From a bacterium (lineage in GTDB: Bacteria > UBA10199 > 2-02-FULL-44-16 > JAAZCA01), in the NCBI GenBank assembly GCA_963674695.2, contig CAXXGI010000002.1:416001-480000 (forward strand): a stretch of DNA of 64,000 bases. Direction: 5' to 3'. Shown piece after piece: positions 1 through 64,000 of this stretch (its first letter is position 1; every line of letters starts with the position of its first letter). Both the position numbers and the translations under genes were made by a program. The notes beneath the pieces were generated by a model that worked only from the letters and a program-made list of their open reading frames with translations, made no database searches and was not told where the DNA came from.

Positions 1-1
1 C

Positions 2-214
2 ATCGCTGGTCCTGGGGAAGCCCCCGTCGTTGTGAAACGTGGCATCTGGATGGCGCATGCAGACGAACGCGTGCGCGTCATCCTATCCGACCAGGACGGA
101 AGGCCTATCCGCGACGATATCACCTTTCACCTGGAGAAAAAAATTCTCCGGGCGATCATCTATGATGAACAGATCTATGGGAAAACGGACTTGATACTCA
201 AGCGACGGAAGTGA
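2..214 (+). CDS. Hypothetical protein, C-terminal fragment (5' end outside window)
   Basis: Frame is open from the window edge to TGA at 212-214, 9 nt before the next gene. Confidence 0.5.
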   Translation: MAGPGEAPVVVKRGIWMAHADERVRVILSDQDGRPIRDDITFHLEKKILRAIIYDEQIYGKTDLILKRRK

Positions 215-223
215 GGGGGCGCT

Positions 224-1450
224 ATGGTCGATACCACCACCATCGTTGGCATCATTTTAATCACCGGCTTTCTCATGGGGGAGCTGGCAACCTATGTGCG
301 TCTGCCCAAGGTGACGGGTTATATTCTCGCGGGGGTTCTGCTCAATCCGCAGGTGACGCCGATCATTCCGAAGAACATCGGTCAGCATACGAATTTCGTC
401 ACCAATATCGCGCTGAGCTTTATCACTTTCTCCATCGGGGGCACGCTTCTCTGGAGCGAGATCAAGCGTCTGGGCAAGGGCATCGCGGCGATAACGATTC
501 TCGAGGCAGAGGTAACCTTCCTGGTCATCGCGGCAGGGCTCATCGTCATCCTCCCGTGGTTGGTCAGCGATCCCCGGGCGACGATGGTAGCGACATTCAT
601 CCCCGTGGGACTCCTCGTCGGTGCGCTCGGTTCGCCCACCGATCCCAGCGGAACGCTCGCGGTCGTACACCAGTATCGCGCCAAGGGGGACGTCACCTCG
701 ACGATCCTGTCGGTCTCGGCCTTCGACGATGCCCTGGGGCTGGTCAACTTCAGCATCGCGTTTGCGGTGGCGGCGATGCTCGTGCAGCACCAGGGGTTTT
801 CGCTCTACGCCTCGATCGGCCAGCCTGCGCTGCAGGTCTTCGGGGCGTTGGCTATCGGAACTGGGTTTGGTTTCCTCTTCAATTTCATCTCTCACGTCAT
901 TCGCGACGAGACCGAGGGGGTCTTCATCGTCATGCTCTTCGGACTCCTCTCCCTCTGTTTCGGGGTGAGCCGTTGGCTCAATTGTGATGAGCTTTTGGGG
1001 ACGATGATGATGGGAATGATCGTGACCAACTTCAACAAACGCCGCGAGCGCGTCTTTGAGATCCTGGAGCGCTATGCCGAAGAGATCATCTTCGTCCTCT
1101 TCTTTACGCTCAGCGGCATGTTTCTCGACTTCAACGTCCTGTGGGAGAGCCTGGGTCTGGTCGGCCTCTATGTGGTGTTGCGCACGATCGGCAAATTCTC
1201 GGGAACGGGGCTCGGCGCCTGGATCGCGCATGCCTCCGCACCGGTGAAGCGTTATACCGGTTTCGGTCTCATCCCTTCCGGCGGCATCATCGTCGGTCTG
1301 GCGCTGCTCTTGAAGCAGGAGCCGGGGTTCACGGCTTTTGCCGACATCATCATCAGCGTCATCATCGGCTCAACGGTGATCCTCGAGATCGCCGGACCGC
1401 TCGCCGTGCGCTTTGCCCTGAGGCGTGTTGGAGAGGTGGGGCGCTCCTGA
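224..1450 (+). CDS. Cation:proton antiporter (CPA/Kef-type Na+/H+ exchanger family)
   Basis: 408 aa with ~12 hydrophobic segments; LPKVTGYILAGVLL, SPTDP and FDDALG motifs; RTIGKFSG. Confidence 0.9.
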   Translation: MVDTTTIVGIILITGFLMGELATYVRLPKVTGYILAGVLLNPQVTPIIPKNIGQHTNFVTNIALSFITFSIGGTLLWSEIKRLGKGIAAITILEAEVTFLVIAAGLIVILPWLVSDPRATMVATFIPVGLLVGALGSPTDPSGTLAVVHQYRAKGDVTSTILSVSAFDDALGLVNFSIAFAVAAMLVQHQGFSLYASIGQPALQVFGALAIGTGFGFLFNFISHVIRDETEGVFIVMLFGLLSLCFGVSRWLNCDELLGTMMMGMIVTNFNKRRERVFEILERYAEEIIFVLFFTLSGMFLDFNVLWESLGLVGLYVVLRTIGKFSGTGLGAWIAHASAPVKRYTGFGLIPSGGIIVGLALLLKQEPGFTAFADIIISVIIGSTVILEIAGPLAVRFALRRVGEVGRS

Positions 1451-2455
1451 TCCTGGCTCAACGCCGAAGCGAAACCCGATCTGCATCGCCGCAAAGGGGG
1501 CGCCGGAGAGATTGATGCGATTGTAGCTTCGATTGCGCAACACGCTGCGCCCCTCGTAGAAGAAGCGATCAAAGGCCCACCCTCCCCAGAGTCGAATCTG
1601 TGCCCATCGCGCGGGACGCAGGCGCAGTCCCGCCCCGATTCGTTTTTCCATAAAGAAGAGTCGCCGATCTTCGATCTGTCGACCGTTGCGAAAGAAGGGC
1701 GCGCTGCGCCAGGCAAACTGTGAAAAAATACGGAAGAATGGCCAGGGGTCATAGCCGAGCTGCGCGGTGACGTTTGTGATCGGGAGATAGGTCACCGAGA
1801 GGTTCACCTTCTCCCGTGGAAAGAAGTTGAGAAACATGACGGGAGCGCCGACGAACCCCTGAAACCAACGACCGCGTTCAAATGAAAATCCAAACGCCGG
1901 CATGGGGATGTGGCGCAGAAACTCGCGGTTGTTGGAGTAGTTGAGAAAGATGATCCACGCACCGAGATCTCCGTGCGGGATGCGCAGAAACCAGTTCCCA
2001 ATATATTCGAGGTCGCCCGCATCCTGAAAGGGGACGTCGCTGGCCGAGCCAAACTGCACATTGAATCCGCTGATCCAGTTGTTGCGAAAGCGATGGCGCA
2101 TGACCGGGCCGAAGCGAACATCGGTGAGCTGCTCAGGGAGGGCGTCGCCCGTGTCCGGTAGGGTTGCCGCGCCCTCCATGATGATTGTGCGAACGCCTGC
2201 GACGAATCCGACTTCGGTGGATTCGTTTTGCCAGAGCGGCGCGAAGGCAGAGAGTTGTTGCGTCTGAAAGGAGCGCTGTGACGCCTGTCCCTCGACGGCG
2301 GCGGCAGGGCTGACGGAAAAGTCATACTGAAGGCTTGGGCGTGCCTTTCCCACAACAGGACTGACAAAGCGGGCATAGGCGTTCTGCGCCACGGCCACGC
2401 GATGGGGCGTGCAGATCATCACGCCGAGAAGGATGGAAAGAACGGCAATGCGCAT
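1370..2455 (-). CDS. Putative outer-membrane beta-barrel protein (DUF6268-like)
   Basis: Signal peptide; alternating aromatic/amphipathic strands; similar layout to 42968..43900; overlaps the antiporter 3' end. Confidence 0.6.
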   Translation of the reverse strand: MRIAVLSILLGVMICTPHRVAVAQNAYARFVSPVVGKARPSLQYDFSVSPAAAVEGQASQRSFQTQQLSAFAPLWQNESTEVGFVAGVRTIIMEGAATLPDTGDALPEQLTDVRFGPVMRHRFRNNWISGFNVQFGSASDVPFQDAGDLEYIGNWFLRIPHGDLGAWIIFLNYSNNREFLRHIPMPAFGFSFERGRWFQGFVGAPVMFLNFFPREKVNLSVTYLPITNVTAQLGYDPWPFFRIFSQFAWRSAPFFRNGRQIEDRRLFFMEKRIGAGLRLRPARWAQIRLWGGWAFDRFFYEGRSVLRNRSYNRINLSGAPFAAMQIGFRFGVEPGSGAPHLSNTPQGKAHGERSGDLEDHR

Positions 2456-2467
2456 TGAATGCCAGGC

Positions 2468-2854
2468 CTAAGGCGTCTGGGTTTTCGTTACCGTCACCTC
2501 GAACGATTCCTGCCCTTGATCGTTGTCATCATCGACGGCGGTGAGCACGATCGTCGCCGAACTCGCCTGGTTCGCGAGCGGGATCACCTTCACCGTGCGA
2601 TTTTTTCCCGTGCCGAGGATGATGATGTTCGATGGCGAGTTTGGCACCAGCGTCTCGTTGGTCGACTGTGCCGTGATGGTGATGTTGTCCGGCGCGGTCG
2701 TGTCATCGATCACCGTGAACGGGATGTTCCCCGTCGACTGCCCAGGCTTGAGCCACTGGTTCGCAATGGGCGAGATCATCGGATCGCCGGCGTACACGAG
2801 TGAAGCGATGAGCAGGACGGCCATTCCACTGACGACAAAGGGTATGCGTTTCAT
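2468..2854 (-). CDS. Secreted Ig/cadherin-like single-domain protein
   Basis: Signal peptide MKRIPFVVSG...VYA; P-x-ISPIANQ...IPFTVID...STNETLVP...F-x-VTV pattern typical of bacterial Ig-like repeats; GAGGA upstream. Confidence 0.7.
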   Translation of the reverse strand: MKRIPFVVSGMAVLLIASLVYAGDPMISPIANQWLKPGQSTGNIPFTVIDDTTAPDNITITAQSTNETLVPNSPSNIIILGTGKNRTVKVIPLANQASSATIVLTAVDDDNDQGQESFEVTVTKTQTP

Positions 2855-2933
2855 TGGATCCTCCTCTTGGATGGGATGCCTGAATACGTCCCTATCATAG
2901 CTCAAACAGGGGTCGGTGTCACGCCCCCGGCCA

Positions 2934-5900
2934 TTACGATTGTTTGCGCATCTCCTCGAGGAGCTGCTCGACCATCGGATGGTACTTCTGGGGGAGTTTG
3001 GTGAAGAGGCGATCGGTCGTGTTCGCCTCGAGATGACGGCGGGCGGTGGCCAGGTAATCGGCGATCTTCGTGCGCAGGCGTTTTTCGATCTCCGGCGTTC
3101 GGTCCGGGCCGGCGAGTTGGGCGATGCTCGCTTCGATCTCCCACGCATTGCGTTCGAGAGCGGCGTAGACCATGCCGCGAAAGCGGTTGGTCATCGCCTT
3201 TGATCCGGTCGCATAGCCCAGTGCACGCTCCGCATGTGTGATGTTGAAGCGGTGTTTTCGCAGCGCGGCCAGTTCGCGTTGCTCCTCCGCGTCGAAGATC
3301 GCCTCGCCCGCTGCTGCCCCCGCGCTCACCTCCGAGGGGTTTCGTCGTGCGCCCTCGCGGATGACCCCATCGATATGGTTGACCGCGATCGTGTCGCTCT
3401 TTTCAAAGCGAGCTCGATCGAAGGCCTGGTCGATCGTGCCCATCAGTTCGCTCACGTTGTAGCGGTCGAACGGGCAGCGCGCGAGCAGATGCATCGTTTC
3501 CGCGGTGAATCCGATATGATGATCATGAGAGGCATTGCGCCGCGCCAAAAAATGCGCGGCCAGCATCTCGATGTCTTCACTGCGCTGGGCCAGTGCCGGA
3601 ACCGAAACGACGCCGCGTGCTTGGATGCGGCGCAGGAGATCTGCGCGCATGCGTCCGGAATGCACGAGGTTTTCCAACGGTTCGTTGGTGGCGAAGAGAA
3701 AGCGGACGTTGACGGTGCGCGCGGCCCCGCGTCCGGCCGCGGGGTTGAAGGGACGCCCCTCCAAGGGTAGCAGCAGGAGTTGCTGCGCTTGCATCGGGAT
3801 GAGTTCCACCTCGTCGAGGAAGAGCGTGCCTCCGTCGAACTCCTCGAGGATGCCCGGCTGTCCCCGGCGGTCTATGCCGGCGATGCCGCTGCCCTCACCA
3901 TAGCCGAAGAGTTTGCCCAACACGATGAGGGGATCGCCCGAGGCGAACTCGGCACAGTTGAATTCGCCCATCGGTTTGTCAGCGCGCGGGCTGAGCGCAT
4001 GGATGACGCGTGCAACGCCGGTCTTGCCCGACCCGGTCGGGCCGACGATGACCACCGGCGCGCGGTCGTGTGCGCGGATGGCTGCATCGCGCAGGCATCG
4101 CAGCCACGACGGGCTCGATCCCATGGCCTGCGTCAGGCGCAGGTGGCGAAACGCTTCGTTCTCCCGCTCCATCGTCTGAATGCGATCGGCCAGCTCCTGC
4201 GTGACGATCGGATCCCATCGGTCGTGGTGCAACACGTCGGAAGCGGCCAGGCCGATCAGTTCCTGGCGCTGCACGATGTCGCGCCCGAGGCGTTCGATCG
4301 CATCGGCGACGGGTTTGATCTCGATATCGGACGGACCGATTGCGGTCGTTTCACCCTCGCGAATGTTCTCCACTGCTTCAGTGAGGATGCGCACCGGTTT
4401 GGCAAAGCGATACTTGAGGAAGATGGCGATGAGGCCGCCGGTGAGGAGGACGGCGACCATCGTGATGATGTCGGTGACGATGGTGCGCCGGATGGTCTCC
4501 TGTATGGGGGTCAGCGAGATGCCCATCTGCAGGGTAGCCATCTGCCGGTCCTTCAGAATGATGGGATCGACGACGGAGACGATGTTGCGGTCGGTGGTGT
4601 CGAAGGTGCCGTAGCGCACGCGGTTGACGACCGACTCCCCCACCTCGCGGGGATCGCTCGAGGCGAAGACCTTGCCGGTTCGGTAGATGCGCGCCCAGGT
4701 CACCGCCTCGTCCTGCACCGCCGACTTGAGAATGGCATCGAGCGAGCGCGATGATTCGGAGATGAGCGCGGCCGCGACGCGGATGTTGAGTTTTTCGATT
4801 TCAACCGTCTTGCGCGAGACAAAGGCATCCATGGTGGCAAAAAAATTGACCAGCTGCACCGTGGTGAGCAGGGCGGCAAAGACGGCCACGAGCGCGGCGG
4901 TGGTGAGTCCCGTCATAAAGGCGATGCCGCGCCGGGCCAGCAGGGCCATGACCGCCAGCAGCAGGATGAGAGCCCCGCGGGTGCAGGCCATCCAGAGCAG
5001 GGCGTTGTGTTTGGCCGTGGTGACGCGTTCGCCGAAGATGGTCGGAACGTGGCGGTAGGGGGTCACAAATGTCAGCGGCGTCAGATGCGCTGCGATCTGC
5101 GCATAGGTGCGGATGGCGTCGTAGGCGCTCTCCTCCTGAATGAAGAACTCTTCGATGTCCATCATCTGTCGGATCTCGGCGGACATCGCCTCATGAAAGC
5201 GCAGCAGGGCTTCCTGTGTCTTGCGAGCGATCTCTGGATCGAAGTCGCTGCGTACGGTGATGGGCCCCATCGGAATCGGTTTTGATGTGGCGATGACGCG
5301 GAATAATCGGCGCTGCTGGGGAGGAAGCGTCTTCAGGATGAAATCGCCGATGCCGATGATGTCGACGGCCCCCTCGCGCAGGGCCTCGAGCGACCGGTCG
5401 TGTGATCCGGTCAGGACGATCCGATTGAAAAAGTCATTGGGGTTGTCGATGCCGTTTTCCAGCATGAGCACGCGCGGGATGAGATAGCCGGAGGTGGAGA
5501 GCTCATCGACGAGGGCGAGGCGCTTCCCCCAGGCGTCGACGATGGTTTCGATGTCGTCATTCTCCCGTACGACGAAGATGCTGTGGTAGCTCTTGCGCCC
5601 CCGCCGAATCTCCGATGCCAGGATCCCGGCTTTTCCCGTCTCCATCGCGGTGATGTGCGAGAGCGCTCCGCCCTCGAACATGTCCAGTTCCCCGCAGGCG
5701 AGGGCGTCGATGATGTCGCGATAGTCCTGCATCAGGACGAGTTCGAAGGGGGTGCCCACCTCGCGGGAGAGGTAATCGATCAGGGGAGACCAGGTCTTCA
5801 CGGCCTTTTCGATCGAACGTCCGCTCATCAGCCCGAACCGGACGGTGTTGGCCTCCACCGAAGAGGATGTGGCGGCGATGCCGACGATGATGAGGGAGAG

Positions 5901-5939
5901 GAGCAGGATATGGCGGAGGAGACGCATCGAGGCCATCAT
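2934..5939 (-). CDS. Membrane-anchored sigma54-interaction (bEBP-like) AAA+ regulator fused to a PhnD-like phosphate/phosphonate-binding domain
   Basis: N-terminal SBP motifs (Y-x-S-IFVVR, STSGYLIP, GSHD); three TM segments; HAMP-like region; Walker A GPTGSGKT; Walker [10 protein letters not shown]; RFLFATN; C-terminal HTH-like region. Confidence 0.85.
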   Translation of the reverse strand: MMASMRLLRHILLLSLIIVGIAATSSSVEANTVRFGLMSGRSIEKAVKTWSPLIDYLSREVGTPFELVLMQDYRDIIDALACGELDMFEGGALSHITAMETGKAGILASEIRRGRKSYHSIFVVRENDDIETIVDAWGKRLALVDELSTSGYLIPRVLMLENGIDNPNDFFNRIVLTGSHDRSLEALREGAVDIIGIGDFILKTLPPQQRRLFRVIATSKPIPMGPITVRSDFDPEIARKTQEALLRFHEAMSAEIRQMMDIEEFFIQEESAYDAIRTYAQIAAHLTPLTFVTPYRHVPTIFGERVTTAKHNALLWMACTRGALILLLAVMALLARRGIAFMTGLTTAALVAVFAALLTTVQLVNFFATMDAFVSRKTVEIEKLNIRVAAALISESSRSLDAILKSAVQDEAVTWARIYRTGKVFASSDPREVGESVVNRVRYGTFDTTDRNIVSVVDPIILKDRQMATLQMGISLTPIQETIRRTIVTDIITMVAVLLTGGLIAIFLKYRFAKPVRILTEAVENIREGETTAIGPSDIEIKPVADAIERLGRDIVQRQELIGLAASDVLHHDRWDPIVTQELADRIQTMERENEAFRHLRLTQAMGSSPSWLRCLRDAAIRAHDRAPVVIVGPTGSGKTGVARVIHALSPRADKPMGEFNCAEFASGDPLIVLGKLFGYGEGSGIAGIDRRGQPGILEEFDGGTLFLDEVELIPMQAQQLLLLPLEGRPFNPAAGRGAARTVNVRFLFATNEPLENLVHSGRMRADLLRRIQARGVVSVPALAQRSEDIEMLAAHFLARRNASHDHHIGFTAETMHLLARCPFDRYNVSELMGTIDQAFDRARFEKSDTIAVNHIDGVIREGARRNPSEVSAGAAAGEAIFDAEEQRELAALRKHRFNITHAERALGYATGSKAMTNRFRGMVYAALERNAWEIEASIAQLAGPDRTPEIEKRLRTKIADYLATARRHLEANTTDRLFTKLPQKYHPMVEQLLEEMRKQS

Positions 5940-6048
5940 AGGGAATGGCCTGCGATATTGTCAATCGCCGAAGACACACTTTACAATCGACGCCACAGCG
6001 ATGTCCGAGACGATGACACAGCACTGTGGGGCCAACGTTCTCCGTATG

Positions 6049-7281
6049 TTACAGATGCTGCACGCTCCCGCCATATTCACGGGCATTGCACTCCTGCAGC
6101 CGCTGGTGCGCCGGCTTGAAAAAGACGTTGAGGAGGGTGACCGCGAAGAGCAGGAGCGCGAAGATGGTCGCCAGCGCAAACCCATAGAATTCATCGCCCA
6201 GGCCGTCGCTGGTGGCGTTGATGGCCAACGGGCCGACGGTTGCAGAGGCGCAGGTGAAAAAGAGGATGATGCCCGCGATCGAGCCGTGCCGGTCGATCGG
6301 GAAGCAGCACATCCCCTTCGAGTTGATCGTCGGATAGATGATCGACATGAAGAAGCCGGATATCGGCAGCAGCATCGTTGCCGGCCAGACTCCGCCGATC
6401 ATGCTCACCACGAAGCAGAGCAGCACGCCGAAGCTGGAAATGGCCAGCAGCATCGCCCAATCGAAGCGGGCCAGGAGCGCTGCGCCCACGAACCGTCCCA
6501 GCGTGCGGAAGACGTTGAACAGGACCAGGGCATAGATCGCCATGAGGTCGTTTTCGCCGCGAGCGATGATGATGAGCGGCATCCAGACATACACCGAGCA
6601 CTCGACCGTGACGTAGAGGAATGCGGCGAGCGAAAACCCGAGCGCATACCGGTCTTTGAGTAGCGCGAATGCCGTGCCGAGCGTGGCGGCTTTTCCGGCG
6701 CTTTCCCGTCCCCGGCGCGAGATGACGGCGGTGGATAGGGCCAGCGCCGCAATCGATATGCCGGCCGCGCAGACGTAGAGCCACTTCCAGCTCGTTCCGC
6801 GCAGGAGCATGAGGGAGACCAGCGCCGGCCCGATGATCGAGCCGATGCCGAAGAAGCCCTCGACGGCGTTCATGATCACCGTGTGGGAGGTGACCGAGGT
6901 GGCAATGCGGCTGATCAGGACGAGCACGCCTGTCTTGAAGATGGCGATGGCCACGCCCGAGGCGATGAGCAGCGCCAGGATGAACCAGTAGTTCTGGGCG
7001 AGGGGAAAGAGGAGGGAGGCGATCGCGAACAGGGCCAGGCCCGCGATGACGACGAAGCGGCAGCCGAGGCGATCGGCCAGCCAGCCCAGAAAGAGCGCCC
7101 CGATCGCGATGGCGGCCATGGTGACATAGTGGAAGGAGCCCGCCCGCGCGAGCGTGATGCCGAATTCCTCGACCAACAGCGGCATGATCACCCCCACCGC
7201 ATTGGTCGTCATCGCGAACATCAGGAAGATCAGGCAGATGATGCAGGTGATGGCGGCGGTGTTTGAGCTCTCTTCATGCAT
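6049..7281 (-). CDS. MFS transporter (FucP/glucose-galactose-like)
   Basis: ~12 TM; motif A GWLADRLGCR; FLYVTVE; MSIIYPTI. Confidence 0.9.
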   Translation of the reverse strand: MHEESSNTAAITCIICLIFLMFAMTTNAVGVIMPLLVEEFGITLARAGSFHYVTMAAIAIGALFLGWLADRLGCRFVVIAGLALFAIASLLFPLAQNYWFILALLIASGVAIAIFKTGVLVLISRIATSVTSHTVIMNAVEGFFGIGSIIGPALVSLMLLRGTSWKWLYVCAAGISIAALALSTAVISRRGRESAGKAATLGTAFALLKDRYALGFSLAAFLYVTVECSVYVWMPLIIIARGENDLMAIYALVLFNVFRTLGRFVGAALLARFDWAMLLAISSFGVLLCFVVSMIGGVWPATMLLPISGFFMSIIYPTINSKGMCCFPIDRHGSIAGIILFFTCASATVGPLAINATSDGLGDEFYGFALATIFALLLFAVTLLNVFFKPAHQRLQECNAREYGGSVQHL

Positions 7282-7545
7282 ATGAACCCTCCGAGGATAG
7301 TGACGAGGTACAATTCTCTATAATGAGTCTCCGCAAACAATTGCAAGTTTCTTGCCACCTAACGAAATGGGCCCAATCCCCCTTTTGGGACATCCCCCCG
7401 CATCGGGGAGGGGCCGAAGACACGGTTCTTGAGCATTCCATCTTCTGCCGGACACAGCCGGGACACAGCGCTCTCCCCTGAAGCCCAGACGAATATATTA
7501 AAGAGAATCGCGCCATTACAGCAATTCGGCGCAAGTCGTATAACT

Positions 7546-7561
7546 TGGCACGCGAATTGCT
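7546..7561 (+). promoter_or_regulatory. Sigma54 -24/-12 promoter
   Basis: TGGCAC-GCGAA-TTGCT, exact match to the TGGCAC-N5-TTGCW consensus, just upstream of the radical SAM gene. Confidence 0.8.
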
Positions 7562-7574
7562 TTGGGAGGGTTGC

Positions 7575-8792
7575 ATGATGAATCAAGGATTGAACAATGC
7601 CTACCGGGGAAGTCAGAAGAAGGACTTTCTGAAAGGGCTCTTACAGGAGACCCGGCTCAATGTCATCGTTACCGTGACGCGCAGCTGTGTGCTCCGGTGC
7701 AGATACTGCTATGCGACTGACCCCGGATGTGAGGGTCGAGGAATCATCAGCGATCATCTCCTGGAAAAGATCATTCGCGATGCCAACGAGACGCGCCACG
7801 ACTCCATCGTCTTTGAGTGGACCGGTGGCGAGGTCCTGTTGGCGGGACGAATGTTTTTCGAACGAGTCCTTGAGCTGCAACGACGCTACATGACCAAGCC
7901 CCATGAAAACAGCGTTCAGACCAGCGGGGCCCTCTACGATGAGGAACTCTATCGGTTCCTAATCGGAAATGGTTTTTCGGTTTCGGTGACGCTCGATGGT
8001 CCACGTGCATTGCACGATGCACAGCGTCCCTATGCGGATGGGCGAGGGAGCTTCGAAACGGTCATGCAGTCGGTGCATCTGCTCAAGCAATTGCAGGGCG
8101 AGTGCGGTGTTCTCTGCACGGTGACGCGCGCATCGCTGCCGTATCTCCGGGCGCTCACGCAGTTTTACCGTCAAGAGGGTATGAGAAAGTGGCACGCCAA
8201 TCCCTATATCTTTGATGCGAATAAACCGGTCGGCGAAGAACAGCTCGGCCTGACGGCATCCGAATACGCGGAGACGATGGAAACGTTTTTTGAGGATTGG
8301 ATTGCATGCGACGATGAGTGCTTGTGTCAGCGCAATGTGACTCAGGCCATCGAAGCCCTGATGGCATTCGATCACACAAGCGTGTGTACGAACAGCGGTC
8401 GGTGTCTCACCAACTTCGTCAACATCTCTCCATCGGGGCGGGCCTATCCCTGCCCCAAGTTTTTGGGCGATGAACGGTTTCAGCTTGGGCAGGTTGATAG
8501 GGATCATCTCGCGCAGATCACCTCCCCTGACAATCCGGTCATGGACCAGCTCATAGACGATCGCATGCGTGCGATCAATCGGTGCATCGATCGGGGTTGT
8601 CCGTTCCTCGGAGCATGCAACGGTGGGTGCCCCTATGCTTCGCTGTTGTCCGGAAATGACGGACGCACCGATCACGTTGATGCCACCTGTGAGGGAAGAC
8701 AGCAATTTCTATCGCAGGTCGATGCCTCTATTCGAAGCCACGGTGGTTGGACGACGGTTCAAGGGAATGTGGACCATGAAGAATTGGCATAA
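7575..8792 (+). CDS. Radical SAM/SPASM domain protein (anSME/peptide-maturase-like)
   Basis: CVLRCRYC (CxxxCxxC); WTGGE; VQTSG; SVTLDGP; SPASM Cys set CTNSGRC...YPC...CIDRGCPFLGACNGGCP...C. Confidence 0.92.
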   Translation: MMNQGLNNAYRGSQKKDFLKGLLQETRLNVIVTVTRSCVLRCRYCYATDPGCEGRGIISDHLLEKIIRDANETRHDSIVFEWTGGEVLLAGRMFFERVLELQRRYMTKPHENSVQTSGALYDEELYRFLIGNGFSVSVTLDGPRALHDAQRPYADGRGSFETVMQSVHLLKQLQGECGVLCTVTRASLPYLRALTQFYRQEGMRKWHANPYIFDANKPVGEEQLGLTASEYAETMETFFEDWIACDDECLCQRNVTQAIEALMAFDHTSVCTNSGRCLTNFVNISPSGRAYPCPKFLGDERFQLGQVDRDHLAQITSPDNPVMDQLIDDRMRAINRCIDRGCPFLGACNGGCPYASLLSGNDGRTDHVDATCEGRQQFLSQVDASIRSHGGWTTVQGNVDHEELA

Positions 8793-8839
8793 CGAGTGAG
8801 AGAAAACGTCACTCACAACCAAGTGAAAGGAGCAATACG

Positions 8840-9151
8840 ATGAAGATCAAAACGAAAGAGGGTGAGAAGAAAACGGTACAGCAGGAAAAGGCAGCATGTC
8901 AGTCGGTGGCCGTAAAGGATAAAGCCGAGCAGAAGACGAATGTCCCGTCGAACTCAGACGTATACCAGAGCTCAAATTCGGTTCTGCAGAAGATGGTGAA
9001 GCTGCAGCGGGAAAGCTGTGGGACAGAAGTGAATCAGACGGAGACGATGGTCGCAAAACGTCAGTGTCCATCGGGCACGACCCACAGCAATGCGTATCAA
9101 AGATGCGGTCCCAACCTGTGCTGTGTCTGTCATGGGGATACGTGTAAGTAG
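8840..9151 (+). CDS. Putative RiPP precursor peptide with Cys-rich C-terminal core
   Basis: Strong RBS (AAGGAG); 103 aa; hydrophilic leader; six Cys in the last 28 residues; directly downstream of the rSAM/SPASM gene. Confidence 0.65.
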   Translation: MKIKTKEGEKKTVQQEKAACQSVAVKDKAEQKTNVPSNSDVYQSSNSVLQKMVKLQRESCGTEVNQTETMVAKRQCPSGTTHSNAYQRCGPNLCCVCHGDTCK

Positions 9152-9218
9152 TTGGTGGATATCCGAAAGCGTGACCGCTGAACGTATATAATTCCATGGG
9201 GGAACAAAGGAGGAATCC

Positions 9219-10502
9219 ATGGGTGGTTTATCACAGGTCGATCTGGGAGGTCTGTGCAAAGCCTTTGAAGTGATGGGTGAGGATGGGTCGGGGCAGAGCT
9301 ATGCGCATCGGATCTGCGACACGCTGGACCTGACGCAGGGGAGCTATTCGCCTTATCTCTATCGCGACTCCTATGGGGATGGAATGGTTCGCGTTCCGAC
9401 CTATGAGGCCATCGGCGGTCGTCGGCAGATTTCAGAGCATCGCTATTTGACCGAATCGGGCGCGATCATGGGCGGGCCCGCTCGCGATCGCTGGGAGGCG
9501 GGGCGTGTCGATTCGACGATCGCGCGCTATTTCATCGCGGCGGCCTTCGGCATCGAGGAACTGACCGATCGCGTCGGGATCGATCTGGGGCTCGTAAAGT
9601 ACCTTCGATCGCTCACCGGGATCTGTGCGAACAATCCGAGCGGCTGCCTTCAGGGGTCCACCGCTTCGCGCACGAAGCAGAAATGGGGCGCGGTCAAACA
9701 GGAGCAGGCGCGCGTCGCAGGGGAGCGCACGCGTCTGGAAGCGCGCCGCCGCGAGGTGCAACAGATCGCGCAGGGCTATCGTTACATCGAGGTGCGGGTG
9801 CAGGCAAAAGATGACCTGCTCGTGAAGACCGCGCACTGGCGCGATCAGCTTGTCACCGATCCGAAGACGTTTGCCGAGTGCGATCGCGCCATCGCGCTCT
9901 ACACGGAGATGATTGCCGTAGCGCAGGCGATGCTCGATCGCGAAAACACCAGCGGTCGTGATCAATGGATGCGCGATCAGATCGCGATGTATCGGACAAA
10001 GATTCCGCAGCAGCGAAAGACGTTCATAGAGGCGGAGCGCAAGCGCCGCGTGACCTCCGGCTTCATCCTCGTGCACAACTACGATAAGTTCTCCGATCCG
10101 ATGGAGAAGGCCGACGCCTGCTTCGAGAAGGTTACTCCTCAAGGCCTGAAACAGCAGTACTGCGCGCTCAAGAATCAGAGCATGATGATCGCAGGTCTGC
10201 ATCGGAAGATGGATAATTATCCGGAGAAGGATGTCTGCTTACGACACGGAGCGCCGCGCGAAAAGAGCTGTACGAGTTCGGATAGAAACCAATGGGGCTG
10301 CACCTGCAAGACGGTTTCAGCCAATCCATATTCAATAGGGAGCGGATGGAGTCACACGGTCTGCGAAGGGACCTATACCTATACGCCGTGTCTGGAATCA
10401 GGAACGAAGGGCAAGGACTACACCGACGACGAACTCATCTCCGGCGCACAGTGGATGTGCTCACAGGCCACGAGCTGTTCCGTCGAATACATCGGGCATT
10501 GA
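9219..10502 (+). CDS. Orphan protein with coiled-coil middle and Cys-rich C-terminus
   Basis: Strong RBS (AAGGAGG); 427-aa ORF; no recognisable signal peptide; ~10 Cys in the last ~130 aa. Confidence 0.75.
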   Translation: MGGLSQVDLGGLCKAFEVMGEDGSGQSYAHRICDTLDLTQGSYSPYLYRDSYGDGMVRVPTYEAIGGRRQISEHRYLTESGAIMGGPARDRWEAGRVDSTIARYFIAAAFGIEELTDRVGIDLGLVKYLRSLTGICANNPSGCLQGSTASRTKQKWGAVKQEQARVAGERTRLEARRREVQQIAQGYRYIEVRVQAKDDLLVKTAHWRDQLVTDPKTFAECDRAIALYTEMIAVAQAMLDRENTSGRDQWMRDQIAMYRTKIPQQRKTFIEAERKRRVTSGFILVHNYDKFSDPMEKADACFEKVTPQGLKQQYCALKNQSMMIAGLHRKMDNYPEKDVCLRHGAPREKSCTSSDRNQWGCTCKTVSANPYSIGSGWSHTVCEGTYTYTPCLESGTKGKDYTDDELISGAQWMCSQATSCSVEYIGH

Positions 10503-10540
10503 ATCGAAAAACGAGAACACACAAGGGAAAGGGGTTGGAT

Positions 10541-11623
10541 ATGGCATTGGGAACGATCATCATCGGTGCGGCGGCGATCGCGGCGGCCATCTGGGGAAGC
10601 GGCTGTGGCGAGCGCGTGCCACTGAAAAAGGAAGAGAAGGATCCGTGTGACAGCGTCGATTGCTCCGGGCACGGGACGTGCATTCCCATCGAGGACCGTT
10701 TCGTCTGTCACTGCGACCGCGGCTACTTCGATGAAGGGGCGCAGTGTCTGCCGGATGAAATCTCCGACGGGGATTTTGATGCGGATTCCGTTGAAAATGA
10801 TACGGATGCGGAGGATGTGGAAGCGGAAACGGAGATCGCTGATGCCGATGGGGAGGATGACGATCAGTTCGAAGAGGAGGATGTGCCGCGTAATCCCTAT
10901 TGCGCAACGCAATATTGTTTGAATGCCACCTCCTATTTCTGTGAATCGAAACTCGGCGACAAGGTCATCGAGTGTGTCGAGGAGGAGTATTGCGATGAGG
11001 GCATGTGTGTCCTGCGCCCCGATGAGGAGGACCCGAACTGTGCTCCCGGCATGCGTTCGGCCTGTGAGGTGACGGATGAATTTGATATTCCGATGTTGGG
11101 AGCGGCGGATCAGAGTCAGAGTCGAAGCCATGCCTATTCCGTTGTCGGATGCTGGCACTCATCGGCATTTCAACTCGATGGACAATATCAGTGTTCCGAC
11201 GATGCCGCCGATGTCCTCAAGGGAATGTACTACATCGGACAGGAGGGGGCGATCGTCGAGAGTTGGATGGCGATGACGATGCAGGTCATCCCCCCGCCGG
11301 AAAAGAGCTTCTATCGCGTCGATGCAAAGATGGATTGGATGACCATCTATCCGGATGCTTGCGACGAAAACTATCCGCCGGCGTTGATGACCTTTTTTGG
11401 GGATGAGCAGTCATCCCTTCTCTCCTATGAGGAATCGTGGAAACGCTGTTTGTATCAGACCGTGGGGGAATTTTCGGCGGCAGGAATCGATGGAGATGCG
11501 GTTCGTCTGCGTTTTCAAAACCATGGCGACAACTGTGATGGACGCAACATTCAGATCAACGGTCTGGCCATCGCGCGCACACGCATCTGGAGCTGCGAGT
11601 GCGTGGAGGATCCGGGGCGCTGA
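10541..11623 (+). CDS. Cys-rich lipoprotein with EGF-like domain and acidic linker
   Basis: Lipobox-like WGSGC; DPCDSVDCSGHGTC...CHCDRGYFDEGAQC is EGF-like; Asp/Glu-rich spacer. Confidence 0.75.
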   Translation: MALGTIIIGAAAIAAAIWGSGCGERVPLKKEEKDPCDSVDCSGHGTCIPIEDRFVCHCDRGYFDEGAQCLPDEISDGDFDADSVENDTDAEDVEAETEIADADGEDDDQFEEEDVPRNPYCATQYCLNATSYFCESKLGDKVIECVEEEYCDEGMCVLRPDEEDPNCAPGMRSACEVTDEFDIPMLGAADQSQSRSHAYSVVGCWHSSAFQLDGQYQCSDDAADVLKGMYYIGQEGAIVESWMAMTMQVIPPPEKSFYRVDAKMDWMTIYPDACDENYPPALMTFFGDEQSSLLSYEESWKRCLYQTVGEFSAAGIDGDAVRLRFQNHGDNCDGRNIQINGLAIARTRIWSCECVEDPGR

Positions 11624-11641
11624 TCTGCAGACATCATCCAC

Positions 11642-11671
11642 AAAAAAGCCCCCGCTTTCGCGGGGGCTTTT
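11642..11671. terminator. Intrinsic (likely bidirectional) terminator
   Basis: AAAAAAGCCCCCGC-TTTC-GCGGGGGCTTTT stem with A and T tracts, between convergent genes. Confidence 0.85.
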
Positions 11672-11706
11672 GATTGTTAACAAAAGCAAAGTCAGATCGC
11701 TTTTGT

Positions 11707-11790
11707 TCCCTCCCCTTTGTAAGGGGAGGGTTAGGGTGGGGTAGATCCGAGATCTACCTCCCCCGTCCCCTCCTTACAAAGGAGGGGGGA
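11707..11790. repeat. Palindromic REP/MITE-like element, family B (CCCTCCCCTTTGTAAGGGGAGGG...)
   Basis: Inverted pair of hairpin units; related copies at 47204-47317 and 53347-53385. Confidence 0.8.
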
Positions 11791-11795
11791 GGATT

Positions 11796-12329
11796 CTATT
11801 CACCCTGCCAGGTTGCGATCGAGACTGGCATCTGGTTCGTGGCGAGCGTGCCGATCATGCAGACCTTGACCTGCTCGACATCCGGACGGCCTTCGACGCG
11901 ACAGTCTTCGATGGAGCAGATGGAGACATTCCAGGATCCATTTTCATTTTCCTTCGGTTCGATTGCCGGAACCTCAGGGGCCTGTCCCATGGCGGGGACA
12001 TAGACGAAGGTCACCTGGACGGATTCGTCGAATTCGATCTCCTCGTCCTTTTCCGCCGGGGTCAGCACGATCTCTTCGGCGGCTGCGGTTATCTGGCCTT
12101 TGACCTTGTCGCTGGAAACGTTCCAGCCATCAGGAAAATTGAGTCCCATCTCACTGCAGGCCTTCACAACGAAATCGGCCGGCGCGGGTGCTGGAGCGGC
12201 GACATCTTCGGTGACACCGGTGGCGAGTTCTCCCTCGGTGTCGGTCTCATCCGTCGTCATCTTCGTGCAGGCGCCCACGGTGAACGCCAACGCGAGGATG
12301 AGCAGCATGTTGAGCATCGATTTCTTCAT
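11796..12329 (-). CDS. Hypothetical lipoprotein
   Basis: MKKSMLNMLLILALAFTVGAC lipobox; acidic mature region. Confidence 0.75.
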   Translation of the reverse strand: MKKSMLNMLLILALAFTVGACTKMTTDETDTEGELATGVTEDVAAPAPAPADFVVKACSEMGLNFPDGWNVSSDKVKGQITAAAEEIVLTPAEKDEEIEFDESVQVTFVYVPAMGQAPEVPAIEPKENENGSWNVSICSIEDCRVEGRPDVEQVKVCMIGTLATNQMPVSIATWQGE

Positions 12330-12388
12330 AGGCTTCCTCACTTTCAGTTCTCACGCGGGGTGGATCGCTCGATCCGGCCCTGCGTTGG

Positions 12389-12961
12389 TTATGCGTTTCG
12401 GATCGCCAGGGCGAACATGACGATCGACCATCCGGCGAAGAGGATGTTGATGCCGACGAGCAATCCCATGGCCCAGACCGCATCGCCCGGCAGGCCGCTC
12501 CAGATGACGGCGCCGAGGATCACGGCGATGACGCCGGAGAAGCAGAGCCATCCCCAGCCGGGCGTTGGGCGCAGCTGGAAGGAGGAGACGAACTTGAAAA
12601 CACCCTCTATAATGAAGAGCAGCGCCACGAGCGCGGTGAGCGTGAGGATTCCCTGCTGCGGATAGACGAGCAGCAGGATGCCTGCGGCGACGTAGAGCAG
12701 CCCCCCGATGAGGCGCAGCCAGAAGCCACCGCCCGAACGGGATTGCACGGCCTTGACGAATGAGGCGATGCCGCCGATGAGCAGCACCCAGCCGAAGAGG
12801 AGTTCCAACGTGATCGTCGCCACGAAGGGGAGCGCGATGGCAGTGCATCCGACGAGGATGGTGATGAGCCCCAGTGCGAGGATCCATTTCCAGTTGGGTT
12901 TGAGGGCGCGAGCGGCGTCGGTGATCGCGTCGATCGATGCAGATTGGGCCTGAGTCGACAT
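12389..12961 (-). CDS. hdeD: HdeD family acid-resistance membrane protein
   Basis: Six TM; NWKWILALG...P...GWVLLIGG...GLLVGINILFAGW pattern; strong RBS. Confidence 0.85.
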   Translation of the reverse strand: MSTQAQSASIDAITDAARALKPNWKWILALGLITILVGCTAIALPFVATITLELLFGWVLLIGGIASFVKAVQSRSGGGFWLRLIGGLLYVAAGILLLVYPQQGILTLTALVALLFIIEGVFKFVSSFQLRPTPGWGWLCFSGVIAVILGAVIWSGLPGDAVWAMGLLVGINILFAGWSIVMFALAIRNA

Positions 12962-13124
12962 GAAATCCTCCTTGGAAGGTGGGCGAAGAGCGCAGACTCT
13001 GTGTATATCAATTCTGGAGGGGAATCAAGGGAACAGAAAAAATGCTGCCAGGACAGGCATTGCCGCCGCTGCTGCCTTTTGCTACACAGGGAGTGTTCCA
13101 TACATCATACGTCAGGGAGGAAAT

Positions 13125-13556
13125 ATGATGCGTCTTTCGACCGCTGCCATGCTGATCGCGATCATCCTGCTGGGGACTCCGGCATTTGCCCAGGAGGCGG
13201 CCAAGCCAAAGGAGGAGGTGCGCGTCCCCAAGAAACTCGAGCTGCCGATGAGCGAGGAGGAATACGAACGCAAGATGCGCAGCGCCAACATCTTCATCTA
13301 CACGGGCATCGCGCTCACCGCCGTGGGCGGGCTCGCGGCCATCGGCGGCAGCATCTACTGGGCCGCGAAGAAAAACGATCGCACCGGAGCGGCGATCATC
13401 ACGGGTTCCGGAGCGGCGCTCGGAATCGCCGGCGGTGTGCTCACCGCCGTGGGGTATCACAAACGAAACACGACCGAGATGCGCGCCTATTCCGTTGCGC
13501 CCGTGATCGATCCCAGCCGGGGGCTCTATGCCCTCCAGCTGCAGACGCGGTTTTAA
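13125..13556 (+). CDS. Hypothetical exported/membrane protein
   Basis: RBS GGAGG; signal peptide ending PAFA; two Gly-rich hydrophobic helices; ends in a beta-strand-like LQTRF. Confidence 0.7.
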   Translation: MMRLSTAAMLIAIILLGTPAFAQEAAKPKEEVRVPKKLELPMSEEEYERKMRSANIFIYTGIALTAVGGLAAIGGSIYWAAKKNDRTGAAIITGSGAALGIAGGVLTAVGYHKRNTTEMRAYSVAPVIDPSRGLYALQLQTRF

Positions 13557-14801
13557 TTAGAACGTCGTAAATGGGAGTGTGTTCAGCAGTACCATCGATT
13601 GCACCTGAAACCACTTGTAGCGCGTGGTGTCAGTGCCGAAGAAGGTGTGGCGATCCCAGGGCGTGAGGAAGAGGTTGAAATCGCGCTCGGACAGGCTCGG
13701 CTCCGGAGTAGCGCCGAGCGCTTCGTAGGTGAAGGTATAGGTCATCATGCTCGTCCCATCGGGGAGCACGCGTTCAATCGTGATGAGGTTTCCCTCCGCA
13801 TCATATTCATAATAAAAGCTGGAGTTGAGTTCAAAGTCCACCTGGTTATCACCCGGAAAGAAATTGGTATCGACGAAAAAGTCGGTCTGTTCCGGGTGAA
13901 ATCCATCCGCATCATCATGATGGAAGAACTCATACGCATATCGCAGCTCGTTGGTCACCGTGCCATTCTGATACGTTGACAGGATCATCTCCACATCCGC
14001 GAGGAGTCCCTCGATCGGTACGCTGAAATTTGCTTGGAAGCTTGAGACGGTATCGCCCGTTTGAACGTCCTTGTTGTAGACGATCTCCATGTTGTCGTGA
14101 GGGGAATAGTGTTTTTCATTATAGGGGTAGCTGTCCCACGAGATGAGGCTCCAGTTTCCGTTCGGATATTTGCTGAGCCACTTCCCATTCGGCAGATCGA
14201 TACGAAGATCGGACCAGCCGGTAATACTGTAGTCGATCGCGGTCGTATCGACGTCCCCGTTTAAAAACTCTTGGACGATGGTCGAGATGCGTTCCTGTGT
14301 ATCGTAGGTGAACTGTCTCGTGAAATACGTGTGCTCCTGTTCGATCAGGCGCGACTCTTCGTCATAGGTGAATTGCTCCTCGAATGCGGAGAAGGGGAGG
14401 TTTAAATCCTGCCAGCTCTGCGGCGGATCGTGGGCGATCAGTTCGATGAGTCGTCCCTCCTCATCGTAGTCGCAATCGATGAGCGGCGTGGTGACCCCAT
14501 CGATCGTCACCGAAAAGGAGGTCATGCGTCCGAAGGTTGGCGCGGGATCGGGATCGGGATCGGGGTCCGGATCAGGATCGGGCGGAGGTGTTGGATCGGG
14601 ATCCGGCTCAGGATTTGGCGGCGGTACAGGATCGGGGGTGGGGCCTGCCGGCGGATCCGGCGATGGATTCGGCGTCGGACACGTTTCACACGCGCCGGGA
14701 GTCGCCGCGGCCGTGTGGCTGCCACAGGCGGTCACCATATACATCAAGGGCGTCGCCACGCAGATGGCGATGATGAGACGCGCGGTCATTCGTGATGACA
14801 T
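13557..14801 (-). CDS. Lipoprotein with Pro/Asp linker and YD/RHS-like repeats (paralog 1)
   Basis: VTAC lipobox; (PD)n linker; YDEEGRL, FTYDEESRL and YEYDAEGNL repeats. Confidence 0.75.
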   Translation of the reverse strand: MSSRMTARLIIAICVATPLMYMVTACGSHTAAATPGACETCPTPNPSPDPPAGPTPDPVPPPNPEPDPDPTPPPDPDPDPDPDPDPAPTFGRMTSFSVTIDGVTTPLIDCDYDEEGRLIELIAHDPPQSWQDLNLPFSAFEEQFTYDEESRLIEQEHTYFTRQFTYDTQERISTIVQEFLNGDVDTTAIDYSITGWSDLRIDLPNGKWLSKYPNGNWSLISWDSYPYNEKHYSPHDNMEIVYNKDVQTGDTVSSFQANFSVPIEGLLADVEMILSTYQNGTVTNELRYAYEFFHHDDADGFHPEQTDFFVDTNFFPGDNQVDFELNSSFYYEYDAEGNLITIERVLPDGTSMMTYTFTYEALGATPEPSLSERDFNLFLTPWDRHTFFGTDTTRYKWFQVQSMVLLNTLPFTTF

Positions 14802-14838
14802 GGACGTATTCCTCCACCGGTTTCATCCTCCAGAAGTA

Positions 14839-14865
14839 TTATCGGTGAATATCGCGAGAAGTTGC
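14839..14865 (-). promoter_or_regulatory. Sigma28/FliA-like promoter motif
   Basis: GCAAC-N14-ACCGATAA on the minus strand, ~40 nt upstream of the ATG at 14801. Confidence 0.6.
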
Positions 14866-14898
14866 GCGGTGAAAACCGCCGTTTCTACATTGTTTGTA

Positions 14899-16134
14899 TC
14901 AGAACGATACCATCGGTGCAGTGCCGAGCGAGAGCATATTCTGGACGAAGGCCCATTTGAGCATGTGGGGATTTCCGGAGAAGATCGTTCGGGCATCCCA
15001 AGGGTCGGTGATGCCGAAGAATTCATCGCGCGCGAGCGTCGGTTCCGGCTCGAAGCCGAGTATCTCATAGCTGAAGGCATAGGTGATCATGGTCGTCCTG
15101 TCGGAGAGTTTCCGTTCGACAGAGATGAGATCGCCCGCTTCATTATACTGATAGAAGAAGGTGGAGTTGAGGTCGAACAGGACGTGGTCATCGCCCGCAT
15201 CCGGATCGATGTCGACGAAGAACTCCACCTCGCGCAGGCGGATCGCTCCATCGACGAGATCATAGAAATATTCATAGGCATATCGAATTTCAAAATCGGT
15301 GATCTCGGAGCGGATGATCATTTCGACCTGTTCCGGGATTCCGTCGACGTGTTGTCCCGTTTTGGCGCGATAGCTGCGCAGGAGGTCCTGTCCGGTGGAG
15401 TCATAGAAATAGGCCCCTTCGGTTCCATCGGTCTCATCGACATATTCTCTGGAATAGCGCTGCGGGTCGTTGGTTGGTTCGAAGAAGAGCCAGGTGCCCG
15501 TCGGGGTCCTGTTCATGCCGGTTCCATTCGAAAAGTCGACGACGATATCGTAGATGGGGGCATTGGGATATCGGATGTCCGTCCATTCCAAGGGATGATT
15601 GTCCAAATCGCGTTCGATCTGGATGAGCCTCCCTTCCTCATAGGAAAAATGCTGAATGCGATCGCTCTGTTCGGCAGCGATGAGCTGGTCCTGCTCGTCG
15701 TAGGTGAATGACCATTCGTCCGGATAGATCGGAAGGCCCAAGCCTTGCCAATCCGCGGGCAACTCGTGCACGCTCATCTCGGTCAGGCGGCCTTCATCGT
15801 CGTAGTCATAGTTGGCGAGCGTGTGGGTGAGTCCATCGTAGGTCGCGGTGACGGAGGTGAGACGATTCGCATGCGGTTCCGGATCGGGCTCCGGGTTCGG
15901 CTCGGGCTCGGGTTCCGGACTGGGTTCTGGCTCTGGCTCGGGTTCTGGCTCGGGTTCTGGCTCCGGGTTTGGCGGGGGTGACGGACTCGGCTCCGGCTGT
16001 GGTGGACAGGTCGTGCACTCATCGCAGGGTGTTGCAGCGCTGTTGTTGCCGCAGGCGGTCACGATGTACATCGCCGGAAGGGCGATGAGGATGATGACGA
16101 GTATCCTGATGATGGATCGGTGGTGTGGTGACAT
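14899..16134 (-). CDS. Lipoprotein with Pro/Glu linker and YD/RHS-like repeats (paralog 2)
   Basis: VTAC lipobox; (PE)n linker; YDYDDEGRL and FTYDEQDQL; aligns along its length with 13557..14801. Confidence 0.75.
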
Positions 16135-16155
16135 CGATTCTCTCCCTTACTCCTC

Positions 16156-16182
16156 TTATCGGCGGAAAAAGGGAGAAGTTGC
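16156..16182 (-). promoter_or_regulatory. Sigma28/FliA-like promoter motif
   Basis: GCAAC-N14-GCCGATAA on the minus strand, upstream of the ATG at 16134. Confidence 0.6.
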
Positions 16183-16268
16183 GAACAAACGCGGGGATAT
16201 CTGCATCGATCATCGATGTTGGTTTCAAAACGCAGTGACGTAAAAACAACGTTGTGGTGGGAGCGCGA

Positions 16269-17093
16269 TTATTGCGACCAGGCGATCGGATCGAGGCGGT
16301 AATACTCATGCAGCATGCGATAGAGCCCGGGCCGTTCCTGGGCGAGCGCCGCCGGCTTGGTGAAGAAGGCCTCGGTGGAGACGGCGAAGAATTCGGCGGG
16401 GTTGGTCGCCCCGTAGGCATCGAGGACATCGCGCTGACCGTGCATCGTCTTCTGCGTAAGCTCGGTGAAGGTGCGCCCCATGACGCGCGCCCAGGCGACG
16501 TACTGGGCGCGATCTCGGAGTACCGGCGTTCCATCTCCCGCGCCATCCTCCTGATCGAGTTGGTGCGCAAATTCATGCAACACGACGTTGTGTCCGCAAT
16601 GCGCATCGCGCGCCTGTTCCTGAACATGATCCCAGGCGAGCACGACCACGCCGCGCGTCCAGGATTCGCCCAGCCGAACGCTCTGCTCCTGCACGACGGT
16701 GTTTCCCATCGGGCGGGTCTGCGGAGCGATGTAGGCACCGGGATAGACGAGGATCGCATCGCATTTGGGGAAATAGGTGATCTCTCGCCCCAACAGCAGG
16801 AGGCAGGCCTGTGCCGCGATGATGATCTTCATCTCTTCGGTCAGCGTCAGCCCTCCGCACCCCTCGAAGTGTTTTTCCCCGAGAAAATTGTGGAGGTGTC
16901 CGGATAGCTCCGGTTTGTGCCGATCCGGCAGCAGGCGATAGAGATCGACCTCGCGTTCGAGGATTAGGCGCCAGTCTTCGGGCAAGGGGGTCGACATCAA
17001 TCGCCGTCGGCGTGCGGCACGCCGCGCGTGTTGGATGCCGATGCCGGTGGGGATGGCGACGGCAGCGACGACGAGCAAGGGGAGACTGAGCAT
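16269..17093 (-). CDS. MtfA-like zinc-dependent peptidase (M90 family)
   Basis: IAAQACLLLLG; ILVYP; LGESW; NVVLHEFAHQLD; YGATNPAEFFAVSTEAFF. Confidence 0.92.
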   Translation of the reverse strand: MLSLPLLVVAAVAIPTGIGIQHARRAARRRRLMSTPLPEDWRLILEREVDLYRLLPDRHKPELSGHLHNFLGEKHFEGCGGLTLTEEMKIIIAAQACLLLLGREITYFPKCDAILVYPGAYIAPQTRPMGNTVVQEQSVRLGESWTRGVVVLAWDHVQEQARDAHCGHNVVLHEFAHQLDQEDGAGDGTPVLRDRAQYVAWARVMGRTFTELTQKTMHGQRDVLDAYGATNPAEFFAVSTEAFFTKPAALAQERPGLYRMLHEYYRLDPIAWSQ

Positions 17094-17234
17094 GCTTCCT
17101 CCATTTCCCGCCCACCATACGGCAGGCGGCATACACAAGACAAGCCCAGAAGCGAGCCTTGAACTCTCATGGGCATGGGCGTATCATGATGATCTCGATT
17201 CGGCTGGATAAACGGAGACAATAAAGGAGGGGAT

Positions 17235-17600
17235 ATGGTCTATGTCATAACCAGTATCGGTGTGCTCCTGTTGGTGGTCGCGGTGGTCGGGCTCGTGCAG
17301 CCCCAGCGCATCAAGCAGTTTCTCATCTGGGCCAAGGAGGGAAAACGCTGCTATATGGGCGGCGTGATTCGCATTCTCTTCGGCGCCCTGCTCATTATCG
17401 CCGCGCCGCGCGCGCATTTTCCCTACATCCCCATGGTGATCGGCATCATCATGTTGCTGGCTGGGATCGCTTTCTTCGTGATCGGTTTGGGTCGTATCCA
17501 TCGCATGATCGATTGGTGGCTGGAAAAAGCCGACAATGCCATGCGCGCCGGCTTGGCCGTTGTGGCTCTCATCGGACTGCTCCTCATCTATTCGCTCTGA
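17235..17600 (+). CDS. Small hypothetical membrane protein
   Basis: RBS AAGGAGG; four hydrophobic segments. Confidence 0.75.
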   Translation: MVYVITSIGVLLLVVAVVGLVQPQRIKQFLIWAKEGKRCYMGGVIRILFGALLIIAAPRAHFPYIPMVIGIIMLLAGIAFFVIGLGRIHRMIDWWLEKADNAMRAGLAVVALIGLLLIYSL

Positions 17601-17621
17601 TATAGTTGGACCCTCGGTTTT

Positions 17622-17717
17622 GTCATTCCCGCGGAGGCGGGAATCTCGCTTGTAGGAGCCAATCGAGATCCCCGCTGGAGCCTGTCCCCGAATGCTTGAA
17701 TCGGGGGCGGGGATGAC
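17622..17717. repeat. REP/MITE-like element, family A (GTCATTCCC-N8-GGGAATC...GGGGATGAC)
   Basis: Terminal inverted GTCAT/ATGAC; near-identical to 18901-18996. Confidence 0.85.
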
Positions 17718-17742
17718 AACGGCAGAATTTGTCATCACCATT

Positions 17743-17771
17743 ACGCCCGGCACAAGCCGGGCGTTTTTTTT
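17743..17771 (+). terminator. Intrinsic terminator
   Basis: ACGCCCGGC-ACAA-GCCGGGCGT followed by a T tract. Confidence 0.85.
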
Positions 17772-17934
17772 GTGTCTACGGTTTATAAGTTAAAATGATA
17801 ATTCACATAACTAATCATAATTCGGCTTTATATAAATCACGTGGCATAATGCGAACAGAAATGAGGGAAGGTGTTGGAAAAGAAGCACAAATACTATCAA
17901 CCACAAACAGGCTGGACCAACCCGGGAGGTTACC

Positions 17935-18819
17935 ATGAAGAAGCTCACGAAGAAGATGCGCAAGGGGATCATCACCGCAGCGGCCGTCGTTCCGTTGGCA
18001 TTTGCCGCGGGCTGCGGCGGCAGTTTGGGCAGCACCGACGATACCGCTGACCTGACCGATGGCACGGCGACGGACAATGAGATCATCTCCGTGGCGGTTG
18101 TCGGATCCGGCGCCACCAACCCCTTTGACGGGGACGCGGATGCACAGGAGTTCACCGATCAGACGCAGGCCGACATGAATGCCAAGATCATGGAGGCTGT
18201 CTCCCAGAAGGTGGAAGCCGCCATCAATGATGAACTCATGGCGATGGAAGAAGAAGCGGCGATGGATCCGTCTGCGGCCAAGGACATAAGCGTCGGTTTG
18301 GGTGATCGGGGACTCTCCCTCTTCATCGAGGATGAGGTCGTCCCCTTTGCCGGCGGCACCATGACGCTCAATGGCGAGGTTGGACTGCGATTGAAATTCC
18401 ACAGCTGGAGCAAGCTCTCCCTCATCGCCAGCGGCGAGTTGACATCACAGCTCGAAGGCGTGGAACGCAGCGGTCTCATTCGTGACATCCCCTATTCGCT
18501 CTCCCTGGATGGGTCGAACGACATGGAGATGGAAGGGGCCTTTACTGCCCAGATCAAGCGTTGGAGGATTAAGTCCCTCAAGGCGGATCTGAGTTCCTCG
18601 ATCGTCGATTCCGATGTGGTCGCGAGCGGAACGATCGGTGATCGCGCTGCCAGTGGTGCGGTGAACATGGTCGATGTTTCGGTTCGCGCCGTGAACAACG
18701 ATGTGCTCGCCAACGGGCAGGCCTTCGACATGAGCTGCACGGGCACCGTCGAGACGATGGTCAACGACGACGTGATCGCGGCCTGTCAGATCGACCCTTC
18801 CTGCAAGGGCTGTCAGTGA
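17935..18819 (+). CDS. Hypothetical lipoprotein
   Basis: RBS GGAGG; lipobox FAAGC; C-terminal Cys cluster CQIDPSCKGCQ; AT-rich upstream region. Confidence 0.8.
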   Translation: MKKLTKKMRKGIITAAAVVPLAFAAGCGGSLGSTDDTADLTDGTATDNEIISVAVVGSGATNPFDGDADAQEFTDQTQADMNAKIMEAVSQKVEAAINDELMAMEEEAAMDPSAAKDISVGLGDRGLSLFIEDEVVPFAGGTMTLNGEVGLRLKFHSWSKLSLIASGELTSQLEGVERSGLIRDIPYSLSLDGSNDMEMEGAFTAQIKRWRIKSLKADLSSSIVDSDVVASGTIGDRAASGAVNMVDVSVRAVNNDVLANGQAFDMSCTGTVETMVNDDVIAACQIDPSCKGCQ

Positions 18820-18845
18820 GAGATGCGAGATGATGGTGGTAAAGG

Positions 18846-18875
18846 AAAGGGCGTCCCAAACCGGGACGCCCTTTT
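18846..18875. terminator. Intrinsic terminator
   Basis: AAAGGGCGTCCC-AAACC-GGGACGCCCTTTT. Confidence 0.85.
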
Positions 18876-18900
18876 GTTGAATGCTGACAATCCGATGGAT

Positions 18901-18996
18901 GTCATTCCCGCGAACGCGGGAATCTCGCTTGTGATGGCCAATCGAGATCCCCGCTGGAGCCTGTCCCCGAATGCTTGAATCGGGGGCGGGGATGAC
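18901..18996. repeat. REP/MITE-like element, family A
   Basis: Direct-orientation copy of 17622-17717 with few mismatches. Confidence 0.85.
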
Positions 18997-19028
18997 AACG
19001 GCAGGGTTTGTCATCAATCTTGGTTTGT

Positions 19029-20321
19029 CTAAAACGCAAAGTGGAAGAGCACCGTCACGGTGTCCTCTGCGAGCGTGCTGCCAATATTCACCGGAGCGCC
19101 GTCGAGCGTGCCGCTCTCGTCGAATGCCTTTTCGAAGGCGTGCATATAGCTGAGTGTGGCGGCATAGTGTTCGTTGAAGTCGACGGTCACGCCGAGGGTC
19201 AGGTGGTGTTCCACGATCGCCGGAAAGGCCATCGATCGGAAGGCCTGATACGCGAACTCGCCCGCTTCACCGCCGTTGAGGAGATGCCCCTGCACGCGCC
19301 GTGTGTCCGTTCCGGTGCCGATACTCGTGCCCGAGGCGAATCCGGATTCATTTCGAATCGGGTTGCGGCCATAGTTGTAGCCGGCGCGCACCGTGACGTA
19401 CTTGTTGATCTGATACTGGCCACCCGCGGCGGCGATGTACTGATCGCGCCAGCCGAAATCTTTATATCCCTTCGCCCCAGACCAGTTGATCCACTTGCCA
19501 TCGAGCACGATGAGCAGATTCTCGATCGGCGTGATGGCAAATCCCCATCCGACCTGCTGTGGCTGGTCGAGTTTGAGGGAGTCGCGCGTGCCATCCCCCT
19601 CGAAGTCGTAGACGCGCGAATACTTCATGGGCGACATCGACTTGTAGGTCGCGCCGAAACTGAGCCATTTCACGATCTGCCAGCGCACGCCCACCTTTGC
19701 GCCGAAGCCGAGCGTCTGTTGCAGGCCCTGACCGAAATCGAGCATGCCGTAGTTGATGATGGGAGAGACGCCGAATGCCAGTTTGTTGTCCAGGAACTGA
19801 AAGGCCACGGTAGGGGCGAACTGGAAGAGCTGCTTGGTCGTCTTGAAATCGAGTGCGCCGACGAACTGGTTATAGGGGGCGGGCATGGCGGCAAACGCCG
19901 CGGTGTTGCCGACGTTTTTGTTCACATAATCTACGCCCATGCCGGAGATGCCATAGAAGGCCAGCCCCACCGAACACCAATCGACCACCGGCAGGGCAAA
20001 CCCGACCGTGGGGACGATAAAGTAATTCGCCTCGCTCTGGGTGGTGGTGGCACCTGCGCCGAGGTTGGCGCGCGCATTGACCGTGGGCAAAAAGAGCGTG
20101 CCGCCGACGTCGATGAGCGTGTCGTCGAGCAGGGCGATTCCGGCGGGGTTGAGCAGGATGCCACCCGCGGCGTCCTGCGGAACGGCGGCGATACCCGCCC
20201 CCCCCATGCCGCGCTCCTTGCCGATGCCGATCAGGATGTCGCCGTTGGTGGCATGTGCGGTCGAGGTGATGAGCATCGCCGCGAGGGCGATAAGATACGC
20301 TACGGTCATCTGTCTTTTCAT
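19029..20321 (-). CDS. OmpP1/FadL/TodX family outer-membrane channel
   Basis: Signal peptide; TNG...GMGGAGIA...NPAG hatch motif; RAGYNYG; FPAIVEHHLTLG; terminal Phe. Confidence 0.9.
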   Translation of the reverse strand: MKRQMTVAYLIALAAMLITSTAHATNGDILIGIGKERGMGGAGIAAVPQDAAGGILLNPAGIALLDDTLIDVGGTLFLPTVNARANLGAGATTTQSEANYFIVPTVGFALPVVDWCSVGLAFYGISGMGVDYVNKNVGNTAAFAAMPAPYNQFVGALDFKTTKQLFQFAPTVAFQFLDNKLAFGVSPIINYGMLDFGQGLQQTLGFGAKVGVRWQIVKWLSFGATYKSMSPMKYSRVYDFEGDGTRDSLKLDQPQQVGWGFAITPIENLLIVLDGKWINWSGAKGYKDFGWRDQYIAAAGGQYQINKYVTVRAGYNYGRNPIRNESGFASGTSIGTGTDTRRVQGHLLNGGEAGEFAYQAFRSMAFPAIVEHHLTLGVTVDFNEHYAATLSYMHAFEKAFDESGTLDGAPVNIGSTLAEDTVTVLFHFAF

Positions 20322-20385
20322 GTGTTTTCCCCCTGAATGTTGGCGCAGCATATGATGATCGAACAATGGGGACAATAATAATTCC

Positions 20386-21516
20386 TCAGTTGGTTAAGGT
20401 TATTTCGATATATGGCCCCATTGTGGAATGCCCGGTGCGCGGGATCGTTGTTGGAATGCTTTCTACAATTCGTTTCAGCGCCTGATCCCGCTCCTTCCGA
20501 TTGGCCGGGCGGGGCTGGTAGCCGGTGCGCAGGTTATCGGTGATAATCGGATAGAGGCGAACGGCGTGGGCGATTGGCGTCTGGCGTTCGTCCAGGACCA
20601 GTTCCGCTGCGAGGCTGATCGCATCGACCTTTTTCTGGGCATAGCGACCGGGGCTCAAAAAAACGAAGTTGCCGAGGTTATAGAGGATGAGTCGGTCGCG
20701 ATAACGTTCGATGGTCTGTGCCAGATGGGCACCGTGTCCCACGATGAGATCGGCGCCGGCATCGATCAGGGCGTGTGCGATATGGCGCTGAGCCGCTGTT
20801 CGTCTGCCGTAGTTTTGTCCCCAGTGCGGGGTGACGATGACGAAGATCCCCGGCATGCGTTCTTTGAGATCAGCGATTTGCCGGGCGAGCGCTTCCGCAT
20901 CCAGCGCGTTGACGCCGGGATCGTTGCGATCAGCATAGAAGTGATAATCGTCTCGATAGGTTTTGCCTTGTTGTTCGAATGCGCCGATGAGCGCCAAACG
21001 AAATCGGACATCTCCCACGGGCATGGTCACCACGAGTGAGGCGCCGGCCTCTTTCGCAGAGGCACCGGCGCCGTAGTGGGCAATTTCATGTGCGTCGAGA
21101 AGCCTGATCGATTGGGACAGCCCCTCGGCGCCATAGTCGAAGGCATGGTTGTTGGCGAGTGAGACGATATCGATGCCGTGGCGCGAGAGTGCGGCAGGGG
21201 TTTCCACGACATCGGCATGATGGATATAGCGCTTCTTTCCCGCGAAGGGGGAGCGAGGCATGTTCGTGATCGGTGTCTCCAGATTGCCCACCACGAGGTC
21301 GGCGCTGCCGAGCAGCGGCGCGAGCGCGGATACAGAGGTATCATAACGGCGCTTGCGCGAGGCGTCTGTGGGAAGTCCGCTGCGATAGCTCTCGCCGAAG
21401 GCGATGTCGCCGACGAAGAGAACGGAGTGCTCAGAGCGGCACCCAATCATCACAAGGAGAGTGCTGATAGAGAGCAGGGCGCACAGAAAGCGAATGGACG
21501 AGGAGGCCGATGACAT
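20386..21516 (-). CDS. CapA family metallophosphatase-fold protein
   Basis: FVGDI; GNLETP; SLANNHAFDYG; HWG; GADLIVGHGAH; YNLGNFVF. Confidence 0.92.
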   Translation of the reverse strand: MSSASSSIRFLCALLSISTLLVMIGCRSEHSVLFVGDIAFGESYRSGLPTDASRKRRYDTSVSALAPLLGSADLVVGNLETPITNMPRSPFAGKKRYIHHADVVETPAALSRHGIDIVSLANNHAFDYGAEGLSQSIRLLDAHEIAHYGAGASAKEAGASLVVTMPVGDVRFRLALIGAFEQQGKTYRDDYHFYADRNDPGVNALDAEALARQIADLKERMPGIFVIVTPHWGQNYGRRTAAQRHIAHALIDAGADLIVGHGAHLAQTIERYRDRLILYNLGNFVFLSPGRYAQKKVDAISLAAELVLDERQTPIAHAVRLYPIITDNLRTGYQPRPANRKERDQALKRIVESIPTTIPRTGHSTMGPYIEITLTN

Positions 21517-21560
21517 TGGACGCGAGTCTATCAGGGCACATCTGTTATCACAAGCAGCGC

Positions 21561-21589
21561 AAAAAAGCGGCGCCGATTCGGCGCCGCTT
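21561..21589 (-). terminator. Intrinsic terminator
   Basis: AAAAAAGCGGCGCCGA-T-TCGGCGCCGCTT downstream of the minus-strand gene. Confidence 0.75.
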
Positions 21590-21621
21590 GGGTGATCACA
21601 TATTTGAGATGAGACTGCCCC

Positions 21622-22089
21622 TTAAAACTCCTTCGCAAACGTCGGGCGCAGCTGTTTTTGAAACTCCTCCTGATAGGTCTCCTTCGACATCTGCTTGGCC
21701 GTCTGTACGGCATTCGCATTGCTCTGCGGTGTGGCGTTGAAGCGCACCTTGATCTTTAAATTGCGAACTTCATTTCCATTCGGCAGTGTTTTGACGAGTT
21801 TGACGTTCTCCTGTTCGATCATGAACTGACACTCGTTGAACGAGACGGGATAGCCGTAGGTTTTTTCTACGAGTTTCGGCAATATCGCATTCCACATCTC
21901 GTCGCGGACCTGCTTGCGGCGTTCGGCGCGGGGGGTCGCTGGGTTTACCTGGACGGTCCAATCCAAATCGATTGTCAGGAATCCGTTCTTCTGGATGTTG
22001 CCGGTGACATCAACCGTGTTGGCGGCAAACGCGGGCAGGGCAAAGCCGATGACAAGTGCTAGGACGATGAACGTGCGAATGGTTTTCAT
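21622..22089 (-). CDS. Hypothetical secreted protein
   Basis: RBS AAGGAGG; signal peptide ending PAFA. Confidence 0.75.
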   Translation of the reverse strand: MKTIRTFIVLALVIGFALPAFAANTVDVTGNIQKNGFLTIDLDWTVQVNPATPRAERRKQVRDEMWNAILPKLVEKTYGYPVSFNECQFMIEQENVKLVKTLPNGNEVRNLKIKVRFNATPQSNANAVQTAKQMSKETYQEEFQKQLRPTFAKEF

Positions 22090-22161
22090 GTAAAACCTCC
22101 TTGTAGGTGAGTAGGATCTCTATAGGTCATGCCCGAAAGGGCGTCAACCGAGCGTAGATGC

Positions 22162-22797
22162 TTATTTGGTTTGCTCCGGCCCCTTGGCAGCCTCCGGGGT
22201 GAGCGCATTCCTCCAGTGTTTCGTGTAGAAGAAGCGATCCAGATCCTTCTCATGCCGTTTGGCCAGGGCGATATTCTCCGGCGGGATCTGGATGGCAAAT
22301 TCGAGCGCCATGTTGGCGATCGCGGCGCCCTGATCGGAAGCGAGCGCCTGTTCGATGCTCTTTTGGTATTCCGGCGGAACGCTGGTGGTGGCCAGCGTCA
22401 TGCCATAGCTCGACAGGCGTCGGAGCATCTCCGCCTTCGTCGCCTGTGGTTGGATGCTCATGTAGGCGATGACGATATTTCCGGTCAAGCCGATGAACGG
22501 TGCCCAGGTAATCTTCGATTCCTTGAGCGCGGTGCGCACGCCGCGGTCATTCTTGATGCGCATGAGGTAGGCCAGCGCGTCTGCGGTCTTGAGGTCGCCC
22601 CGATCCTTGATGATCTGGGCGCGCAGAGGTCCGCGCATTTCGCCGAAGACCTTCACGAAGAGGGCGTAGTCGTTCTCCGAAATCGGTCGGAGCGCAAACG
22701 AGGCGAGCGATTCATCCGACGTTGTGGCCTTTTTCGGGGCGGCGATCGCCGTCGTGGCCATGAGCATGATAAGGGGAAGGATGAGGAGTCGTTTCAT
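22162..22797 (-). CDS. Hypothetical secreted protein
   Basis: Signal peptide MKRLLILPLIMLMATTAIA; 211 aa. Confidence 0.7.
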   Translation of the reverse strand: MKRLLILPLIMLMATTAIAAPKKATTSDESLASFALRPISENDYALFVKVFGEMRGPLRAQIIKDRGDLKTADALAYLMRIKNDRGVRTALKESKITWAPFIGLTGNIVIAYMSIQPQATKAEMLRRLSSYGMTLATTSVPPEYQKSIEQALASDQGAAIANMALEFAIQIPPENIALAKRHEKDLDRFFYTKHWRNALTPEAAKGPEQTK

Positions 22798-22933
22798 ACG
22801 TCGCTTCTATCGGAAGCGGGGCCTGGGCGCAAAGGGAAAAGAGGCCCATTGCTTCCCACGCGGTCCAATGCGTTGCCGATAGGGCCGGCTTCTGTTACCC
22901 TCTTGCCTGTCCGCATGAATACGGGGAGGTGTT

Positions 22934-23998
<1,065 letters not shown>

Positions 23999-24004
23999 GG
24001 TCGG

Positions 24005-25183
24005 CTACTCGTCTGATTCTTTGGGATCGGTGCGCTCGATGTCGATCTTGATGCGCGTCGGATCGATCGCCTCCAGCGTGATCTTTTGCGGAAAGCTCAA
24101 ATCCGAGGGCGTGATGCGGATGGTCTGCGCGCCCGAGCGCAGACTCAGCGTCTTGAGCACGAGCTGCACCTGGTTGCGGTTGAGGAAATAGAGTTTGCTT
24201 CGCGGGCCTGAAAACGTGACGTTGACATCCGAAGGTGTCACCGTTGCCAGGTCCAACCCCTCGGGCATCTCCACCAGCTTCACGGGGACGTCGAAGGTGC
24301 GGTAGATCACGGCCGATCCATAGACATGCACGAACCAGAGCAGTGCCGCCATCGCCAGCGCAATCGCCTTCTCTCGACTGTTGGTAAAAATCCAACTGGT
24401 CCAGGAGCGCTTGCGCGCGTGCGGTGCAATTTCATCGGCGAAGCGTTCCAGGCGTGCCAGCAGTTCATCCGCGCCACCCACCATTCGCAGTTTTCCGTTT
24501 CGGGCGATCGATATTCCGCCGTTCTCCTCCGAGACGATGAGGCAGAACGCATCGGTTACCTCTGCGAGTCCGAGTGCGGCGGCGTGCCGCGTGCCGTGGT
24601 GGGCCAACTGCTGAAAGTTCTTCGAGAGTGGCAGGTGCACGCCGAATCGAACGACCCGTGCGCCTTCCATCACCACCGCACCGTCATGCCCGATCGAGTG
24701 CGGATCAAATAGGCTCTTGAGCAGCGCTTCGCTCACCCGTCCGCCCAGCTCCGTGCCACCGTCGAGATATCCATCGATGAGCTGACGTCCTCGCAGGGCG
24801 ATGAGCACCCCGATCCGTTCGCGCGCCAGATCGATGATCGTGCGCACGAGCGCTTCATTTTCGTCTCGAGTGGGTTTGTGTCGATGTCGCCCGCGCAGGC
24901 GCGGGTTCATACTCCACACCGCGACGCGTTCGAAGAAGCGCCGGATCTCCTCCTGAAAGATGATGACGAGGGCGAGCAGGATGACGGCGAAGAATCCCTG
25001 CAGCACGCCGGCGGTCAGCTTGAGGTCGAACTGTTGGGCGAGCAGGTAGATGGCGCCCATGATGACGATTCCGGCCAGAACGAATGCCGCGCGCGTGCGC
25101 TTGAACCAGACCAGGATGAGGTAGAGAAAGAGGGCGATGAAGGCGATGTCGATGACATCGGCGAAACCGATCTGTTCCCACAT
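24005..25183 (-). CDS. Diadenylate cyclase (CdaA-type) fused to a YbbR/CdaR-like domain
   Basis: Three N-terminal TM; IIFQEEIRR; HDGAVV; GTRHAAALG; VSEENG; then a TM and a YbbR-like beta domain. Confidence 0.88.
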   Translation of the reverse strand: MWEQIGFADVIDIAFIALFLYLILVWFKRTRAAFVLAGIVIMGAIYLLAQQFDLKLTAGVLQGFFAVILLALVIIFQEEIRRFFERVAVWSMNPRLRGRHRHKPTRDENEALVRTIIDLARERIGVLIALRGRQLIDGYLDGGTELGGRVSEALLKSLFDPHSIGHDGAVVMEGARVVRFGVHLPLSKNFQQLAHHGTRHAAALGLAEVTDAFCLIVSEENGGISIARNGKLRMVGGADELLARLERFADEIAPHARKRSWTSWIFTNSREKAIALAMAALLWFVHVYGSAVIYRTFDVPVKLVEMPEGLDLATVTPSDVNVTFSGPRSKLYFLNRNQVQLVLKTLSLRSGAQTIRITPSDLSFPQKITLEAIDPTRIKIDIERTDPKESDE

Positions 25184-25202
25184 AGGTTCTCCTCAAGCGT
25201 TC

Positions 25203-25643
25203 CTACGCGGTCGTGGTGATTTCCACGAGTTCGATGTCGAAGACGAGCGGCTTTCCCGCCAGGGGGTGGTTGGCATCGAGCGTGATGCTCTTGTCGGTAG
25301 AAGCGGTGACCACGACCGCGATCTCCTGATCTCCGTCGGCCTGCTTGAGCTCCAACTGCTGGCCGATCTCAGGGTTGATGTCGGGCGGAATCTGGCCGCG
25401 ATCGACCTCGAGGACCATCTCTTCGCGGTAGGGTCCATAGCCTTCCTCGGCGGTGAGCGTCACGGTCTTGGAATCGCCTGCCTTCATGCCCATCACGGCC
25501 TTTTCGAATGCTGGCAACAGTTCGCCGTCGCCCATGGTGAATTCAAGGGGTTCGCCGCCGACGGATGTGTCGAAGGTCGATCCATCTTCGAGTTTGCCGG
25601 TATAATGAACCTTGACCGTGTCGCCCTGTTTGGCCTGCGCCAT
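25203..25643 (-). CDS. FKBP-type peptidyl-prolyl isomerase (SlyD-like, no metal-binding tail)
   Basis: GDTVKVHYTGKLEDGSTFDTS; DANHPLAGK. Confidence 0.95.
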   Translation of the reverse strand: MAQAKQGDTVKVHYTGKLEDGSTFDTSVGGEPLEFTMGDGELLPAFEKAVMGMKAGDSKTVTLTAEEGYGPYREEMVLEVDRGQIPPDINPEIGQQLELKQADGDQEIAVVVTASTDKSITLDANHPLAGKPLVFDIELVEITTTA

Positions 25644-25831
25644 GATGCCTCCCTTTGCGTTGGTTTCTGAAGACATTCCAGATGCGGGCGCGGAAGTAAA
25701 AGGATTTTGTTCCGAGGGGGAGAATTATCCGAAGTATGCCGCGATTTTTCCCGAGGTGCCCTGATTGACGCTGTCATTCAGTCCAGGCCTTTGGTAGAAT
25801 CGCGCCCGTCATTTTCGAAAAGGAGATTCCC

Positions 25832-27250
25832 ATGGCGCCGCATCGTCACCCTCCAAAGCAACACGGTATTAGCGTCTTCGTCCTGGCGATGATGAACGTC
25901 GCCGTGGTCATGAGCCTGCGCGGCCTTCCGATGATGGCCAAGGAAGGGATCACGATGCTCTTCTATCTGATCTTCGCCTCGCTCCTCTTTCTCGTCCCGG
26001 TCTCACTCGTGAGCGCGGAGCTGGCCACCGGTTGGCCGGATTCCGGCGGCGTCTACCGCTGGGTGAAGGAGGCCTTCGGCCCGCGCTGGGGGTTCACGGC
26101 CATCTGGCTGCAGTGGATTCAGAATACCATCTGGTATCCGACGGTGCTGGCGTTTGCCGCGGCGGCCCTGTCTTATCTCTTTCTCGACCCAAAGCTGGCC
26201 GGGAGCAAACTCTTCAACGTCGTCGTGATCCTGGGTATCTACTGGGGGGCGACCTTCATCAACTTTCGGGGCCTCAAGACCGCGGGTTGGATTACCACTG
26301 CGGGAGTCATCGGGGGCACGATCTTTCCCGGCGCGCTTATCATCATTCTCGGCATCGTCTGGGTCGCCACCGGGCACCCGATTGCCTTCGAGGCGACCTC
26401 ATCCGGGTTCCTGCCGAATTTCTCCAACTTCAGCAATATCGCTTTCCTCGCGGGCATCGTCCTGCTCTTTGCGGGCATGGAGGTGGGCGCCGTGCACGTG
26501 CGCGAGCTTTCCAATCCGAAGCAGGGCTATCCGAAGGCCATCTTTCTGGCCATGTTCATCATCATCATCGTCTTCACCTTCGGGTCGCTGGCCATCGCGG
26601 CGGTCATCCCCGAGGCGAACATCAGTCTGACGGCCGGCATCCTGCAGGGGTTCAAGGAGATGTTGCACATGTTCGGTCTGGACTGGTTTCTGCCTGTCAT
26701 CGGTTTTCTCGCGGCCTTTGGCGCCATCGGTGGCGTCACCGCCTGGATCGCTGGGCCCAGCAAAGGGCTCTTAGCCACCGCGCACAACGGGGAGATTCCT
26801 CCTTTTCTGCAGCATGTGAACAAGAACAATGTGCAGACCCACATCCTCTGGATTCAGGGTGCCATCGTGACGGTCATCTCGCTCGTCTTTCTGCTGATGC
26901 CGAACGTGAGCAGCGCTTTCTTTCTGCTCACCGCGCTCACCGCCATCCTCTATCTCTTCATGTATATCCTGCTCTATGCCTCGGCCATACGGTTGCGCTA
27001 TACGCGCCCCGATGTGGTGCGGACCTATCGCGTGCCGGGAGGGAATTTCGGGATGTGGTGCATCGCAGGCGGTGGCCTTTTGGCGGTCGTCTTCGCCATG
27101 GTCGTCGGTTTCTTCCCGCCGGTGCAGCTGACCATCGGGAGCCCCGTTTTCTATGTATTGTTCCTGATCGGGGGCTGCATCCTCTTCATCGGCGCGCCGC
27201 TTATCATCAACATGCTCAAGAAGCCAAGCTGGATGCCGAAAGAGGGATGA
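25832..27250 (+). CDS. gadC: Glutamate/GABA antiporter (APC family)
   Basis: VMSLRGLP; SAELATGWP..GGVYRWV; AGMEV; adjacent to the glutamate decarboxylase gene. Confidence 0.88.
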   Translation: MAPHRHPPKQHGISVFVLAMMNVAVVMSLRGLPMMAKEGITMLFYLIFASLLFLVPVSLVSAELATGWPDSGGVYRWVKEAFGPRWGFTAIWLQWIQNTIWYPTVLAFAAAALSYLFLDPKLAGSKLFNVVVILGIYWGATFINFRGLKTAGWITTAGVIGGTIFPGALIIILGIVWVATGHPIAFEATSSGFLPNFSNFSNIAFLAGIVLLFAGMEVGAVHVRELSNPKQGYPKAIFLAMFIIIIVFTFGSLAIAAVIPEANISLTAGILQGFKEMLHMFGLDWFLPVIGFLAAFGAIGGVTAWIAGPSKGLLATAHNGEIPPFLQHVNKNNVQTHILWIQGAIVTVISLVFLLMPNVSSAFFLLTALTAILYLFMYILLYASAIRLRYTRPDVVRTYRVPGGNFGMWCIAGGGLLAVVFAMVVGFFPPVQLTIGSPVFYVLFLIGGCILFIGAPLIINMLKKPSWMPKEG

Positions 27251-27281
27251 CGCAATCGCCATTCACCACCGGGAGGTTCAT

Positions 27282-28688
27282 ATGGTGTATTCAAAACGAA
27301 ATCTCAAAGATCTGAGCGAGCGCGAACAGTTGCTCGCCCCTACGTTCGGGTCGCGCGATCTGCAGGGGTCGGTGCCGAAGTACAAGCTCCCTCGAAACGA
27401 GATGTCACCGCGCAACGCCTATCAGCTCGTGCACGATGAACTCATGCTCGACGGAAACGCGCGTCTCAATCTCGCAACGTTCGTGACCACCTGGATGGAG
27501 CCGGAGGCGCGCCAACTCATGGCGGAGACCTTCGACAAGAATATGATCGACAAGGATGAGTATCCGCAGACGGCTGAACTCGAGATGCGCTGTGTGAATA
27601 TCCTTTCGCGCCTCTTCCACGCGCCCGAAGAAGCCAATGGGTGTGGATGCTCCACCATTGGTTCAAGCGAGGCGGTGATGCTCGGCGGCATGGCGCTCAA
27701 GTGGAAGTGGCGCGAGCGCATGCGGGCGAAGGGGAAGGCAACGGACAAGCCCAATTTGATTCTCGGTACCGACGTGCAGGTCTGCTGGGAGAAGTTCTGC
27801 CGCTACTGGGATGTCGAACCGCGCTTCATCCCGATGGAGAAGGGTCGCGCCTATAGCTTGACGCCCGAGAACGTCATCGCGCACTGTGACGAGAACACGA
27901 TCGGCGTGGCCCCCATCATGGGCACGACCATCACGGGGGCAAACGAGCCGGTCAAGGCCATCAACGACGCGCTCGACAAATACAACAAGGAGACGGGCTT
28001 TGACGTACCGATCCATGTCGATGCCGCCAGCGGTGGATTCATCGCGCCTTTTCTCCATGAGAAGCTCGAGTGGGATTTTCGCCTCAAGTGGGTCAAATCG
28101 ATCAATACCTCGGGACACAAGTTCGGCCTCGTCTATCCGGGCGTGGGTTGGGCCATCTGGCGCGATTGGGAGGAGCTGCCCAAGGATCTTATCTTCAGCG
28201 TCAACTATCTGGGCGGCGATATGCCCACCTTTGCGATCAACTTCTCACGTCCGGGCAACCAGATCGTCGCACAGTACTACAACTTCCTGCGACTGGGGTT
28301 CGACGGCTATAAGCGCATTCAGCAGTCCTGTCGGGATGTGGCGCGCGCTCTCTCGGAGAAACTCGAAAAACTCGAGGTGTTCGAGTGCGTGACTCGCGGT
28401 GAGGACATTCCTGTTTTTGCGTTCAAGATCCGCGAGGGTCTCAAGACGAACTACACCGTCTATGACATCTCTGAGATGCTGCGCCATCGCGGGTGGCTGG
28501 TCCCGGCCTATACCATGCCGGCGAATTGTGAAGAGATCGCCCTTCTGCGCATCGTGGTGAAAGAGGGGTTCAGCCACGACATGGCTGATCTCCTGCTCGA
28601 GGATATGCAGCGCATCCTCAAGCACTTCCAGTCGCAGCCCGACTACAAACCGACCCAGCGCACAACTGGCGGCAAGGTGCGGTGCTAG
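27282..28688 (+). CDS. gadB: Glutamate decarboxylase
   Basis: LDGNARLNLATFVTTWME; KNMIDKDEYP; HVDAASGGF; SINTSGHKFGLVYPG (PLP Lys). Confidence 0.97.
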   Translation: MVYSKRNLKDLSEREQLLAPTFGSRDLQGSVPKYKLPRNEMSPRNAYQLVHDELMLDGNARLNLATFVTTWMEPEARQLMAETFDKNMIDKDEYPQTAELEMRCVNILSRLFHAPEEANGCGCSTIGSSEAVMLGGMALKWKWRERMRAKGKATDKPNLILGTDVQVCWEKFCRYWDVEPRFIPMEKGRAYSLTPENVIAHCDENTIGVAPIMGTTITGANEPVKAINDALDKYNKETGFDVPIHVDAASGGFIAPFLHEKLEWDFRLKWVKSINTSGHKFGLVYPGVGWAIWRDWEELPKDLIFSVNYLGGDMPTFAINFSRPGNQIVAQYYNFLRLGFDGYKRIQQSCRDVARALSEKLEKLEVFECVTRGEDIPVFAFKIREGLKTNYTVYDISEMLRHRGWLVPAYTMPANCEEIALLRIVVKEGFSHDMADLLLEDMQRILKHFQSQPDYKPTQRTTGGKVRC

Positions 28689-28716
28689 GACGGTTTCACG
28701 GAAATGACAGCGCGAA

Positions 28717-29016
28717 TCACTCGGGGCGTTCGGGCATCCACTTCTTGATTACATCCACGATCTGGTAGGCCTGTTTGGCATTCGAGATGTTGAATTTGCT
28801 CTGTGGGATGAAGTTTCCGCCGCGTTTCTGATAGCGCTGGATGCGAACCTTGGGCGGTCCAAATTCTCCGGTTTTGCCATCCAGGTCCTGGTAGAGGAAC
28901 ATGATCGTCGTCCAGGAGCCTCGGCTGAGGACCTCCTTTTCGATTTCGCGGACCTTCTGCTTGCCGTCGCTCTCGTCCACCCAGTTGATCGTGATTTCGT
29001 CGATAGTCTCCGCCAT
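28717..29016 (-). CDS. Conserved-looking hypothetical protein
   Basis: RBS AAGGAG; 99-aa globular ORF (EVLSRGSWTTIMFLYQ...RYQKRGG...QSKFNIS). Confidence 0.75.
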   Translation of the reverse strand: MAETIDEITINWVDESDGKQKVREIEKEVLSRGSWTTIMFLYQDLDGKTGEFGPPKVRIQRYQKRGGNFIPQSKFNISNAKQAYQIVDVIKKWMPERPE

Positions 29017-29171
29017 GAGGGGCTCCTTGGTTGCTGTCGTCGTTGGGGTGAGGTTGTGCCACGGAGCTCGGTATCGGTCAAGGCCGGGGGAAATCACCTT
29101 GAGGCATGGCGGGGAAGTTGCTACAGTGCCGCACTCTGAACGAACGTGTTTTTGAATCAGCAGGGGGACAG

Positions 29172-30272
29172 ATGACCACGCAGTTGCCGTCGATGACGCG
29201 GCTCTTCGAAAAAATGGACGAGGGGATGCTCGTCGTGGATGCCCAGTGGCGCATCCTCTATGCGAACGACTTTGCACGCCGATACCTCAACCTCTCGCCC
29301 ACGGAGGATCGTCTCAGTGAGGCGCTCATTCCGAAGCTGCAGCAACGCTTCATCATCAACACCGAGGTTCAGGAAGCGTCTGGTTCGGAGGTGCGCGAAC
29401 TCACCAACGAAGAGCTCGACGACCTGAGCGAAGATGAAAAGAGCATCGCGTTCGAAGCTTCAAGTCTTCCGGAGAGCTCGCGCCCCTTTACGCTCTCGAT
29501 CTATATGAGCCGTTCCAACGAGGAAGGGATGCGCTTCATGTTGTTGCGGGATATCACCGCCAAACGCAACGAGGAGCTGTGGAAATCACGGCTGCTCTCG
29601 ATGATTTCGCACAAGCTCATGACGCCGATCAACGTGGTGAAGATGTTCCTTTCGAATATGCTCGTCGGTGTGGCCGGCCAGATCAGCGACAAACAGCGCG
29701 AGCTGCTGCAGAAATCGAGTGGAAAACTCGTGCGCCTCGAAAAGCTCGTCGGGCGATTGATCGAATATTCGGCGTTGCAGAGTTTGGAACTGAAGGGGAC
29801 GATGCGGCCGGTCGATGCGCAGGCCGTGGCCGAAGAGGTGGGAAAAATAATTCAGCGACAATATCCCGATCGCGAGATCGCCTTCACGGTCAAGGGCATC
29901 GATGATGCCATGGTGCTTGCGCGCGGGACCTTTCTCCAATCGGTCTTCGACAGCCTCTTCGACAACGCGGTCAAATTTCATCCCGGCCCGCGTGTGGCGA
30001 TCGAGGTTCGATTTCAGCGCGATCCAGAGACGCGCGAACTCACCGTGACCATTGTCGATGATGGCCCCGGCATTCCGCCGGATATCCAGCACGATCTCTT
30101 CAGCGAGTTTACCCAGCGCGACGATGATGGTACCGGAAACGTCGAGGGGATCGGGCTGGGCCTGCCGCTCGTGAAGAACCTCATGGGCCTCTTTGCCGGC
30201 ACCGCCTCGCTCCACTCCGAAGAGGGACAGGGCACGACCGTGACGCTCACCTTCCCTCCGCCGGAGGAGTAG
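29172..30272 (+). CDS. Cytoplasmic PAS-domain sensor histidine kinase
   Basis: PAS-like start (EGMLVVD...YAN); H-box ISHKLMTP; DNAVKF; DDGPGI; GIGLGL. Confidence 0.9.
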   Translation: MTTQLPSMTRLFEKMDEGMLVVDAQWRILYANDFARRYLNLSPTEDRLSEALIPKLQQRFIINTEVQEASGSEVRELTNEELDDLSEDEKSIAFEASSLPESSRPFTLSIYMSRSNEEGMRFMLLRDITAKRNEELWKSRLLSMISHKLMTPINVVKMFLSNMLVGVAGQISDKQRELLQKSSGKLVRLEKLVGRLIEYSALQSLELKGTMRPVDAQAVAEEVGKIIQRQYPDREIAFTVKGIDDAMVLARGTFLQSVFDSLFDNAVKFHPGPRVAIEVRFQRDPETRELTVTIVDDGPGIPPDIQHDLFSEFTQRDDDGTGNVEGIGLGLPLVKNLMGLFAGTASLHSEEGQGTTVTLTFPPPEE

Positions 30273-30388
30273 CGCCCCTCCCCGCCACGAGACCGATGGA
30301 CGTGTTAACAAGGGATGGGGACCGAATCCGCGTTTTGGGTAAAAAAAGATGCGGCAGAGGGCCGCATTCACGAGATTTTTACGATTGA

Positions 30389-31246
<858 letters not shown>

Positions 31247-31322
31247 TTTCTGTCCCCCCAGAAAACAACAATAAATACAAATCCTTACCAAAAACACCGC
31301 TGGCTTTCGCACACTTCTAAAT

Positions 31323-31338
31323 TGCATATCGCATGCCA
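31323..31338 (-). promoter_or_regulatory. Sigma54 -24/-12 promoter
   Basis: Minus strand TGGCAT-GCGAT-ATGCA with correct GG-N10-GC spacing, in an AT-rich intergenic region. Confidence 0.6.
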
Positions 31339-31571
31339 TGACGGAAAGGGAGCGATGAGTTTTTAAGTGCTTAATAATATTGATGAAATTGTGAGTCTGT
31401 TCGCAGTGCTGAACGGGTGTCCAATTTGGAGAGCATAATTATGTTCACAGAATAAAATTGGACATTGATGTTTATTTTGGAGGTCATGAGGGGTAAAATG
31501 AGAACTCATTGAAAATAAAAATGATTTTATAGGCATGCGGTGGAGGGGATCGATCGATGACGAGGTGATCC

Positions 31572-34500
31572 ATGGACGCTCAAGGGGGACTGGTCGATGG
31601 AAAGTATCGCATCGTGCGGCAGATCGGCGGGGGCGCCTTCTCCGAGGTCTATCTCGTCGAGGGGCCCGATGGGCGATCGGCCTTAAAGCTCCTCAAGGAG
31701 AAGGGGCGTGCCACCGACGCCGTCGCCGTCGAGGACTTCAAGCGCGAGTTCACCATCCTCAAGGACCTGAATCATCCGCACATCGCGCGCATCCTCGACT
31801 TCGGCTTCGATACGGAACGCGACCGCTACTACTTCACCTCTGAATTCGTCGACGGAAGCAATTTTTTCGATGCGACCGAGAATTTGGAACCGGCGGTTGT
31901 GACCAATCTCATCGTCCAGGCCCTGCGCGCGCTCGAGTACCTGCACTCCTTTCGCGTCTATCACTTCGACATCAAGGCGACCAACGTCCTGGTGTTGGAG
32001 GGGGCCAGGCCAAAGCTCAAACTCATCGACTTCGGCCTGGCCGGCGTCGATCCGCGCGGGAAACTCATCGGCACGCCCTCCTACATGCCGCCCGAGATCA
32101 TCAACGTTGAGCCGGCCGATGGGCGCGCGGACCTCTATTCGTTGGGCGTCCTTTGGTACTACGCGCTCATGCGCAAGAATCCCTTTCGTGCGCGCACCAC
32201 CGAGGACACGCTCGAGAATCAGCTGCATCGAATTCCGCCGCCCCCGTCGAGCGTTGTGAACGCTCTTCCCCAATGGCTCGACACGATCCTCGGACGTTTG
32301 CTCGAGAAAAATCGCGCCAACCGCTTTCCCACCGCCGCGCGCGTCATTCGTGCCATCAATCGGTTTGTCGAGAAACCCTATGCGCTCGAGACGGCCGCAA
32401 CGCTGCTCTCCTATCTTCCGGAGGAGGGGCGACTGGTTGGACGCGAGCAGGTGCAGAGCGAACTGCTGACGGAAATGGAGCACTTGAAAGGGACGACGCA
32501 GGCGGGGACGAGTTGGTTGCTGCACGGCGTGCGCGGCGGCGGTCGCAGCCGCTGGCTTCGCGAGGCCAAGTATACTGCACAGCTCGGCGATGTGCGCGTG
32601 ACGAGCGCGTCGGGTTCGGATGCTGTGCAGGCACAGGCCTTGCTCGAACGGCTGAGTGCGCATTTGGCATCGGGAGAGGGATTCGAGTTCTTCCTGCTCG
32701 ACGACGCGCAGGCCCTCATCGACGAGGAGCGCGCCTGGCGTCTGCTCTTGGCGCGCCTGGCGCAGACGCGGCGGCCGGCCGGCGGTGCTTGTGCCATGGT
32801 CATCGTCGCTGTGCGCGACGATGAAATCGATGCCGATACGTTGGGGCAGCTGGGCGAACTCTGCTCGAAGACATTTGAGATCGGCACCTTCACCGAGGCG
32901 GAGCTGAAATCCTACCTTGTTTCGCTCACCGGCATCGAGGAGCCGCCGTCGGTGCTGCTCGATGGGATCTATCGTCGTACCGATGGCAACCCGATGTTCG
33001 TCACCGAGATCCTGCGTTCGCTCATCCTCTCGGGCGCGCTCTTCGACGAAGGCGGGCGCTGGAACGAGTCGCTCTTCGAGGACGTCGGCGTCGATTTTTC
33101 CCGCATCATCGTGCCGCAGACCATCGGTGCCCTGCTGCGCGAGCAGGCCGGAACGCTTGAGTTGGCAGAGCGGGATATCGTCGAGTTGCTCGCGGCATCG
33201 ACCGAACCGCTGACCGCAACGGTGCTGGGCGCGGGAAGGGATCCGGATGAGGTCGGCGTGGCGCTCACGGCGCTCACCCGCAAGGGGTTTATCGAACGCG
33301 ACGAGGGGATGACCTATCGCTTGCACAACGACCTGATGGGACAGGCCCTCTTCGAGGCCTTGAGCCGTGAACAGCAGCAGCACCTGCACGATCGCCTCGC
33401 GCGTGCGCTGCGCGGGGCAGGGGTCGAGCTCACCCGCGTGGCCCATCACCAGAGCCGCGGGAGCGATCCGGAGGTAGCGCAGGAGGCCTCCTTGGCGCTG
33501 GGCGATATCTATCTCCGGCGCGGGCTGGGGCGTCGCGCTGCCGACTATCTGGAGCGCGCTGAACGGTTGATCCCCGAACACGATGTCGAGCGGCGCATCG
33601 AGGCGGCGATGAAACGCGGGGAGGCGCAGCTGATTAGCCATCGTTACGAGGCGGCCGAGCACACCTTCGAGAAGGTCGATCACCTCTTCGCTGAACTGCC
33701 GGAGAGTTCGCGCCTCAACCCCCTGCACGTGGATGCGCATGTGCGGTTGGGCGGAACCTATCTCAAGCTCGGCGATTTCGAGAGGGCGCTCATGTCCTTT
33801 GCCGAGGCCAAGCGCACGCTCAGCCTCATCGGCGGCGATCCGGTGCGCGAGATCGTCATCGAAAACTTTCGTGCGAGCGCGCTGCTGTCGCAGGGCAAGG
33901 CCGAGGAAGCGAGCAGGGCCTTTGTCGCCTCGAAGGTGGCTTTCGAGGCGCTGCCGGCTGGACGGCGCTCGGCGATCACCAACAACGACCTCGGCATGAG
34001 CCTGCTCGCTCTCGGAAAACTCGACGAGGCCGAGGCCGCCTTCCAGGATGACCTCCAGTTTGCCGAGTCGCTCAAGGATAACTTGCTCATCGCGCGGGTG
34101 CGCTACAACTTTGCGCAGCTGGCCCTTGCGCGTGGTCGATACGATGAGGCGATCATTGCCTTTGAGACCTGTGCCGAGATCTGCAAGCGCTGCAACAACA
34201 CGGAACTCCTGCTGCGCACCTACAACGGTCTGGGCAATCTCTATCGCGGGCAGGGAAAACTCGAGCAAAGCTACGCGGCCTACGCGCGCGGGATTGCGCT
34301 GCACGAGCACCTGGGCGATCCCTCTGGCGGTGCGATTCTGAAGGTGAACCTGGGGATCATCGAGAGCGAGCGCGGCGAGGACGACCAGGCGCTCGACGAT
34401 CTGGTGCCGGCGGTGGACTATTTGCGCAGTGTGCCGCAGAAGACGGCCAACGATCGGGCCGCTCTCTCGCGTGGCTTGCTCGAGATGGGGGATCTGCTTC

Positions 34501-36677
34501 AGCGCAAGGGGGATCTCGATGGTGCGCGACGCGCGCTCGAGGAGGCGCGCGGAGTCGCCGAAGAGGAGGCGAGTGCGGCGCCGCAGCGTTTCTGGATTGC
34601 GCTCACCCTCGCCGAGGTGGCGCTGGGCGAGGGCGGCAGCGGACATGAAGAGGAGGTGCAGGAGCTCGTTGCCGAGGTTTCAAATCTCGCCGAGACCGAC
34701 GACGAACGCGAGAAGTCGGTGGAACTCTCGCAGCGCATCGACCAATCGATCGCGCGCACGTCGTCGCCAAAGGAGGCACCGCCGCCGACTGCGGCCGCAC
34801 AAGGGCCCACGTCTGCGCTGTCGGGGATCGACGAGATCTCCGGGCGCGGTCTCCAGGTGTCGGGACGGTGGCCGTCGCCGGAGACGCCGCAGCTGGCGGC
34901 GGTCGACCGGTATACGCGTTTGCTTGAGATCAACCGGCTCATCAACGCCGAGAGCGATCTGACCTATGTGCTCAACTCTGTGCTCTATGCCGCCGCGGAG
35001 CTGGCAGGCGCTGCGCGCGGCGCGGTGATGTTGATCACCTCGGCTGGTGAGCCCACCGTGATTTGCCAGCACAACATGGCTGTCGAGGCCCAGGAGGGGA
35101 TCATCAGCCATTCGCTGATCACCCGCACGTTGCAGGAGGGGCGCGTGATCGTCACCGACGACGCGCTGTCCGATGAGCGCTTCTCCGGCGAGGAGTCAGT
35201 GGTGGCCCATCGCTTCAAGTCGGTGCTCTGTGCGCCCATTCGCGCGCGTCGGCGCGTGATCGGCATCCTCTATCTGGATCATCCCGCGCGCACGGCGGCG
35301 TTTGCGCACATCGACCTGGGGCTCTTGGACGCCTTCTGCGATCAGGCGGGGCTGGCCATCGAAAACGCCCAGCTGCGTGAACGCGCCCTGCGCCCCGACG
35401 GACGCACCGAGGCCAAGGCCCGCGTGGAGGATATGCATCAGGAGCGCGAGCGCGACGCGATGCCGGTGCACTCGACCTACGTGCCGACGCAGAGCTTTGG
35501 CGTGATCGGAAAGAGTAAGTCCATGCAGGAGATCTTAAAGCTCTTGGACAAGATCGCGGATACGGACCTGGCGGTTCTGCTCTTCGGCGAGTCGGGCACC
35601 GGAAAAGAGTTGGTTGCGCGCGCGTTGCATGAAAATCATCGTCGTCGTCGGAGCGAACGCTTCGTTGCGGTTAACTGCGGTGCCATTCCCGGAACGCTCA
35701 TGGAGTCGGAGCTCTTCGGCCACAAGGCGGGCGCATTCACGGGTGCGGTGCGCGACAAGAAGGGACTCTTCGTCGAGGCCGATGGCGGAACGCTCTTCCT
35801 CGACGAGGTGGCTGAACTCGACCTGATGCTTCAGGTGAAACTCCTGCGCGCCCTTCAGGAGAAGGAATGCACGCCGGTGGGCGGTACGCATACCGTACGC
35901 TGCGATGTGCGCGTCGTGGCGGCGAGCAACCGCGACGTCGAGGCGCTCATGCGCAAGGAGCGCTTTCGCGAGGATCTCTACTATCGCCTCTGCCAGATCC
36001 GCGTCGAGATTCCGCCTCTGCGCACGCGCCACGAAGACATCCCGCTGCTCGTCGAGGAGTTCATCGCCGAGTCACGGCCCGGCGAGAGCATCATGGTGGC
36101 GCCTTCCCTCATGGGGCATCTGCTCACCTACCCCTGGCCGGGAAACGTGCGCGAGCTCAAGAACCTGATCGAAGTCGCCTGTGCGCTTGCGGAGGGGAGC
36201 GTCATCGATGAACGCGCCGTGCCCGACAGCTATGAGATCACCAAACAGATTCGCGGTGGCGGCGAAGTGGAATTATCGACTGACTCGCTCATCGAATCGA
36301 TGTCAGGCGATCTCTGGATCGACGAGGAGAATACCTACGATTCCGAGACCTCCTGGAAGGGGTACGAGCGTGTGATCATCGCCAAGGCCTTCGAGGCGAA
36401 TCAGTTTCAGGCGCGTCCGGCAGCTGCAGAGCTGGGTCTCTCGGTCACCACGCTCTACAAGCGTATCGCCGAATGGGATCTGAAAAACCGCGACAATCCG
36501 GTCTACCGTGACCCCTTTCGCTATGTGCGGGGAAAGACGCTCTCGGAATACCTCACGCTCGTCTTCACCGCGGCTTACGAATATTCCGATCGGCGCTCCT
36601 ACATCGCCATCGCCAACCTGCGCGTGAGCCAGGGCCATTTTTATAAGGTGATGAAAAATCGTCGCGAGAAAGAATGA
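31572..36677 (+). CDS. Multidomain Ser/Thr kinase-ATPase-TPR-GAF-sigma54 enhancer-binding protein
   Basis: [18 protein letters not shown] and DFG kinase motifs; RTDGNPMFV; TPR-like helices; GAF (SVLCAPI...GILYLD); GESGTGKE; [13 protein letters not shown]; WPGNVREL; HTH. Confidence 0.92.
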
Positions 36678-36755
36678 CGTATGCGCCTGTCATCCCCGCG
36701 AAAGCGGGCCTACGCCGCGCCGTAGTCGATTTGTAGCGCACTCAAGGGGGATTGT

Positions 36756-37202
36756 ATGAGATCTGTTTGCATCTGTTGCGTATTAGTTCTCCTCACCACC
36801 GCCTGCTCGCTGCGCGTGCCTGGTCTGGACGACCGCGTGGGCGACTTTGAGAAGTCGAATTTCGAGGCCAAGCAGGTGGCACGGCGCATCGCGTTTCAGA
36901 TGCGCGTAGTGCGCTCGCGCCCGATTATCAATGCCAAGACCAAGGATCCGGGTGTCGAGGTGACGGTCCAGGAGAAGGGTCGAAAGTACAACTTTAAGGT
37001 CTATAAAATCGCCTCCGAGGCGAACCTCAAGCGCATCGTCGCGACCTTTGACGGTATCGAGACGGTGTCGGCCGCGAAATCCAAGCAGGTCCGAAAGTGG
37101 CGCTATATGTCCCGCAAGGATCTCCTCTTCGACTATATGCTCATGCCCAGGGATATGGACGACGAGTTGGAGAAGCGATTTAAAAAGGCCGTCACACGCT
37201 GA
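36756..37202 (+). CDS. Hypothetical lipoprotein
   Basis: Lipobox LTTAC; basic 148-aa protein. Confidence 0.7.
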   Translation: MRSVCICCVLVLLTTACSLRVPGLDDRVGDFEKSNFEAKQVARRIAFQMRVVRSRPIINAKTKDPGVEVTVQEKGRKYNFKVYKIASEANLKRIVATFDGIETVSAAKSKQVRKWRYMSRKDLLFDYMLMPRDMDDELEKRFKKAVTR

Positions 37203-37206
37203 AACG

Positions 37207-37232
37207 AAAACCGGCCCCAAAAGAGGGGCCGG
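37207..37232. terminator. Intrinsic terminator between convergent genes
   Basis: AAAACCGGCCCC-AAAAGA-GGGGCCGGT. Confidence 0.7.
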
Positions 37233-37257
37233 TGGTGGTTTGCCGTGTAACCGAGGT

Positions 37258-40251
37258 CTACTGGAGGCACATGAGGCCCGCGCACGGACAGGCACCGTTG
37301 CCGATGTCATCGCCGTCAAAGCAACCGATCCCCCAGACTTCCTCGTCTGAGGAATTGATGTACATCGTCATGCAGGAGATCGCGTCATCCACGTCGCCTT
37401 CGTTGACGCCCATTCCGGAGAGCATCCCACTCAAGTCAGCGTAGTTCACGCCGCCTGCGGCACCGCATGCGTCACCGACAACGAGAGTCGAACACGGGTT
37501 TCCTCCCGCATCATCCGTACACAACGGCGTATCCTGATACCTCTCACTCCACCGGGTGAAGGACAGGGAGTCATAGCTGTGCAGCGCGCTGTTATAATCC
37601 CAGAAGTTGTAGAGGATCAGCTTAAAGTCGGTGGTGCTGGTGCGATGGATGTGCATCTGCATGCGGACCTTTTCACCACTTTCGCAGTTGCCTTCAGCCG
37701 TGTCGGTTCCATACGCACACTCGATGCTGCCGAAGCTCTCCGGTGAATTGTGAGAACCGGGAAAGAGTTGCGGTGATTGTAGGACGAAAGAAGAAAGATT
37801 GACGACATCCCGCGAGACGTTCGCCACCGCGACCATCGGCTGGTTCCCGATCTCTCCTTGCGTTCCATCCCAACCGGTCATGTCGCGCAGCGTCAGTTGG
37901 TAGTTGTCCCCTCCCATGTCGTTGCAGTCGAGATAGAGCTTGCTGTCTATTGGCACGGCAGCAACGTTGAGGGAGGTGAGCTGGGCCTGATCGATCCAGT
38001 CGGGTGGGTTGCCTTGGAAGCCCGTGTTCTGCATGCTGCCATAAAAACCCTCGATGGCGTTGCAGACGTTTCCATTTCCATCCGACAGCGGAATGTTCGC
38101 CGCTATGGAGGATGCGTCGAAGAAAAACGGCGCGAAGAAGTTGAGGGCGCAGACGTCGATCGCGTACGGTAATATGCCGACATTGTTCATACAATAGGCG
38201 CTCACGCAGTTGTAGCAGTCTCCTTCAGGAATCGAGTCCGCATCAACGCCTGAGCAGGCCATCTCGCACTCTACCGGGAATCGGTCGGCATCTTCACTAT
38301 TATCATCATCATCATCATCGCCAGAGCCGGCGGGTGCGTCGCAGGCGTTTCCGTCGGCGATGGAGGCGACATAGGCCGAATACGGCAGACAGCCCGAATG
38401 CGAAATGCCTTCGCGGTCGTCATAGCCGACATAGGTGCTCAGGCAGGCGATCCATGCATCGCGGTCGTTGTTCCACGCAGCTGGGAGCGTATCCGAGTTC
38501 GTGAAAATCGTCGAGAGGTCAGTATAGTCAAAGGTATCGCCGTCTCCGGGGTTTCCTCCACTATAGGTGCATGAATATCCGCTGAATAAATTGTTGCATG
38601 CGCAGAAGCTCCCGTTCACCTCGGTGTCGCACATCTCTGGTGTCCCGCCGCTCCATCCGCATGAGCCCCCATCGTCGTCATCGTCGCCGAGCCCGCCAAT
38701 GCCGCCTACCATCAGGCTCATCAGGCCCGTTCGCTGCAAGATGACCAGCATGCCGGCGCCGGAGCACTGTTCCTGTCCGTCGGCACGATCGGCCAGGAGC
38801 TGAAAACACATCGTGAAACAGGGCGCCAGGTTGAGATCGGCACCGAAATTGCCGTTCAGTATGCCGGTGACCAACTCGTCTTGGACGCTTTGCATCTCCA
38901 GGATGCTCGCCATAAAATCGACCAGGTCCACGCCCTCGGTGGCGTCGCTCAGACAGGCGGTGACCCGGTTGAGTTCGGCCGGTGGGGTGTTGTTCGTCAC
39001 GTTGGAGATGAGATCGGCAAGACCGTCGCCACCACCATCATCATCATCTATGCTCGCCATCATGAACATCGTGAGGAAGACCTCGTGCTGGCCGCGACAC
39101 TTGTTGACCATACTGGCGGTGACGGCGTTTCCGGTTTTATAGTTGCAGTTGGTGTCCTCAACCAGATCTGAAATCGCGCTCAGTGCGGTGATGACGCGTC
39201 CATCTTGGGCATCGTAACAGCGCAGAAATCCACCCACGGTCGCATCATATCCGCTGCAATCGACGTCATCATCCATCTGTTGGGTGAGAATCGTTTCGTA
39301 GGTGCGCATGAGGGCCATGGTGCCCTGCATCGACTTGCTCGGATCGGCCCCGCCCTCTCTTGCACGCTGGAGGACCAGGTTGACCATCGTGGCATCGTTG
39401 ACGAAGCGCCATTCGCAGGCGGCAAGCGCCATGCCGAACTCCTCGGGTTCGGTCAGCTCGGCAAAATTCACCTGTTTGAGGATGTTGACAAAATCGCCGA
39501 CCGTTTCGTTTGCACCGCCGACGGCGATGCGCGCACGGACGAGCGCGTCGATTCCATTGCCATAGTTCTGGATGAAGAAGAGCTTGAGGTTTGCCACATC
39601 GCGCAAGACCGCGTCGATGTCGTCATACCCCTGTGGGTCCTGATGGAAGATGTGCGCGGCCACGAGATAGACGCTGGGAAGCCCCGTGGCGACATCCATG
39701 CTGATGCTGGCGTCGGCGGCCAGTTCCTCGTCGCTGAGGAAGGCGAGCGCCATGGTCGTTCCTTCATGGATCTCGCCGCAGGCGACATCGATCGACCCTT
39801 CGGTGGTGACGTTCGCACAGAGCCCCTCGATGAAGCAGTCGCTCTCGAGGTGCAGGATGGCCCCTTCGGTGGGGAGCAGGCTCGCATCCGTGACGTCGCA
39901 GGAAAAAGCGCCGACGGTGTCGACGACACAGGAGGCGATCTCCGTCGCGCCATCGAGCACCGAGATGGTGCAGCCAGTCAGCGGAACGGTTCCGGCCTCT
40001 TTGGCCACCGCTGCGCTGAGGGCATCCTCCGGCGTCATGGCCGCGATGACAGCGTCGGTCGGGATGGATGCCGTTCCGGCAAAGGTCGCCAGCGGCGGCG
40101 GGGTGGTCTCCCCCCCCTCGGTTCCCGCACCAGCGGTCGTTGCACCGGCCCCGCTGCCGCTTCCGCCGCACCCGATCCAGAAGAGGATCGCGCAGCTCAA
40201 CGCTACGAGCATCATCGTCCAGGAACGATTTCGATAGGATGTGTTCTTCAT
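37258..40251 (-). CDS. Large Cys-rich acidic lipoprotein (paralog 1)
   Basis: Lipobox FWIGC; helical core; poly-Asp linkers; many Cys modules. Confidence 0.8.
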   Translation of the reverse strand: MKNTSYRNRSWTMMLVALSCAILFWIGCGGSGSGAGATTAGAGTEGGETTPPPLATFAGTASIPTDAVIAAMTPEDALSAAVAKEAGTVPLTGCTISVLDGATEIASCVVDTVGAFSCDVTDASLLPTEGAILHLESDCFIEGLCANVTTEGSIDVACGEIHEGTTMALAFLSDEELAADASISMDVATGLPSVYLVAAHIFHQDPQGYDDIDAVLRDVANLKLFFIQNYGNGIDALVRARIAVGGANETVGDFVNILKQVNFAELTEPEEFGMALAACEWRFVNDATMVNLVLQRAREGGADPSKSMQGTMALMRTYETILTQQMDDDVDCSGYDATVGGFLRCYDAQDGRVITALSAISDLVEDTNCNYKTGNAVTASMVNKCRGQHEVFLTMFMMASIDDDDGGGDGLADLISNVTNNTPPAELNRVTACLSDATEGVDLVDFMASILEMQSVQDELVTGILNGNFGADLNLAPCFTMCFQLLADRADGQEQCSGAGMLVILQRTGLMSLMVGGIGGLGDDDDDGGSCGWSGGTPEMCDTEVNGSFCACNNLFSGYSCTYSGGNPGDGDTFDYTDLSTIFTNSDTLPAAWNNDRDAWIACLSTYVGYDDREGISHSGCLPYSAYVASIADGNACDAPAGSGDDDDDDNSEDADRFPVECEMACSGVDADSIPEGDCYNCVSAYCMNNVGILPYAIDVCALNFFAPFFFDASSIAANIPLSDGNGNVCNAIEGFYGSMQNTGFQGNPPDWIDQAQLTSLNVAAVPIDSKLYLDCNDMGGDNYQLTLRDMTGWDGTQGEIGNQPMVAVANVSRDVVNLSSFVLQSPQLFPGSHNSPESFGSIECAYGTDTAEGNCESGEKVRMQMHIHRTSTTDFKLILYNFWDYNSALHSYDSLSFTRWSERYQDTPLCTDDAGGNPCSTLVVGDACGAAGGVNYADLSGMLSGMGVNEGDVDDAISCMTMYINSSDEEVWGIGCFDGDDIGNGACPCAGLMCLQ

Positions 40252-40323
40252 GATGCTACCCCCGCTTGAATTCCTACGATAGTACCAATGTGCACAGATC
40301 CTCTCTGTTCATCAGAATCATCC

Positions 40324-42765
40324 TCAAAACATGGCGCAGATGGGGTACGATGAGTCAATCGCACAGCCGTCCGCGATGCATTGCATGCATGCGCCAAAGA
40401 ATGGATTTCCGGTGTCATCAGGACCCTGAAGTGTTCCACAATACTCGTCGCTATTACACTCCGGCGGTATTTCATCGCCACCACCACCATCATCGTCATC
40501 ATCATCGCCACCGCCGCCGACACTGTTCGGGTCGTAATAGACCTTGGTGCACGATACAGGGTTTTCTCCTGATTCGGCGTCAGCCGGGATGGGACCGAAC
40601 CCGCAGTGGATGGCCATGCAGCCTGCTTCTCCCAACTCGCTGAAGCCGTTATAGTTCAGGCAGTACTTTTCATCGACCCAGCAGCCCAGCTGCGGTCCGC
40701 TCCAGCTTCCGGTCAGCGGCCAGTTGCTCAGATGGTAATAGGTATCCGCAACGGTTTGGTGATTGTCGCCGTCAAAGGTGAGGTCGAAGAGGTCTTCTCG
40801 CGTGTCACGATCGATGAACATGGGAGTGAGGTCAACGCCATCACCGTTGTACTTGGCGAGATTGAAGCGGCACTCCGAGTCGAGGCTCATCGCCAGCGTT
40901 CCGTCGGGGAGGATGTTGAGCGCATTGAGTCCAGCGATGTAGGTTGCGACTGCGGCTTCATCACCTTCAATGCCCGAGCAATCATCTTCAACCCAGTCAT
41001 AGCTGGCTCCGCCTTCATCCCGAGGGGCGGCGTCCCATAGGGTTTGTGAGCGTACGCTACAAGCGCCTCCTCCATCGTCATCATCGCCCTGCTGATCATC
41101 ATCATCATCACCCTGCTGATCATCATCATCATCGTCACCATCACCGTTATCGCCGCCCATCAGCGCCATCGGGTCGCCATCGGCGGCGAGGCGGACGATT
41201 CGCGTCATGCGGGAATCGATCATGACCGGTCCGTATGCAGGGAGCATGCAGGGCAGGCTCTCATCCATGCTGCCCAGGATATTGATGCCAAGGGCCTCGC
41301 CACAGACGGAGAGGCAGTCGATCCATTCCACCGTATCCTCCAGATCGACAGCACCCTGGGTCAGGTCTTGTCCATTCAGGATTCCACCGATGAAGTCGGC
41401 GGCGCCACCGCCGGCATCTTTGAACTTGGGCGAGGCGCTCGGGTTCACGGCTACGTTGGCCAGCTCGATGAGCGAGTGGCCGGGGATATCTCCGGCCATC
41501 ATGATCAGCATAAAGTCGCTCATGCCGTTGGGCATCGTGGTGATCGAGCAGGTGGCCGCTTGGCTCATCGCGGCGAGGGTGGCGGTATCAAGGCTCTCGC
41601 TCTGCAGGTCCACGCCCAGCGTCATGACGCCGAAGCCAAAGGCCTTCATGTGATCGCGGCAGACCTGCCAGCCGTCGGCCGAGGCGATGCCGCTCGGGCG
41701 CATCGTTGCTGAGACGCAGGCGGAGGTGATGGCACCGCCGCTCATCGCGTTGAGGACGAACTGACTGATCTGCGCGCCGCCCTCTTGGGCCAGCATCGCG
41801 GCATAGACCTCGTCGTAGCTGTCGCCCATGGCCCCCAGGTCGCGCAGGTAGTCGGTCAGGGCAAAGGCACCGAACATGAGCTGGGCGCGATTGGTGACGC
41901 CTTCCATCGCCATCATGGTGCCGAACATGCTGGACTGAATCGCTTCCGGTTCGAGGCTCAACACCGCGAAGAGCAGGTCATCGTCGGCGAGCGCCGCGGC
42001 GTTTTCGGTGATGACCAGCAGATACGGAACGATCGGCGTGATGTATCCATCGATGGCGGCGGAAAGGCCGTCGCCGAAGTTTTCCACGAAGGCCACGCGC
42101 CAGGCATAGATCTGAGCCAGCGCGGTATCGGTCGCTTCCGTCGCAGCGGAGAGATCGGCGTTGCCCATCGCCAGCGCGGCGGTGAAGCGATCGACGATCG
42201 CGGCGACGTTTGCGCCCATGGCCTTGCCCGTGTTTTCGCTCATGTTGGCGATGCTGGCCTGAACCGATTCATTCTGGAATGCCCAGTAGGCGAGCGTGGA
42301 GTCCATGTCGAAGCTGCCCGCATCGAAGGAGGCGCCATCGGGCATCGTGAAGGTGACTGCTCCCTGAATCAGGGGTTCGGTACCGCCTTCGGGCATGACC
42401 GTGAGGACCAGTTCGCTGCCGTCGGCCGGGATTTCACCCAGTTCATAGAAGGGGCAGTCCAGGATGCTGCTGAGGACCGTGCAGCTGACGACGGTTTCGC
42501 CGTTCAGCGCGAGGGTGGCGTCGTAGCTGACGCCGCTGATGTCGGCCACGGCCGAGGCATCGGCGCCCAGGACGGAACCCGCCGTTGGCGTGATGACGCT
42601 GCCGCTGATCGTCAGGATCGGGACCGGAGCGGAATCATCTCCCCCTCCTCCCCAGCCCTCGGGCGGATTCACGCCGGAGGAGCAGCCGAGCCAGAAGAGC
42701 ACGACGGTTGTGACCATGATGGCTATCGTCGAGAAGTAACGATACGTCAGTCTGTTGTTCCTCAT
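40324..42765 (-). CDS. Large Cys-rich acidic lipoprotein (paralog 2)
   Basis: Lipobox FWLGC; same layout as 37258..40251; GDDDDD linkers. Confidence 0.8.
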   Translation of the reverse strand: MRNNRLTYRYFSTIAIMVTTVVLFWLGCSSGVNPPEGWGGGGDDSAPVPILTISGSVITPTAGSVLGADASAVADISGVSYDATLALNGETVVSCTVLSSILDCPFYELGEIPADGSELVLTVMPEGGTEPLIQGAVTFTMPDGASFDAGSFDMDSTLAYWAFQNESVQASIANMSENTGKAMGANVAAIVDRFTAALAMGNADLSAATEATDTALAQIYAWRVAFVENFGDGLSAAIDGYITPIVPYLLVITENAAALADDDLLFAVLSLEPEAIQSSMFGTMMAMEGVTNRAQLMFGAFALTDYLRDLGAMGDSYDEVYAAMLAQEGGAQISQFVLNAMSGGAITSACVSATMRPSGIASADGWQVCRDHMKAFGFGVMTLGVDLQSESLDTATLAAMSQAATCSITTMPNGMSDFMLIMMAGDIPGHSLIELANVAVNPSASPKFKDAGGGAADFIGGILNGQDLTQGAVDLEDTVEWIDCLSVCGEALGINILGSMDESLPCMLPAYGPVMIDSRMTRIVRLAADGDPMALMGGDNGDGDDDDDDQQGDDDDDQQGDDDDGGGACSVRSQTLWDAAPRDEGGASYDWVEDDCSGIEGDEAAVATYIAGLNALNILPDGTLAMSLDSECRFNLAKYNGDGVDLTPMFIDRDTREDLFDLTFDGDNHQTVADTYYHLSNWPLTGSWSGPQLGCWVDEKYCLNYNGFSELGEAGCMAIHCGFGPIPADAESGENPVSCTKVYYDPNSVGGGGDDDDDDGGGGDEIPPECNSDEYCGTLQGPDDTGNPFFGACMQCIADGCAIDSSYPICAMF

Positions 42766-42815
42766 AAGACCACCCCCGAAGATGGAGTCAGACACCTCTG
42801 TTCAACTCCTATGAG

Positions 42816-42831
42816 AGCAAGTTGCGTGCCA
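42816..42831 (-). promoter_or_regulatory. Sigma54 -24/-12 promoter
   Basis: Minus strand TGGCAC-GCAAC-TTGCT, exact consensus, ~50 nt upstream of the ATG at 42765. Confidence 0.8.
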
Positions 42832-42967
42832 AAGATGGGGGCTTCAATGTGAGAACTATCTATTTGAAATTATAGCGATATTTCGATTTGCGGGTTTTTT
42901 GGCGGGGGGGCGAAATGTCGGGAAATACCCAGGAGTGTCAACGAACTGACATCGTATTGAAATTCTG

Positions 42968-43900
42968 TCAATTTCCAAATCCGAAGAGCTCCGGGTGGAT
43001 GACGATGCCGCCGTTGGCAAACCAGCTCATCTTCTGCTGTGAAGAAAATGAATTGTTGGCGCGATCGCGAAAACGGTATTTTCGAAAGGGATTCACGCCA
43101 CCCCAGAGTTCGATATCGAGTCCCTTGATCGGTGTAAATCCCACGCCCGCGCCGGTGCGGATCTCCATCATTTCGAGGAAGTGATTCGGGATGCCGCCGC
43201 CCCCCTTCACATCCCACTGAAAGCCCTCGAATTCGCCTTTGAGGAAGAGACGGCAGAAGGAGGCGACGCGAAAGTTCATGCGCAGGTATTGCGGCAGGAT
43301 CGTCTCCAATTCGAAGAAGGAGGCGGCTCCCTTCGGGCGCACGACGAATCCGACGAGCGGCACCGGGAAGTAGATCCAGAACTGTTTCGAGACGAAGACG
43401 CCGAAGATGAGCGAGGCGGAATCGGAAAACGCCCACGCCGCGGTGGCCTGCCCCAGCCACTGCAGATCGTGCGAGCCGATATCCTTGAGATCCGATGAGA
43501 GCGTCGGCCAAAAACCGGCCGAGAAGAACCAGTTGTCCGAGAGAAAGGCCAGCGCGTCGAGCTGCAGGTTGATGAAGTAGGCGTTGCGCGAGTTGTTCGG
43601 AATGTAGTTGGTGACGTTATTGAGGATGAAGTGGTGCAGATTGAACTTGAGCCCCGGCGTGAAGTAGACGCGCTCCGTGATCGGGATGGGGATGTGCCCG
43701 CCGGCGTCGATCTCGTGGTAGCTGATCTTCTCCGTCGGCGAGTTCTTCAGCGCCGTGCTGGAGTCGTAGGTGTAGTTCACATGCGCCAGCCCCCGAAGCT
43801 CGGGCAGCAGTCCTCCGATGCGATCCTTGGCGTGGACCGGTGCCGCGGTGGCGATGAGTGCAAGAAGCGCGATGGTGGCCGAGGAGACGAGACGTTTCAT
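42968..43900 (-). CDS. Putative outer-membrane beta-barrel protein (DUF6268-like)
   Basis: Signal peptide; PTLSSD...FPVPLVGF...ILPQYL pattern; amphipathic aromatic strands. Confidence 0.7.
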   Translation of the reverse strand: MKRLVSSATIALLALIATAAPVHAKDRIGGLLPELRGLAHVNYTYDSSTALKNSPTEKISYHEIDAGGHIPIPITERVYFTPGLKFNLHHFILNNVTNYIPNNSRNAYFINLQLDALAFLSDNWFFSAGFWPTLSSDLKDIGSHDLQWLGQATAAWAFSDSASLIFGVFVSKQFWIYFPVPLVGFVVRPKGAASFFELETILPQYLRMNFRVASFCRLFLKGEFEGFQWDVKGGGGIPNHFLEMMEIRTGAGVGFTPIKGLDIELWGGVNPFRKYRFRDRANNSFSSQQKMSWFANGGIVIHPELFGFGN

Positions 43901-44076
43901 AGAATCCCCCATGTTTGATGATAGCCGCAGCCATACCAGCGCTTCCTGTCCTTTGCAATGCACCACCCGATACAAGAAAAAGAAAAATGATTCTCATCTG
44001 TTCCGTCAGTGGGTATAATGCGGCGATTGTGTCTGATATTTGACTCTTTTTTGAAGAGGGAATGTCCCTTGATTGC

Positions 44077-44092
44077 GGCATCGATCGTGCCA
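44077..44092 (-). promoter_or_regulatory. Possible sigma54 promoter
   Basis: Minus strand TGGCAC-GATCG-ATGCC; spacing is correct but the -12 element is imperfect. Confidence 0.4.
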
Positions 44093-44311
44093 ACACAAGG
44101 GGGTTGCGGAGAGAGGATGCTCCGATCGTGGAGCAGGGACTTGTATCAGATGTATCAATATATTTATACTAGGGCATCGAGTGAAAAAGAGGCGAAGGGG
44201 CTGGATTGCACGACCGAACGCGCGCAAGCGTCATCATCAGGAGAGGCGCGATAGTGCGAGGGAAGACGTTGCTGTCGGCAATGATTCGGCCCGGAAAAAA
44301 GGGGAGCACAT

Positions 44312-45673
44312 ATGCGAAATATTCTGGGGGTGGGAGCAATTATTTTATGTCTGTTTTTTCTGGCCGCTTGTGGCGGGTCCAGCGCTGACGGAGGCTTGAG
44401 TGGTCCGACGATATCCACGATCGACGCGTTGCCGCGCGCGACGAGTCCCATGGTCACGAGCGCTTCCGCTTCGGTCGCTCGGAGTGTCGAAAAGGCGGCG
44501 GCGACGGGTATGAATCTCTGGACGACCGACGAGAGTTTTTTCGATACCAACAGTAGCATGTCTTCCTGTGAGGCGCTCAACACCGCGCGCGAATCGTTCG
44601 GGTCGGCGATGCAGGCCGATATGATCCTCTGCTATGTCCAGCAGATGAGCAGCGCCTTCACCGATCTGACCGACGCCGCGGGCGATCCGGTCAACGTCTA
44701 TGACGGGGCGTGGCACGTCATGAACCTCAACATCGCCGAGTGCACGACCGATGCCGACTGCAGCGGCGACGAATATCCCGAGGGGGCAACGTGCAACACG
44801 ACCACCGCGCGCTGTGAGGTGGACGGCGTCGATGTGGGACATACGCCCAATCGCATCAAGATGAAGATCGTCAAGAACGCGGCTGGTTCCATTACCGATT
44901 TTACCATGTACATGTGCAAGTATGACGATGGCGTATTGACCCAGAACGAATATACCAACCAGACGATCAGCGGTGCGAGTTTTGCGATGCGTGCGCTTGG
45001 ATTTCACTCCGAGGGAAACGGCGGTGTCGGCGCGCACCTGGTGGATGTCGACGGCACGCTCAACTCGAGTGGCGCGTTCGTGTCGCGCGAGATCGTCAAT
45101 CGCGGTATGTGGAGCCAGGACGATCACTTGAGCTGGCAGAATGGAACGCTCACGCAGGTGGAAGCGGGTTTGTACACCTATGAGGGGTATAACTACGGCA
45201 GCTACACCGACCCGAACGCGCAGACGGGCATCTATTCGAATTCGCTCTTTGCGGCAGCCCAGATCCTGGGCGACACCAGCAGCGATGTTTCGGCACTCGC
45301 ACTCGGCGACGGTGCGGTGCTCTTCGAGTACTCCGGAACATATGATGGGCAGAGTTGGGGGCCGGAGTCGGGCGAGGAGGCCTGGACCGGCGATAACGGC
45401 GAGCCCGTCGATCCCGCGAGTTCCAGCGACTACTATGCGACGGCCGCCGACGGAACGATTCCGGTCGTAGTCACCGATGCGACCTTCGATACGTTTATTG
45501 TCTTTGGTGCGAATGAAACCTGGGACTGCACTGACGACGTGAGCGTGGGGATCGTCGACATGCCGCAGTTTCAGGAGGCGACGATCAACGCGGCCTGTTC
45601 CGAATACGTGCAGAGCCACGATTGGATCAACTGCTGGGAGACCATCCAACAGCCGCTGGAACCGGTCGAGTAA
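44312..45673 (+). CDS. Hypothetical Cys-containing lipoprotein
   Basis: RBS GGGGAG; lipobox LAAC; acidic, beta-rich mature region. Confidence 0.8.
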   Translation: MRNILGVGAIILCLFFLAACGGSSADGGLSGPTISTIDALPRATSPMVTSASASVARSVEKAAATGMNLWTTDESFFDTNSSMSSCEALNTARESFGSAMQADMILCYVQQMSSAFTDLTDAAGDPVNVYDGAWHVMNLNIAECTTDADCSGDEYPEGATCNTTTARCEVDGVDVGHTPNRIKMKIVKNAAGSITDFTMYMCKYDDGVLTQNEYTNQTISGASFAMRALGFHSEGNGGVGAHLVDVDGTLNSSGAFVSREIVNRGMWSQDDHLSWQNGTLTQVEAGLYTYEGYNYGSYTDPNAQTGIYSNSLFAAAQILGDTSSDVSALALGDGAVLFEYSGTYDGQSWGPESGEEAWTGDNGEPVDPASSSDYYATAADGTIPVVVTDATFDTFIVFGANETWDCTDDVSVGIVDMPQFQEATINAACSEYVQSHDWINCWETIQQPLEPVE

Positions 45674-45690
45674 GCGTCGTTCGTTTTGGT

Positions 45691-45764
45691 GTCATTCCCG
45701 CAGGGTGTAAGCGGGAATCCCGATTGTCACGATACATCGAGATCCTCGCGTTCGCGGGGATGAC
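45691..45764. repeat. REP/MITE-like element, family A variant
   Basis: GTCATTCCCGC...GCGGGAATC...GCGGGGATGAC; a further half-unit at 45848-45871. Confidence 0.75.
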
Positions 45765-45780
45765 ACATCGCGTGGTTTTC

Positions 45781-45816
45781 AAAACCCCCCGGTCGCTATT
45801 GCGGCCGGGGGGTTTT
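45781..45816. terminator. Bidirectional intrinsic terminator
   Basis: AAAACCCCCCGGTCGC-TATT-GCGGCCGGGGGGTTTT. Confidence 0.85.
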
Positions 45817-45901
45817 AAACGGTGTCACATTCATGAAGCCGAAGGGTGTCATTCCCGCGCAGGCGGGAATCTCGATTGTCACACGAATTACGTGTCACGA
45901 G

Positions 45902-47188
45902 TTACGGCTTCTCTATCTCCATATTCACCCGCCGATTCTTCGCGCGTCCCCACGGGGTTTTTCCGGAGTCTGCCGGCTGCGAGCTGCCCACGCCGACCGC
46001 CTCCATGCGGTCATCGGCGATACCGTGCAGGTTGATATACCACTTCACTTTCTCGGCGCGCTCCTGGGAGAGGCGTTCATTCTCACGCCGCTTGCCGGTC
46101 GCATCGGTGTGGCCGATGACGCGGATCTTCGTGTCGGGATGCGCAGTCAGGGCGTCGGCCACGACGCCGAGCTCCTGCGCGTCTTTGACGTCGGTGATCG
46201 CCGCGCTGTCGGTAGCGAAGTGCACGACGGTCGCCGGGATGATATCGAGCGAGAGCGCATCGGTTGGAAAATGTTTCGGCCGACGGCGCGGCGAGTAGGA
46301 GATCCCTGCGAGCACGCGAAACCTCGGCGAGCCGGAGCTGCGGATGATCCCCAAGCCGCCGCCGACGCTGGCGAGCAGTCCCGTGTTGCCGATCTCCCAG
46401 CGCAGACCCGCGCGCGCCTCAGTTGGGGTCTCCACCTTGCGCGAAAAAGGAGAGCGCAGTCGCGGTTCGGTGTTGATCTCAGCGGTGACCGAGAGCCCCT
46501 TCCAGACGCGCACGGCCGTGCCCAGGTCGAGCAAGATCTGACCGTCCTTGCGGATGTCGTTCATGAAGGTATAGCTCTGGCGCAGAAAGACACCCGCGTT
46601 GAGCGCGATCGACCAGCGCTCGAAGGGCTTTCCTTCCAGAATGACCTTTCCACCGCCGGCGAACGTGCCGTTGCCAAAGAAGTAGCGGCCGTATCCGGTG
46701 GGGATCGAGGCGAATGGCAGCACGGCGATGCCGAGGTATTTCGAGCGAAAGAGTTCTGACTTGAGATAGACGCGAATGTCCTCGACCACCATCTCGTTCT
46801 GCCGCGGCGAGCCCGCGACGTTCGGATTCTGGTAGGTGGTAAACCACCCCATCGGGATATCCACGCCCATGGAGAGCCACCGGTCGAGAAAACCGATGCC
46901 GCCGAGGAAGTGCTGCACCACGGTGTAGTCGACGATCCCCTGCACGCGCGTGCTGCCGCGGCTGAGTTGGAAGGGGCGATAGGCGTAGCTCGCCATCGTG
47001 CCGGCCTCCCACTCCCACTGGTCGAGGTTGCGGCTGCCCCAGACGCTGAAGTAGGGCGCGCCATCGGTGTTCGGCCGAAAGGCGTCGACCTCGAATCCCT
47101 TGGTGAGCGCGTGTGTGGTTGCGGAGGACAGGATCAGTCCCAGACAGATGACGACGATGGAGAGGCGAAAGAGACGAGGCATAGACAT
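45902..47188 (-). CDS. OmpA family outer-membrane protein (N-terminal beta-barrel plus peptidoglycan-binding domain)
   Basis: Signal peptide; VHFATDSA; GHTD; NERLSQERA; GRAKNRRV. Confidence 0.9.
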   Translation of the reverse strand: MSMPRLFRLSIVVICLGLILSSATTHALTKGFEVDAFRPNTDGAPYFSVWGSRNLDQWEWEAGTMASYAYRPFQLSRGSTRVQGIVDYTVVQHFLGGIGFLDRWLSMGVDIPMGWFTTYQNPNVAGSPRQNEMVVEDIRVYLKSELFRSKYLGIAVLPFASIPTGYGRYFFGNGTFAGGGKVILEGKPFERWSIALNAGVFLRQSYTFMNDIRKDGQILLDLGTAVRVWKGLSVTAEINTEPRLRSPFSRKVETPTEARAGLRWEIGNTGLLASVGGGLGIIRSSGSPRFRVLAGISYSPRRRPKHFPTDALSLDIIPATVVHFATDSAAITDVKDAQELGVVADALTAHPDTKIRVIGHTDATGKRRENERLSQERAEKVKWYINLHGIADDRMEAVGVGSSQPADSGKTPWGRAKNRRVNMEIEKP

Positions 47189-47203
47189 TCCCCCAAGTTA
47201 CAC

Positions 47204-47317
47204 GGTCCCCCTCCTTTGTAAGCCCGCCAGAGGCGGGCAGGGAGGGGATGGGGGAGGGAGATCGTTTTTTTGAAATCGATCTCCCTCCTCAACTCCCCCT
47301 TACAAAGGGGGAGGACC
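47204..47317. repeat. Palindromic REP/MITE-like element, family B
   Basis: GGTCCCCCTCCTTTGTAAG...CTTACAAAGGGGGAGGACC inverted ends. Confidence 0.8.
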
Positions 47318-47397
47318 AATTTTTTGATACACCGGAATTATTGTAATTTCTCCTGTAAATACAAGAATTTCCATGAACTGTCAACGGTGTGCGCCCC

Positions 47398-47826
47398 TCA
47401 GCCGGATCGGTGATAGGGTTCATTCCGGAGGATCGAGCAGGCGCGGTAGAGCTGTTCGAGCAGGAGAACCTGCGCCAGTTCGTGCGGCAGCGTCATGCGC
47501 GAGAGCGCGAGCATGTCGTTCGCGCGGGTGCGCATCGCGTCGCTCACGCCGTCGGGTCCGCCGATGAAGCAGATGATGCGCTTGATCCCGCGCGCTTGGT
47601 GTTCGGCGATTGTCTGCGCGAGCTCCTCGGAGGTGCATTCGCGCCCGCGTTCATCCAGGACGATGAGGTGGTCGTTGGCTTCGAGGTGTTTGAGCGCGGC
47701 GGCATCGTCGCGCACGGCCTTCGTTTCGAAGGGGAGGTAGTGACCCAGGCGCGCACCATAGTCGGCGGCAAGTGCTGCCATCTCGCGCGACTTCATCTTG
47801 CCGACGGCGATGAGGAGGAGTTTCAT
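47398..47826 (-). CDS. rlmH: 23S rRNA (pseudouridine1915-N3)-methyltransferase
   Basis: LIAVGK; LDERG...SEELA; FIGGPDG; LSRMTLPHE; EQLYRA...PYHR. Confidence 0.96.
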   Translation of the reverse strand: MKLLLIAVGKMKSREMAALAADYGARLGHYLPFETKAVRDDAAALKHLEANDHLIVLDERGRECTSEELAQTIAEHQARGIKRIICFIGGPDGVSDAMRTRANDMLALSRMTLPHELAQVLLLEQLYRACSILRNEPYHRSG

Positions 47827-48488
47827 CGGCTCATCTCCACGATCGCCCCGACGAGTTTTTCGATCCCTTCCCAGACCTCCCCGATCGATCGTGCGTTCAT
47901 ATATGCCGGGGTCGTGACGATGCGGTTTGCGCCATCGATGACACAGTCCGTGGCCTCTGCCTTCTCGATGTGATGCCCCAGCGTTTCGATGTCGGTGCCG
48001 ACCGCATCGTCGGTGCCGGCGGTGAGCGTGGCCTTCACGCCGAGTTGTGCCAGCGCGAGCGCGAGCGTTGCCGGCGCGATGCAGATGGCGCCGATCGGTT
48101 TCTGTGCGTGCAGCATCTGCTCGATCAGTGTTGTGAGGGGTGCATTCACGCTGCCGTTCGTTCCATCGACGAGATAGGTCGAGAGGTTTTTCGCCGCGCC
48201 CTGACCGCCGGGGATGATCAGGGCGTCGAGATCGTCGGCCTTGGCCTCGGACAGTGGTTGAATCTTTCCCCGTGCGATGCGCGCCGACTCGACGAGCATG
48301 TCGCGTTCCTCATCGACGTTTTTGCCCGAGAGGTGATTGCTCGTACACCGTTGTGCGCCCTGCGGCGCGAAGCAGATCGCCTCGGCACCCGCCCGATCGA
48401 TGGCGAGAAGCGTGAGCGTCGCCTCGTGCACCTCAGAGCCGTCCCGATGTCCGCATCCACACAAGACCACGCCGATTCGTTGCTTCAT
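47823..48488 (-). CDS. elbB: ElbB/ES1 family glyoxalase (DJ-1/PfpI)
   Basis: VVLCGCGHRDGSEVHEA; ESARIARG; PGGQGAAKNLS; ICIAP; TTPAYM. Confidence 0.93.
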   Translation of the reverse strand: MKQRIGVVLCGCGHRDGSEVHEATLTLLAIDRAGAEAICFAPQGAQRCTSNHLSGKNVDEERDMLVESARIARGKIQPLSEAKADDLDALIIPGGQGAAKNLSTYLVDGTNGSVNAPLTTLIEQMLHAQKPIGAICIAPATLALALAQLGVKATLTAGTDDAVGTDIETLGHHIEKAEATDCVIDGANRIVTTPAYMNARSIGEVWEGIEKLVGAIVEMSR

Positions 48489-48578
48489 GTTCCCTCCCGA
48501 TGCCAGGTTTTCTAGCCTACGAGTACGGCAAAGACAAGCGCTTGCATGTCGGGTCTGGTTGACATAGAGCTGCAGCCG

Positions 48579-50645
48579 ATGCCCTTCGCCGATATTGCCA
48601 TTCCAAGTCCCATGCGCACGGCCTTTACCTATCTCGTTCCCGAGGGGATGCCCATCGAGGTGGGCATGCGTGCGGTCGTTCCCTTTCACCGACGGACGAT
48701 CGTGGGGGTTTGCCTGAGCGTCTCCGATGTTGCGCCTGAGGGGATCGCGGCGAATCGCTTTAAGCCGCTGCAGGAGGTCCTCGACGAGAAACCGATCTTT
48801 AGCGCGAAGCTCATGGAACTCATGCGATGGATGGCCGCCTACTACGGCCAACCGATCGGCGAGATCGTTCGCGCGGCACTGCCCGCGCGCCTGCTCAAGC
48901 AGGATGGCCCGCGCACGACGCGGCCCACTACACCTCTGGAGGTGATGTCCCTTCCGGACGAGCACTTTACGCTCAACGAGGGTCAGCAGCAGGCGTTCGA
49001 TGACTGCGTTTGCGCGACCGCTTCCGAGCATCCAGGCGCGGTTCTTCTGCACGGCATTACCGGGAGCGGCAAGACCGAGGTCTACCTGCGCCTCTTCGAA
49101 CGCCTGATCGAGGAGAAACGCCAGGGCTTGTTGCTCGTCCCCGAGATCGGGCTCACCTCTCAACTCGTCGGCCGCACAGCCGCGCGCTTCGGCGAGCGCA
49201 TCGCGGTCTATCACTCGGGGCTCACCGATGCGCAGCGCCATGAGCAGTGGCGTCGCATTCGTTCGGGCGAGGTCGATCTGGTCATTGGGACGCGTTCGGC
49301 GCTCTTCGCGCCGCTCGATCGCTTGGGCGCCATCGTCGTGGATGAGGAGCACGACAGTTCCTACAAGCAGGACGAGGGGGTGAACTATCACGGGCGTGAC
49401 GTCGCGGTGATGCGCGCGCATCTCGAGGGGGCACTCGTCGTCATGGGAAGTGCGACGCCGTCGCTCGAGAGTCTGGCCAACGTGCGCAACGGAAAGTATC
49501 GGCTGCATCATCTTCCCGTGCGCACCGGTGTGGCAACCCTTCCCTCCATCGAGATCGTCGACATGCGGCGCGATCGGCGGCGTCGCAAGGAGCATCCCAA
49601 CACCGAAGGGTGGCGTCGGATCGACGAACTTCACTCGCTCTCGCCCGAACTCTACGACGCCGTCGCCCAGACCTTCGATCGTGGCGAGCAGTCGCTCATC
49701 TTCATCGGACGTCGCGGCTTTGCCAGCATGATCCAGTGCGAGGATTGCGGCGAGGTCTTTCACTGCCCCAACTGCGACATCGCGCTGACGGCCCACGATA
49801 TGAATGGTGCCGGGCGGCTTTCCTGCCACTACTGCGACTATACGATTCCGGCGCCGGAGGCGTGTGCGGCCTGTCATTCGTCGAACATCGTTTCCCTCGG
49901 GCGCGGCACCGAACGCGTCGAGGCGGAACTGGCCGATTTTTTCCCCGAGGCGCGGATTGCGCGGCTCGACAGCGACATGGCCGCCAGCGCGAAGCGTCGT
50001 GGGCGCATCATCGATGACATGCGCCGCGGTGCGATCGACATCCTCGTCGGTACGCAGATGGTGACCAAGGGGCACGACTTTCCGGCGGTGACGCTCGTGG
50101 GGGTGATCTCGGCTGATCTCGCCCTGCACCTGCCGGATTTTCGCGCGGCCGAACGCACCTTTCAGCTCGTCACCCAGGTGGCCGGGCGTGCGGGGCGTGC
50201 CGACAAACCGGGGCGCGTGATCGTGCAGACGCACAACCCCGAACACTTTAGTCTTTTGGCCGCACGCGATCACGACGTGGAAGGCTTTGCGAGCGAGGAG
50301 CTCGCGCACCGCATGCTGCTGGGATATCCCCCGATCGTGCGGCTCGCCAATGTGCGTTTCTCCGCCACCGACTCGAAGTTTGCCGGCGATGCGGCCGAAC
50401 GGGTCACCGCCCTGCTGCGCAAGCATTCGGGCGCCCAGGCGGATGCGCAGGGTATCACCGTCCTCGGACCGGCGCCGGCGCCGTTGTCAAGAGTGCGCGG
50501 GCGCTACCGCTTCCACGCGCTCATCAAGGCCCCAACCGCCGTCGTGCTCACACGGTTTTTGGCGCAGGTGCGCCCGGAGATCGAAGCCATCCTTCCTCGT
50601 CGCGTGCGTTTGAGTATCGACGTCGACCCGACCAGCCTGCTCTGA
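48579..50645 (+). CDS. priA: Primosomal protein N' (replication restart helicase)
   Basis: GITGSGKTEVY; DEEHD; two pairs of CxxC zinc motifs; GTQMVTKGHDFP; QVAGRAGR. Confidence 0.97.
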   Translation: MPFADIAIPSPMRTAFTYLVPEGMPIEVGMRAVVPFHRRTIVGVCLSVSDVAPEGIAANRFKPLQEVLDEKPIFSAKLMELMRWMAAYYGQPIGEIVRAALPARLLKQDGPRTTRPTTPLEVMSLPDEHFTLNEGQQQAFDDCVCATASEHPGAVLLHGITGSGKTEVYLRLFERLIEEKRQGLLLVPEIGLTSQLVGRTAARFGERIAVYHSGLTDAQRHEQWRRIRSGEVDLVIGTRSALFAPLDRLGAIVVDEEHDSSYKQDEGVNYHGRDVAVMRAHLEGALVVMGSATPSLESLANVRNGKYRLHHLPVRTGVATLPSIEIVDMRRDRRRRKEHPNTEGWRRIDELHSLSPELYDAVAQTFDRGEQSLIFIGRRGFASMIQCEDCGEVFHCPNCDIALTAHDMNGAGRLSCHYCDYTIPAPEACAACHSSNIVSLGRGTERVEAELADFFPEARIARLDSDMAASAKRRGRIIDDMRRGAIDILVGTQMVTKGHDFPAVTLVGVISADLALHLPDFRAAERTFQLVTQVAGRAGRADKPGRVIVQTHNPEHFSLLAARDHDVEGFASEELAHRMLLGYPPIVRLANVRFSATDSKFAGDAAERVTALLRKHSGAQADAQGITVLGPAPAPLSRVRGRYRFHALIKAPTAVVLTRFLAQVRPEIEAILPRRVRLSIDVDPTSLL

Positions 50646-50735
50646 CGCAAAAAGCGCATATAAATTGAATAGTTATATAGTCTCTCTCCAGAGGGCCGTT
50701 TTTTCTATTTGGCGGCATTTTTTTTCATCTCACAC

Positions 50736-50764
50736 GCAACTTTGCCTCCCCCTTCAGCCGATAA
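50736..50764 (+). promoter_or_regulatory. Sigma28/FliA-like promoter motif
   Basis: GCAAC-N16-GCCGATAA. Confidence 0.6.
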
Positions 50765-50771
50765 TACCAAT

Positions 50772-50851
50772 GGAAGCAGCAAGAGCAGTACTGAGATTGA
50801 CCCCCCCCTTTTGGGCCCTTCAGCGATAGTGTTGGAGGGTCCTTTTTTTTT
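50772..50851 (+). ncRNA. Candidate small RNA (~80 nt) with a C8 tract
   Basis: Lies between the promoter motif and a strong terminator, with no credible ORF or RBS. Confidence 0.5.
50813..50851 (+). terminator. Intrinsic terminator
   Basis: GGGCCCTTCAGC-GATAGT-GTTGGAGGGTCC stem (with G-U pairs) followed by T9. Confidence 0.8.
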
Positions 50852-51027
50852 CGATGCAACACGGTTTTTTCGCAGGAAAAAACGTTCATCGCATCGAGAA
50901 CCCGCCAACGGTGTCGTGGCGGGTCATGAAAAGGCGGATTGTCAGAACCGCTTGAAATGATACGGGGTTCTTGGTAGGGGAGAGGCGCTCGCTTTAAAGC
51001 GGGCGGGAGAGGTGGTATCATTCTAGT

Positions 51028-51549
51028 ATGATAAGGGAAATCGTTACCCATCCGGATCCGGTGCTCACCCTCGTGGCCGAAGTGGTCGACGCGGTCGATG
51101 AGGAGATCCGTGAGCTCGTCGCCGACATGATCGAGACGATGATCGACGGCGACGGCGTGGGCCTGGCCGCCCCGCAGGTCGGGGTGTCGCTGCGCGTGAT
51201 CGTGGTCGATGTGCACGACGGCGAAGGGGCGACGCCGATGATCAACCCGGTCATCGTCGAACGCGATGGCGAGATCGCCTTCGAAGAGGGGTGTCTGTCC
51301 GTCCCCGACTTTCGCATCTCGATCGACCGGAGCGAGCGCGTCCGGGTCCGATTTCTCAACGTCGATGGGGATGAGCAGGAGTGTGATGCCGAAAACCTCA
51401 AGGCCGTGGCCATCCAGCACGAGATCGATCACCTCGACGGCCGACTCATCATCGACCGCGCCAGTCGCCTCAAGCAGGACCTCTATGTGCGCAAGGTTCG
51501 CAAACGTCGCCGCGAGGAGAAGGAGGGGAAAGAGCAGTACACCTTCTGA
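51028..51549 (+). CDS. def: Peptide deformylase
   Basis: GVGLAAPQVG; EGCLS; QHEIDHLDG. Confidence 0.98.
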   Translation: MIREIVTHPDPVLTLVAEVVDAVDEEIRELVADMIETMIDGDGVGLAAPQVGVSLRVIVVDVHDGEGATPMINPVIVERDGEIAFEEGCLSVPDFRISIDRSERVRVRFLNVDGDEQECDAENLKAVAIQHEIDHLDGRLIIDRASRLKQDLYVRKVRKRRREEKEGKEQYTF

Positions 51550-51615
51550 CCGCATATCCCCGATCGCCGAAAACTTTTCCTTGCAGCGCGCGCCTCGCGC
51601 AGACATGTTCCCCCT

Positions 51616-52545
51616 ATGCGTATCATCTTTATGGGTTCGGCTGGGTTCGCAGTTCCTGCGCTCTCGGCCCTGATCGATTCCGAACATGACGTGATCGAGG
51701 TCGTGGCGCAACCGGACAAGCCCGCCGGCCGTGGCCAAAAGGTCACCGCCTGTCCGGTGGCGACCTGTGCGCGCGAGAGCGAGCTCCCCCTCTATCAGCC
51801 CAAGGGGGTGCGAAAGCCGGAGCGCATCGAGCACTTTCGCGAACTTGCCCCGGACCTGATCGCCGTGGTCGCTTATGGCAAGATCCTCCCGCGCGAACTC
51901 ATCGACATCCCGAAACACGGTTGCATCAACGTGCATGCCTCGCTCCTGCCGAACTATCGCGGTGCGGCGCCCATTCAGTGGGCCATCGTCAATGGCGATG
52001 CCGAGACCGGCGTGACCACGCAGCGCATGGTCGAGGAGCTCGATGCGGGCGATGTGCTCATGGCCGCCTCCACGCCGATCGATGCGTGTGAGACGGCGCG
52101 CGAGCTGCACGACCGGCTCGCCCTCATGGGTGCCGACCTTCTCCTGCACACGATCGAGGCGATCGAGGAGGACACGCTCGTCCCGATTCCGCAGGAGCCC
52201 GCGCAGGTGACCTTCGCGCCCATCATCGAAAAGGCGGACGGGCGCATCGACTGGACGCAGTCGGCCCAGGCCATCTACAACCGCGTGCGCGGCTTTGCCG
52301 TATGGCCGGGGACGTTTACAACATGGCAGGGCAAACAGCTGCGTCTCCATGAGGTGGCGCCGGTGGAAGGTCCCTGCGATGCCAAGCCGGGAACCGTCGT
52401 CGAGGTGGGGGATGCGCATATCGCGATCGCCTGCGGCGAGGGCATGCTCTATCTCCTCGAGGTGCAGCTCGAAGGAAAGCGCCGCATGCCCGTCGCGGAT
52501 TTTCTGCGCGGACACAAAGTTGCACCGGAAAGTATTTTGGAATAA
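51616..52545 (+). CDS. fmt: Methionyl-tRNA formyltransferase
   Basis: MRIIFMG; QPDKPAGRG; INVHASLLPNYRGAAPIQ; LDAGD. Confidence 0.98.
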   Translation: MRIIFMGSAGFAVPALSALIDSEHDVIEVVAQPDKPAGRGQKVTACPVATCARESELPLYQPKGVRKPERIEHFRELAPDLIAVVAYGKILPRELIDIPKHGCINVHASLLPNYRGAAPIQWAIVNGDAETGVTTQRMVEELDAGDVLMAASTPIDACETARELHDRLALMGADLLLHTIEAIEEDTLVPIPQEPAQVTFAPIIEKADGRIDWTQSAQAIYNRVRGFAVWPGTFTTWQGKQLRLHEVAPVEGPCDAKPGTVVEVGDAHIAIACGEGMLYLLEVQLEGKRRMPVADFLRGHKVAPESILE

Positions 52546-52559
52546 ACGAACAACGACGC

Positions 52560-52645
52560 TGTCATCCCGAGTGACCCGAAGGGGAGTCGAGGGATCTCTG
52601 GAGATTCCTCCACTCGTTCGTTTCACTCACTCGGTCGGAATGACA
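52560..52645. repeat. Palindromic REP/MITE-like element, family C
   Basis: TGTCATCCCGAG...GAGGGATCTC-TG-GAGATTCCTC...GTCGGAATGACA inverted ends. Confidence 0.7.
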
Positions 52646-52659
52646 ACAACGGGATATAC

Positions 52660-53319
52660 ATGAAAAAACAGATCGCTCCATCGATATTGTCGGCCGACTT
52701 CGCGCGTTTGGGCGAGCAGATCGCGGCCGTTGAAAAGGCGGGTGCTGACGTCATCCACGTCGATGTGATGGACGGGCATTTCGTGCCGAACATCACGATC
52801 GGACCGCCGGTCGTGAAGAAGCTTCGTCCCTGCACGAAGCTTCCCTTCGATTGCCACCTCATGATTTCGGAGCCGGCCAAATACATCAAGGCCTTCGCCG
52901 AAGCGGGTGCGGACTGGATCTCGGTGCACGTCGAGTGCTGCGACCTGCAGGAACTCCTCCCCGCCATCCGCGCGCTCGGCTGCAAGGCCGGTTGTGTCAT
53001 CAACCCGCCGACACCGGTGAAGGATATCCTGCCGTTCGTGCCGCTGTCGGATTTCGTCCTCGTCATGACCGTCAATCCCGGCTTCGGCGGCCAGACGATG
53101 ATCGAGGACTGTCTGGAAAAGATAGTGCGGATCAAATCCTTCTGCGCCGAGCGCGGACTGACCATTCCGGTCGAGGTCGACGGCGGGGTGAACCCCGACA
53201 CGATCGAAAAAGTGGCCGCGGTGGGTGCCGACATCCTCGTCGCCGGCAACGCCATCTTTGGCAAAGACGATTACGCCGCCGCCATCGCCAAACTTCGCCA
53301 ACCCTTCAAGACTTCATAA
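52660..53319 (+). CDS. rpe: Ribulose-phosphate 3-epimerase
   Basis: IAPSILSADF; HVDVMDGHFVPN; DCHLM; MTVNPGFGGQ; VDGG. Confidence 0.98.
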   Translation: MKKQIAPSILSADFARLGEQIAAVEKAGADVIHVDVMDGHFVPNITIGPPVVKKLRPCTKLPFDCHLMISEPAKYIKAFAEAGADWISVHVECCDLQELLPAIRALGCKAGCVINPPTPVKDILPFVPLSDFVLVMTVNPGFGGQTMIEDCLEKIVRIKSFCAERGLTIPVEVDGGVNPDTIEKVAAVGADILVAGNAIFGKDDYAAAIAKLRQPFKTS

Positions 53320-53346
53320 CGCCATTCCCGATGTGCGTTGTAAACT

Positions 53347-53385
53347 CTCCCCTCCTTTGTAAGGAGGGGATGGGGGAGGTAGATC
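53347..53385. repeat. Partial family B palindromic element
   Basis: CCCCTCCTTTGTAAGGAGGGGATGGGGGAGGTAGATC. Confidence 0.65.
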
Positions 53386-53413
53386 ATGGATGTACCCGAT
53401 GTTGAATTGAACA

Positions 53414-54811
53414 TCATGCTCCGCACGTCGGATCCGGATCGAGGGCGCACTCGAGGTTGTCCAGATTGAAGGCTCCGCCCGCGGTCATCTCGTCGAAATC
53501 GGTGATGGTATCGCCGTCGGTATCCGGGTCACACGGATCGGTCTCGAATCCTTCATCGACGATACCGTTGCAGTTGTGATCCTCGCCCATGCCCATGGAG
53601 GAAACCCATCCGTCGGGGAGGCGATCGCCATCGGTATCGGAGCTGAGGGGGTTGGTCTCGATTCCTTGATCGAAGACGCCGTTTCGGTTGGCGTCCTCCA
53701 ACCCGTCGAGGATGCCGTCGCCGTCGGTGTCGGGATGGAGCGGATTGGTTCCGAGCCGAGCCTCCAGGTCATCCATCAGTCCATCGTCGTCGCTGTCGGC
53801 TTCATACCAACAGGTTTCCCCGGGATCGCAGACGCAGTTGCGATTGCTATCTTCGGTGTCGTCGGAAAGGTGATCGCCGTCGCTGTCATAGCCGGGGGCG
53901 ACGATGCCGGTCTGGCCGCTATGGGTGATGCCGCGGTAGAGTCGGCATTCCTGCACGTTCGCGAAGCGCTCACTCGCGTTGCCGCTGTCGTCATGGAGCG
54001 GATAGTTGTCTTCGCCATCGAAGATGCCGTCATCGTCGGTGTCGGGATCAAACGGATCGGTTCCGAGCCTCGCTTCCATGCCATCGGTCAGTCCATCGGC
54101 ATCGGAGTCGATCAATTCAGCGTTCGGCTCATCCTCAGCGGGGTCGTCTTCTTCAATAGTCACCTCTGATTCCAGTTCGTACCCGGGCAATGGCACAAAA
54201 TGTTCCGGTTCGGTCCCTTCCGTTGAGGTTCCATCCTCACCATTGGTCTTGTTTGCAGAATCGGTTTCATTCTCTTCGGTATCATCATCATCATCATCAT
54301 CACCATCGCCGTTTCCATCGCCGATGGCGACAAAGCGGAACGCATCCAGATCGTTCTCGCTCATCGCCGATGCGGTGAGGGTGAAGTGCGCGAGCGTCGT
54401 GCCGCGCAGGAGATAGATGCTCCAGGTGTTTTCGCCGGAGGTGTTCGTTGAAGCGATGAGCCCCTGCTCGAATCCCTCGGCGCTGTAGGGCGTGAAGGTG
54501 GTGCCCTCGTGAAAGAGCCGGACGTAGTCGCTCAGATTCGCGATGGGGGCGGGCAGACGGTTGAAGATGATCGTCGCCTGCGCGCGTTTGGCGACGAGCA
54601 TCGGTTTGATGAGGATGCTCTCGTCGTCGATGATGGTTGCGACCCAGTCGAGCGGATAGCTGATGCGCACGCCATAGGCGGTGCTCAGGTAGGTCTGCGT
54701 CTCGACGATGTCCGGCACCGGGTTTTCCACCTCGGTTCCGCCGGAGGGGCCGGCGCAGGCGGCGGTGATGAACATCAGCGCCAGCAGGAGCAGGAGACGT
54801 TTATGTTTCAT
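53414..54811 (-). CDS. Lipoprotein with C-terminal thrombospondin type 3-like Ca-binding (DxDxDG) repeats
   Basis: Lipobox TAAC then SGGTEVENP; DSDADG, DTDDDG and DTDGDG repeats; start overlaps the upstream gene's 3' end. Confidence 0.8.
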   Translation of the reverse strand: MKHKRLLLLLALMFITAACAGPSGGTEVENPVPDIVETQTYLSTAYGVRISYPLDWVATIIDDESILIKPMLVAKRAQATIIFNRLPAPIANLSDYVRLFHEGTTFTPYSAEGFEQGLIASTNTSGENTWSIYLLRGTTLAHFTLTASAMSENDLDAFRFVAIGDGNGDGDDDDDDDTEENETDSANKTNGEDGTSTEGTEPEHFVPLPGYELESEVTIEEDDPAEDEPNAELIDSDADGLTDGMEARLGTDPFDPDTDDDGIFDGEDNYPLHDDSGNASERFANVQECRLYRGITHSGQTGIVAPGYDSDGDHLSDDTEDSNRNCVCDPGETCWYEADSDDDGLMDDLEARLGTNPLHPDTDGDGILDGLEDANRNGVFDQGIETNPLSSDTDGDRLPDGWVSSMGMGEDHNCNGIVDEGFETDPCDPDTDGDTITDFDEMTAGGAFNLDNLECALDPDPTCGA

Positions 54812-55649
54812 CGGGCACCTCGCTGAGATTGAAGAGCTGTAGGTTGAGCTGATAGATGACATCGGCCGCTTCTCCCTCGGCCATGAACGCATGCAGCTCG
54901 CGTTTGAACGCGTGGATGCGGCGCTTGACCTCCGCGATCTTCTCCTTCGAGACGGCGACGGTCAGCGCCGAGATGTCGCGATGCTGCGCCTGGCTGCGAT
55001 CAATCGATTCGCGCGCCTTTTCAATCATCTGGTGGTGGAAGTTCGCGGCGGCCAGCGATGCGACCTCATAGACCGTTCCGAGATGGCGTTCCGATTGCAC
55101 GATGCGTCCCTCATCGGTGCGCGTCCAGAGGCCGAGCCGAAAGAGCAGTTCCATCGCTTCAGTCGCTTCACAGGTGCTGATGCGCGGTGTGAGCCGGGCG
55201 GCGATCCACTTCGGGTCCTCGCGAAATGTGGGGAGCAGGACCATTTCGCGCACGGCGGCGAAATACCATTTGGACAGATACTCGTACTGATCCTTCTCGA
55301 TGTGGCGAACCTCGATGTAGCCCTTCGAGGAGGCCAGTCGCTGATAATAGTGATTCTTCTCCTCGTTCGTCTTGGCCTGGTTGAACAGGACGAGATTTTC
55401 AAAAAATGCGCTCTCGCGCTTCTTGAGTTTGAGTCCCTTCGCGAATTTTCGGATCGTGCCGTTGCCCAGGCTCTTGCGTCCGGTGATCACCTGCCAGAGA
55501 TGGTTGTCGGAGGAGAGCCCGGCCGTGCGCGAGAAGAGGCGATAGGAGTAGCTCGGGTTCTCGCGCTTCTTCCACGCATAGAACGCCTTGAGATAGGCCC
55601 GATAATCGGTGAAGGCGTAGAGGTTGGGTTTGTCGGGACGCGCGGTCAT
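54801..55649 (-). CDS. TIGR02147/DUF4423-type protein (HTH-containing, putative regulator)
   Basis: DYRAYLK...YSYRLFS...GLSS; LVLFNQAK; WYFAAVRE; RDISALT; YQLNLQLFNLS. Confidence 0.85.
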   Translation of the reverse strand: MTARPDKPNLYAFTDYRAYLKAFYAWKKRENPSYSYRLFSRTAGLSSDNHLWQVITGRKSLGNGTIRKFAKGLKLKKRESAFFENLVLFNQAKTNEEKNHYYQRLASSKGYIEVRHIEKDQYEYLSKWYFAAVREMVLLPTFREDPKWIAARLTPRISTCEATEAMELLFRLGLWTRTDEGRIVQSERHLGTVYEVASLAAANFHHQMIEKARESIDRSQAQHRDISALTVAVSKEKIAEVKRRIHAFKRELHAFMAEGEAADVIYQLNLQLFNLSEVPDET

Positions 55650-55658
55650 ATATGCTCC

Positions 55659-55687
55659 TTATCGGCACATGACCCCCCTGAAGTTGC
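55659..55687 (-). promoter_or_regulatory. Sigma28/FliA-like promoter motif
   Basis: GCAAC-N16-GCCGATAA, ending 10 nt before the ATG at 55649. Confidence 0.55.
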
Positions 55688-55889
55688 GTATACCGGAGAA
55701 GAGGACAGGTGTATGGTGCACGCCTTTATCCGTTCCGGCGGAAGTTGCTAAATATTGTGTAATATCGCGATGTTACTGCGGCTCCTACAGGTTCGTCTTC
55801 CTGTACGGTATGTGAGAAATATCAAAGAAATGGCGCGTCGATAGAGGCAGGCGGCCCCGCCCCTATTGACGGGGCCACCCATGGGGGAG

Positions 55890-56819
55890 TCAGGCTTCGC
55901 AGCTCGGATCCGGATCCAGAGCGCATTCGAGGTTGTCCAGATTGAAGGCTCCGCCCGCGGTCATCTCGTCGAAATCGGTGATGGTATCGCCGTCGGTATC
56001 CGGGTCACACGGATCGGTCTCGACTCCTTCGTCGAAGATGCCGTTGCAGTTGTGATCCTCGCCCATGCCCATGGAGGAAACCCATCCGTCGGGGAGGCGA
56101 TCGCCATCGGTATCGGAGCTGAGGGGGTTGGTCTCGGAGTCAACATCGTAGACGCCGTTTCGGTTGGCATCCTCCAGTCCGTCGAGGATGCAGTCGCCGT
56201 CGGTGTCGGGATTTCGCGGATCGGTTCCGAGCCTCGTCTCCAGCGCATCGCTGAGTCCATCGCCGTCGGCATCGATGGTGTCGCCGTCGTCGGCATCGAG
56301 CGGATATTCATCCACGCCGTCGACGATGCCATCATTATCGGTGTCGGCCTTATACCAGCAGGTCTCATCGGGATCGCAGACGCAGTTTCGGTCTTCGTCT
56401 TCGATATCGTCGACGATGCCGTCACCGTCAGTGTCGTAGCCGGGGGCGACGAGTCCCGTCTGTCCGCTGTGGATGAGGCTGCGCATTTGACGGCATTCCT
56501 GCACGCTCGCGAAGCGGCCGCTGTCGCTGCCATTGTCGGCGTCGAGCGGATAACCGTCCTGCCCATCGAAGATGCCGTCGTCGTCCGAATCGCGATCGAG
56601 CGGATTCGTGCCGATTTCACGCTCCCATTCGTTGAGGAGCCCGTCGCCGTCCGCGTCAGGGGCGAGCTGGATCTTTCCCCGAAAGGGTGTCGTCTGAACC
56701 CCGTATCGCTGGCGGATGAGCTTCCCCGCGGGCTTGTTCACCGAGAACTCAAACGCTGATGCGCTGCCTGCGGTAATCAGAAAAACGAGCGCGCTGCAAA
56801 TGCCGATGATGCCCTTCAT
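55890..56819 (-). CDS. Secreted protein with thrombospondin type 3-like Ca-binding repeats
   Basis: RBS AAGGAGG; signal peptide ending ASA; DADGDG and DTDGDG repeats; C-terminus nearly identical to 53414..54811. Confidence 0.8.
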   Translation of the reverse strand: MKGIIGICSALVFLITAGSASAFEFSVNKPAGKLIRQRYGVQTTPFRGKIQLAPDADGDGLLNEWEREIGTNPLDRDSDDDGIFDGQDGYPLDADNGSDSGRFASVQECRQMRSLIHSGQTGLVAPGYDTDGDGIVDDIEDEDRNCVCDPDETCWYKADTDNDGIVDGVDEYPLDADDGDTIDADGDGLSDALETRLGTDPRNPDTDGDCILDGLEDANRNGVYDVDSETNPLSSDTDGDRLPDGWVSSMGMGEDHNCNGIFDEGVETDPCDPDTDGDTITDFDEMTAGGAFNLDNLECALDPDPSCEA

Positions 56820-56866
56820 GGTGACCTCCTTCTGCATGCTGTTGTTGCCCCGTCCTTTCACCCTCG

Positions 56867-56894
56867 TTATCGGTCCCGACCGAAGTGTTGTTGC
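56867..56894 (-). promoter_or_regulatory. Sigma28/FliA-like promoter motif
   Basis: GCAAC-N15-ACCGATAA. Confidence 0.6.
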
Positions 56895-57103
56895 GCACTC
56901 AAATCGTGCCGCTTCGCGCGCGGTGGCGGACAGTTTTAAAAATGAGAGCGAGTTCGGGAGGATGACCCCTGTACCGCGGTACACGAAAACTGTGTGGCGG
57001 GCATCCGTTCGAGATGGGGTTGGAAGGAGGGTGAGGAGAAAAAATGGCCGCTCCCCGTGAAGCATCGGGGGCGGCCGATGTATGATGGGCGTAACAGTGT
57101 GGG

Positions 57104-57727
57104 CTATTCGCCCTGATGTACAGATTCCACGAACATCTCCTCGATCGCCCACACGGCATCGATGATCGCGTCGAGTTCTTCGGGCATGTCGACGCGTTTG
57201 TCGAAACAGATGCGCTTATCGTCATGCGTTTCGGCGATGTCGAAGGTGATGCATGCGAGCGGATAATCGGTCGCACAGTTTTCTCCTTCACAGCGATATT
57301 CATCTTCCAGGCTGAACAGGGGGGCTGAACAGACGGTCTCCTGGAAATCGGCCAGGTTTTCGTTCGTGAGTTCTCTGGTGTGTCTGCTGACATGATCATC
57401 GGTTTCATAGATCCAGGTGACAAAGCCATAGTCCTCGACGGTGAGCGTGCTCGCCCAGAGTTCATGGCCGCCGTGTCGTTCAAAGGTCAGTCGCAGCGTG
57501 CACGGATCTGCCTTTGCCATCTCACCGCCGGTCGCAGTGCCGTCGCCCTCTTCGCCAGCGTCCACAAATCCTGTGCCGTCATTTGTTTCGTTTTCCTCCT
57601 CCCCATCTTGAACCGTGCTGCGGTCGTTCTTCAACCCATCCGCCGAAGGGATTGGGCCGGAGGCGCTACAGCCGACGATCGTTATCATAAGGAATAATGC
57701 GATGAAGAAGGCGGTGATCGTTTTCAT
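57104..57727 (-). CDS. Hypothetical lipoprotein
   Basis: RBS AAGGAG; lipobox IVGC. Confidence 0.75.
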   Translation of the reverse strand: MKTITAFFIALFLMITIVGCSASGPIPSADGLKNDRSTVQDGEEENETNDGTGFVDAGEEGDGTATGGEMAKADPCTLRLTFERHGGHELWASTLTVEDYGFVTWIYETDDHVSRHTRELTNENLADFQETVCSAPLFSLEDEYRCEGENCATDYPLACITFDIAETHDDKRICFDKRVDMPEELDAIIDAVWAIEEMFVESVHQGE

Positions 57728-57765
57728 AGGTGCTCCTTGTGAGGGTGATGTCATTTCTATCTTGG

Positions 57766-57793
57766 TTATCGGTTGCGGCGTGGCGGGGGTTGC
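57766..57793 (-). promoter_or_regulatory. Sigma28/FliA-like promoter motif
   Basis: GCAAC-N15-ACCGATAA. Confidence 0.6.
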
Positions 57794-57941
57794 GACGAAA
57801 TGGCGTCGAGAACACGGTTTCTCGGCGGGATCCGTCCAGCGCGAGGGAATGCATCTGCAATATGAAGGGGTTAGATGCCACTCGTATCCGATGGCGGTGT
57901 GTTCTCGATGGGACGCGTGCTCTCGGGGATGGTGCTGTCGA

Positions 57942-59252
57942 TTATTTCTTCAGCCGATGTCGCAGCAGGGGCAGGCCGATGTGTTGGCGAGCGGTTTCGC
58001 CTTCGAGGTGTTGCTGTTTTCGCTGCGCGATTCCTCCGCGCTCGCCTCCGTGTTGCGCAGAGAGACAGGCGCTGTCAGCGAAAAAGATCGTGTGTTTGCC
58101 GTAGCGTGCGGCCGCTTCGTCCACGGCGGCAAAGAGCGCTTCGTTCTCTATCTGCCGCTTCGGATCGTCGAAGAGCGAAAACTGCGATGGCCGCGGATCG
58201 GTGAGATCGGCCAGCACCACACCGGTGGCGCGATAGAGGACGCGGGCACGATAGCACGCGTCGAAGAGGCGCTTGAGGTGCGGGGCGATTTCGTTCGGAG
58301 CGCTCGTGGGAAACGGGAGCTTCGTCTCGTTTCCCGATCCGTCGAAGTCCTGCGTGCGCAGAAAGAGCGAGAGCTTCTGCGCCGCAAGCCGATGACGGCG
58401 CGCCTTGATGCAGGCCGATTCCAGGTTGCGCAGCGCGCGCGCCCAGACCTGTGCGCGATCCATCGAGGGCGGGGTGAAGGTCTTCGTCTTCGAGATCGAG
58501 GCCTGGCGCGATGGTATTTCGGCGTTCACCGGGGCGACCGATTCGCCGCGCAGCTCCAACCAGATTTCATTCCCCACCTTTCCCAGGAGTGCCGAGACAA
58601 ACGCCTTCGGACGCGAAATGAAGTCGAGTGCGGTGGTGAGACCGTGTTTCTCCAGGAGTGCCACGGTGTTGGGGCCGAAGCCCCAGACCTGCGGGAGTGT
58701 CGTGCGCTCCAGAAGGAGGTGAATGTGCCGGCCGCTCACGGCGGTGATGCCGTTCGGTTTCCGAAACTTCGAGCAGAGTTTGGCCAGGCCCTTGGAGAGC
58801 GACACGCCCACCGAAACGGTGATGCCCAGTTCCGCGGCGACCGCCTCCTGCATCTGTCGTGCGATGTCGCGATAGGAGGCGTGAAAGAGTCGGCGCAGTC
58901 CCGTGAGGTCGGCAAACCCTTCGTCGATCGAATACTCCTCCACCAGCGGCGAGAAGCGTCGCATGATGCTGAAGAGGCGCTTGGAGTAGAGCGCATAGGT
59001 TTCATAGTCCGAAGGCATCAGGATGCATTCGGGACAGATGCGGCGCACCTCGTAGAGCGGCACGCCGCGTTTGACGCCGCGCGCCTTGGCCTCGTAGGAG
59101 GCGGCCGAGACGATGCCGCGCTCGGCTCCGGTGACCAGCGGTTGTCCCTTCAGTTCCGGATGCACGGCCTGCTCGACCGAGGCGAAGAAGGCGTCGGCGT
59201 CGAGGTGAGCGATGGCGCGCGGCCAGCGGCGAAGGAGGAGGGGGCGGGACAT
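57942..59252 (-). CDS. dinB: DNA polymerase IV (Y-family)
   Basis: HLDADAFFASVE; AASYEAK; YSIDEGF; SKFRKPNG; WGFG. Confidence 0.93.
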   Translation of the reverse strand: MSRPLLLRRWPRAIAHLDADAFFASVEQAVHPELKGQPLVTGAERGIVSAASYEAKARGVKRGVPLYEVRRICPECILMPSDYETYALYSKRLFSIMRRFSPLVEEYSIDEGFADLTGLRRLFHASYRDIARQMQEAVAAELGITVSVGVSLSKGLAKLCSKFRKPNGITAVSGRHIHLLLERTTLPQVWGFGPNTVALLEKHGLTTALDFISRPKAFVSALLGKVGNEIWLELRGESVAPVNAEIPSRQASISKTKTFTPPSMDRAQVWARALRNLESACIKARRHRLAAQKLSLFLRTQDFDGSGNETKLPFPTSAPNEIAPHLKRLFDACYRARVLYRATGVVLADLTDPRPSQFSLFDDPKRQIENEALFAAVDEAAARYGKHTIFFADSACLSAQHGGERGGIAQRKQQHLEGETARQHIGLPLLRHRLKK

Positions 59253-59278
59253 GCGATCAGCGTTAGGGGAGGCCCCGT

Positions 59279-60076
59279 TCACATGTCAACGTTCTCCTCA
59301 AAGGGGGGATCTCTGTGGAGCGCATTGTAGGGACAGGCCTCCTGACAGATGTCGCAGCCGTAGGTGAAGCCGTGACTCGTGACTCGTGACTCGTGACTCG
59401 GAACATCTTCAGGATTGTGGCGAGGGGCTTCGATGGTGAGGTAGGAGATGCACCGGCGTGCGTCGAGGTGATAGGGGGCGATGAGCGCTGCGGTGGGACA
59501 GGCATCCAGGCAGGCGCGGCAGTCGCCGCAGCGATTTTCGGCGGGCGTGTTCGGGGCGAGATCGAGATCGGTGATGATCTCGCCCAGGACGAAGAAGGAG
59601 CCGAGGGCTTCATTGACGAGCAGCGTGTGCTTGCCGATCCAGCCCAACCCTGCGCGCTGGGCGAGCGCCTTCTCCAGCAGCGGGCTCGTGTCGACACAGA
59701 TCTTTGCACGCGCATTGGGATGGCCCTCAGCGATCGTCGCCCAGAGTGCATCCAGTTTTTCGCGCATTACCTCATGATACTCTGCGCTGCGGGCGAAGCG
59801 GGCGCGGCGCGTGTCGGGTGCGGCGGCGTGCGGCGGAAGCCCGCGTTCAGTATAGGGATAGGCACAACAGATGACCGAGCGTGCATCGGGTAGGAGCGAG
59901 GTCGGATCGCAGCGGCGCGCGGGGTCGCGCGCGAGCCATCGCATCGAGGCGTTGCGTCCGGCTTCGATGGCGGCATCCAGATGCGCGCGCGCATCGATCG
60001 GGGAGGCATCGGTGATGCCGACGGCAGCGAAGCCGAGCGCACCGGCGCGTTCGCGAATCTCGCTTTCGATGCTCAT
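59279..60076 (-). CDS. queG: Epoxyqueuosine reductase (short form)
   Basis: VDTSPLLEK; AGLGWIGKH; GSFFVLGE; CGDCRACLDACPT; RCISYLTIE; GCDICQEACPYN. Confidence 0.92.
   Translation of the reverse strand: MSIESEIRERAGALGFAAVGITDASPIDARAHLDAAIEAGRNASMRWLARDPARRCDPTSLLPDARSVICCAYPYTERGLPPHAAAPDTRRARFARSAEYHEVMREKLDALWATIAEGHPNARAKICVDTSPLLEKALAQRAGLGWIGKHTLLVNEALGSFFVLGEIITDLDLAPNTPAENRCGDCRACLDACPTAALIAPYHLDARRCISYLTIEAPRHNPEDVPSHESRVTSHGFTYGCDICQEACPYNALHRDPPFEENVDM
59371..59400. repeat. Heptamer tandem repeat (CGTGACT)x4 inside queG
   Basis: Directly visible; encodes SHESRVTSH. Confidence 0.9.
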
Positions 60077-60381
60077 GTGCGCAGCTTCTTTCCGACCTTT
60101 TCCTCGACGCGCGCGACTTTGCTCTTCAACCGGCCGCTCGAACCTGTGCGCGCATCGATCTTGATCGAACACTCGATGCGATTACAGTCGGCGCGCATCG
60201 CGGTGTAGCACTTTCCGATCACATCCATGACCTCTGTCCACTCGCCCTCAAGCGTCGTCCCCATCGGCCCGAGTGTGTAGGCGAGCCCCGAGGCATCGAC
60301 GATTTCGAGTGAGCGCGCGACGAAGGTCGAGAGCGACTCCCCCTTGTCCAACGGGAACATCGAAAATTCAGCCAGAATCAT
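60073..60381 (-). CDS. MTH1187/YqgV family thiamine-binding protein
   Basis: EFSMFPL...SLS..VA...SGLAY.LGPMGTTLEGEW...IKIDAR. Confidence 0.9.
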   Translation of the reverse strand: MILAEFSMFPLDKGESLSTFVARSLEIVDASGLAYTLGPMGTTLEGEWTEVMDVIGKCYTAMRADCNRIECSIKIDARTGSSGRLKSKVARVEEKVGKKLRT

Positions 60382-60475
60382 AGAGGCCTCCTGTGTGCGC
60401 GATGTTTTCCTCCTTGTCCTTTTCCCCTCCTCCCTATAGGGAACGAAGCACAAATTCAATGCCAAGGAGCGTGTT

Positions 60476-60766
60476 ATGGAACAGCCAAAAAAGAATGTGC
60501 AGATGCAGGTGAAGGCGACCGATGCGGTCATGGCCGGCAGCTATGCCAACCACCTGATGCTGCACATGAATCGGGAGGAGTTCGTCCTCGATTTCATAGG
60601 CGTCGTGCCGCCGCACGCCACGCTCAACTCCCGGGTGGTGCTCTCCCCCGGCAACCTCAAGCGGATGCTGCACATTCTCCGGGAGAGTCTGGAGAAATAT
60701 GAAAAGGAGTTCGGCGAGGTCGTCGTCGGCCCGCCGCCTTCCAAGGCGGAAGAATTGATACAATAG
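60476..60766 (+). CDS. DUF3467 family protein
   Basis: GSYAN...EFVLDF...SRVVLSP...YEKEFG; RBS AAGGAG. Confidence 0.85.
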   Translation: MEQPKKNVQMQVKATDAVMAGSYANHLMLHMNREEFVLDFIGVVPPHATLNSRVVLSPGNLKRMLHILRESLEKYEKEFGEVVVGPPPSKAEELIQ

Positions 60767-60853
60767 AGGGATGTATGCGTTTCCCGCAGAAACCCCCTTG
60801 TCCTCTTTTTGCGGCGGGTATATGGTGAACCCCCATCAGCGAGGAGGCCTGTC

Positions 60854-62191
60854 ATGGCAAACGTGAAGAACGGAAAGAAGAAGATCAAGAAGGCGAAGCA
60901 GAGCGGCAGCTTCGAGTATGACAACCGGTCGATCACGAGCATCAGCGCCTTTGAAAACGCGCTCACCCAGTTCGATGCGGCGGCAGAGGTCATCGGTCTC
61001 ACTCCCGATCAGGTGGCGGTCATCCGTCAGCCGCGCAAGATCGTGGAGGTCAAGCTCCCGGTGCGCATGGACGATGGCTCCGTCGAGGTCTTCACCGCTT
61101 ATCGCGTGCAGCACAACATCGCGCGCGGCCCGGCCAAGGGCGGCGTCCGCTTTCATCCCGATGTCAACCTCGACGAGGTCAAGGCGCTCGCCTTCTGGAT
61201 GACCTTCAAGTGTGCGACCGTGGGCATTCCCATGGGCGGCGGCAAGGGCGGCATCGTTGTCGATCCCTCCGATATCTCGAAGGGAGAACTCGAACGCCTC
61301 TCGCGCCGTTATTTTGCTGATCTCATCGACATGTTCGGACCCGATCGCGATGTGCCCGCGCCGGATGTCGGCACCAATCCTGAGGTGATGTGTTGGTTCA
61401 TGGATACCTATTCCATGCACTATAACGATTTCACGCCGGCGGTGGTCACCGGAAAACCTTTGGGGCTGGGCGGATCCGAAGGACGCATGGAGGCCACCGC
61501 GCAGGGCATGGTCTATTGTCTGCGCGAAGCGGCCAATGTGAAGGGGTTTTCCATCAAGAACGCGACGGTGGCGATTCAGGGGTTTGGCAACGCCGGCGCC
61601 AATGCGGCCAAGCTCCTGGCCGCCGACGGGGCGCGCATCGTGGCCATCTCGGATGTCTCCGGCGCCTATCGCAACGACGACGGCATCGATATCAATGCGG
61701 CCATTGCGCATTGTAAAGAACACCGCACGCTGGCAGGGTTTGAACAGGACGGAAAAGTTCAGTGTATGGACGATCCGATGAAGCTCCTGGAGCTGCCCGT
61801 CGATATCCTCATCCCCGCGGCGCTCGAAAATCAGATCACGCATAAGAACGCCGATCAGATTCAGGCCAAGGTTATCGCCGAGTGCGCCAACGGTCCGATC
61901 ACGCCGAAGGCCGATGCGGTCCTCGATGCGAAGGGGACCTTCATCATCCCCGACATCCTCTGCAACGCGGGTGGCGTGACCGTCTCCTACCTCGAGTGGG
62001 TGCAGAACCGCATGGGCTACTATTGGGACAACGAGCGCATCCAGGAAGACCTGGGCAAGTACATGACGCGCGCCTTCCAGGCGGTGTACAAGGCGTCGCA
62101 GAAACACGAGATCAGCATGCGCGTGGCGGCCTTTGTCGTCGCCATTCAGCGCGTCATCCGCGCGGCCGAGATGCGCGGACTCTATGCGTAA
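60854..62191 (+). CDS. Glu/Leu/Phe/Val dehydrogenase (glutamate dehydrogenase)
   Basis: [12 protein letters not shown]; GGGKGG; DVPAPD; VTGKP; QGFGNAG; [15 protein letters not shown]. Confidence 0.96.
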
Positions 62192-62305
62192 GGCGCTGCC
62201 GTCATGCGGTGTCAAACCGGACGATCGGGCGGGTTCGCTGAGGTGCGGGCCCGCTCTTTCTTTAACTATATGATATTATAGCGGAAATATTTTTTCCCTT
62301 TTGGG

Positions 62306-62333
62306 GAAACATTTCCCTCTCCGCAACCGATAA
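62306..62333 (+). promoter_or_regulatory. Sigma28/FliA-like promoter motif (variant)
   Basis: GAAAC-N15-ACCGATAA. Confidence 0.5.
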
Positions 62334-62403
62334 TAAGAAGAGGGATTATTGTTGTTCAGGGGTATGAAGGGGAAGGGCGCGGTGCGCTCCTCCGGAGGGG
62401 TTT

Positions 62404-63129
62404 ATGGTCGTCGAAAAGATCAGCGCACAGGCAGCCGGCCTGCCGCCATCGTGGATGCCACGCGTGAGCACGGGCGGGCAGGCGATGGGCAATGCCGAAG
62501 CGATCAAGAAGATGCTCGGCGAGCCGATTCCACAGATGGTCGATCCGTCGACCCTTTCCGATGCGGTGGCCAAGTTCTTCGGGCCAAACGGTATGCTCGA
62601 ACGGTTGCGCCGAAAGCTCGCCCTCTTCTCGCGCAAGAAGGGCGGGAAGTTTATTCCTGCGCGCAATACGGTCGCATCCGTCGATGAAGAGGATAACGTC
62701 TACGTCGGCGTTGAATTTCTCGAACAGTTTGGCGAGGACGAAGATCTCATCGCCGGGGTTATCGCGCACGAGTGGGGGCACATGCTCTCGGATCTTCCGC
62801 GTGGCGTGGACTGGTCGCATCTGAGCTGGGAGGAGCTCTTCGCCCTGCGTCGTGACGAGGAGGGGGATGCCGACGGTTTTGCCGGTCGCGCGATGCAGCT
62901 CATGGGATATTCGCCCAAGTCGATGATCGCGTTTCTTGCCGCCAACGACAAGCGGCGCAAAGAGAAGAAATTGCCCTGCCACAAGTATCACAATCACGCC
63001 ACGCGTGAGGCGATCCTGTTGGAATCCTTCAAAGCGCAAAAGGAATCGATGGAGGTCGCGCGTCGCCTCTTCTTCGGCGGCAAGGATTCGACGGGTCCAA
63101 AGATTGGGCGCGTCATCGGGGCGGGTTAA
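62404..63129 (+). CDS. HEXXH zinc-metallopeptidase-like protein (M48-like)
   Basis: IAGVIAHEWGH; EGDADGFAG; GYSP; HNHATR; no signal peptide. Confidence 0.75.
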   Translation: MVVEKISAQAAGLPPSWMPRVSTGGQAMGNAEAIKKMLGEPIPQMVDPSTLSDAVAKFFGPNGMLERLRRKLALFSRKKGGKFIPARNTVASVDEEDNVYVGVEFLEQFGEDEDLIAGVIAHEWGHMLSDLPRGVDWSHLSWEELFALRRDEEGDADGFAGRAMQLMGYSPKSMIAFLAANDKRRKEKKLPCHKYHNHATREAILLESFKAQKESMEVARRLFFGGKDSTGPKIGRVIGAG

Positions 63130-63132
63130 AAG

Positions 63133-63168
63133 CAGTGGGAAGTGGGAAGTGGAAAGTGGAAAGTGGAA
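63133..63168. repeat. Heptamer tandem repeat (AAGTGGR)n between convergent genes
   Basis: AGTGGGAAGTGGGAAGTGGAAAGTGGAAAGTGGAAA followed by partly complementary CACTT/TTTCACT. Confidence 0.75.
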
Positions 63169-63184
63169 AAGTCACTTCTCACAT

Positions 63185-63505
63185 TTAACTTTTCACTGCA
63201 TCTCGCATCCATTCCAGATAGTCGTCGCTGCCGTCGATGATCGGCATCACCAAAAACTCCGGCACTTCATAGCTGTGGTGTTTCTCAATCAGGCGGCGCA
63301 CCGCTTTGATCTGTTTGTCGTGGGTCTTGATCAGCAGGAGGTATTCCTGTTCGTCGTGGATCTTCCCCTCCCATTCATAGATCGAGTTGATCTTCGAGAC
63401 GATCTGCACGCAGGCGGCTGCGCGCTCGCGCACGAGGATTTCGGCAAGCCCTTTGGCTTCGCGTTCGGTGTTGGTGGTGGTCATGGCCAGAACCGGTTCG
63501 ATCAT
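63185..63505 (-). CDS. cutA: Divalent-cation tolerance protein CutA
   Basis: LVRERAAACVQ; SIYEWEG; E.LLLIKT; HSYEVPE. Confidence 0.95.
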   Translation of the reverse strand: MIEPVLAMTTTNTEREAKGLAEILVRERAAACVQIVSKINSIYEWEGKIHDEQEYLLLIKTHDKQIKAVRRLIEKHHSYEVPEFLVMPIIDGSDDYLEWMRDAVKS

Positions 63506-63509
63506 GACG

Positions 63510-64000
63510 TTATCCCTCGTTGGCATCGAATGGAATTCCGGATTGAACCTCGACGGCGCGTGCGAGCAGGAAGAGGTAGTCGGAAATGCGGTTGATATAG
63601 ATGAGCCCCTGCGGGTTTTGATAGGCGCCCTCTTCGGCGAGTCGGACGGCGTTGCGCTCGAGGCGTCGCGCCACCGTTCGGGCGACCTCCAGCGCGGCCG
63701 ATGCCGTGCAGGTGCCGGGGATCAGGAACGATTTCGGCAATTGGATCTGTCCCTCGATCTTCCGGATGCGCGCCTCGATGGCGATGACGTGTTCCTCGGC
63801 GGTCGCCTCGACCCAGTCGTGCTGGTCCGGATCGATCGCCGCGAACTCCGCGGCCAGACGAAAGAGCCCGACCTGCAGATGGCGTATTTCCTTCGCGAGT
63901 GCCGCATCCTTGATGAACGTGCGCGCCAACCCCAGCTGCGCGGCGAGCTCATCGATGGTGCCGTAGGCCTCGAGGCGCACATCCGCTTTGGAAACCTCTT
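63510..64000 (-). CDS. Cob(I)alamin adenosyltransferase, PduO type (5' end outside window)
   Basis: VSKADVRLEAYGTIDEL; FLIPG; ARTVARRLER; YINRISDYLFLLAR. Confidence 0.93.
   Translation of the reverse strand, partial: EVSKADVRLEAYGTIDELAAQLGLARTFIKDAALAKEIRHLQVGLFRLAAEFAAIDPDQHDWVEATAEEHVIAIEARIRKIEGQIQLPKSFLIPGTCTASAALEVARTVARRLERNAVRLAEEGAYQNPQGLIYINRISDYLFLLARAVEVQSGIPFDANEG

Follow-up and report, generated by a model that had tools for sequence, protein, structure and literature searches.

The radical SAM/SPASM enzyme and the short peptide encoded next to it probably form a two-gene unit, in which the enzyme would cross-link the ring of a histidine to the C-beta of the asparagine or aspartate two residues on. 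Judged from the motifs of the precursors, the likeliest product would carry triceptide-like His-to-Asn/Asp C-beta rings rather than sulfur bridges. A preliminary description had suggested an undescribed peptide-modifying radical SAM/SPASM enzyme with an adjacent precursor, and this much is supported, as is its description as sigma-54-driven and RRE-less. Within the window (the whole 64,000-nucleotide stretch that was analysed) the locus comprises the following features.

7546..7561, + strand: sigma-54 -24/-12 promoter-like site, TGGCAC-N5-TTGCT
7575..8792, + strand: radical SAM/SPASM maturase of 405 aa without RRE (C38/C42/C45 and eight SPASM Cys)
8840..9151, + strand: putative precursor peptide of 103 aa with 8 Cys, adjoining the enzyme gene (motif and leader comparison)
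9219..10502, + strand: 427-aa protein with 15 Cys, of a small lineage-restricted family (paralog and homolog search)
10541..11623, + strand: 360-aa Cys-rich EGF-domain lipoprotein-like protein with 22 Cys (PF00008, 22.7 bits, cut-off 21.5)
11644..11671, no strand assigned: strong GC hairpin flanked on either side by A/U tracts (folding z = -5.65)

The enzyme is intact, all 11 cluster cysteines being present, those of the SPASM domain at residues 271, 277, 293, 337, 342, 348, 352 and 372, and it carries the family signatures FEWTGGE, HxNxY, CPKF and GCPY. As previously described, it is a full SPASM enzyme without an N-terminal RRE: the first cysteine of the radical SAM motif is residue 38, and the 37 residues ahead of it form one short helix and no RRE domain in the predicted model (pLDDT 89). 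The family is unnamed and has no NCBIfam model. The top match is the anSME model TIGR03942 (184.5 bits, cut-off 349.45) and the second-best is DynA NF041298 (172 bits, cut-off 450); the daropeptide model NF038005 (110 bits, cut-off 650), PapB (116 bits, cut-off 340) and the named 3-CyFE models YhhB (70/445), AmcB (81/425), GrrM/OscB (89/310) and FxsB (66/370) are likewise not reached. The nearest enzymes, P0002, P0004 and P0017, are 45-51% identical, and in trees, all built with FastTree, the enzyme falls in a subclade with those of loci G007, L036 and L015 (SH support 0.86-0.89). A BLAST gap separates family members (E <= 4e-67) from outsiders (from 5e-42). The family is monophyletic with a support of 0.94 in one tree, whereas in another the long-branch outgroup L080 lies inside it; its monophyly is not stable, being sensitive to this one outgroup.

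As anSME is the best match of the enzyme by NCBIfam model, by PDB sequence and by fold (PDB 4K36-4K39), and as its eight SPASM cysteines align one-to-one with those here, the enzyme could be regarded as an orphan anaerobic sulfatase maturase. We give this reading almost no credence, since the model score stays below its cut-off, the enzyme branches apart from the sulfatase-linked enzymes L097 and L100, and the positions of anSME Gln64 and Asp277, which we take to be catalytic residues, hold Thr and Pro. The reported absence of a sulfatase from the window extends to the whole 100%-complete genome, in which no ORF above 300 aa contains the [CS]xPxRxxxxTG motif; none was found in the family loci either, and two weak PF00884 matches are alkaline-phosphatase-superfamily-like proteins without it.

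What recurs across lineages is only the enzyme and its peptide. The enzyme family occurs in Bacteroidales, Chlorobiales and Deltaproteobacteria MAGs, where an alignment query of genome_contigs recovered the loci and a single-sequence query returned none. At 57 of 61 family loci the enzyme gene has a co-oriented neighbouring ORF that encodes His-x-Asn/Asp repeats, a count that is partly circular as the ORF filter demanded at least two such motifs, and many of these loci are related Bacteroidales and so not independent; the weak fragment loci L034, L035 and L084-L088 were left out. The G007 locus has such an ORF as well. Among the four loci without it, one has a cut peptide end, two begin within the enzyme gene or right at it, and the fourth shows neither feature; none of six distant radical SAM loci has one. 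Across 46 non-redundant precursors, from which five partial peptides and exact duplicates had been removed beforehand, 381 of 438 histidines lie within the motif, as compared to a mean of 99.8 and a maximum of 127 in 1000 core shuffles, and a spacing of 4 between motifs is the most frequent (171 cases). The cysteine richness first taken as the signal is not what the family shares: 14 of the 46 cores are Cys-free, two of them belonging to the three nearest neighbours in the set of loci examined. The peptides of G007 and L036 have no Cys at all. An Atlas search with a family precursor gave just unnamed clusters, all under 0.8. No family member was found in viral_contigs, and no plasmid or phage match among those listed exceeds 30% identity.

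Judged by motif and leader comparison, the 103-aa peptide is a divergent predicted member of these precursors. Its N-terminus is charged, a leader helix motif spans residues 48-56, and the core, which would start at about residue 75, contains H82-S-N84 and H98-G-D100, so that both of its histidines are in the motif (P = 0.007 by shuffling). With an HMM built without it, the peptide comes out on top among the 24,914 ORFs of the genome, at an E value of only 0.73. Its C-terminal HGD-x-C is found in five of the 46 relatives, and its leader segment matches those of the closest clade (L015, L036, G007 and G059), by a pattern derived from the same five sequences on which it was tested; a leader PSSM gives P = 0.048. 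Identity to relatives is 14-21%, two motifs stand here against 4-12 in complete relatives, and no relative, their maximum being two Cys, has the six-Cys core (residues 76, 89, 94, 95, 97 and 102), whose C-C-CC-C-C order we take to resemble a cystine knot with a first loop longer than usual. The low motif number, the weak similarity and the patchy occurrence of the enzyme family (3 of 93 genomes of the phylum) would also suit a decaying cassette in which the peptide has drifted, gaining extra Cys, and its processing has been lost. We regard such decay as very unlikely, as the enzyme keeps every cluster Cys and is 65-68% identical to its orthologs at codon position 2 and 30-36% at position 3, the promoter is perfect, the peptide gene is equipped with an SD-like GAAAGGAG, and neither His lies outside the motif.

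Radical SAM/SPASM enzymes beside short peptides make thioether (sacti/ranthipeptide) or C-C cyclophane crosslinks, and both had been offered for this locus. Links from Cys sulfur to C-alpha, C-beta or C-gamma, at least in this peptide, for example from C97 to D100, could be read from the six core Cys, the C-x-x-D spacing at 97-100 and the PapB score, and the pairing of enzyme and Cys-containing peptide is shared with CteB and PapB. The odds nevertheless stand heavily against thioethers, as Cys is unconserved in the family peptides, an RRE is lacking, and the eight SPASM Cys, which would ligate the auxiliary clusters, do not form the seven-Cys pattern with an open Aux I site; CteB-type enzymes have seven (PMC10878394, PMC10352776). 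The catalytic-site string is Y-T-Q-T-P-K here and F-F-T-S-H-Q in CteB (PMC10288494). Eight SPASM Cys with Pro in place of the anSME Asp argue against thioether as well as sulfatase chemistry. Of the two proposed chemistries the cyclophane is the likelier, by virtue of the His-x-Asn/Asp motif.

The hallmark of triceptides (3-CyFE), aromatic-X2-X3 motifs in a precursor encoded next to a radical SAM/SPASM enzyme, is found here in both core motifs. HaaB, YhhB and HtkB form His C2-C-beta rings and YxdB forms Tyr-x-Asp rings (PMC11499958, PMC11002830), and the dynobactin enzyme joins an Asn C-beta to His-N (PMC11002830). Both this enzyme and DarE score closest to anSME and yet are cyclophane makers (PMC10288494); both are anSME-like and RRE-less, as is the enzyme here, but it lies below their cut-offs, its peptide lacks Trp motifs, and DarE forms a separate branch in both trees. 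Triceptide synthases and ChlB (PDB 9GM3/9GMC) resemble this system as RRE-less enzymes beside a repeated aromatic-x-x precursor, and ChlB is, after anSME, the closest solved fold to the enzyme model (TM 0.75) and the closest of any RiPP enzyme. They differ in that the motif here is His-x-Asn/Asp, the scores are far below the YhhB, AmcB, GrrM and FxsB cut-offs, WTGGE stands for HGGE and HxNxY for DFLLP, and no exporter or protease is linked.

In a comparison that covered DarE and part of ChlB, the active site is, at the level of aligned residues, unlike that of the known cyclophane synthases. Thr83 of WTGGE is invariant in 25 family enzymes where DarE and ChlB have His, so the cyclophane-synthase profile with His before GGE is absent; P294 sits where DarE has Asp, H207 is Glu in DarE and Asp in ChlB, and the Lys at catalytic-site position 6 is common to the enzyme and DarE. 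T83, T139, N209 and Y354 occur in 25/25 and H207, P294 and K295 in 23/25 family enzymes, no member having Asp at the P294 position, which follows an auxiliary-cluster Cys and corresponds to anSME D277. H207 was considered as an X3-specificity residue (HtkB D214/HaaB H204) and rejected, as the site aligned to anSME D196 is F213 here. This set of residues is matched in no characterised enzyme among those compared, and a DUF483-like partner gene at the G007, L036 and G059 loci hints at further steps; the same enzyme-peptide pair might hence act on His-x-Asn/Asp otherwise than by closing a three-residue ring, for instance by alpha,beta-desaturating, epimerising or oxidatively decarboxylating Asp/Asn or by connecting tandem motifs. 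Such chemistry appears unlikely, given that triceptides show the aromatic-x-(Asn/Asp) pattern (PMC11499958), anSME and ChlB are the nearest folds, and no DUF483-like gene was found in the host genome.

A similar arrangement exists in the radical SAM module of the Thermus phages Cumys and phiMa, in which Cumys_13 carries 54 His-x-Asp/Asn motifs and the DUF483 gene shares 35% identity with the partner at G007. The phage enzyme, however, belongs to a different lineage (27% over 110 aa, E 7e-5), and the host genome differs in having no detected DUF483-like gene. For this module DNA modification has been proposed, the His-x-Asp/Asn motif being unmentioned in the sections of the paper at hand (PMC11437467).

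The locus layout is as claimed, with four co-oriented genes between a perfect -24/-12 promoter and one terminator. Perfect sigma-54 sites number 35 genome-wide at spacer 5 as against 1-3 at spacers 3, 4, 6, 7 and 8 and 2-6 in five shuffles, an RpoN-box gene was found in the genome, and sites of this kind also stand ahead of the operon in G007, L036 and L015. The -12 box lies only 13 nt from the first ATG, that of the enzyme gene, and the SD-like GGGAGG is located before the expected +1, so an mRNA from this site would be nearly leaderless. The adjacent sigma-54 activator (2934-5939) lacks GAFTGA and is not assumed to drive the promoter; five GAFTGA-bearing activators are encoded elsewhere. The hairpin, absent from the output of a simple terminator scan, is likely a bidirectional terminator. 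A dip in GC had been seen by eye and proved real but mild: the enzyme gene has 0.552 (12th percentile of 1498 proxy genes), the peptide gene 0.513 (6th), the 427-aa gene 0.589 (35th) and the EGF gene 0.560 (15th), the flanking genes having 0.63 (85th), and codon adaptation is in the normal range. One independent contig, which may be the source sample, matches 7300-11734 with 0 differences. No Rfam family matches in 5000-14000, and no RNA holder of the locus is among the matches listed. No dedicated ABC exporter had been seen, and none of the C39 type scores above cut-off genome-wide; the divergent MFS gene (6049-7281) was not adopted as exporter, being missing from the G007 and L015 neighbourhoods.

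The two Cys-rich orphans had been counted into the pathway, and their orientation, the 38-67 nt gaps, the single terminator and the lack of a separate sigma-54 site before the 427-aa gene at this locus would fit a four-gene pathway in which they tailor or display the peptide or protect against it. This seems quite unlikely to us, as neither has a match at any other family locus (many contigs are short), and in G004, in which the enzyme family was not found, the two genes lie as a pair after carB behind their own sigma-54-like site. The host-genome paralog of the 427-aa gene (C1:98674-99783) also has such a site, and a perfect TATAAT precedes the 427-aa gene here (9187-9192). Of 60 relatives, 2 encode homologs of the 427-aa protein; it matches nothing in Pfam, NCBIfam, PHROG or Atlas, and a large protein search gave no relative. 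On gene neighbourhood, the two genes are probably a separate lineage-specific pair, passengers outside the peptide pathway.

For the two-gene unit, we propose that sigma-54 drives a single transcript, the 427-aa and EGF genes sharing its promoter, and that the RRE-less enzyme would make direct contact with the leader helix (residues 48-56), in the manner of the likewise RRE-less DarE and ChlB. The 5'-deoxyadenosyl radical would take hydrogen off the C-beta of N84 and D100, and the resulting radical would add to the imidazole of H82 and H98, at C2 as in HaaB and HtkB or at N as in dynobactin, the extra electron passing to the two auxiliary clusters with a loss of 2 Da per ring. The six core Cys would not be enzyme substrates and might pair into as many as three disulfides once the peptide is exported; unlinked housekeeping machinery may take care of both export and cleavage, the latter perhaps after K73-R74. 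A more speculative extension, which we regard as possible though doubtful, is that His-Asn/Asp stapling arose independently in this enzyme lineage, around a different active site and apart from both the known cyclophane synthases and the phage His-x-Asp enzymes, the six-Cys core yielding here a hybrid disulfide-knot and imidazole-cyclophane peptide under sigma-54 control in an uncultured lineage.

The locus extends known RiPP logic and is not a new kind of system. Arrays of His-x-Asp/Asn beside radical SAM enzymes occur in gut Bacteroidales, Chlorobiales, uncultured Deltaproteobacteria and phages, and a full-text literature search of incomplete coverage turned up no study that characterises their chemistry. 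The unit of two genes is compact and easily expressed, and the two-motif peptide offers a clean mass-spectrometric readout; if the hybrid-knot reading is true, this peptide would be the least complex substrate with which to test the whole His-x-Asp/Asn group. As no NCBIfam model covers the family and its active site departs from those of the characterised cyclophane synthases compared, the family may contribute either a His-Asn/His-Asp crosslink or a new reaction.

The preliminary description placed four co-oriented genes between a -24/-12 promoter and a terminator, and all of these elements are present:
7546-7561, sigma-54 promoter-like site TGGCAC-N5-TTGCT, upstream of the four genes
7575-8792 (+), 405-aa radical SAM/SPASM enzyme
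8840-9151 (+), 103-aa peptide, the putative precursor
9219-10502 (+), 427-aa orphan
10541-11623 (+), 360-aa EGF lipoprotein-like protein
11644-11671, strong hairpin 3' of the four genes

The sigma-54 motif is a genuine signal: the genome holds 35 sites with a spacer of 5 as compared to 1-3 with other spacers and 2-6 in shuffles. The -12 box lies 13 nt from the enzyme ATG and 12 nt in the ortholog of the related genome G007, while 7 of the 32 perfect sites scored genome-wide have an ATG 8-15 nt past the -12 box (e.g. C1:749673 and C3:280050). Because of these short gaps, near-leaderless mRNAs would appear to be a recurrent trait of the lineage, and the sequence suggests leaderless sigma-54 transcripts in this genome. 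The first genes had looked GC-poor, which holds mildly for the enzyme (12th percentile) and the peptide (6th), whereas the 427-aa orphan is ordinary. Nearby are a 1001-aa protein in which a phosphonate-binding domain and membrane segments are fused to a sigma-54 activator domain without GAFTGA (2934-5939, -), a REP-like repeated palindromic element with jumps in contig depth and a hairpin z of -3.3 (11706-11790), and a tandem pair of similar lipoprotein-like genes whose products have Pro-rich linkers and match RHS repeats weakly (13557-16134, -).

The enzyme scored below the cut-off of all of the best 25 NCBIfam models listed (anSME 184 against 349, DynA 172 against 450). A protein search returned 25 sequences, the enzyme included, at E <= 8e-59, the next match being at 4e-35; common to the 25 are FEWTGGE, HxNxY, CxxGGRCLTNF, CPKF and GCPY. 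By FastTree the enzyme groups with those of G007 and loci L036 and L015 (support 0.86-0.89), on a branch separate from sulfatase-linked enzymes and from DarE; the family forms a single clade at 0.94 in one tree, and in another a long-branch outgroup falls inside it. A search of the genome, which is 100% complete, turned up no formylglycine-sulfatase motif, in keeping with the earlier statement that the window holds no sulfatase.

An alignment-based search yielded 21 genome and 53 metagenome loci, of which 61 close and 6 distant ones were examined and 7 weak fragments left out. A short ORF with His-x-Asn/Asp motifs adjoins the enzyme at 57 of the 61 close loci and at none of the distant ones, so that the conserved adjacent peptide sought among homologs is there; the four misses comprise one cut peptide end, two contigs beginning at the enzyme and one other. 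Of 93 genomes from the phylum, 3 encode the enzyme, each time followed by the peptide and preceded by a sigma-54-like site, and any further neighbours are common to close kin only. In a set of 46 non-redundant precursors, which includes that of G007 and is free of partial and duplicate sequences, Asn or Asp stands at +2 of His in 381 of 438 cases, where 1000 shuffles of the cores average 100, and tandem motifs are mostly spaced four residues. Close to the N-terminus, 42 of the 46 have a hydrophobic segment, LGxxxP, which is absent from the Deltaproteobacteria clade and from the 103-aa peptide. No NCBIfam model names any of 11 precursors tested. One locus (L104, G059:C28, 1495-2619, -) pairs a His-x-Asn/Asp precursor with a DUF483-like gene; its 3.8 kb hold no radical SAM gene, and no member of the enzyme family was found in the 89%-complete G059.

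The 103-aa peptide is the odd one out, with two motifs and six Cys in its last 29 residues. Both of its His residues lie in a motif, HSN at 82 and HGD at 98 (P = 0.007), 5 of the 46 relatives share its C-terminal HGD-x-C, and residues 44-57 are those selected by the leader profile of the family (P = 0.048). With an HMM built from the remaining precursors it is the top match of its genome, at a weak E of 0.73.

The two Cys-rich orphans had been taken as parts of the pathway, a view we consider improbable, as neither gene matches any other family locus and the two are paired in the related genome G004 (94% complete, 490 contigs), where no enzyme of the family was found. Besides a paralog in its own genome, the 427-aa protein has homologs in just two of 60 relatives, G004 and G012; for the lipoprotein, G004 alone of 21 relatives yields one. 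There they lie side by side, on contigs with a 47-nt overlap, after carB and behind a sigma-54-like site. The likeliest reading is that of a lineage-specific gene pair using the enzyme's promoter.

We propose that the enzyme would bind the leader without an RRE, as DarE does (PMC10705402), and abstract H at the C-beta of Asn/Asp, upon which the imidazole would close the ring at -2 Da per motif, spare Cys possibly forming disulfides. Precedents are HaaB, YhhB and HtkB (PMC11499958) and YxdB and dynobactin (PMC11002830). The preliminary description left thioether and C-C cyclophane crosslinks side by side. Thioether formation is unlikely because the cores of relatives can do without Cys (none in 14 of the 46, one in 8, two in 24) and because the eighth SPASM Cys is present, all eight aligning with those of anSME, whereas seven-Cys layouts are described for CteB-type enzymes in PMC10878394 and PMC10352776; a cyclophane-type product is likelier. 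The active site counts against ring closure: at six catalytic-site positions defined on CteB (PMC10288494) the enzyme has the unusual Y-T-Q-T-P-K, as compared to F-Q-Q-S-D-F in anSME, H-H-Q-S-D-K in a DarE-annotated protein and F-F-T-S-H-Q in CteB. Even so, we consider it rather improbable that the chemistry is other than closure of His on the Asn/Asp C-beta. The confident structure model (pLDDT 89) is nearest in fold to anSME (TM 0.77), ChlB (0.75) and CteB (0.70). No C39 transporter scored above cut-off in the genome, in line with the reported lack of a dedicated ABC exporter. Two other loci of this genome carry rSAM genes, namely one where another rSAM/SPASM gene under a sigma-54 promoter is followed by a 74-aa peptide with a Cys/Asp tail (C2:698914-700807, -) and a cluster labelled by inspection as SPASM-type rSAM, S41-peptidase-like, MFS-like and B12-rSAM-like genes (C1:530186-537076, -).

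Among known systems, that of the triceptides would work alike, and the unit is a candidate member of it: the precursor motif fits, whereas the enzyme falls under no named model and differs at the active site. The rSAM enzyme of Thermus phage Cumys represents a distant lineage; Cumys_11 compares at 35% with the partner gene of G007, and Cumys_13 holds 54 His-x-Asp/Asn motifs (L101, 694-2984). For this phage module, DNA modification was suggested (PMC11437467). The C-terminal tails of the Cumys and phiLo rSAM proteins themselves also bear His-x-Asp/Asn motifs. Full-text searches yielded no description of the family, a clade that the networks or supplements of Sugiyama 2022 and Miller 2022 may include; PMC9062424 lists other repeat precursors, and PMC12912966 concerns a different triceptide. 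Together, enzyme and peptide make up a genuine RiPP-type unit of two genes that is as yet uncharacterised, a probable variant of cyclophane-type systems, of which the peptide at this locus is an atypical, Cys-rich member.
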